Shown piece by piece: positions 1 through 64,000 of a stretch of DNA of 64,000 nt. This DNA is from Sminthopsis crassicaudata (Eukaryota). Below the pieces are notes generated by a model that was given only the letters and a program-made list of their open reading frames with translations, made no database searches and was not told the origin of the DNA. A program made the position numbers and the translations under genes. The stretch lies in contig NC_133617.1 of assembly GCF_048593235.1 (NCBI RefSeq), positions 671,378,958 through 671,442,957 on the forward strand. Reading direction: 5' to 3'. Numbering within the stretch: the first letter of the stretch is position 1; every line of letters begins with the position of its first letter.

Positions 1-7141
<7,141 letters not shown>

Positions 7142-9509
7142 CCCCGCCACCTTTTCCCCAGACATCAGTGGGGATTGAGGGGCCAAGGGACCAAGCTGGA
7201 TGTCCTGCTTCTTGCCTAATTGGGGTCCTTTTCAACCCCTTGATGTGGAGAAGGGGCCCCAGGAAAGATAGACTGGCCTTTTAATGGGGCAGGGGGTCCC
7301 CTTTCAATCTCCCTGCCTTGGGGGCCCAGAGCCGGGGATACAACCACTGATATATTTATTAACAGACCGTAACCAATGAATGTAACCCCAAGAGGGGCCA
7401 GGGATGGGATAGGGAGGCCTGCTGGTGGTCTGAGGTTATATGCATCCCCTCCCTTAGTGCCTCTTTTCCTGCTTGTTAAGTCTGGGTCCAGCAGACAGAG
7501 CTAGCAGTGCCTGGGGCTTGGGAAGGCTCACTGGCTAATCACCCCAGTGTCCCAGGACTAGACAATCAGTTCCAGGTCATTGGGGGAGGGGGAGTTTGAA
7601 AGAATGGGAGATGCACTCCCCAGCCTAGAGAGAGCAAAAACTACCATCTCTTAAGGATTAAGTAAAACATATGGCAAAGTGAGAATTTTCTCCCTGAGTC
7701 TAGAGGTCCCCTAGAAAGACAAGAGGAGAGAACAGGCAATTTGGAGCAAATATGGGGCAGGAATGGGGAATGGAGAGAATGCACAAAGTTAATACAACAG
7801 GTGATTAGGCAGGAGGGAGTGCTGCCTCTCTGTGCCAGGGACCACAAAGAATTATGGGGATCACACTGTGACTGTGTGTATATGTTTGTGCATCTCTGTG
7901 TGTGTACGTATGTACGTGAGAAGGCAGTGGGCTGTAGGGGAGAGAGCCTTGTTCAAAGTTCCAATTCTGCTGCAAATTCACCATGTGATCTGGGGGTTAG
8001 TCCCTGTTTCTGTGCCTCAATTTCCTTTCGTGTAAAAATGGACATAATTTCTGCCCTGCCTACCTCACAGGGCTGTTGTGAGGATCGAGGGAACTAACAG
8101 ATGTGAAAGTACTTTGGAAAGTATAAAGAGCTGTATAAATGCAATATATTATTATTATTATTATATAAGCGTGCATGTGTGTGTGTGTGTGTATAGATAA
8201 TAGATAATACAGGAAGGGTTCTCATAAATCCAAACACCTGCTCGAGGTGTGAACACACACTACCCCTGGCTTTGGAGATTCGTTGGGGACCTATTCTCAA
8301 TAGGCTACAAGTCTAATAAGTTGGCCAAATACACTGCGGTTTGTTCTCTCTTTTTCAGAAAAGTAATCAGTAGGTGGTGGTGGTGTTTTGTTCAGCCTTC
8401 ATTTTTGGAGGCTCGGGGGGCATCTTGAGTATGAATGGATATGAGTGAGACAGAACTATGGAAAGGTCAGTGCCATCACCCAACTGAATCGTCACATATT
8501 GTTACGGCTCCTGTATGTGTATGGACGGGGGGTGGATGTATGGCATCTATATGTGTACGGACAAGAGACAGCAGTATGTATGTGGGACTGAAGACCCCAG
8601 ATCCAGGTGGGAGCTGTGGTTCAGACTTTGCAGCGCCACTCACTTCTGGGAGTGATGAAGGAGACAGCCTGTTAGCCCTAACTCTCACAACTCCATCCTT
8701 GGGGTGTGAGAGGGCGTGGGGAATTGGACAAAAGTTGTTGGGGTCTAGTCTAGTCTGATCTTTGGTAGCGGGGCTGGGGTGGAGAGAAAGGGAAGAATTA
8801 GGTCCCCCCTCACTTTCAGAGTGGTGAAATCCATTGCCTCGTGTACCTCCAGAGACCCTCCCAAAGCTATCAAGTTGGTCTCTGTCCTGGGAGGGAGGGT
8901 GTGTGTTAAAGCAGGTCTTAGGCCTTCCCCTTTTTCCTCCCCCATCGAGGGTGGTCCTGACTTTGGGTAAAGTTATATGTTTGCATGTGCCCACTTCATA
9001 CATGCTTATGGAAAGCACTTTGCAAACCTTAAAGGACACAGATTAAGCCTGTTATTCTATTAATGTAGAGACGAGTAAACTTACTCTATTAATACAAGTT
9101 AGCGCCTTCTCTGCAACTGTATCTCAGAGTCACCTAACCCGTTACTGTTGTCCCGGGTCACATAGCTACTATGTGTCAGAGCCTTCCTGGCGGTAGCACC
9201 AGCTCTCTGTCCCCCTTGGGCAGTACTGCCTCTGTGCCCCTTTAAGAGCTTCATGTACTAGTTATTATCATACGACTAGGGGTTCACCTGCACAGGGGTT
9301 TGTGGAAGGGGTATTCATCGGCCCCTTCTCTTGTGACATACATGCATGGGTGCAACATACATAGCAAGGTCCTAGGTGTGTCTACATGTGTGTGAGTTCC
9401 CATCTGTTTACTCCAGGCCCCCGATTGGTGAGAGTGATATATTCCCCTGAAGCAGTTCTGTTAACTTGTGTTGTCACCACCTGTTTCACTGAGCTGAAGT
9501 AAATTACTA

Positions 9510-9860
9510 GACATAATTATAATATATATTGTACTAATATATATTATAGTGTGTAATAATGTATAGAATAAAAATTTTATATAATATATAATTACATATC
9601 ATGCATATATTATGTATGTAGATATATTAAATTATATATATATATTATATCTTAAATTATATATCATATATGACATAATATGCAATGCAATCATATATTA
9701 TTTATATAATAATTTCTTCAAAATTATGGCTTCAAATAGCACACATTCAAATGCCTACCACTTCAGGGGATTCTTTATTTGCATTCATTGGGATTTAGCT
9801 GTGATTATGTGGATATGGAAATGTGTTTGTATATATTATGTAAGTCTCTTTATATATAAG
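9510..9860. repeat. AT-rich low-complexity (TA)-like tract
   Basis: Degenerate ATAT/ATTA runs. Confidence 0.8.
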
Positions 9861-11999
9861 ACCTAATCCTCCCCAGTGTTTAGGGGACCCAGCCTTTCCC
9901 AAAGCTGATGAGGTGGGAATGGGGAGGGGGGGGATACCTCAGAGTAGAAGTTAGGAGACCTGAACTTTGACTGCAGATCTGCCCTTGCCGTCCGTAGGAC
10001 TAGAAACAATTCCCTTTGGCTCTCTGGGCCCATTTCCCATTCGGCATAACGAAGGTCTTGGGCAAGATTAAGTTGCCTCCAAGCTGCGACATTGCAGGAT
10101 TTTATGAGAAAAAGCTGTGCAATAATATGTACAAGTGTGGACACATGAATCGACGGCTTTAGTTCTTGGTATGATGTCCCTTTTGCAACCTTGTAAGGCC
10201 TTTAAGAAATATTAGCACTGGTTGGCCCAGGTAAATGCACAGCTGTAGTTGTATCTGTGTGAAAAGTGCAGAATGTACACAGTGGCTTGAATGTATGTAT
10301 GGGTGTGCAAGATTATTGCAATACATCCAACGCTGACGTTTCTACAGGTGTGTGTGCGTGTGTGTGAGCGTGCTGTTCACCTGCATTTGGTATCTCTTCC
10401 TTGTCACTAGCTTCTAATGCTCTGCTAATGCTATGATTTATGTCTCTTCCCATAAACCCCTGGTTGGTTCCCAGTTGTGACTCATGGGGGAGCAGGTTAT
10501 CCAGATAGACATCCAGAGGATGCTGAGCAAGCTCCCCTGGCCTGACTGGGTAGAGGGAGAGGGGAGCGGGAGGACACTGTAGGAATGGGCACAGAAGCTG
10601 AAGAGCACATCTCTGGCCATTTAACCTCTCCAGGGCTTCTAGCATATGCTAAATGGAATGGAGAAACTGAGAAAAGGGGCACCCAGTAAGTCTGTGGATG
10701 GATTACAGGAGGCCTGTTATTTGAGTGGGAAAAAAATTGATGCCTTCATTTTCACACTAATCTTTGATTTCTTTTCTAGTACAATGTATTTTATTTTATC
10801 CATTTAAAAATATTCTAAGAAAGTCCTGTCTCAGATATTTAACACTTAGCTGTGTGACCCTGCCTAAGTCATTTAACCCCAATTGTCTTACTCTCCCAAA
10901 CTTAATCCCAATTGTTTTATCTTCCCCCCAAAAATTCATTCTGATAAGTTTTAGCAGACAAAGGAGTCTTTAACATAAAAATGGGTTCCGAACTTTGTGT
11001 TAAAGACAGAGCAGTCAGGAGGCCCTTACAATCGCTGGATCTATAGAACCAGGAGCCCTCAGTTCAGATTCTGACTCTGCTGCGTGAACAAGTCATAATC
11101 TCTTCCAACCTCAGTTTCTGCATTTGTAAAAAATCAGGGGGGTTGGACTAGGCGATTGCTAAAATCTCTTTGAGTTCCATGATTCTATGTATTGAGGCAA
11201 GCTACAATCAGTAGTGCAATTGGTAGAGCCCAGATTTAGGATTGAGAAAACCTGGATTCTAATCTTGCCTCAAACACTCTGGATAATGTTCTAACCATTC
11301 TCGATTTCAGTTTCCTTGTGTCTAAAATGGGACTAATACTACCTACTTTCCAGGGTTGTCCTGAGAATCAAACGAAACGATAGGTATCTAAGTGCTTTGT
11401 AGAAGGATATATAAGTGTTAGCCGTGTGTGGGTACACGAGAATATGTGAATGATGGTGAGGAGCTCGCTCATGGTGAGCTTGGAGGAAGTGCGGCACGGT
11501 GGTTCCTGCGAGCTCCCTCTGAGTCGGGTCAGCTGGGAGGCTGGGGGCCAGCTCCTCTTAGAACATTTCTGGGATATCCCAGGACCCTCTGGCTGGGCAA
11601 AGAGCAGATCCCCATCCGCCGCCCTTAGCTTGAACTGCACCAAAAATAAACAGGGACATTCAGAAACAATCCCCCCCACCACCACCATCTTGAGCAGGAG
11701 CAGAGAAGTAATATGGTGTAACACAGGAATGGGCTTGGACCGAGGCCTGAGTGTGGATCCCAGCTCTGCCACTTCCTAACTAGCTGTGTTAGTTTGGACA
11801 AGTGCCTCCCTCCTCTGCTCGTGTGTCCTAGGATGTAAGATGAGGGGCCTATTAGACGACCTCCTGATTCCTTTCCAGCTCTCAATTGGACCATACCAGT
11901 CCACACTCCCACGCCAGAATGCTTGGGCCCCATTGCCTTTCCCGGGACTTCTGATTGCTCTCACCCCCTCTACTCCTACCCTACTTAGTCCCGCCTCCT

Positions 12000-12042
12000 C
12001 TAAATATAACCCCCTCTAGGCTGAGCTCAGGACTATTTCTAG
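12000..12042 (+). promoter_or_regulatory. Candidate MEF2/TATA element upstream of LSMEM2
   Basis: CTAAATATAA at 12000-12009 fits YTA(W4)TAR; CTATTTCTAG at 12033-12042 is a one-mismatch site; about 170 nt upstream of the ATG. Confidence 0.45.
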
Positions 12043-12177
12043 ACTGGGGAAACGTGCTTTGGGAAGCCAGTGGCCTGGACGGGAGTTGTGAGAGGTGCTG
12101 GCTGCTGCCTCTACTCCTCCCCCTTGCCCAGGGCACTACCCATCTGGCTCCAACCCCACTGACCACCACACCTGACC

Positions 12178-14651
<2,474 letters not shown>

Positions 14652-14815
14652 GCAGGGAGCTGACCTTTGAGGCCTCCCCTGCTCCCAAGCTCTGGCTGGG
14701 AACCTCGGCCAGTGCTTGAGGACAGCAGGCGGACGATCCCTGCGGCCTGTAATTATATGCCCCAACCGCAACCTCCCCGTTTATATGTTTCTTTCTACAG
14801 TACATTTTTTATATC

Positions 14816-14821
14816 AATAAA
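14816..14821 (+). terminator. Poly(A) signal of LSMEM2
   Basis: AATAAA 165 nt after the stop codon. Confidence 0.7.
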
Positions 14822-16515
14822 TGGTTCAGTCTTCAGCCTGTCCTCACATACCTATGAGCGATCCCAGAGTCCCTCAAACCAACACAGCCAAGAGAGTAAG
14901 GCCGGAGGGCTCCCAGCCCCTAGCAGGATTCTCAAGTTGCCTTACAACACAATGATCATGCAAATATTATCATCCGCCTTGGGGAAACTGAGGCACGGTT
15001 TGGCTTACCTTTTATTAGTCACTGATCTTGAGGGCTAAGATTTAAAGTCAGTTATGAGGAAATCTCCAACAGGGTAAAACATGAAAGGAAAGGGAGAACT
15101 AGAGTGTCTCCTGACTCCCTAGTCCAGGACTTCGGGCGTCACACTAGGCCACTAAGGCTTTGCCCTGTCTAGAAAAGGTGGGGAAGCTGGGGATCAGGGG
15201 TCGCTGGGCCCTAGGTAAAGCTCCTCTTAAAGGCCCAAGTAATAGGGACAGCATGTTTCTGGAGTCAATGAAGCATCTGAAAAGGGATCGAGGAGTCAGC
15301 CTCCCTGCCCCCCTCACAGCCTCTCTTCCTGTCAACACCTCCTGGCCAGGCCGCCTTCACCACTCCCACTGTCTGCATCCCACAGATAGCGGGAGCTCGT
15401 CTCTGTCTGAGGCCATCCCAAAATAGCTGCTCTGCCCTCCCTCCATGGACCAGCCAAGCACTCCGAGTCACCCTATAGAGGCTCAGTCTTGGGGCAGATG
15501 GATCCAACCCATTCCCCAGCTCTCCCCCAAGGAGCTGAGGGCTCCTGGAGCGGACCTACTACCTCAGGCCAACCGGCTCTATTACAGCAGGAGACCTGGG
15601 AGCTGATGGGGTAAAGACTGAGAAGCAGCCTCATAGGGATACTAGGGCAAGGGAAACCCATACAAATATGGCTCAGGTTTGTGGAGGGGAAAGGGAGATG
15701 TTGGAGGTCTGGGGGAGAGAGTATCCCCAGCCCTAAACTTGGGCTGGCCACATCATTCTGAGGTCACCCTGAAAGCACTTTCCCCTGGTAGCCAGGGGCT
15801 CATGGGGGAAAAGCAACAATCTGCTCTGCGACCTTCTCCCCTTACACAGTCAGGAACGAAGGCTGGGGAACCACCTCCACTTCTTCCCTCCTGCCCAGGT
15901 GGGTACAAAGGGCCAGCTGGGGGTAGGTGCAGAAGAGTACAATTAAGGCAAAAGACTGAAGCCAAGGTATGCTCTCATTTAATTATCTCTAATATTAATC
16001 TTCTTATAAAATCAACACATACATACATTCCAGAAAGCCCCCTTCCCTGCTTCCCTCCCCGCTCCAGCATAGCCAAGGTGTGGGAGGGTGGAGGCCATAC
16101 TGAGTATGTGTTATGGACTAGAGGAGGAAGAGGAGGCCCAGCCTGAGGAGGGCCGCTCCAGGTGACAGGACCCCTCTGGTTACATCATCCAGCTCTCTCC
16201 TAGGGAGACGGACTGGTTGTTCAATCCAGGGGGAAGCAGCCAGGAGAGGGAGAGAGGATTTCCCCTCCGTTCCCTCCTCAGTCTGGGGAATCTTCTACAC
16301 TCTCCTTCCTTGACATCATTGTGACATCAATACCTCATCCCCGAGAACAGTCAGGCACAGAAGGTAATCCATCTTCCCATGGCCCAAATCAAACCCTGGC
16401 CCAGCAGGAGAGATGGGAATGAAGGAAGAAGGCTGGAGGAAAGGGGAGCTGAGGGCAGGGGATCGAGGGGAGACCAGGGCAGCCCTGCCCCTGGCAGCCC
16501 TCCCACCCTGACACC

Positions 16516-16521
16516 TTTATT
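16516..16521 (-). terminator. Poly(A) signal of IFRD2
   Basis: TTTATT on + (AATAAA on -), about 150 nt past the stop. Confidence 0.65.
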
Positions 16522-16667
16522 TGGTTTTGTCATTAAAAAAATAAAAGTGGAGGCCCTCAGGGAGCCAGGCCACAAGATGTAAAGTGTTGTGACTTTGTTT
16601 TTCTGTATAAAAACAGGGCTGAGAGCAGCCTCCTCACCCAGCCCCAGGACCAGGGGAGGCCTGGCAC

Positions 16668-19600
16668 TCAGAGCACATCAGCGCGCTTATCCCGTACACG
16701 ACTCCGCGCTTTCGTCCGGGCTTTGAAGGCAGCTGAATTGTAGAGGTGCTGGAAAACAGAGGAAAGGCCTCTTAGGGGCAAGCTGGGGGCACTTTCCATA
16801 TGAGCCCAAACTTGGCCCAAGAGGGATGAGCATGGCATGTCTCCTGAGAGGGGGAAGTTCTAAGAGGTCCTGCCCCTCCTCCCAACCCACTGGCCCTCTG
16901 GTCAACCAGGCCAAACAAAAAGATGGCACAGGTGGGGTGGGAGGTGGAATGAAAATGAGTCAATGGGGAGGTCAGGGCTGCCACAAACCTTCTCAAAGCG
17001 GGAAATCTTGCTGGCTTTCATGGCCGCAGCGTCCAGCACTAACACCGGCCCCAAATCAAAGATGTCTCGAAGGAGTTCATTGTTCTGGGAGAACCAAGGG
17101 GGCAATGTGAATAATGAAGCGCCAAGCCTTTGGGAGATGGGGGAGGGAGGATGGGGCAGGGAGGGCCCAGGACAGTACCTGAAGATGGTGGAGGACCCCA
17201 GAGCCCAAGGTTTCCTTAAATGCTGTATACGTCCGGCGCCGGACCCAGCTGTCCACATACATACATTCCAGTCCAAACTTGATTGTCTCTTCCTGACACT
17301 CTCCAGTCTGGAGAACACGACCGAGGGAAAGTCTGTTAATCCCCAGGAAGCAATTCTCAGCCCTTTCTCCATGCTGGTGAAGGAGAGGGGCTGAGGTTGT
17401 CCCCACTGAGATCATGGAATAATGGTCTGGTTTATGCTTTCCTCCTCTACTAGGCCGGGAGGCAGAAACCAAGGCTTCCCCAGGCCTTCTCGCTTATAAG
17501 AGACAAGCCCAGTGCACCCAGAGGTGCTTAATCCACAGTAACATCCCTCCATGCCAACAGTGAGGGGGGCTGGACACACAAGATGGCCTGAGGAGCCTCC
17601 TTGCAGGGGCAGAGAGCACAGAGACCTTGGAGGGCCCACAAGACCCTTGGTATCTCAGGGCAGCAGAACATATGGTGGCAGGGTGATCCAGAGGGAGGAG
17701 ATAGCGTCGGTGCTTAGTCAACACTGGCTGCTGGTGGACTCAATGATTCAAACCTGGGCAGGTGGAGCTGAATCCAGGCCCCCACGCCAGCCCCTGGTTC
17801 TAAAAACCAGAGGGAGGAGGAGAAACGTGGTGTGATGACCATCACCCCTGGCTCCATGCGGGCTCTGTGTGTGCACATGTGTCCTAGGGCTCCCCACCTC
17901 AATGAAGTGCAGCACATCCCGGAAGATGGAGCGCTGCTTCCGGCGATCGGCCTTAGCCCGGTACTTGTTGCTGTCTGTGGCCAGGGCTCGGAGGGCACTG
18001 CACAGGCTATCGGTGTCCTCATATAGGAAGTCCTCCTGAGGAAGAGTTGGACAGGGAGGCTTGGGCCAGTTCTGCTACCCACCCCATCCCACCTCACACC
18101 ACAAAGTGGGCCCCATACTCCTCAAATGATCCCAGCCCCCAACCACAGGCCCCAAACTTCCCCTCCCACCCAATGCTCCTGGTACCTCCAGGTCTCGGCC
18201 CAACTCAAAGAGCAAGGCGATCGTCTCCCCTGCTGCGATGCGAAGATGAACGCTGTCACTGGAGAGGAGCTGGGGCAGCAGGGGCAGCTGGCTGTGCAAG
18301 GGCAGGGGGCACCAGGTGAGTAAACACTAACAGCTTCCCTCACCCCTGGGACAGGCAAAAGCTTCTTCCTTGTTACAGGAACTCAGGGGAAGAGGCAAAT
18401 GGATGGGTTCTCCTTAACCTCATGGCTCCTCACTACCAGTATCTGGAAATCTCCATCCCTTCTGAGATCCCCCCTTCTCTTTCTGCTAAGCAACTAAAGA
18501 AAATGGGAGCTATACCTTGTTCTATTTCCCTGCAGGAGAGCGAATCTAGGCAATATATTTTAATGGAAATAGCACTGTATGTGGCATCAGAAAACCTAGT
18601 TTCAAATCTAAAGTTTTCCACTTAAAGCACTACCACCTTTGGCAACTCATTCTATTTACAGTAGAAATTCAGTACTGGGGCAGTACTACCTGTAGACCCA
18701 GGCCCAGGAGTATGAGAAGATGAAAGGGATACCATCAAGGACAGGGAGGAGGACAAGAGGGCCTTTCCCCCTTGCTCTCCCTCCTTCCCACTGCCCCACA
18801 TACCTGTCCAGAACTCTGCTGATGTGGGTGCCAGGGCAGATTGTAAGGAGTAAGGCCCAGGACTGGAGGGCACAGCAATGCAGGGCTTGGAGGGATGCCA
18901 GGGCTGAGGAGGACTCCTCCCTACAAGCCCCACTGAAGATGCCCTCAAGGCAAGCTAGACAGGAGATGAGGTCCTGGGGGAAGAGAGAAGGTGGCCAGGT
19001 GTCAGGGAGGTGCCTCTGTGGGAAGCCAGCTCCATCACACCTGTCTGAGCCAAAGGTCGGCCAGCCAGTCACACCTGCTGGGGGCACCAAGGAACTAGCC
19101 AGGACTGCCCAGATGAGAAGATGCTCTGGGCCCTTGAAGAGGCAGGGCGCACTCACCTCCACGTCGGCAGCAGCGATGTAACAGCACATCCCGAGAGCTG
19201 AGGCACACTGCGGGGGAGAGCAGGGCAGGGGTCAGACTCTCTCAATAACCCAGGCCTCAGACCCCTGGCCACAGAGAAGTCACTTCAGCTCTCAGCCTCA
19301 GTTTCCTCATCTGTAAAATGAGGGGGTTGTACTCATGGACTCTCTAAAGACTCATGACCCTAGGGATACCAGGGCCCCGTCTGGGCCAATTCTTAACTGC
19401 AGCCCCGGGGCCTCAGGGCTTCCTGGGCATCCCCCTTCTGTCCCTATAGATCAGTCAGTGCCTTCCAGGGTGGGCCAGAGGAAAACCAACAGGAATGGCT
19501 GAATACATGCTCAGAAGTTCAGAGCATCACTAATCCTCTTTTTCTGTTTTGTGGCTAAGTCCATGAACATTGGGCAGCTCCATCATAATAAAGAGGAATT

Positions 19601-22600
19601 TTTAAAACGAGCCAGTGGCAAGGGAGGCTGCAGGGCAATCAAGAACCCTGGGCTTCTCTTCCTCTCTGCCGTGCCCTGCTCCCCTAGCCAAGCCCTGGGA
19701 GCCTAAGTTTGCTCCCCTAGAAAAGATGGGATTTGGTTAGCTGTCACATAAAGATGACGGTCCCTAAGCTGCACAGGCCCAGAGGAAGGAGGGGAGCCCT
19801 GGGGCGAATAGGAGATGCTCACACTGTGCCGTGCTCCAAGGTTGGCAGAGGTATCAGTGAGGATGCTGATGAGCAGGGGCCGCAGGCTCCGGAAGAGCTC
19901 CTCTCCTTCCGGCCCCGAACCCATCTGAAGGCACAGGAGGGTTAGCACAGTTGCAGCAAGAGACTGTTCCTCTCCTTTCCCTGCAAAGGAGGTTGTTAAC
20001 CACCTGAGCGAGAGCCCATGGGCCTCAGGAGAAGGCTTCCCCCCTCACCCCTGGGCTGGCTTTACTCAGAGGCAAGAGAAGCTGAGACAGGGTTGGGATG
20101 GGAGGGGCCAGAAGACCAAGTCAAACCTTTCTTAAGGCACTTTTCAAGGGAGTCGGTAAGGGTGAGGCGCCGCTCCAGCAGAAAGTCCAGGAGCACCCGG
20201 GAGGAGAATGCCAGGCGCAGGCTCTCCAAAGCACCCTGTCTGATCTTGGCACTGGAGGAGAATGAGACTGAAGGTCGGACACAGGTGCATCACCCTCGAG
20301 GCTCTGGGGACCACCCAGACTGAAGGACACAGAGCCACCCAGAAGCCTGAGTCGGGCCCCAAGGGTGTCGCTGGGGATGTACAAAGACTGGGGCGCTGAA
20401 CACAAGTATGGAAGCCAACCTCCAACCAAGAGAGCACCGGGGCATCCAGCCACTAAGGCTGAGACCCTCCTGTGGAGATGATGGGGCCACCATCTCGGCT
20501 CCCAAACTGAAAAGGGGCAGGAGAGGGAGTGCCATCGTCCTCCTCTCCACACAGACAAGTACCTCTTGTCAGCCACATCATCGATGCGCTCCTTGAGCTT
20601 CTCCTCCAGCTCCTCTTGCTGGGCCTGTTCATCGACTACTTCGTTGCCTGCAGACCCCACCCCAGGAACCTATCAGTTCCCCTCATGGCCCCAGGCCCTC
20701 AGAAAGGCTGGGGAGAGGGGGAAACATTGCATCTCTCCCACCCTGTGTTGAGAGACCTCTGGACCACCCAAAAAGCACCCACGGCCCTCCTCCATCAGCC
20801 CCTTACCTAGGCTCTCCTCAGCAATGCTAGCCCCCTCACTTGTACTGCTGTAATGACTCAACACTTCACTCGTCGCTTCATCATCACTGGAGGGAGAGTC
20901 GGCCTGGGTGCTGCTCCGAGCTCCTGGGAAGAGGCAAAATGGGGGAGATCAGCCCGGGGCTCTCGGATTGAGAGCTGTAAGAAGACCCATGTGGTTCAAA
21001 CCCCTCATTTTACAGATGAGCAAACTGAGGCCCAGAGAGGGGAATCCCATGCCCCAAACTGCACACAAGCTCCTCTACCAACTGCACTTCAGATCTGCCT
21101 GTTTCCACAACCAGTTCATTCAGGATCTAGGATGCTGTGATAGGAAAGGCTCTTGTGGGGCTCTGAATTTTACCCTTCCTAACATCCTCCAATCAATGGG
21201 GTGATGCCCAAAGAGAACTCTCCAGCTTCATTGGGACAGAGGAAAGCCAGTGGAACAAAAGCTGTTTCGAGTCTCAAACACAACCAGAGTCGCAGCGGCT
21301 AAGCAGGAGGGAACCCAATGCTATTCAATGTCACTATGGGTCCTTCCAAAAAACCAGAGAGACCCCCAAAAACCATGGCTCAGGGATGGATATCTCATGA
21401 AGAGCATTTCTGGAATCTGAGGCCATTAATGGCTGAGAACTGGTGGCAAGTGGGAGAAATCAAGTCCTGTTCAAAGGAACACCTCAGCCCTTAGTCTTGG
21501 TTAGAATACCTACATTTTTAAAATTTGGCAAAGTCCTACTCTAATGCAGCTCATGGTGAAATTTATGAAACTTGTTACTCCAAGAGAAGGTACAAGGTCA
21601 ACATATAAATGGGAAAAAGAGGAAGTGATATCGATTTAATGAAACAGATCCACAGTAGACTAGTGGGGGAATTCCGACGTTGGGGAGAGGGCTCTAACTG
21701 ACATCATGGAAGGATGCCTTGTGGCCTGTCTTAGGGAAGTATATCCTTATTTTCTTAAAAGAGTCCCAATATACTGTTCACTATTATTTCTCCTTCTATG
21801 TGAACTCTCAGTGCCCAGTGCCTGTCCCACCAGAGTGTCATGGAGGTAGATGCTTCCTTCTCTGGGACAAGCACCAAAAGCTCATACATCAAAAGGTAGG
21901 GATTCCTCCTGATCACTGTCTTTGAAGCCGGCCTTCTCTAATACCTAGCTTCTTAAAACTGTGGTTCATGACCCCATATGGGATTGTGTAACTGAATGGG
22001 AGGGTCATGAAATTATAACTTATTATCAATAAATGTCTGATTTGCATGCCTGTTTTAAATACTTATATACTGAGAGTCATGTAAACATTTCACAGATGAA
22101 AAAGGATCTCAAATGGAAAAAATTTAAGAAGCCCTGCTAAGGGACAACCATTCACTTGGTATTTAAGAGTGATGGGAGAAAAGGGGCAGGTTGTCTACAA
22201 TGTCTCAAAACGGTCACCGTGCTAAGGGCCACAAAAGTACTATGCTCCACTCCTGATCTCCATAGCATAGATCTGCCTTCTGCTCAATATGCAACTTTCA
22301 CCTTCAGTCCCTTTCCTTGTCACCTGAAAAAGGAAACTGAAGCTCTGAGCAGAAACAGAAAGGGCAGAGTAGCAATGGGAGGGCCCTTGGAACATATGAG
22401 ATAATTGTGTGTAAAATGCTTTGAAAACCTCCCAGTGTCATATGAATGTCAGCTAAGGGCTTCAATGGACTAACCATTCTTTGTTGGAAGTGACAGAAGC
22501 CCACATCCAGGATGAAGGGTTCAGCTAGCCCTAACTGCCCCAAGGCCCCAGTCTGGGCTCCAGAACCTAATGTGGTCACACCCATTTCCTTCCCTAGGAG

Positions 22601-25600
22601 GGGGAGCAAAGCCCGGCAAAGATCCAGGGAGGAGGAACGCCCCAGCATGGGTGGAAGGCCAGCCTCGCCAGCTCAGAGGAGGAAGCGAGGCCTGTTTGCC
22701 AGCCCCCCTTGCCTGCGTGATTCTGGAGAACTGTGGTCATTGGGGCATGTTCAGGCCCAGCCCGGCCAGGGTAATGACTCCTTCGTTCTGCCACCCTTTC
22801 TCTGCAGCAGCTCCTGAGTCCCAGTCCCCTCTGCCCACCTTTCAGACACCCCCCCACAGGTTTAGTTTTCAGGTGTTCTCAGAGCCCTGATGCCTCTGGG
22901 GGTATGCTCTGAAGCTGGGGTAGGGGCAGGCTGACATAGTGAACAATCACACCGGATCCCCAGAGTCGGCCACCTGACATTCCCACCTAGACACATCCGT
23001 TGGATGTGGAGCTGGGTGGTACTTGCTGCCATCTTCCAGTATACCACAGCTTCCTTAAAGCCCCATGGGGCCAATGGACCTGTCCTGTACATAGTGGGTG
23101 TGACCTACAAGTTCAGGGCTGAGCAAACATTCTCTGATGTCAGTCAACAGAATGAACAAGGCCTGGAAGACCTCCCTGAGTCCCAGAGAGCCCAGCATAT
23201 CCACTCCTGCCCAGAGGATGCTCCAGCCCAAGGGGCCTCTCCTGAGGGGTGTTCAGGCCCCCCCACCTCCAGGACAGCTCCAGGAGACAATCCTCTTAGA
23301 GTTCTCTCTGGGAGCTCTGCTGGCCAGCTGCCATTCGGTCTCCCCACGGCGCTCACCAGTGGAAGGTGAGAAGACTCCCAGCTCTGTCTGTGTAAGCTGA
23401 GAGGAGTCTTAGAAAGGAGGAGGCCAGCCTCACCCCAAAGTGACACCCTGAACGACAATTGCATCTCCCCTTCCTTGAGAAGTTTGAATCCCGGCTCTGG
23501 GGATTTGGGGAGTCAACAGGAGGAGATGATCAGGCCATGAATCAAAGCAAAGAAAAGCCCCGTGCCAAGGACGAGGGACTCCAGAACCAGCACCTTCCTC
23601 CTAGTATGGAGATATTTCCAGAGTCCTGTGACTCCCTGTGTGGCCCTCCCCGTCCAGAGCCTGTTTCCCCGCGAGAGGTTAGCCGCTTTATGATGCAGTC
23701 CCCAGGGTCTGGACCTCACCTCAGGGAAGTGAAGTGCTGGGCGGTACCTGGACTGCCAAGAGCTCTAATTATCACATTTCACAGGCTTTCCAGCAAACAC
23801 GATAAGGTGGGCCGGCGCCTCGCTGGCTCTAACATAGCCTAGGAGTAAAGAAGCAAAGCTTCCAGGACCTGCTCCCAGACACCTGCCACCAAAGCTCCCA
23901 CTTTCCTCTTCTATCAACCAGGGATCTGCTTCCTGGGCCCCACCCTGAAAGGATTAGGGATCCTTGAAGGCCAGGGAGCCAACACTGTACTCCAGAGGCA
24001 GACCTGGTCTAGCAAGTTTCCCGGCAAGCAGGAAGGGGCTTGAATAAGAAAGAAAACTCAATTCAAAAGATCAGAGTTCAAGACTACTTTTTGCCATTTG
24101 CCAGCTGTGTAATCATAACGAAAGGAGGCTCCAGCACTCACTAGCTGCCATGTGACTTCCTCTCTCTAAACCTCAGTTTCCTCATTTGTAGAATGGGAAT
24201 AACCCCTCACTCCCCATGGCTGCACTGAACCTTTGTAAACCTTTTAAGGTTTTGTTATGAAAAGGTCAAGTGCTGAGGGCAAAAGTGACCTGGGTAGGAA
24301 TGACTGAAAAAAAAAAAGGCAGGGGCTGTTAGAGGAGAGTCTGGCCTCCAAGGCCAGTTCGGACATCTCCTGAGACACTCCCTGCAAGGCCCTTCCTTCA
24401 CAGAGATGCCCAATGGGGAGGAAAAAGTAGGTAGACAAAGCTAATGCTACCACCTGGGCGTCCTGCCTCCCAGGCCACGTGCCTCCTCTGCACCGGGCCC
24501 AGGAAAAAGGCTGAAGTTCGGCATCCACGTGGCTCCGTTTTCCATGGGCATGTGCCCAGAAACCCAGAACTGAGAAGCTACACGATACCTCTGGAGAGGA
24601 GGAGGGGCGGACAGAAAAGGAGAGAGCGGGGGGAGGGCTACGTCCTCCCCTGCCCCTTCCCAGAAGTCCTCTGACCAGTGACTCCAAGGAAGATTCGGGG
24701 TCCCGGGTGGCCTCCCTCAGTTCTCATTCCTGGGCAGTCCTGGCTAATTCCTCTCTATTCCTCCCAAGAGCCCGAGCCTCCAACCCCTTCTGAGATCCTC
24801 CCTCCTCTCACACACCCGTACCACCAGGCAGTCACCCACCTTTACTCAGCCTCTCATGCTTGCCCAGAGGACCCCAAGACCTCAATGACCCCTCCCTCGG
24901 ACTCTCCCCAACTCCCTCCCCCAGATTCCGCACGCTGCACAGCCCTCCGCTCCTTCAAACCCCATTTCTTCAGCTGTGAGTGGGGACCCCATATGGGAGC
25001 TTATAACTGAAAGTGGGGGTGTGAAATCATGTTTATTATCAGCAAATGTTTGATTTGTAAATCTACTTTACATGCTTATATACCCCGGGGTCCCGTAAAC
25101 ATTTTTTAGGTGAAAAAGAGTCAACATTTTTTAGGTGAAAAAGAGTAGTTCGTTAAGAAGCTCTGGTCCAGACACTCCCTCCCCCAAGCCCTCTTACATC
25201 ACCTCTGAACATGCAGAGATCTGGACCCCAAACAGAGCACCCCGGCCCTGCCCTTCCCATACTGTGCCCTGTCCTCCAGAGCCCCCAACCCCCCCCCGTC
25301 CCTGTCCTCCAGAGCCCCCAAAACCCTCCCCCCCCACCCTGCCCTCGCCATACTGCGCCCTGTCCTCCAGAGCCCCCAAACCCTCCCCCTGGCCCTGTCC
25401 TCCAGAGCCCCCAACCCCCCCCCCGGCCCTGTCCTCCAGAGCCCCCAAAACCCCCCCCGGCCCTGCCCTCGCCATACTGTACCCCTGTCCTCCAGAGCCC
25501 CCGAAACCCCCCCCTGTCCCTGTCCTCCAGAGCCCCCAAACACCCCCCCGGCCCTGCCCTCGCCATACTGCACCCCTGTCCTCCAGAGCCCCCGAACCCC

Positions 25601-27367
25601 CCCCGTCCCTGTCCTCCAGAGCCCCCAAAACCCTCCCCCCCGCCCTGCCCTCGCCATACTGCGCCCTGTCCTCCAGAGCCCCCAAAACCCTCCCCCCCGG
25701 CCCTGCCCTCACCATACTGCGCCCTGTCCTCCAGAGCCCCCGAACCCCCCCCCGTCCCTGTCCTCCAGAGCCCCCAAAACCCTCCCCCCCCGCCCTGCCC
25801 TCGCCATACTGCGCCCTGTCCTCCAGAGCCCCCAAAACCCTCCCCCCCGGCCCTGCCCTCGCCATACTGCGCCCTGTCCTCCAGAGCCCCCAAACCCTCC
25901 CCCCGGCCCTGTCCTCCAGAGCCCCCAACCCCCCCCCCGGCCCTGTCCTCCAGAGCCCCCAACCCCCCCCCCGGCCCTGTCCTCCAGAGCCCCCAAAACC
26001 CCCCCCGGCCCTGCCCTCGCCATACTGTACCCCTGTCCTCCAGAGCCCCCGAAACCCCCCCTGTCCCTGTCCTCCAGAGCCCCCAAAACCCCCCCCCGGC
26101 CCTGCCCTCGCCATACTGTGGCCCTGTCCTCCAGAGCCCCCAAAACCCCCCCTGTCCCTGTCCTCCAGAGCCCCCAACCCCCCCCCCGGCCCTGTCCTCC
26201 AGAGCCCCCAAACCCCCCCCCCGGCCCTGCCCTCGCCATACTGTACCCCTGTCCTCCAGAGCCCCCGAAACCCCCCCTGTCCCTGTCCTCCAGAGCCCCC
26301 AACCCCCCCCCCGGCCCTGTCCTCCAGAGCCCCCAAAACCCCCCCCCGGCCCTGCCCTCGCCATACTGTACCCCTGTCCTCCAGAGCCCCCGAAACCCCC
26401 CCTGTCCCTGTCCTCCAGAGCCCCCAACCCCCCCCCCCCGGCCCTGTCCTCCAGAGCCCCCAAAACCCTCCCCCCCCGCCCTGCCCTCGCCATACTGCGC
26501 CCTGTCCTCCAGAGCCCCCAAAACCCTCCCCCCCGGCCCTGCCCTCGCCATACTGCGCCCTGTCCTCCAGAGCCCCCAACCCCCCCCCCCCCGGCCCTGT
26601 CCTCCAGAGCCCCCGAAACCCCCCCTGTCCCTGTCCTCCAGAGCCCCCAACCCCCCCCCCCGGCCCTGCCCTCGCCATACTGCGCCCTGTCCTCCAGAGC
26701 CCCCAAAACCCCCCCTGTCCCTGTCCTCCAGAGCCCCCAACCCCCCCCCCGGCCCTGTCCTCCAGAGCCCCCAAACCCCCCCCCCGGCCCTGCCCTCGCC
26801 ATACTGTACCCCTGTCCTCCAGAGCCCCCGAAACCCCCCCTGTCCCTGTCCTCCAGAGCCCCCAACCCCCCCCCCGGCCCTGTCCTCCAGAGCCCCCAAA
26901 CCTCCCCCCCCCCCCCGGCCCTGCTCTCACCATACTGTGGCCCTGTCCTCCAGAGCCCCCAACCCCCCCCCCCCGGCCCTGCCCTACAGAGCCCCCAAAA
27001 CCTTCCCCCCGCCCCTGTCCTCCAGAGCCCTCCAAACCCTCCTCCCGGCCCTGTCCTCCAGAGCTCCCCAAACTCCCGAAGTCCTCACCATATTGTGCCC
27101 CTCCTCAGCCCTTCGGAGCCCCCCAGTGCCTCATCCCCTCACCCCGCTCAAGCCCCCGAATTCCTCAGCCCACTCCTCATTCAGTTCCCTGCTCCTTTCG
27201 TTAAATTATGCACCCTGAGACCCCTCCCCCGCGACCCTTCCCCAAGCCCCGCCCATCATCAGCCCCGCCCCCCAGATCCCAGGCTCCGCCCCCGGACCCT
27301 CGCACTCACCCCCACCTCGGCGCTGTCCTCCCCTCCGGAGCGCGTGTCCCTTGCGGGCGCGGGGCAT
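16668..27367 (-). CDS. IFRD2: Interferon-related developmental regulator 2, 437 aa. Exons in transcript order: 27310-27367, 20807-20923, 20563-20647, 20127-20251, 19823-19980, 19157-19207, 18804-18973, 18186-18291, 17898-18035, 17179-17307, 16989-17084, 16668-16748
   Basis: 12 GT-AG exons sum to 1314 nt in one open frame: MPRARKGHALRRGGQRRGG...ALATDSNKYRAKADRRKQRS...HLYNSAAFKARTKARSRVRDKRADVL*. Matches recalled human IFRD2. Confidence 0.97.
21945..22136. mobile_element. Non-autonomous DNA transposon (hAT/MITE-like); a second diverged copy lies at about 24960-25166
   Basis: Inverted ends CTTCTTAAA...TTTAAGAAGCCCTG; internal CCCCATATGGG and GTAAACATTT...GTGAAAAAG shared with the 25-kb copy. 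Family assignment is inferred. Confidence 0.55.
25241..27100. repeat. GC-rich minisatellite (VNTR), about 1.85 kb, in IFRD2 intron 1
   Basis: Interleaved modules CCCTGTCCTCCAGAGCCCCC(A/G)A(A)n(C)n and CCGGCCCTGCCCTCGCCATACTG with variable C-runs. Confidence 0.97.
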
Positions 27368-27830
27368 GCCGGGCCGGGGAAGCGGCGCGCGGGAGCGCGG
27401 GGGCGCGGGGTCAGAGCCGGCGGGGACTCGCGTCGGAATTGGCGCTCCTGGGCGCCAGCGCCAGCGCGCGCCGCGAAAAGACAAGCAGAGGCCGGGGGCA
27501 GCACGCCACGCGCGCCACCATCTTCGCTCGACTCCCCCGGCTGGTCCCACCCCTTTCGCCGTCCCGCCCGAACCGCTAGGGCCGCTGGGACAGCGAGTCC
27601 CCCAGGATCCCCGCCCCGGAGATTCCTACAGGCCTCCGGGGAGCCCCGAACCACAAGCTCCACAGGCGTCCGCGCGAGGCTCCGCCTGTCCCGCGCAGCG
27701 GCGGGGCATGTCGGGAAGTGGAGTCCCGCCCCGGGAGAGAGGGGAGGCCTCCGGCGGCCCGCACACTAAAGGGACCACAATGCCCCGGTCCCAGCGCTGT
27801 TAACTCTTTCACTGCTGGATGACGGGAGCG
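27200..27830. promoter_or_regulatory. CpG island / IFRD2 promoter and exon 1
   Basis: Very GC- and CpG-dense; GC boxes; YY1-like AAGATGGTGGC on the - strand. Confidence 0.85.
27411..27521 (-). other. Upstream ORF of IFRD2, 36 aa: MVARVACCPRPLLVFSRRALALAPRSANSDASPRRL*
   Basis: gaagATGg context (A at -3, G at +4). Out of frame with the main ATG; stop lies 43 nt upstream of it. Inclusion in the mRNA depends on an unmapped TSS. Confidence 0.6.
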
Positions 27831-28279
27831 CACGTGTCTAAGTTGGCTAATCCTCAGTAATAACTCTGTCCGCAGCGCCTTAAAGTTTGTAAAGTGGTTT
27901 CCATGACAATCCTATGAATTAGATTCATATTCTTTTGAGAAAGGAGACAGAGAGACACAAACACTGACTAGTAGAACGTCAGAGCTAGAAAATGACGCTT
28001 GGGCAGGGGACAAAATCGGCCAGCACACGTGCAGAGCGGAGAAAGAAAACGGTTTATGGGCCGTGAAACGGAAGTCACCGGGACAGAACCGCCTCCCGAA
28101 TCCCAGGGACCACTTCCCAGGTCGCGGGCCTTGAACCCAGGGGGCAAAGTTCAAGGACTCAAGGTCACAGGAAGCTCTCTAGGATGCAGCCGCCCTGGGA
28201 GAGAAGCCAGTGGACAGGCCCATTTTAAACCCTGACCCAAACAATACACTGTTTTTTAGGATTTAAAAACTGGAAGGAA

Positions 28280-28422
28280 GGGGGCAGCTAGGTGGCGCAG
28301 TGGATAGAGCACCAGCCCTGAATTCAGGAGGACCCGAGTTCAAATTTGACCTCAGACACTTAACACTTCCTAGCTGTGTGACCCTGGGTAAGTCACTAAA
28401 CCCCAGCCTCAGGGGGGGAAAA
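28280..28422 (+). mobile_element. Young CORE-SINE (WSINE1/Mar1-type) with 15-bp TSD
   Basis: GGGGCAGCTAGGTGGCGCAGTGGATAGAGC...GAGTTCAAA (Pol III A/B boxes) and A-tail; TSD AAAAACTGGAAGGAA at 28265-28279 and 28423-28437. Confidence 0.92.
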
Positions 28423-28604
28423 AAAAACTGGAAGGAACCTTGTGGTCCTTTGGTTCCATCCTCTCATTTTGCAGCCCAGCAGGGGGGGGGGGGAGAAATT
28501 CGATTGGAATCGGAGGGCCTGGGTTCAAATATCGCTGAAAACCGGATGTGACTAAGCTCTGTCCCCCTCTGAGCCTCGGTCTCCTCATCTGTACAACTAG
28601 GATC

Positions 28605-28610
28605 TTTATT
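28605..28610 (-). terminator. Poly(A) signal of HYAL3
   Basis: AATAAA on the - strand about 175 nt past the stop. Confidence 0.6.
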
Positions 28611-28783
28611 TCTGAGGTCTGCACCAGTTCTAACTTCCTTCTCTTAAAAAAGACCAGGAACAGGAGGGGGGGGCAGGCAGGAGAAGGCCACCTCAACAAT
28701 GGGGCGGGGGAGGGGCCGGGAACAACTTAGAGGCGCTCCGAAGGCGAAGACCGATACTGGAGGAGTCCCTCCGGGACAGGGCT

Positions 28784-31700
28784 TCACTTTGCGCCAGCTC
28801 CGGGACGTTTGCAGGCAGAGCCTTTCCAGCCGGGGTAACAGAGACACCGGAAGTGGTTCCATTTGGCGGCGGCCTCCCCGACGGCTCCCAGCGTCGGCTC
28901 CCAGTGTAAGAAGACGTCATCGTTGCTGGGGTCCCGTCGCGCACAGCGCCCGCGGCCGTGACATAACTGCTGGCTGCAGACCTCGGCAGCCCTAGTCACG
29001 TTGCTTAAGTAGGGGCCCAAGATGGAGGACAGATAGCGCTGGAGAAGCCCGCACTGCTCCTGAGGATGGGAGACAAAGAAAAACCCTTCATCCCTCGGAG
29101 AAAAGGGAAGGAAGGGGACATGGGAACAGGAAGGGATAACGATAAGCTTCGGAGAGGATGTGGGAATACCGGGGCACTGATGCATTGTTAGTGGAGTTGT
29201 GAACTGATCCAGCCCTTCTGGGGAGTGATCTGGAGCCGCGCCCGCGCATACCCTCGGATCTGGCAGTCTCTGCGGGGTCTGCTTCCCGAGGGGGGAAAGG
29301 TGCAGAAGTGTTTGTGGCGGCCAGGAACTGGAGAGGAGTGGGTGCCCCCTGTTGGGGAGTGGCTGAGTACATTGTGGTATAGGCATGTTATGGAGTAGTA
29401 CTGTTCTACAAGAAGCTATGGGGGGTCTGCACACATATATTGTGGCTGAGATAGACTTTAACATGTATGGGAGTGCCTGCCATCTAGGGGAGGGAGGGAG
29501 GGGGGAGGGGAAAAGTCGGAACAGAAGGGAGTGCAAGGGACGATAATGTGAAAAATTACCCATGCATATGTACTGTCAAAAAAGTTATAATAAAAAAATT
29601 AAATTAAATTAAAGGCTGGATAAGAACTGAGGCAAAAAGAATTGATGGCCTTGTTTGATGAGATCAAGAATAAAGCCATTCCTTCCATGAACTGAGGCTA
29701 AGTGAAGTGAGCAGAAACAAGATGTTGTGATGATCAACTATGATGTAGCTGGCTCTTTTTGCCAATGTGTGACTCAAGACGATTCTATAGACTTGTGGTA
29801 GAAAGCGCCAGAGAGAAAACGATAGAGGTGGAAGGTGAATCAAATCATAGTATTCTTTTTACCTTTTGTTGATGTTTATTTGCTTGTGTGTTTTTTTTTC
29901 TTTTTCATCTTTTTTTTCCCCATTTTCATCTGATTTTTCTTGCACAACATGACAAATGTAAAAACATATTTAGAAGAATTGCACATATTTAACCTAAGTG
30001 AGATTGCTTGTTATCTTGGGGAGTGGGGAAGGAAAGAAGAGAAGAAAAATTTGGAGCACAAGAATTTGCAAAGATGAATGTTGAAAACTATCTTTGCATA
30101 TATTTGGAAAAATAAAATGCTATTTAAAAAAAAAAAAAAGCAATGGGGGCAGCGAGGTGGCGCAGTGGATAGAGCACCAGCCCCTAAATCAGGAGGACCT
30201 GAGTTCAAATCTGGTCTCAGACACAACACTTCCTAGCTGTGTGACCCTGGGCAAGTCACTTAATCCCAACTGCCTCAACAACAACAACAAAAAAGAAATG
30301 ATCAGCAGGATGATTTCAGAAAGGCCTGGAAAGACTTACATGAACTGATTTTAAGTGAAGTGAACAGAACCAAGAATGAACTACATACAGCAACAACAAG
30401 ATTATGATCAATTGTGATAGACTTGGCTCTTTCAACAGTAAGGTGATTCAGGCCAGTTCCAATAGTCTTGTGATGGAGAGAGCCATCTGCACCAGAGAGA
30501 GAGATTATGGGTACCAAATGTGAATCACAACGTAGTATTTTCACTTGTTTCTTTGCTTGTTTTTTTCTTCTCATTTTTTCCCCTTTTGATCTGATTTTTC
30601 TTATGCAGCAAGATAAATATGGAAATATGTTTAGAAGTTTAAATATGTTTGCACATGTTTAAACTATATTGGATGATTTGCTGCCTAGGGAAGGGGGTGG
30701 GGAGAGGAAGGGAGAAAACATTTGGAACACAAGGTTTTGCAAGAGTGAATGTTGAAAACTATCTTAGCATATATTTTGAAAAAAAAAAAAAAAGAAGAAA
30801 AGGGAGACATCATCCCAAACAGAATTGAGTCTCTGGATGCTTGGTCCTAGGACCAACTTGGCCTTCTTCTTTTAAACCCTTCATTCATGATCAGATAATA
30901 CTCCTTCCTAGTCTTACAATGGGAGGAAACAATAAAACATCAATTATTGGAATGAATCTTAAAGTGATCACCTAATTCAATTGTTGTGTTAATATAGAAC
31001 AGGAGAAAATCAGGGATTATAAAGGGAAGTGCATTAGCCAGTGTTACCCAGTTATTAGTAGGAGACCTAGATTTCCTCAGGAGTATGGTACAGAAAAAAG
31101 AGAATGGGCTTTGGAATTAAAGACCAAGTTAAAATTCCAGTTCTCCCACTCAGAACCTCAGTAACATTCAGCAGTCACCACTTTCAGACTTTCACTTCCT
31201 TAGCTATAAATTGAAGGAATTAACCTAGAGGGCTTCAAACAAAAATTGCTTCCAGCTCTAAATCTAAGCTTCCACTGATACTGCGAGAAAGAAGCCGAAC
31301 CAAGAGCACATTGTACACGGTAACTGCAACAGAACATGGTACACAGTAACAGAACATGGTACATGGTAACTGCAACAGAACATGGTACACAGTAACAGAA
31401 CATGGTACACGGTAACTGCAACAGAACATGGTACACAGGAACAGAACATGGTACACGGTAACTGCAACAGAACATGGTACACAGTAATAGTAACAGAACA
31501 TGGTACACAGTAACAGTAACAGAACATGGTACACAGTAACAGTAACAGAACATGGTACACAGTAATAGTAACAGAACATGGTACACAGTAACAGAACATG
31601 GTACATGGTAACAGTAACAGAACATGGTACACAGTAACAGAACATGATACACGGTAACAGGAACAGAACATGGTACACAGTAACTGCAACAGAACATGGT

Positions 31701-34700
31701 ACACAGTAACAGAACATGGTACACGGTAACAGAGCATGGTACATGGTAACTGCAACAGAACATGGTACACAGTAACAGGAACAGAACATGGTACACAGTA
31801 ACAGAACATGGTACACGGTAACTGCAACAGAACATGGTACACAGTAATAGTAACAGAACATGGTATACGGTAACAGTAACAGAACATGGTACACAGTAAT
31901 AGTAACAGAACATGGTACACGGTAACAGTAACAGAACATGGTACACAGTAACAGAACATGATACACGGTAACTGCAACAGAACATGGTACACGGTAACAG
32001 AACATGGTACATGGTAACTGCAACAGAACATGGTACACAGTAACAGGAACAGAACATGGTACACAGTAACAGAACATGGTACACAGTAACAGTAACAGAA
32101 CATGGTACACGGTAACTGCAACAGAACATGGTACACAGTAATAGTAACAGAACATGGTACACAGTAACAGAACATGGTACACAGTAACAGTAACAGAACA
32201 TGGTACACGGTAACAGTAACAGAACATGGTACACAGTAATAGTAACAGAACATGGTACACGGTAACAGTAACAGAACATGATACACGGTAACTGCAACAG
32301 AACATGGTACACGGTAACTGCAACAGAATATGGTACACGGTAACTGCAACAGAACATGGTACACAGTAACAGAACATGGTACACAGTAACAGGAACAGAA
32401 CATGGTACGCAGTAACAGAACATGGTACACAGTAACAACATGGTACACAGTAACAGAACATGGTACACAGTAACAGAACATGGTACATGGTAACTGCAAC
32501 AGAACATGGTACACAGTAACAGAACATGGTACACGGTAACTGCAACAGAACATGGTACACAGGAACAGAACATGGTACACGGTAACTGCAACAGAACATG
32601 GTACACAGTAACAGTAACAGAACATGGTACACAGTAATAGTAACAGAACATGGTACACAGTAACAGAACATGGTACATGGTAACAGTAACAGAACATGGT
32701 ACACAGTAACAGAACATGATACACGGTAACAGGAACAGAACATGGTACACAGTAACTGCAACAGAACATGGTACACAGTAACAGAACATGGTACACGGTA
32801 ACAGAGCATGGTACATGGTAACTGCAACAGAACATGGTACACAGTAACAGGAACAGAACATGGTACACAGTAACAGAACATGGTACACGGTAACTGCAAC
32901 AGAACATGGTACACAGTAATAGTAACAGAACATGGTATACGGTAACAGTAACAGAACATGGTACACAGTAATAGTAACAGAACATGGTACACGGTAACAG
33001 TAACAGAACATGGTACACAGTAATAGAACATGATACACGGTAACAGGAACAGAACATGGTACACAGTAACTACAACAGAACATGGTACACGGTAACTGCA
33101 ACAGAACATGGTACACGGTAACAGAACATGGTACATGGTAACTGCAACAGAACATGGTACACAGTAACAGGAACAGAACATGGTACACAGTAACAGAACA
33201 TGGTACACAGTAACAGTAACAGAACATGGTACACGGTAACTGCAACAGAACATGGTACACAGTAATAGTAACAGAACATGGTATACGGTAACAGTAACAG
33301 AACATGGTACACGGTAACAGTAACAGAACATGGTACACAGTAATAGTAACAGAACATGGTACACGGTAACAGTAACAGAACATGATACACGGTAACTGCA
33401 ACAGAACATGGTACACGGTAACTGCAACAGAATATGGTACACGGTAACTGCAACAGAACATGGTACACAGTAACAGAACATGGTACACAGTAACAGGAAC
33501 AGAACATGGTACGCAGTAACAGAACATGGTACACAGTAACAACATGGTACACAGTAACAGAACATGGTACACGGTAACTGCAACAGAACGTGGTACACAG
33601 TAACAGGAACAGAACATGGCACACAGTAACAGAACATGGTACACAGTAACAGTAACAGAACATGGTACACAGTAACAGAACATGGTACACAGTAACAGAA
33701 CACGGTACACAGTAACAGAACATGGTACACAGTAACAGGAACAGAACATGGCACACAGTAACAGAACATGGTACACAGTAACAGAACATGGTACACAGTA
33801 ACAGGAACAGAACATGGTACACAGGAACAGAACATGGTATACAGTAACAGTAACAGAACATGGTACACAGTAACAGGAACAGAACATGGTACACAGGAAC
33901 AGTAACAGAACATGGTACACAGGAACAGTAACAGAACATGGTACACGGCAACTGCAACAGAACATGGTACACAGTAACAATAACAGAACATGGTACACAG
34001 TAACAGAACATGGTACACGGTAACTGCAACAGAACATGGTACACAGTAACAGGAACAGAACATGGTACACAGTAACAGTAACAGAACATGGTACACAGGA
34101 ACAGAACATGGTACACAGGAACAGTAACAGAACATGGTACACGGTAACTGCAACAGAACATGGTACACAGTAACAATAACAGAACATGGTACACAGTAAC
34201 AGAACATGGTACACGGTAACTGCAACAGAACGTGGTACACAGTAACAGGAACAGAACATGGCACACAGTAACAGAACATGGTACACAGTAACAGTAACAG
34301 AACATGGTACACAGTAACAGAACATGGTACACAGTAACAGAACACGGTACACAGTAACAGAACATGGTACACAGTAACAGGAACAGAACATGGCACACAG
34401 TAACAGAACATGGTACACAGTAACAGAACATGGTACACAGTAACAGGAACAGAACATGGTACACAGGAACAGAACATGGTATACAGTAACAGTAACAGAA
34501 CATGGTACACAGTAACAGGAACAGAACATGGTACACAGGAACAGTAACAGAACATGGTACACAGGAACAGTAACAGAACATGGTACACGGCAACTGCAAC
34601 AGAACATGGTACACAGTAACAATAACAGAACATGGTACACAGTAACAGAACATGGTACACGGTAACTGCAACAGAACATGGTACACAGTAACAGGAACAG

Positions 34701-36586
34701 AACATGGTACACAGTAACAGTAACAGAACATGGTACACAGGAACAGAACATGGTACACAGGAACAGTAACAGAACATGGTACACGGTAACTGCAACAGAA
34801 CATGGTACACAGTAACAATAACAGAACATGGTACACAGTAACAGAACATGGTACACGGTAACTGCAACAGAACATGGTACACAGTAACAGAACATGGTAC
34901 ACAGTAACAGGAACAGAACATGGTACACAGTAACTACAACAGAACATGGTACACAGTAACAGGAACAGAACATGGTACACAGGAACAGAACATGGTACAC
35001 AGTAACAGGAACAGAACATGGTACACAGTAACACTGTATGGTGATCAACTATGATAGACTTAGTTCTTCTCAGCAATAGTAACAGTAACAGCATGTGATG
35101 ATCAACTATGGTAGACTCAGCATACTATTTGCAGTTTAAAATTTTTTTTTTCCTTCATATATTTTTTCCCCTTTGTTCCAATTCTTCTTTCACAACATGA
35201 CTAATGTGGAAATGTTTAATACGATTATACATGTATAGGCTAAATCGGATTGCTTATTTTCCTGGGGAAGGGGGAAAGAAGGAAGAAAAATGTGATCTCA
35301 AAATCTTATTTTAAAAAATGAGTACTGAAAACTACCTTTATATGTGATTGGAAAAAAATATATATTATTTAAATGAATACATCTAGAGTCCTAGATCTGG
35401 CCTTTGAGACGAGGGCACTAAGAATAGAAATGGAAATTCTGAGAGGATACAGAGAAGAAGCACTTACCCCAGAACTGGAAAAAGAGAGGTTACCCCAGAG
35501 GACGATGCCTTCTGCCCCCAGGGCTACACTTACTCCAATGGTCTGAACCAGGTCATTCTGGGAAGGGAGAGATGTTACTTAGCCACCCTTATCTCTTGGT
35601 CAAACCCCTTGCTCCCCCTCTCCCACTTCCTCCTCAGACCAGGGGCTCCAAAAGCTCCCTGAAGATTGGGACTATGTCCTCCCCTCAGATCAAAAGCTCA
35701 CCTGGGACAGAAACCGCCCAGAACCAAGGTGAGTGAGTCGGGTATAGGCCAGCACTGGCAGAGCACGTGGATGTGCAAACCGGGCCACTCGGAAAGCCTC
35801 TTCCAGCCGATATCTTGCATAGGCCTTTCGATAGACTACAGGCAAGTCTGGTGGGAGGTAGATGCTGGGGAAGAGAGCACTAGAGGCTTCCCAAAGCCAG
35901 CGCAGCTGGTCATTGTAGGTCTTGTCTGCCTTCTGGCACTTCCCGGTGTAATTGTGCCTGCTGGGCCATGGGCTTCGGCAGAGAGGGAATCGATAGAAGC
36001 CCCACAGCCCCCCGGGACGAAGTGCCTGCCCCAGTCTCAGGGTATCCTCCATCAGTGCCCGAGCAGCCCCCTCAAAAGCAGCCCGAGCTTCTAGACGCTG
36101 CTGCTTAGGAGACAGATCCGGCCACTGCTGCTGGGCCCAGGCCCGAGATGCCTTTCGATAGATCCTGCGACGCCCCCAGTTCCAGTTCCAGAGTGGGTGC
36201 CACTCTTCCCAGTCAAGCACAGCTAAGCCTCTGAAGCCCTTATGCATGAGGCCTGAAATCTGGCTGGCAACCAGGGTGAGGTGCTTCTTCAGGGGAACAG
36301 CCTGGGGGACACCTCCATGGTGGATGACCCCTGTTGGCCCTAAGTAGGGGTAAAGGCCAAACTGGTTCTTGTAGAAGATGGTAACGTTCTGGCCCCGGAA
36401 ATGCTGGCCCTGGTTGTACACGATGCCAAAGGCCTCCAAGGGCAGGGGCTGGCCAAAGCGGGTTTGGCATCGGGCTGTGGGCACGTTCCACACTGCAGTG
36501 AAGGGGCGGCCCAGCTGCCACGAGGTGGCCCACCCCCCCACTAGGCATAAGGTGGCCCAAGCCACCAGAGAGCAGCCCCCATTCAT
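28784..36586 (-). CDS. HYAL3: Hyaluronidase-3 (GH56), 416 aa. Coding exons 35702-36586, 35468-35557, 28784-29059
   Basis: Signal peptide [18 protein letters not shown]; [10 protein letters not shown]; [16 protein letters not shown]; catalytic LDWEEW; 90-nt middle exon; EGF-like [12 protein letters not shown]...FRCLCYPGW. 1251 nt in frame; acceptor at 36610. Confidence 0.96.
29130..29610 (+). mobile_element. L1 fragment (ORF2 end plus 3' UTR); 5' part strongly GC-enriched
   Basis: Aligns by eye to L1 copies at about 59340-59460 (+) and 63170-63430 (-); its 3' end matches the L1 tail at 54150-54380. Confidence 0.8.
29620..30800 (+). mobile_element. Stacked L1 3'-end fragments with an inserted CORE-SINE (about 30145-30295)
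   Basis: GATGATCAACT...GACTTGGCTCT, AATGTTGAAAACTATC motifs and A-tails; SINE A/B boxes. Confidence 0.8.
31304..35032. repeat. Tandem satellite, about 3.7 kb, core ACAGAACATGGTACACAGTA (20-mer) with 6-nt insert variants, in HYAL3 intron 3
   Basis: Directly visible; roughly 150-170 units; embedded in an L1 3' fragment that resumes at about 35033-35370. Confidence 0.98.
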
Positions 36587-36691
36587 AGTTGGGCCCAGCA
36601 AGGAGAAACCTGTAGGGGAAAGAGGATACTGGAGTGAGGGGCAGAAGCACAAGAGTTCTGGGTGTGAGGAAGGATCATAGTCTCTCTCTAT

Positions 36692-36693
<2 letters not shown>

Positions 36694-36753
<60 letters not shown>
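36694..36753. repeat. (CA)n microsatellite
   Basis: About 30 perfect CA units. Confidence 0.97.
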
Positions 36754-36756
<3 letters not shown>

Positions 36757-36950
36757 TCCTAACTCCCATCATCACTGATCTTCCCTTCCATCCCTCTCAT
36801 TGAACTGTGGGTGGACCAGAAGAGGCTGATGGTTAAACTAAGCCTCCTGGGAAGGGCAGAAAGAATGCTGGAGGACTGAAGCCAAATGAAGAGTTGAATA
36901 AGGAGAAATAAATACAAAGGAGAGCCATGTGGTCCCCATGATGAGGCTGC

Positions 36951-36956
36951 TTTATT
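36951..36956 (-). terminator. Poly(A) signal of NAA80
   Basis: AATAAA on the - strand, 640 nt after the NAA80 stop and about 340 nt before the HYAL3 exon acceptor. Confidence 0.6.
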
Positions 36957-37595
36957 TGCTGCTGCTCACACACAGTCATGCTGCTGAACAATGTAATAAT
37001 GAACACTTATTGAGCACCTACTACTGCGTACAGAGACTTCTGTCCACAGTTCAGATATAACACAGTCACTGAGCTTAGAATCTGCAAGACAACTCTGAGG
37101 TATTGCAGAGAGCTTGGATTGGGAAAGAGAAGCTTGGGATGGAATCCCAGTTTTGCCACTCTAGGACTCAGTTTCCCCCTTAAGCGATGGGGACAATAAT
37201 ACAGATGTGCAGACCCTCCCTCACAGGAGCATTGTGGGGCGGTGTTTTGTAAACCTTAAAGTGCTACAGACCTCTGGTGGTCTCTCAGCCTTCACTTTCT
37301 CTGCTGGGTGGGTTTTTGGCAGTCTGAGATAGGCACCCCCTAGCTCTTCCCCTTACCCAAAAAAGAAATGCCAAAGAAAATTGGGCTGGGGCTGGCTGAT
37401 ATCCCATCTTCTGCCTTCACTGGGGGAGCAGCACTGACAGCTATGTTGTCAGTACCCCCAAGAAAGCAGGCTTCAGGCACTGTGGAGATTTCAGGAAAGA
37501 CTTCTCAGGGATCTCCCCAGATTATTCTTTACAATCCTCCCCTGCACTCTGGCCTTCCTTCTGTCCTCAGCAGAAAGGCCATGAAGTCAACCCCA

Positions 37596-38355
37596 TCAGA
37601 TCTCCTTTGTCATCCAAAATATGGGGCGGCCACGGATGTCCCTGTATGGGGTCTCCACAAGGCTCTGCTCTGGGGAGGCTATGGGGGAGAGAACTGGAGA
37701 GCTGAGAAGGGGAGCAGGTAAAGGAGGAGGGGGTGGTGGTGGTACAGGGGGTAGATGGGGTCTAGCATGGGAGTCAGAAGTAGAGGGGGTCCCCATAGTC
37801 TCCCTGCAGGGGCTGGGGGCTTTAGCTTCTGGGAGGTTGGCAGGCTGGGCGAAGGTCTGGAGGATAGCAGCAGACAGTGAGCTACGGAAGGTGATGCCTT
37901 GCACTGGCTCCCCAAGCTCATAGCCCAGGTGGGCATAGAAATGCTGCTTATCGTGGGTGGTCAGGTGTAGCCGACGAAAGCCCCGGGCCTTGGCAAAGGC
38001 CTCAGTGGCCTCCATGAGGCGTCTGCCAAACCCTTGACCACGAAGGGCCCGGGCCACAACCACAGTTTCAACCAATAGGCTGTGATCGTGGGCAACGACT
38101 TTGGAGAGGCGGGAATGGCCCAGGACCGTGGGCAAGGCCCCAGGGGCAGGCGGTGGCCCCAGCAGGGCCAGGCATAGGGGAAAGGCATCCGAGGACTGTC
38201 CCAGAGAGTGCAGGCGTGAGGCTCGACTCCGGGGCCACTCCTGGTTGATGAGGTCAGCACAGGCATCCAGGAGCTCTGGACGCAGGTGGGCGGGGCTCCA
38301 GGGTCAGTTCTTCGAGGCCAGGGCTTGTAGCCAACGGGGCCAAAGAGGCCATCAT
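37596..38355 (-). CDS. NAA80: Actin N-terminal acetyltransferase NAA80 (NAT6), single coding exon. As assembled it has a +1 frameshift at 38292-38295; 252 aa if one base is removed
   Basis: MMASLAPLATSPGLEELTLEP in one frame; HLRPELLDACADLINQEWPRSRASRLHSL...VETVVVARALRGQGFGRRLM (GNAT acetyl-CoA motif), a polyproline tract and GRPIFWMTKEI* in another. Span is 760 nt (759 after correction). Acceptor at 38422. Confidence 0.93.
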
Positions 38356-40979
38356 CCAGCTGCTGGTCGGGAGCTACTTCTGCTTTCCCTCGAGGTCTAC
38401 GATCAATACTCCATTCTCCTCCTGTGGAGCATCCAGAGCTGACTTCACAGATCCCAGTGGGTCAGGACTTGATGGTATCTCAAGAATCATCTATTATAAA
38501 CCCACCCTCAACAAAAATGCCCTCTACAGCATCCCAGACAGAGTCTTTCACTAACTAGGAGAGTTTTGGTGATGATGGAGAGCTCACTATCTCCTGGACA
38601 GCTATCACAGCTAGGAAGTTTGGTCTTTATTAAATTATACCTAAATCTGCAACTTCCCAACCCTCCCAGGGGCTTTTAATTCTGCCCTCACGGGATCGAG
38701 AAGTTAATCTTTTTTCTGTTGGCCAACCCTTCAGATAGTTGAAGATAGAGATCTTACCACGGCTTCTTCCAGGATTCCCCAGTTCTCTAGTCCATGGAAA
38801 ATACCCACCCCCTCCTTCCTTCAACCAATCCTTTTATGGTCTGGTCTCTGCTGGGTCTCTAATGTAGCTTTTTTTTTTTTTTTTCCCCAGTATGAACTCC
38901 ATTCAGGGAAGGAAAACTGACACTAGTCTCCTATAAGCTCCCCAAAAGATCAAAATCAAAGTTATTTTTGGATTCTCTGTGGGTTTGGGATTATTTATGT
39001 TGTTTCACTGGTTTTGTTAGAGAAGAGGAAACCCTTCTCCTGGACCAGCTGTTACCAACAATGGGGACAGATTCCCCAAGCCCTAAATAGAAATCCTCAA
39101 ATCCTCCTTCCCCAGCCCTGCTTCAGCTCATGGGAGGAAGGAAGGAGAAAATGGACACTGGATACAAGAATCTCAGGCCTTTGTTAATCAAAAGGGAAAC
39201 CAGGCCTCTCAGAAAAGTGGAGGTCCAAAGTGAACGGGAGACAGGTTAGGTAGGTCAGAGCCCCTTAGGCTGATTGTGGGGAGAGATTGGGGGAGGAAGA
39301 GGTTAAGGGGGGAAGCTGGAACAGAAGCCAAGCCTCTTCCCTTCTGAGGGGCAAAGCATGGTTCATCTTCGGGCTGACTTCTGCTTTTCTCCAGGGGATT
39401 GCAGAGCTACACAGATAAGGACTCCTGCTTCCTCCCCCACAGACTGGGTCCCAACGGCTGGCTCTCCTCCACCAGGGCCTCCCATATCATGAACTCCCTT
39501 GTTCTCAAGGTCTGGGAGTAGGAGAAAAAGCAAATCTAGTCTAAAAATCTAAAACTGAGGAGAAAGATGGTTAATGTGAGAACTCCCACAGAAAGGTCTG
39601 TTCACCCTCCTTATCAAACCAACTGATGAAGTCTTCAATGTGGTTAGCAGAAGAATTGACAAAAATTACTTCTTAAGCAAGCAGGAAGAAGGCTCTGATC
39701 ATGGAGATCGGTTTAGTTCCTTGGTCTCACCCTCTAAAGGTAATGCAGTTAGAAATCCAAGTTAAGTTAAGACCCAGGGGCTAAATTTTTCCTATAAAAT
39801 AATTTATGGCCCGTGACTTTGCTCTCTTCCTTTGGCTCAGTCCACTACATCAGGCTGTCTCTGTTTCATGGTGTCTTTCCCTTATCCCATCCACCCCATG
39901 CCCTGTCATATTTCCCCTAACTCCACTACGCTTCTCAACCCCATTTCTCCTCTTTACAGCTAACTTTTAGGGTGCTAACTGCCAGTTGAGGGCATGCCCC
40001 AGGCTCCAGGGGTGTTCCCTTTCTACGGAGTAATTGTGAGTTACTAAGGAACTTGCCTTTCATGCGCCGTCCCACTCCATTTCATATTTAACATTCCTGG
40101 TGTCTATTGTATCCCTTCATTTTGTCCGTAACCCCTTCTTTAAACAAATCTATCTTTTATCAAGGAGAATGGCCATTGTGAATTCTTCACAAGACCGAAC
40201 CCCAACTTATGATACCTGCCATCATTTGGTGACAGACGCCACGCCATAGATCACATCACAACAATGATCCTAGCTTCAGAATTTCTAAGTTCAAAGAACC
40301 ACTGAACATCAGAGATAGAACAGATTCTAGAAATTGGCCTTTTCAACACTCCCATTTTACAGATTGGAAAACTGAGGCCCAGGGGGATGATTTAAACCAG
40401 TTCACAATATGAAGGGTTAGTTCTGGAACCTTAAGCCAAGCCTCCAGACTCCTAGCTCGGACCTCTTTCCACAATATACCACCATTGTCCCCTCCTCTGC
40501 CCCCCCATCATCCTTCTTAAATACCTACCCTCTTTACAGAAAAGAAGTCAAACCAAGGGAGGGACGGGATCCAGAGGAAGAAAAGGGGCTGCCTTGCCGG
40601 CTGCCTCCAGGGACCAGTGCCTGCTCCTCACTCAGTTTGAACCCTTTCTTGAAGAAGGAAGCTTCATCTGCTTCCTGTCCCCACAGGGATGGGGGTAACC
40701 AGGCCCGCTTAACCCCTGCGGTTGGGGGAGTGGAAGTGGGGGTGTTAAGAAACAATTATCCCTGTCCTGCTTCTGACTAGTCTCCCCCTTCTTCCCCCCT
40801 CCCTTACAAGTTCCTGCCAAAACCTGGATAAGACTTGGGGCTGAGGGAGCAGGGGGAGCCCAGCACCACTTCTAACCCTACGGTGCCTCAGTTCCCCCCT
40901 TTACAAAACGGGGAGTCTGGGCTGGGACCTCCTGGAAGGAAAGAAGCTCTATTGTAGGGAGGCTCTCGGGGTGCCTTCT

Positions 40980-41600
40980 CACAGTGAGGGACCCCAAGAC
41001 AAGGCCCTGCTGACGGACAGCGCCCCGCCGGACACGGGGGACGGCGGGCTGACGGAGACACGGAGAAGAGGGGGTGCAGCAGGACACACGGACAGAAAGG
41101 GAGGGAGGGTGCGCACCCCGAGTGGAGGGGACGGCGGAAGGACGGACAGGAGGGGAGGGGGTGCAGCCGGACACACAGACACGACCAGCATGCAAGCGGT
41201 GAAGTCAGACTTGGGGGGAAGCAAGAGGGGAGCGGGGCGGGGCGTGATACTGACATGTTGCTCCCCAGCTTCTGGCTCTTCCCCAGCTGCCGAAGCTTCC
41301 CCCGCCGGGATCCGTGCTCCGCTCCTGCCGGCCCCGCGCTCCCCACCCAGTGGTGAGGAGGACACACAGCAGCCGCTGCCCGCCACCGCCCTTACGAGGG
41401 AGCCGGGGCCCGATTGGGCAGCGGGCCGCGGGGGGTGGAGCCCGCTTCACGAAGCTGTGCCCGGTCTGGTGGGTGCGCACGTGTGTGAGCACGTACCCTG
41501 CATTAGTGCGCGTGCACCCGCACCAGTACGTGCATGTGCACGCGCATGCGTGCAGTGACTGTCCCAGGCTCACATGTCACCCGAAGGAGGGTTCCCCATC
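40980..41600. promoter_or_regulatory. CpG island, probable shared NAA80/HYAL3 promoter and non-coding first exon
   Basis: CpG-dense; GC boxes at about 41234, CCAAT on - at about 41414, CACGTG at 41478, NRF1-like GCGCATGCG at 41542. Shared promoter inferred from the human arrangement; the donor is not firmly located. Confidence 0.7.
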
Positions 41601-42499
41601 CCCAGGCGGCTCTCAGGCATTGCTCGCCCTTCTGTATAAATCCATACACTAATTAGAACAATCCTGCTCGGTCCTGAAGGGGTTAATAAACCACAAACTA
41701 CCTCGCAGAAGGGGCAATAGGGGGCAGAACGCAGCCCTCGCTATCAGAACGGGCTCGTGTGTTCGCTAGTTTTGCTGAATGATTTTCCCCCTTTTTTTAT
41801 TCCTTCCTTTAAAAGATGGCTCCTTGAAATATTTAAAAAAAAAAAAAAAAGAGGCTCCTTGGGGGAAATATTCAGATGTGAAAGGAACTCCGTAAGCCCA
41901 GGGTTACTGGAGCACACACATGAAAGCCTACACCGGGGGCCACACGATCACGAGCTTTAGAGTCACACGGATCGGCGGTTGGCACTTAATTGGCTGACCT
42001 TCCTCCGATGAGTTTATGCCCTACTGTGTGCCCATAATGACTGGCAATAGAGCAGTCATTTGGCGGACTGGAGTCACAAGATCTGGGTTCCAATTTCACC
42101 AACATTTTGTTAGTTCTGTGAATTTAGGCGCATCGCTTATTTTCTTCCTCCTACAAAATAAAACGAACATCTTCAAGTTTCGGGAACATCCGCTATTATC
42201 AGGACCGCGTAAAGCACGGACACACGGACAGAAGCGGGGGAGGAGTCCCAGCCAGACCCTCGGGGACCGAGCGGCCGGACACGCAGACACGCAGACCAGC
42301 ATGCCCTCCGTGGCGGGGGAGTCACTGTTTGCTGACTGGCTGCCCTCTCTGCAGCTGGAGAGAAAGGGTCACCCTCAGCGCCCCTGAAGCTCTGGGCTCC
42401 AGCACAAAGAAACTCACCTGCAAGGAAAAGGGAACTCAGATTCTAAAGATCAATAGCTTTCTTCCCTGATCATCTCTCTCATGTTCATGAGCTGGCTGA

Positions 42500-42955
42500 T
42501 TCCAAACATCCTGAAAGATTTACATGAACTGATGCTAAGTGAGCAGAGCCAAGGGGACATTGTACACAGCAGCAAGATTAAGTGATGAACAACCGTAATC
42601 GACTTGGTCCTTTTCAACAATGAAGTGATTCAAATCAGTTTCAATAGACTTGTGATGGAAAGAGCCCTGTGCATTCAGAGGACTATGGAGACTGAATGTG
42701 GATCAGAACGCAAGTATTTTCACCTTTTTGTTGTTTGCATGTGTTTTGTTTTTTTCCTCCGCAGGACAAATATGGAAATCTTTAAAAGATTTATAGTCGT
42801 TTAACCTATATCAGATTGCTTGCTGTCTTGTGAAGGGTAGAAGAGGAGAGGGAGAAAAATTTGTAACACAAGGTTTTGCAGAAGTGAATGTTGTAAACTA
42901 TCTTTGCACATATTTGGAAAAATAAAATCATTAAAGAAAAAAAAAAAAAAAGAAA
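42500..42955 (+). mobile_element. L1 3'-end fragment with A-tail
   Basis: GAAAGATTTACATGAACTGATGC...AATGTTGTAAACTATC...AATAAA then poly(A). Confidence 0.8.
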
Positions 42956-43496
42956 AATCATTCTCATTTTGTTCAGTGGAATTCAGCTAGAAATGAATGG
43001 TCCTGGGAGAAACTGCTATCCTGAAATTGTTCATTTCTTTTAATATTCAGCAAAGAATTGCATAGGTGGATAAAATTATCGGTTTTGTCACTGAATAGAA
43101 TATTTGGATATAAGTGCGTGTAGAGGGTCACAGACAGAGGGGGAACTCTGGGTGAGCCCAGAGGGAACCTGCTGACAATGTCTGGTTCAGCTCCCCCCAA
43201 CATACTTTATAACAGTGTTCCGTGGAATAACATTGTTCCCCTTTTTATAGTGATTTATAAAGCATTTTCCTCCAAAAACCGCACTAAAGTCCTGTTAGCT
43301 CCCTCTGATGGAGAACCCAGATTCAGAAAGGTGGAATAAGTTATTCATGATCACACAGCAGAGTGATAATCACTGAAGGCTGGGAGGCAGTGACAGAACA
43401 GTTGTAGAGGGGAAGCTATCTCCCACCGGGTTTAGACCAGGACTGCAAAGGAGCATCAAGAGGCCCTTTCAGCATGGCAATGTTTCTTTAGAGGAG

Positions 43497-46144
43497 TCAG
43501 GAGCTGCCCTGCTTCTCACAGTGCTCCCCAACCCAGCCTGGATAGCAGCGACACTTAAATTCTGATTTTATCTTGGTCAAGGCTTCCTCTGCCAAGAAGC
43601 CTTGTAGGCTCAAGTGCCCAGTGTCTGGCTGTCGATGAATAGAGAAGCTGTCTGGGCTGAGGAAAAGGAAGGCCTGCGGGTGATATTGGCGGCGGGCACA
43701 TCTACCGTGCCCTGAGCATAGCTCCTCACTGCAGAGGTGGGCACTGCTGGTTACATTCAGAATGAAGGGTCCAAGGGTGGTATCCACGTAATCCTTAATG
43801 GCCTGGCAGGATTCCTGGGGGTAGAAAGCAGACAGCCTTAGTATCACTCACCCAAGAACCTCCAGGAACATTTTCTACGCTAGTTTTGCATGGGTACAAC
43901 GAGAGACACCAGGGAGGTTCAAGGCCAATCTCATCTGGACACCCTAGGAACAGAGCCCTCAGTAAGGCTCAGCCTCAGCCTCATCTGGACATCTCCAGAG
44001 GCATCAGAAAGGCTCAGAGCCAGAAGGAACAGAGTCCCTGATAGCTTTGCTTGGCATCAGAAAGGCTCAGGGCCAGCTTCATCTGGGCACCCCTAGGAAT
44101 AGAGCCCACATTAGCTTTTCCTGGCATCAGGAAATAGTTTTTTATTTCTTCATAGGTTATGAATTTATCTTTTCATTTTTGATACTGGTAACTTGGTTTT
44201 GTACTTTTAAAAATTAAAATTAGTTAATAGTTTATTTTATTGTATATATTTTTAAAAGCAGGCAGTTTTATTTATTAATTCAATAGATTCTTTTGCTTTC
44301 AATTTTGTTCATCTCTTCCTTGATTTTTAGGATTTCTATTTTGATATTTAATTGGGATTTTTTAATTTGCTGGTTTTCAAAATTTTTTCATTGCATACCC
44401 AATTGGGTAATGTCTCTTCTTCTCTTTTATAATGTGCATTTCTGAAAGAATATTGTCCACATGTGACCCTGCATCCTCTGGCCTCTCCCAGGTCCCACTC
44501 ACCTTGGTGTGCTCGTGTTCTCCACTCAGCCATACCACAATGCCATCTGTCCCCTGGGCCAAACTCTCCCCAATGGTATTCTCCAACTCCTCCTGGGGAA
44601 GGGGGAGGGGGAGAGGAATGGAAAATGCCTTTGTGAGAGTATTAACATCTTATCCCTCCCCCAATCCATGAAGGCACAAAGGGACATGCCATCCGCCTCA
44701 AACCTGAAGGGACTACTCCTAACAGTAGAGGAAGAGTTCACCATAATTGTTTGCATTTCCTCTAGTGTAAGGTTTACAAAGTACTTTCTTCCCAACAGCT
44801 CTCCCCTGTAAACACTATCTATCATGCTTATTTAGCAGGAGAATAAACTATTAAGTGTTCTGTCCAAGGTCACTCAGCTAGCAATTATCAGAGGCAGGAT
44901 TCAAACCCAGGGCTTCTGACTGTGCATCAAACACTTTCAGCTATACCACAATGCTTCCGTGGGGCAGGCAGCTGCCCACCAATGGGTATGTCAGGAGTCG
45001 GGAGAGTGATCTCCTATAAATGGGGAAAGAGAAGCCCAATTCCTTGAAGTCTAATCTGACACCAAGAAAGAAAACCATCCCCAGAAGACTCAAGGTAGGA
45101 ATGGGCAACTTTGGGGAGGGCCCTGCGTCTAACTTGGCACTCAGAATATGGGCAAAGGCTTTGAGCTACACCTGATCTGATTCTAGTCAACAGAGAATGG
45201 AAGCTTAGGAGGAGAGGGGACTAGAGGGAGGTGCTCACCAAAGGCAGAAAATGATCTGTCTTCTCATAAAAAATCTGCACATAGGGCAAGATGGGCCGGC
45301 CAGGATTTGAAGTCTTCTCTTCTACTCGGAAGGCCTCCCGTAGCCTCCCACGGACAAATGGCAGTGATTTCCCTGTGTTGGCCAGCTTCGGGGGAAGGTA
45401 GATGCTAGGGTAGAGGGTTCGGCTCTGCTCCCACATCCAAGATAATTGATCATTTAAGACTTGGATCTTTTCATAGCATTCCCCTGTGTAGTTGGGCTGC
45501 TGGAAGTTGTAATTATAGCAATCTGGGAAACCATAGTAGCCCCAAAGTCCCCTGGGTCGAAGGAACTTCCCCAGCTGTAAGGTGCTAAGCATCCATTGTC
45601 TGGCAGCCTCCTCAAATTGTTTCTTAGCCACCTCCTCTACCTGGCGTGGGCACCAGTCTGGGTGCTCTTCTCTTACCAAATCTAGAGAATGCTTCTGGTA
45701 TATTTTCTTTGAGTCCCAATTCGTGGTCCAAATAGGGCGCCATTCTTCCCAATCAATGACTACAACCCCCTGGAAGTCAGGTTCAGGCAAAGTGGTCAGG
45801 ATGTCATTATAGGACTTGGCCAGGTGGGCACCAAAACTGGCATTCTGGGGCAAGCCCCCATTGATGGGCTGCCCAGTGGGCGTATACCGTGGGTAAATAC
45901 CCAGCTCATTGCTATAGAAGATGGTCATGTTTGGTCCCCTGAAGACTTGGTTTGGGTTGGCTATCACATGGAATGTGTCCAGGCTAATGTTCACCTGAAA
46001 TTTCTGTTGGCACAAATAGGTGTTGGCATTCCAGATGGCAACAAAGGGGACATTGGGCAGCACAGGGCCCCCTGAGGCCTGAGTTAGGTCTGGATAGATC
46101 AGCAAAAGGGCACAGATGAAAAACATGGAGCCTCCTGGAGCCAT
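43497..46144 (-). CDS. HYAL1: Hyaluronidase-1, proximal copy A, 437 aa. Coding exons 45239-46144, 44503-44592, 43497-43814
   Basis: Signal peptide; GPNMTIFYSNELG; catalytic IDWEEWRPIWTTNW; FPDCYNYNF; LYPSIY; ESCQAIKDYVDTTLGPFILNVT; EGF-like domain, no GPI tail. 1314 nt in frame; acceptor at 46174; ATTAAA on - at 43039-43044. Confidence 0.94.
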
Positions 46145-58206: not shown

Positions 58207-60173
58207 TATGCAAGAATTTTAAGAGGATTTTGAAAATCAAGGAAAAGAGATAGAAGAAAAATTGGGAAGATAAATGAGAGTGAAATAAGAATATTGTGAA
58301 AAAATAAGTCAACAGTTTGGTAAAGGAAATGCAAAAAAAAAAAAAATACTGAAGAAAATAACACTTTAAAAAACAGACCAACCAGGTCAAATGTTAAAGA
58401 AAAAACAAAAAGTCAATGAGGAGATGAATGCCTTTAAAAGCAGAATTAGTCAAATTGGGGAGAAGGGGAGAAATCCACTAAAGAAAACAACCCTTTTAAA
58501 AATAGAATTGATCACATGGAAAAAGAGATACAAGAGCCCCCTGAAGGCAATAATTCCTTAAAAATTAGAATTGAGCAAATGGAAGGTAATGAGTTTATGA
58601 GAAACAATAAACTTAAAAAACAATAAAAAAATTAATAAAAAAAAACAAAGAAACAATACAACAAACAATACAATAAAGACAATTTTAAAAGTACATAAAA
58701 ACTAGAAGACAGTATGAAATATTTCATTGGAAAAACAACTGACCTGGGAAATAGATCCAGGAGAGATAATTAAAAAGTTATTGAACTACCTGAAAGCCAT
58801 GTTCAATAAATAAATAAATAAAGAGTCTAGACATCATCTTTCAAGAAATTATCATGGAAAATTACCCTGATATTCTGGAACCAGAAGATAAAATAGAAAT
58901 GGAAAGAAATGAAAGAGATCTCAAAATGAAACTCCTAGGTATATTATAACCGAATTCCAGAACTCCTGAGTCAAGGAGAAAATATTGCAAGCAGTCAGAA
59001 AGAAACAATTTAAGCATTGTGGAATTAGAGTCAAAATACCACAGGATTCAGTAGTTTCTACATTAAAGAATTGGACGGTTTAAAATATTCTGAAAGGCAG
59101 AAGATTTAGGATTACAAATAAGAATCTCTACCTAGCAAAAGTACTTATAATCCTTCAAGGGGAAAAATATATATTCAATGAAATAAAGGATTTTTAAACA
59201 TTATGATGAAAAGACCAGAGTTAAATAGGAAATTTGATATTCAAATATCAGACTCTGGAGAAGCATAAAAAGGTAAAGAGAAAAGGGAAATCATAAGACT
59301 ATGTATTAGGTTAGCTAATAGGACAAAAAAGGAGAATGACAAATGTTGGAGAAAATGTAGGAAAAGTGAAACATTTAATGTACTGTTAGCACAGTTGTGA
59401 ACTGATTCAACCATTCTATAGAGCAATTTGGAACTATGCCTAAAGGGTTTTAAAACCATAGTAGTAATACTGCTACTAGGCCTATATCCTAAAAGAGATT
59501 AAAAAAAAAAAAAAAAAAAAAGGAAAAGGAAAAGGACATTTATAACACAAAAAAATGTCTATAATAACTCTATTCTAGGGGTCTAGGGGCAAGGAATTGG
59601 AAACTAAGAATATGATTATCAATTGAGGAATGGCTGAATGAATCGTTGTATGTAATTATGATGGAATACATTGATTGTGTCATAGGAAATGATGATAAGT
59701 ATGTTCTCAGAAAAACCTGGAAAGACTTCTATAAACTGATGCAAAGTGAAATATACTGTGAACAAAGTAGCAGCAATATTGTGAGATGGTAAGTTATGAA
59801 TGATATAACCATTCTCAGAAATACAATGATCCTCCATGGTACAGTGGATAAAGCACCAGCCCTGAAGTCAGGAGGACCTGAGTTCAAATCTGGTCTCAGA
59901 CACTTACCGTCCTAGCTGTGTGACCCTGGGCAAGTCACTTAACCCCGATTGCCTCAGCAAAAAAAAAAAAAAATACAATGTCCAAGACAACTCTGAAGGT
60001 CTTAGGATTAAAAATACTATACATACTCAGAGAAGGAAGTGATGATGTTTATTTTTCTTAAGGTTTTTTTTTTTGTTTTTGTTTTTTTGTCTGTGGTATC
60101 TTTCAAATGACTGTAATGCAAATGTTTTGCATGACCCCCCCATGTATAATCTATATTGAATAGCTGTATTCTC

Positions 60174-60308
60174 TCTTTTTTTTTTCCTCCCCTGAGGTTG
60201 GGGTTAAGTGACTTGCCCAGGGTCACATTGCTAGGAAGTGTTAAGTGTCAGAGACCAGATTTGAACTCTGGTCCTCTTGAACTCAAGTCTGTGCCACCTA
60301 GCTGCCCC
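60174..60308 (-). mobile_element. CORE-SINE with 16-bp TSD
   Basis: TSD GAATAGCTGTATTCTC at 60158-60173 and 60309-60324. Another SINE on + at about 59836-59973. Confidence 0.9.
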
Positions 60309-62460
60309 GAATAGCTGTATTCTCAATAAAGAGGGGGCAGGTAAGAGGCATGAAGGGAAAGAATCTGGAACTTAAAGTTTTAAATGAATGTTAAAAATTA
60401 TTTTTATATGTAACTTGGAAAAATAAAATGCTAAATAAATTCTTTTAAAAATAAGGGGAAAAAAAAAAAGGTTGGGAGGAGGAAGAATGCCTAGGCATTT
60501 TGAGACTTGGCTGATTAGTTAGTTTTGTTTGGCTGAAGTTTTTTTTCTCCTCATCACTTCTTTATGCTTTGTTACAAAGGATAGGGTGGAATTTTTTAAA
60601 AAGTGTTGTAAAAACAACAAAAATAAATAAACAAGCAATAAAAAACCACAATGATCCAAGATAATTCCAAAGAATTCATGCTGAAAAATGCTATCCATCT
60701 TCTGAGAAAGAACTGATGAAATGTGAATACAGATTGAAGCATACTTTTTAAAAACTTTATTTTTTTTTGGGGGGGTGGAATCTGTGTTTTCTTTCACAAC
60801 ATAGCTAATATGGAAATGTTCTGCTTGACTGCTTCTATATCAAATTGTTTGCCTTCTCAAGGAAGGGGGAAAAGTATAAGGGAAAGAAAGAAATTGGAAC
60901 TCAAAAGTTAAAAAAAAAATGAATGTTAAAAATTGGCTTTACATGTAATCAGAAAAAAAAAATGTATAGAATTCTTGCTGCCTGGGAGTTTACAATTCAG
61001 TTAGAGATTTAACAATATGTGTAGAAAAACAAAACGATTCCAGATCAAATAAATGACAAGTTTTACCTTGAAAGTTTAAAGAAAGGATCACAAGATCATG
61101 GGACCCCAAAGCCTATCTAGGTTAATCCCCTTATTTTAAAAATTGGGAAACTGAGACCCTGCAAAATTAAGTGGCTCTAATCCAGTCCAAGCTGGGAATT
61201 TTCTTCATTTCTTTGTTTCCAGGCCCCTCAGAGTCTTTCTTGATCAAAATCTTTCTGTCTTTTTCTACGGATTCCTCAGCTCATTCCCAACCTAACTGGC
61301 CCTGGATGTTTCCATTCTATTTAGTAGTTCATCAAACCACAGAGATGATCCAAACTCATAAAAGTAATAAGTGGCAGAGACAGTATTTAAAGCCAGACTT
61401 CAAATACTGTACTCATTCCTGTAAGCTGAAATGGTCAAAAAGAACTGACTAGAAAAGGTGGGTTTGGACCCAGGTTTTGAAGAATGGAAAGATAAAAGTT
61501 TGGGACTCAGAGGGTAATAGTAAAAAGTTACTATAAGAAAGCCTGCTGAGATAGTGGACAAGGACTTAGTATTCTTCTGGGGGCAGGTTCTTAATAATAG
61601 TTAACAAGCAAAAAATGGGTAGTTTGGAATATGAAATGAGGGTCTGTGTGTGAGGGCTGACAAGGAACTTGCTTCTTCCAAAGGCTACCATGAGGTGACC
61701 ACAGAGATAGCTCAGCCAGGGCAAGTGTGTGTATATGTGAGTCCTGAGGATGAGATCGACTTTGGATCCATATGATGTCCTTGTTCCAGGGACACAAGCA
61801 TGTGTGTCGGCCAGGAAGGGAAAGAACCAGAAAAGGGCAGCATTGTCTTTGGTCATTCTGGGAAAACAGAGGACCAGGATCAGGATTGAGTGACTAACAC
61901 ACCTTTCTGTCACTCTCTCCCAGTCAGACCTTATCTTAATTTCCTGTTCAAATCTTTCCTTGGCTCACTAGAGCCTCCTGCATTTAGTATTCCAAGCTCT
62001 TCTGTCTAGCATTTGAAGCTTCTGTAATTTGGACCCTATGAGAAAACAGACCCCTAGGACTCTAGCCTTTTCCAGCTGATGAATTTTCTTCCTCTTTTGG
62101 TTTTTATACCTCAGATCCCTTCCATTCTTCTCTACTGTTGCCCCAGCTTATTCCCAGCTCATCTGGCCCTACGTATTTCTGCTCTTCTTAGTAGCTCATC
62201 AGACCACAGAATCACAGAGATGGCCCAAGCTCATACAAGTAGTAAATGGCAGAGACAAAATTTGAAGCCAGGTCCCATGGCTTCAAATACTGGACTCATT
62301 CCTAATGGCTGAACTGGTCAAGAAGGACTTACTGAAAAAGATGGGTTTGAACCCAGGCTTGAAGGATGGAAAGATAGGGGTTTGGGATTCAACGGGGATC
62401 AGTAACAAGTAATTAAAATGAAGGACAATTGAGGCATAGGTAAGGACTTAGTATTCTTCT

Positions 62461-63461
62461 TTTTTTAATTTGTAATTCTTTTGAACATACTTCCATATTT
62501 GTTATGTTGTGCAAGCCCAAAAGGGAAAAAATCATGAGAAAGAAAAAAAGCAAACAAACAAACAAAAAAGGTAGAAATACTATGCTCTGTTCTGCATTCA
62601 GTCTCTATATGTAGAGGGCCGGAACTCTGTAGAAGTATCCTTGAAACAAGGTTAACTCGGTGTGATTGATGAGGTGATGATTCTCTAGTTCACATATATA
62701 CTTAGTACTTAATATGGTGATGTAATGGTTTTCTAGTTCACACATATTCAGTATGCTGTAATGATGAAATTACAATAAGGTATATAAGGGCTAAGAAGGA
62801 CTGGAAGATAGACATTCCATTTTTGACTAGCCTCATGGTGGCTGTCCAGCCTTCATCACTTCTCCACTAAAATTAAGGACTCAGGCTGATCCCGAGGTCC
62901 TCCAGAAAGCTAGCTCAAACATTACATCCATAGTTCCCTCTCTGGATGTCGATGGCACTTTCTATCACAAATCTCTTAGAATTGTCGTAAATCACCACAT
63001 TGTTGAGAAGAGCCAACTCCATCACAGTTGATCATCACATAATCTCGTTACTGTGCACAATGTTCTCTGAGTTCTACTTGCTTTACTTAGCTTCAGTTCA
63101 TGTAAGTCTTTCCAGGTTTTTCTGAAGTCAGCCTGTTCATCATTTCTTATAAAACAATGTTTCATTATATTCACATACCATAACATATAAAGCCATTCCC
63201 CAACTGATGGGCACCCACTCAGTTTCCAGTACCTTGTCATTACAAAAAGAGCTGCTATAAATATTTTTGCACTTGTGGATCCTTTTCTCTCTTTTATGAT
63301 GTCTTTTGGATACAGACCCAGTATTGATATTGCTAAATCAAAGGATATGCACAATTTTATAGCCCTTTGGGTATAATTCCAAATTGCTCTTCAGAATGGT
63401 TGGATCATTTCACAACTCCACTAACAATGCATTAGTATCCTAGTTTTTTCACATCCCCTCC
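62461..63461 (-). mobile_element. L1 3' fragment with perfect 15-bp TSD, containing a nested LTR-like insert (62610-62926)
   Basis: TSD ACTTAGTATTCTTCT at 62446-62460 and 63462-63476; T-tail at 62461. Insert is TG...CA with TCTATA/TCCATA flanks; a related fragment lies at about 46890-47010. Confidence 0.85.
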
Positions 63462-63589
63462 ACTTAGTATTCTTCTGAGGGAAGATTCCCAACAATAGTT
63501 AGCCAAGAAAAGGGAAAAGGTAGTTTGAAATGTAAATAAGGTCTATATGTAGGGGCTAACAAGGCACTTGCTTCTTCCAAGAGATACCA

Positions 63590-64000
63590 TGATGGGGGTG
63601 AAACTGAAACTGTCCAAATTCTCCTCTGAAAAAGGCCCACTCTTCGGGGCAGTTAAGTGGTCTCATTCAATTGAAGACTGTGGCCAGGAACTTGGTCTCA
63701 CCCTCTATTGAGTTGCAGATAGTCCGGAACCACTCCCAGTGGCTACAATTCCCAAGATAAGTAATCTCTTTTCCATTTAAGATCAGGGGTATTGATAACA
63801 TTGAGTGAATCTCATTCAATTTTGAATTGAAGGTGAAGCCTCAGCTAATAAAAGACAACTCTGAACCCTGAATTTTTGCAGCAGTCCTAAACAGGATTAT
63901 GCTTGCCAAGGAAGCTGTCTTAGCAAGCTGTCCTGCAGGGACTTTTGCCCATTGGTGAAGATATTCTCTTCTCAGTGCCAATAAATCCCTTTCTGCAACA
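63590..64000 (+). mobile_element. Probable LTR
   Basis: Interrupts a duplicated segment; ends AATAAA...GCAACA at the window edge. Confidence 0.45.

What the first reader, a model, noticed from the sequence alone, without database searches (positions are those of the whole stretch)
27368..27530. Apparently conserved strong-Kozak uORF controlling the ribosome-inactivation factor IFRD2
Seen: a 36-codon uORF (gaagATGg...cTGAcc) ending 43 nt before the main ATG. Recalled: the annotated long human IFRD2 N-terminal extension contains EDGGARGV and LTPRP. The same peptides appear here in the frame offset by one from the uORF, exactly over its ATG (GAT-G) and TGA (CTG-A). That implies a human uORF of about 34 codons with homologous start and stop. 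Here the extension frame is not in frame with the main CDS, so the conserved element would be the uORF rather than the extension. Established: IFRD1 mRNA is stress-regulated via a uORF, and IFRD2 binds and inactivates idle 80S ribosomes. Inference: a translational feedback switch on a ribosome-hibernation factor.
Basis: partly seen in the sequence, partly recalled or inferred. Interest (0 to 1): 0.7.

Follow-up and report, generated by a model that had tools for sequence, protein, structure and literature searches.

The report
Deeply conserved uORF before IFRD2
The small reading frame in front of the ribosome-silencing gene IFRD2 is real and keeps its start, stop and size from a lizard to marsupials and placental mammals, so it most likely throttles how much IFRD2 is made, though that effect is untested.

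Summary
On the minus strand an ATG at 27521 opens 36 codons, stops at 27413-27411, and lies 43 nt before the IFRD2 start at 27367.

The window is marsupial. I fetched IFRD2 leaders from nine other lineages: brushtail possum, zebu, squirrel monkey, and spliced mRNA contigs of a carnivore, a rodent, a shrew, a bat, one further placental and a gecko-like squamate.

- All ten carry the same ATG inside an invariant GAAGATGGTG.
- The frame is 31-36 codons with exactly one in-frame stop, 18-47 nt before the main ATG.
- The start matches the TISU/YY1 motif SAASATGGCGGC at 10-11 of 12 positions.
- Start and stop neighbourhoods are conserved (0.95 and 0.89), but the spacer is not (0.37).
- Codon positions vary evenly, so the peptide itself is not constrained.
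- The primate-annotated N-terminal extension is not in frame here or in most species.

A 2025 preprint already lists a ribosome-profiling-selected human "uORF_IFRD2"; one of its guides equals window:27502-27521:-.

The layout parallels the proven IFRD1 uORF. Repression, stress resistance and feedback remain untested, and so does the TSS in this species. This is a new member of a known kind, of moderate interest. The scan had not noted it before.

The parts
27514..27525 (-). TISU/YY1-like start element GAAGATGGTGGC around the uATG
   Evidence: It matches SAASATGGCGGC at 11 of 12 positions. The consensus is quoted from PMC5577775. The ten letters GAAGATGGTG are invariant in all 10 aligned species.
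27411..27521 (-). uORF: ATG 27521-27519, 36 sense codons, TGA 27413-27411
   Evidence: Translation and ATG inventory. Orthologous uORFs of 31-36 codons occur in 9 other lineages. It holds the only in-frame stop between the uATG and the main ATG in every species.
27401..27418 (-). Conserved stop neighbourhood (TGA followed by CCCCGCGCCC)
   Evidence: It is nearly invariant in all nine mammals. Mean pairwise identity among the placentals is 0.89, against 0.37 for the spacer just downstream.
27368..27410 (-). 43-nt spacer between the uORF stop and the main ATG
   Evidence: Spacer length varies from 18 to 47 nt across species and not by multiples of three. Sequence is poorly conserved among placentals.
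27310..27367 (-). IFRD2 coding part of exon 1 (MPRARKG...), with the donor GT at 27309-27308
   Evidence: It matches residues 1-30 of the IFRD2 chains in PDB entries 11jj, 11kh and 6mtc. The same start occurs in marsupial, monotreme, reptile and lungfish proteins.
27526..27620 (-). Probable 5' end of the leader and core promoter (GC boxes); TSS not determined
   Evidence: This stretch is 84% identical to brushtail possum, against 59% for intron 1. In placental mRNA contigs the assembled 5' ends lie 8-58 nt upstream of the uATG. There is no RNA evidence for this species.

Best explanation
This is a cis-acting regulatory uORF in the IFRD2 leader that has been kept throughout amniotes. Ribosomes loading at the cap meet, within a few tens of nucleotides, an AUG set in a TISU-like context (GAAGAUGGUGGC). 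They translate 31-36 codons and terminate 18-47 nt before the IFRD2 AUG. A uORF this long followed by so short a spacer should allow little reinitiation. IFRD2 synthesis would then depend on the minority of ribosomes that leak past the uAUG or reinitiate, or on transcripts that start downstream of it, so the uORF sets a low and tunable ceiling on IFRD2 output. What is selected is the act of translating the frame (start, stop, length), not its peptide. The same DNA letters probably also serve as a YY1-type promoter-proximal element. The layout copies the paralogue IFRD1: one cap-proximal uORF ending about 43 nt before the main AUG. A reasonable inference is that it works like IFRD1, giving basal repression and relative resistance when eIF2 is limiting. 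Shown: anatomy, conservation, presence in spliced mRNAs of other species, and the listing of the human uORF among ribosome-profiling-selected uORFs. Inferred: repression, stress behaviour and any feedback with idle ribosomes.
For: Anatomy is. The same uATG, in a gaagATGg context, opens 31-36 codons with a stop before the main ATG in possum, zebu and squirrel monkey genomes. It does the same in spliced mRNA contigs of a carnivore, a rodent, a shrew, a bat, another placental and a squamate. GAAGATGGTG is invariant in the alignment. Length changes inside the uORF are whole codons (33, 34 and 35 among placentals), while spacer lengths differ freely. Each species has exactly one stop in the uORF frame, against 3 stops in the 20 other frame-sequences. 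The joint chance of a 28-40-codon closed frame in three deeply diverged lineages is about 6e-4. Among placentals, identity is 0.95 at the start element, 0.75 in the body, 0.89 at the stop, 0.37 in the spacer and 0.81 in CDS exon 1. The marsupial pair is 0.95 identical in the uORF and 0.59 in intron 1. The TISU match is 10-11 of 12. Elfakess and Dikstein predicted that TISU AUGs which are not the main start act as strong translation inhibitors, and a TISU-headed conserved uORF is documented for USP12/JPX. The human uORF_IFRD2 appears in a ribosome-profiling-selected set.
Against: GC boxes lie only 20-50 nt upstream of the uATG, so part of the transcripts may start downstream of it. Assembled contig ends are not TSSs. 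No reporter or ribosome-profiling data for IFRD2 were seen directly. In the one screen table I read, uORF_IFRD2 was not a clear hit (FDR about 0.14). The start element alone could be conserved for YY1 binding. A strong-context uAUG does not fit the weak-context bypass model described for DDIT3. A lungfish leader lacks the element. The leader is not unusually structured (z = +1.0).
Confidence: 0.75

Rival explanations
1. The conservation is at DNA level only. The ATG is kept because it lies inside a YY1/TISU-type promoter-proximal transcription element in a CpG-island promoter, and the open frame behind it is a by-product of GC-rich sequence.
For: The start matches the TISU/YY1 consensus at 11 of 12 positions, and TISU is a YY1 site that regulates transcription. 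GC boxes lie next to it. Codon positions vary evenly at 13, 18 and 17 of 32 sites. GC-rich leaders hold few stops.
Against: A promoter element does not explain several findings. The in-frame stop is conserved. Indels inside the frame are whole codons. The only stop in the leader falls in the uORF frame in 7 of 10 species, and a stop is present in that frame in 10 of 10. The stop neighbourhood is conserved (0.89) while the spacer after it is not (0.37). The one mismatch to the motif (T for C at +5) is itself invariant. The human uORF was picked from ribosome-profiling data.
Confidence: 0.1
2. The region encodes an N-terminal extension of IFRD2, as annotated in primates, and is not a uORF.
For: Catarrhine and platyrrhine predicted proteins carry a 64-70-aa extension that holds EDGGARGV and LTPRP. 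In squirrel monkey an in-frame ATG at -207 is open through to the main ATG.
Against: In this window the extension frame is out of frame with the main ORF and has no ATG. The uATG lies in phase 0, 1 or 2 relative to the main ATG in different species, so no single extension frame is conserved. Of the fetched orthologues, 98 start exactly at MPRARKG, as do all three IFRD2 chains in the PDB. The extension-frame ORF found no relatives by word search or in the PDB. The monkey extension ATG has C at -3.
Confidence: 0.02
3. The uORF encodes a functional micropeptide.
For: The placental peptides share MVAR at the start, a central SQL and a PPGP end. The paralogue IFRD1's uORF is treated as a conserved microprotein in the literature.
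Against: Third codon positions show no excess of change (13/18/17). Marsupial, placental and squamate peptides share only the first few residues. The shared residues coincide with the conserved start and stop nucleotide motifs.
Confidence: 0.05
4. In this marsupial the transcripts start downstream of 27521, so the frame is not in the mRNA and has no translational role here.
For: No RNA evidence could be obtained for this species. GC-box-like sequences lie 40-100 nt upstream of the uATG.
Against: The uORF is 95% identical between two marsupials, against 59% in intron 1. Spliced mRNAs of six other amniote lineages contain it.
Confidence: 0.05

Closest known systems
IFRD1 uORF (Zhao et al. 2010; Andreev et al. 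2015, PMC4383229)
   Same: It is in the paralogous gene. It is a single AUG uORF close to the cap (19 nt in IFRD1) that ends 43 nt before the main AUG. Here the spacer is 43 nt, and the uATG lies 8-58 nt from assembled 5' ends in orthologues. In IFRD1 the uORF represses about eightfold and gives resistance to eIF2 inhibition.
   Different: The IFRD1 uORF is longer, at 51-53 codons. It has a suboptimal +4 U context rather than a TISU-like one. By eye it shows no sequence similarity to this uORF. Its effect is proven by mutagenesis, whereas none is shown for IFRD2.
TISU-headed conserved uORFs (USP12/USPL/JPX, PMC5577775) and the TISU element (PMC2518114, PMC3177215)
   Same: An 11-of-12 match to SAASATGGCGGC surrounds a cap-proximal AUG that opens an upstream frame rather than the main ORF. 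In JPX, mutating that AUG raised downstream translation. The TISU authors predicted strong inhibition for such cases.
   Different: The +5 position is T, not C, in every species. The distance to the TSS is unknown here. YY1 binding and scanning-free initiation are untested. The USP12 uORF overlaps the main start, whereas this one ends before it.
Human uORF_IFRD2 in the CRISPR screen of 978 ribosome-profiling uORFs (bioRxiv 10.1101/2025.07.07.663426)
   Same: It is the orthologous element. Guide sgRNA_1445 has the same 20 letters as window:27502-27521:-.
   Different: It is only a table entry. The text does not discuss it, describe its conservation or mention a TISU link. In the one gene-level table I read it was not a clear hit.
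ATF4/GCN4 delayed reinitiation and the DDIT3 single-uORF bypass
   Same: All are uORF-based control of a stress-linked gene.
   Different: Here there is one uORF, not two. The spacer is short, so delayed reinitiation would miss the main AUG. The start context is strong, unlike the weak DDIT3 context.
Primate-annotated long IFRD2 isoform (505 aa in apes and Old World monkeys)
   Same: It covers the same nucleotides, read one base earlier.
   Different: It needs an upstream in-frame ATG and a spacer length that only primates have. It is absent in this window.

Membership tests
AUG-initiated non-overlapping regulatory uORF | An ATG upstream of the main start with an in-frame stop before the main ATG | tested here: met
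   ATG 27521, TGA 27413-27411, main ATG 27367.
AUG-initiated non-overlapping regulatory uORF | It lies inside the mature mRNA (TSS upstream of the uATG) | tested here: inconclusive
In orthologues, spliced mRNA contigs of six lineages contain the uATG 8-58 nt (mammals) and 60 or 164 nt (squamate) from their 5' ends.
AUG-initiated non-overlapping regulatory uORF | Start, stop and frame conserved beyond neutral expectation | tested here: met
AUG-initiated non-overlapping regulatory uORF | Ribosome occupancy and an effect on main-ORF output | not testable with these tools
   The only evidence is indirect. The human orthologue is in a ribosome-profiling-selected list. No reporter data exist.
TISU element | Sequence SAASATGGCGGC around an AUG | tested here: met
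   The match is 11 of 12 here and 10-11 of 12 in all ten species. The window holds only 2 such sites in 64 kb. The mismatch is T for C at +5.
TISU element | Position within about 5-30 nt of the TSS | tested here: inconclusive
   Contig 5' ends lie 8-58 nt upstream in placentals. These are lower bounds, not TSSs, and there are no data for this species.
TISU element | YY1 binding and scanning-free initiation | not testable with these tools
   No tool here tests this.
IFRD1-type single-uORF leader resistant to eIF2 inhibition | A single cap-proximal uORF longer than 20 codons that ends a few tens of nt before the main AUG | tested here: met
   There is only one ATG between -340 and the main ATG. 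The uORF has 36 codons and a 43-nt spacer.
IFRD1-type single-uORF leader resistant to eIF2 inhibition | Main-ORF translation maintained under eIF2alpha phosphorylation and lost when the uAUG is mutated | not testable with these tools
   IFRD2 is absent from the Andreev et al. text and from its held supplements.
N-terminal extension proteoform | An upstream in-frame start with an open frame through to the main ATG | tested here: not met
   The extension frame is out of frame in the window and has no ATG. The feature is met only in the primate locus.
Micropeptide-coding uORF | Amino-acid-level constraint (third-position excess, conserved peptide) | tested here: not met
   Variable sites are 13, 18 and 17 of 32 by codon position. 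The peptides diverge between clades.

The most novel reading that the evidence does not exclude
The two vertebrate IFRD paralogues keep the same leader design: one cap-proximal uORF that ends about 43 nt before the start. In IFRD2 the uORF is headed by a TISU element. The design would work as a sensor of initiation capacity. When ribosome loading or ternary complex falls, fewer ribosomes are captured or queued at the uORF, and relatively more IFRD protein is made to park idle 80S ribosomes. That would be a translational feedback loop on ribosome hibernation, at least as old as amniotes for IFRD2 and possibly older than the IFRD1/IFRD2 duplication.
Probability: 0.15. Interest if true: 0.75.

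Novelty: new member of a known kind. Interest (0 to 1): 0.5.

Why it matters
IFRD2 plugs the P and E sites and the mRNA channel of idle 80S ribosomes, and how its supply is set is not known. This uORF is a compact element whose start motif is invariant across about 300 million years and which copies the proven control layout of IFRD1. It is a direct, cheap target for reporter and base-editing tests of whether a ribosome-hibernation factor is itself under translational control. It also argues that the long primate 'isoform' in current annotation overlaps a conserved uORF and should be treated with caution. Finally, it adds a clear case to the small set of TISU-headed uORFs.

Tried and rejected
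- **RNA reads:** There is therefore no RNA or TSS evidence for this species.
- **Extension-frame ORF (134 aa):** the word search found no relatives, and the PDB search gave only chance hits.
- **Bacterial promoter/terminator scan:** irrelevant for this gene.
- **Leader folding:** not more stable than shuffles, z = +1.0.
- **Papers:** none discusses an IFRD2 uORF. IFRD2 is absent from the held supplements of Sandmann et al., the Ribo-seq ORF roadmap preprint and Andreev et al., though some files were cut when stored.
- **Locus look-ups:** bilby and platypus proteins were not on record, so there are no monotreme data.
- **Lungfish mRNA leader:** it lacks the element, so I do not claim an age beyond amniotes.
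- **Homology between the IFRD1 and IFRD2 uORF peptides:** not tested. It would have needed typing a human peptide. By eye only a short RSQL string is shared, at different positions.

Full report
**What is there.** The gene lies on the minus strand. Exon 1 of IFRD2 starts at 27367 with MPRARKG and ends at 27310, before a GTGAGT donor. It matches residues 1-30 of the IFRD2 chains in PDB entries 11jj, 11kh and 6mtc, all of which begin at this methionine.

Exons 2 onward lie at about 16.9-20.9 kb, after a 6.4-kb intron that holds a large GC-rich minisatellite. HYAL3 and NAA80 lie upstream on the same strand.

Upstream of the main ATG there is one ATG within 340 nt, at 27521, in the context gcgaagATGg. 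It opens 36 codons and stops at TGA 27413-27411, 43 nt before the main ATG. That includes the point that EDGGARGV and LTPRP are read one base earlier, over the ATG and the TGA, in a frame that is not the main frame.

**Chance.** By composition alone the frame is unremarkable. Dinucleotide shuffles of a 193-333-nt leader give a closed uORF of at least 36 codons in 3-22% of trials. The leader is not unusually structured. The question is therefore one of conservation.

**Which genome.** One exon (window:18803-18973:-) was used for the single large protein search. A representative from that search then seeded two word searches. The window's exons are closest to Tasmanian devil, brushtail possum and bilby IFRD2, so the window is marsupial. 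The comparison with primates therefore spans the marsupial-placental split.

**Orthologous leaders.** I fetched three genomic loci: brushtail possum (L001), zebu (L002) and squirrel monkey (L003). I also fetched spliced mRNA contigs from public RNA assemblies:

- a carnivore (L004)
- a rodent (L005)
- a shrew (L006-L011)
- a vespertilionid bat (L014)
- one further placental (L015/L016)
- a gecko-like squamate (L012/L013)
- a lungfish (L017)

None is human, and no human contig was fetched or compared.

Every amniote sequence has the same upstream ATG in a gaagATGg context, an open frame of 31-36 codons, and a TGA 18-47 nt before the main ATG. In the alignment the ten letters GAAGATGGTG are invariant in all ten species, and about 21 of the first 25 letters are shared between the squamate and mammals.

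The mRNA contigs translate to full-length IFRD2 without interruption, so they are spliced. In the mammals they carry the uATG 8-58 nt from their 5' ends. The uATG is therefore inside mature mRNA in six lineages.

The lungfish leader is AT-richer with nine uATGs and has no such element, although a 36-40-codon uORF ends 85 nt before its start. I claim conservation across amniotes and no further.

**Is it the frame that is kept?** Five results say yes.

- Lengths inside the uORF differ only by whole codons (33, 34 and 35 among placentals; 36 in marsupials; 31 in the squamate). The spacer after the stop takes lengths of 18, 27, 28, 30, 39, 41, 43 and 47 nt.
- Each of the ten leaders has exactly one stop in the uORF frame between the uATG and the main ATG. 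The other two frames together hold three stops in twenty frame-sequences, and in seven species the uORF terminator is the only stop in the leader.
- Given the composition, a closed frame of 28-40 codons behind a fixed ATG has probability 0.06-0.11 per lineage. That gives about 6e-4 jointly for the three deeply diverged lineages.
- Among placentals, mean pairwise identity is 0.95 at the start element, 0.75 in the body, 0.89 around the stop, 0.37 in the spacer and 0.81 in the first 60 coding bases.
- Between the two marsupials the uORF is 0.95 identical, against 0.59 for intron 1.

**Is it the peptide?** No. Variable sites fall 13, 18 and 17 of 32 on codon positions 1, 2 and 3. Marsupial, placental and squamate peptides share little beyond the first residues. 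This is the signature of a uORF selected for being translated, not for its product.

**Extension versus uORF.** Apes, Old World and New World monkeys have predicted proteins with a 64-70-aa extension. In squirrel monkey DNA an in-frame ATG at -207 (C at -3) precedes the uATG at -149, and the uORF is 33 codons.

Outside primates the phase of the uATG relative to the main ATG is 0, 1 or 2 depending on species, so no extension frame is conserved. In this window the extension frame has no ATG and is out of frame. Of the fetched orthologues, 98 begin exactly at MPRARKG. The conserved object is the uORF.

**Human.** I did not fetch human DNA. A 2025 preprint (10.1101/2025.07.07.663426) screened 978 uORFs chosen from ribosome-profiling data by start peak, triplet phasing and drop after the stop. 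Its guide table lists four guides for 'uORF_IFRD2'. One of them, sgRNA_1445, has the same 20 letters as window:27502-27521:- (compared by eye).

For the stop it fails by proxy through the monkey locus and the ape extension peptides. IFRD2 is not discussed in that text. In the one gene-level table I read it was not a clear hit (p about 0.016, FDR about 0.14).

I found no paper that describes the IFRD2 uORF, its conservation or its motif. Brown et al. 2018 only state that 'IFRD proteins' escape eIF2alpha repression via a uORF, and they cite IFRD1 work.

**The start motif.** The 'strong Kozak' site is more specific than that. GAAGATGGTGGC matches the TISU consensus SAASATGGCGGC at 11 of 12 positions, and at 10-11 of 12 in all ten species. 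Only two such sites occur in the 64-kb window.

TISU is a YY1-type element found up to +30 from the TSS. It drives accurate initiation on very short leaders. Its discoverers noted that where its AUG is not the main start it is out of frame or followed by a stop, and should act as a strong inhibitor. USP12/USPL/JPX is a documented conserved example.

This has two consequences. It gives a mechanism by which a cap-proximal uAUG can still be used efficiently. It also raises the rival that the ATG is kept for transcription. The conserved stop and frame argue against that rival as the whole story.

**How it probably works.** The layout parallels IFRD1. [quoted passage not shown] Loss of its AUG raises expression eightfold and abolishes resistance to eIF2 inhibition.

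By analogy, and from the general rule that long uORFs with short spacers allow little reinitiation (established knowledge), the IFRD2 uORF should repress basal IFRD2 synthesis and could shape its response to initiation stress. This is inference. The feedback idea is not excluded and not supported.

**Limits.**

I worked beside those places and sent none of their letters to any search tool afterwards.
- Contig ends are not TSSs.
- Monotremes, birds and amphibians were not sampled.
- No functional data exist for IFRD2.

**Verdict.** It is a new, deeply conserved member of a known kind (regulatory, TISU-headed uORF) whose human copy is already catalogued but uncharacterised.

Noticed in passing
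window 25240-27077: IFRD2 intron 1 holds a GC-rich minisatellite of about 1.8 kb, with units near 34, 58, 91 and 125 nt and strong C skew on the + strand. It creates long spurious ORFs on both strands. A similar GGTCTGGAGGAC-type repeat starts in possum intron 1 (L001 from about 2790).
   Followed up: partly
window 31301-35033: A 3.7-kb tandem array of a 26-nt unit (about 156 copies, strong A excess on the + strand) lies between HYAL3 exons.
   Followed up: no
window 27626-27709 (minus strand): A second upstream ATG at 27709 opens 27 codons, next to a GC box and an ETS-like CACTTCC. The homologous ATG in possum (L001 about 2144) is in frame with the main ORF and open through to it. It probably lies in the promoter, upstream of the TSS.
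   Followed up: partly
L002-L006, L014-L016 (uORF ends): All seven placental uORFs end in Pro-Pro-Gly-Pro-stop. This type of ending is known elsewhere to slow termination. Marsupials and the squamate end differently.
   Followed up: no
L003 2501-2710: The squirrel monkey annotation starts the IFRD2 CDS at an ATG with C at -3, 58 nt upstream of the conserved uATG. The rodent mRNA contig L005 begins just 3' of the homologous position, so this ATG may lie at or before the TSS.
   Followed up: partly
L017 1-423: The lungfish IFRD2 mRNA contig has a 423-nt AT-richer leader with nine uATGs and a 36-40-codon uORF that ends 85 nt before the start. It has no TISU-like motif.
   Followed up: no
window 27771-27792 (minus strand): A 22-nt inverted repeat containing CATTGTGG is conserved in possum (L001 about 2062-2082). 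It may be a ZNF143-type promoter site (from memory, not tested).
   Followed up: no
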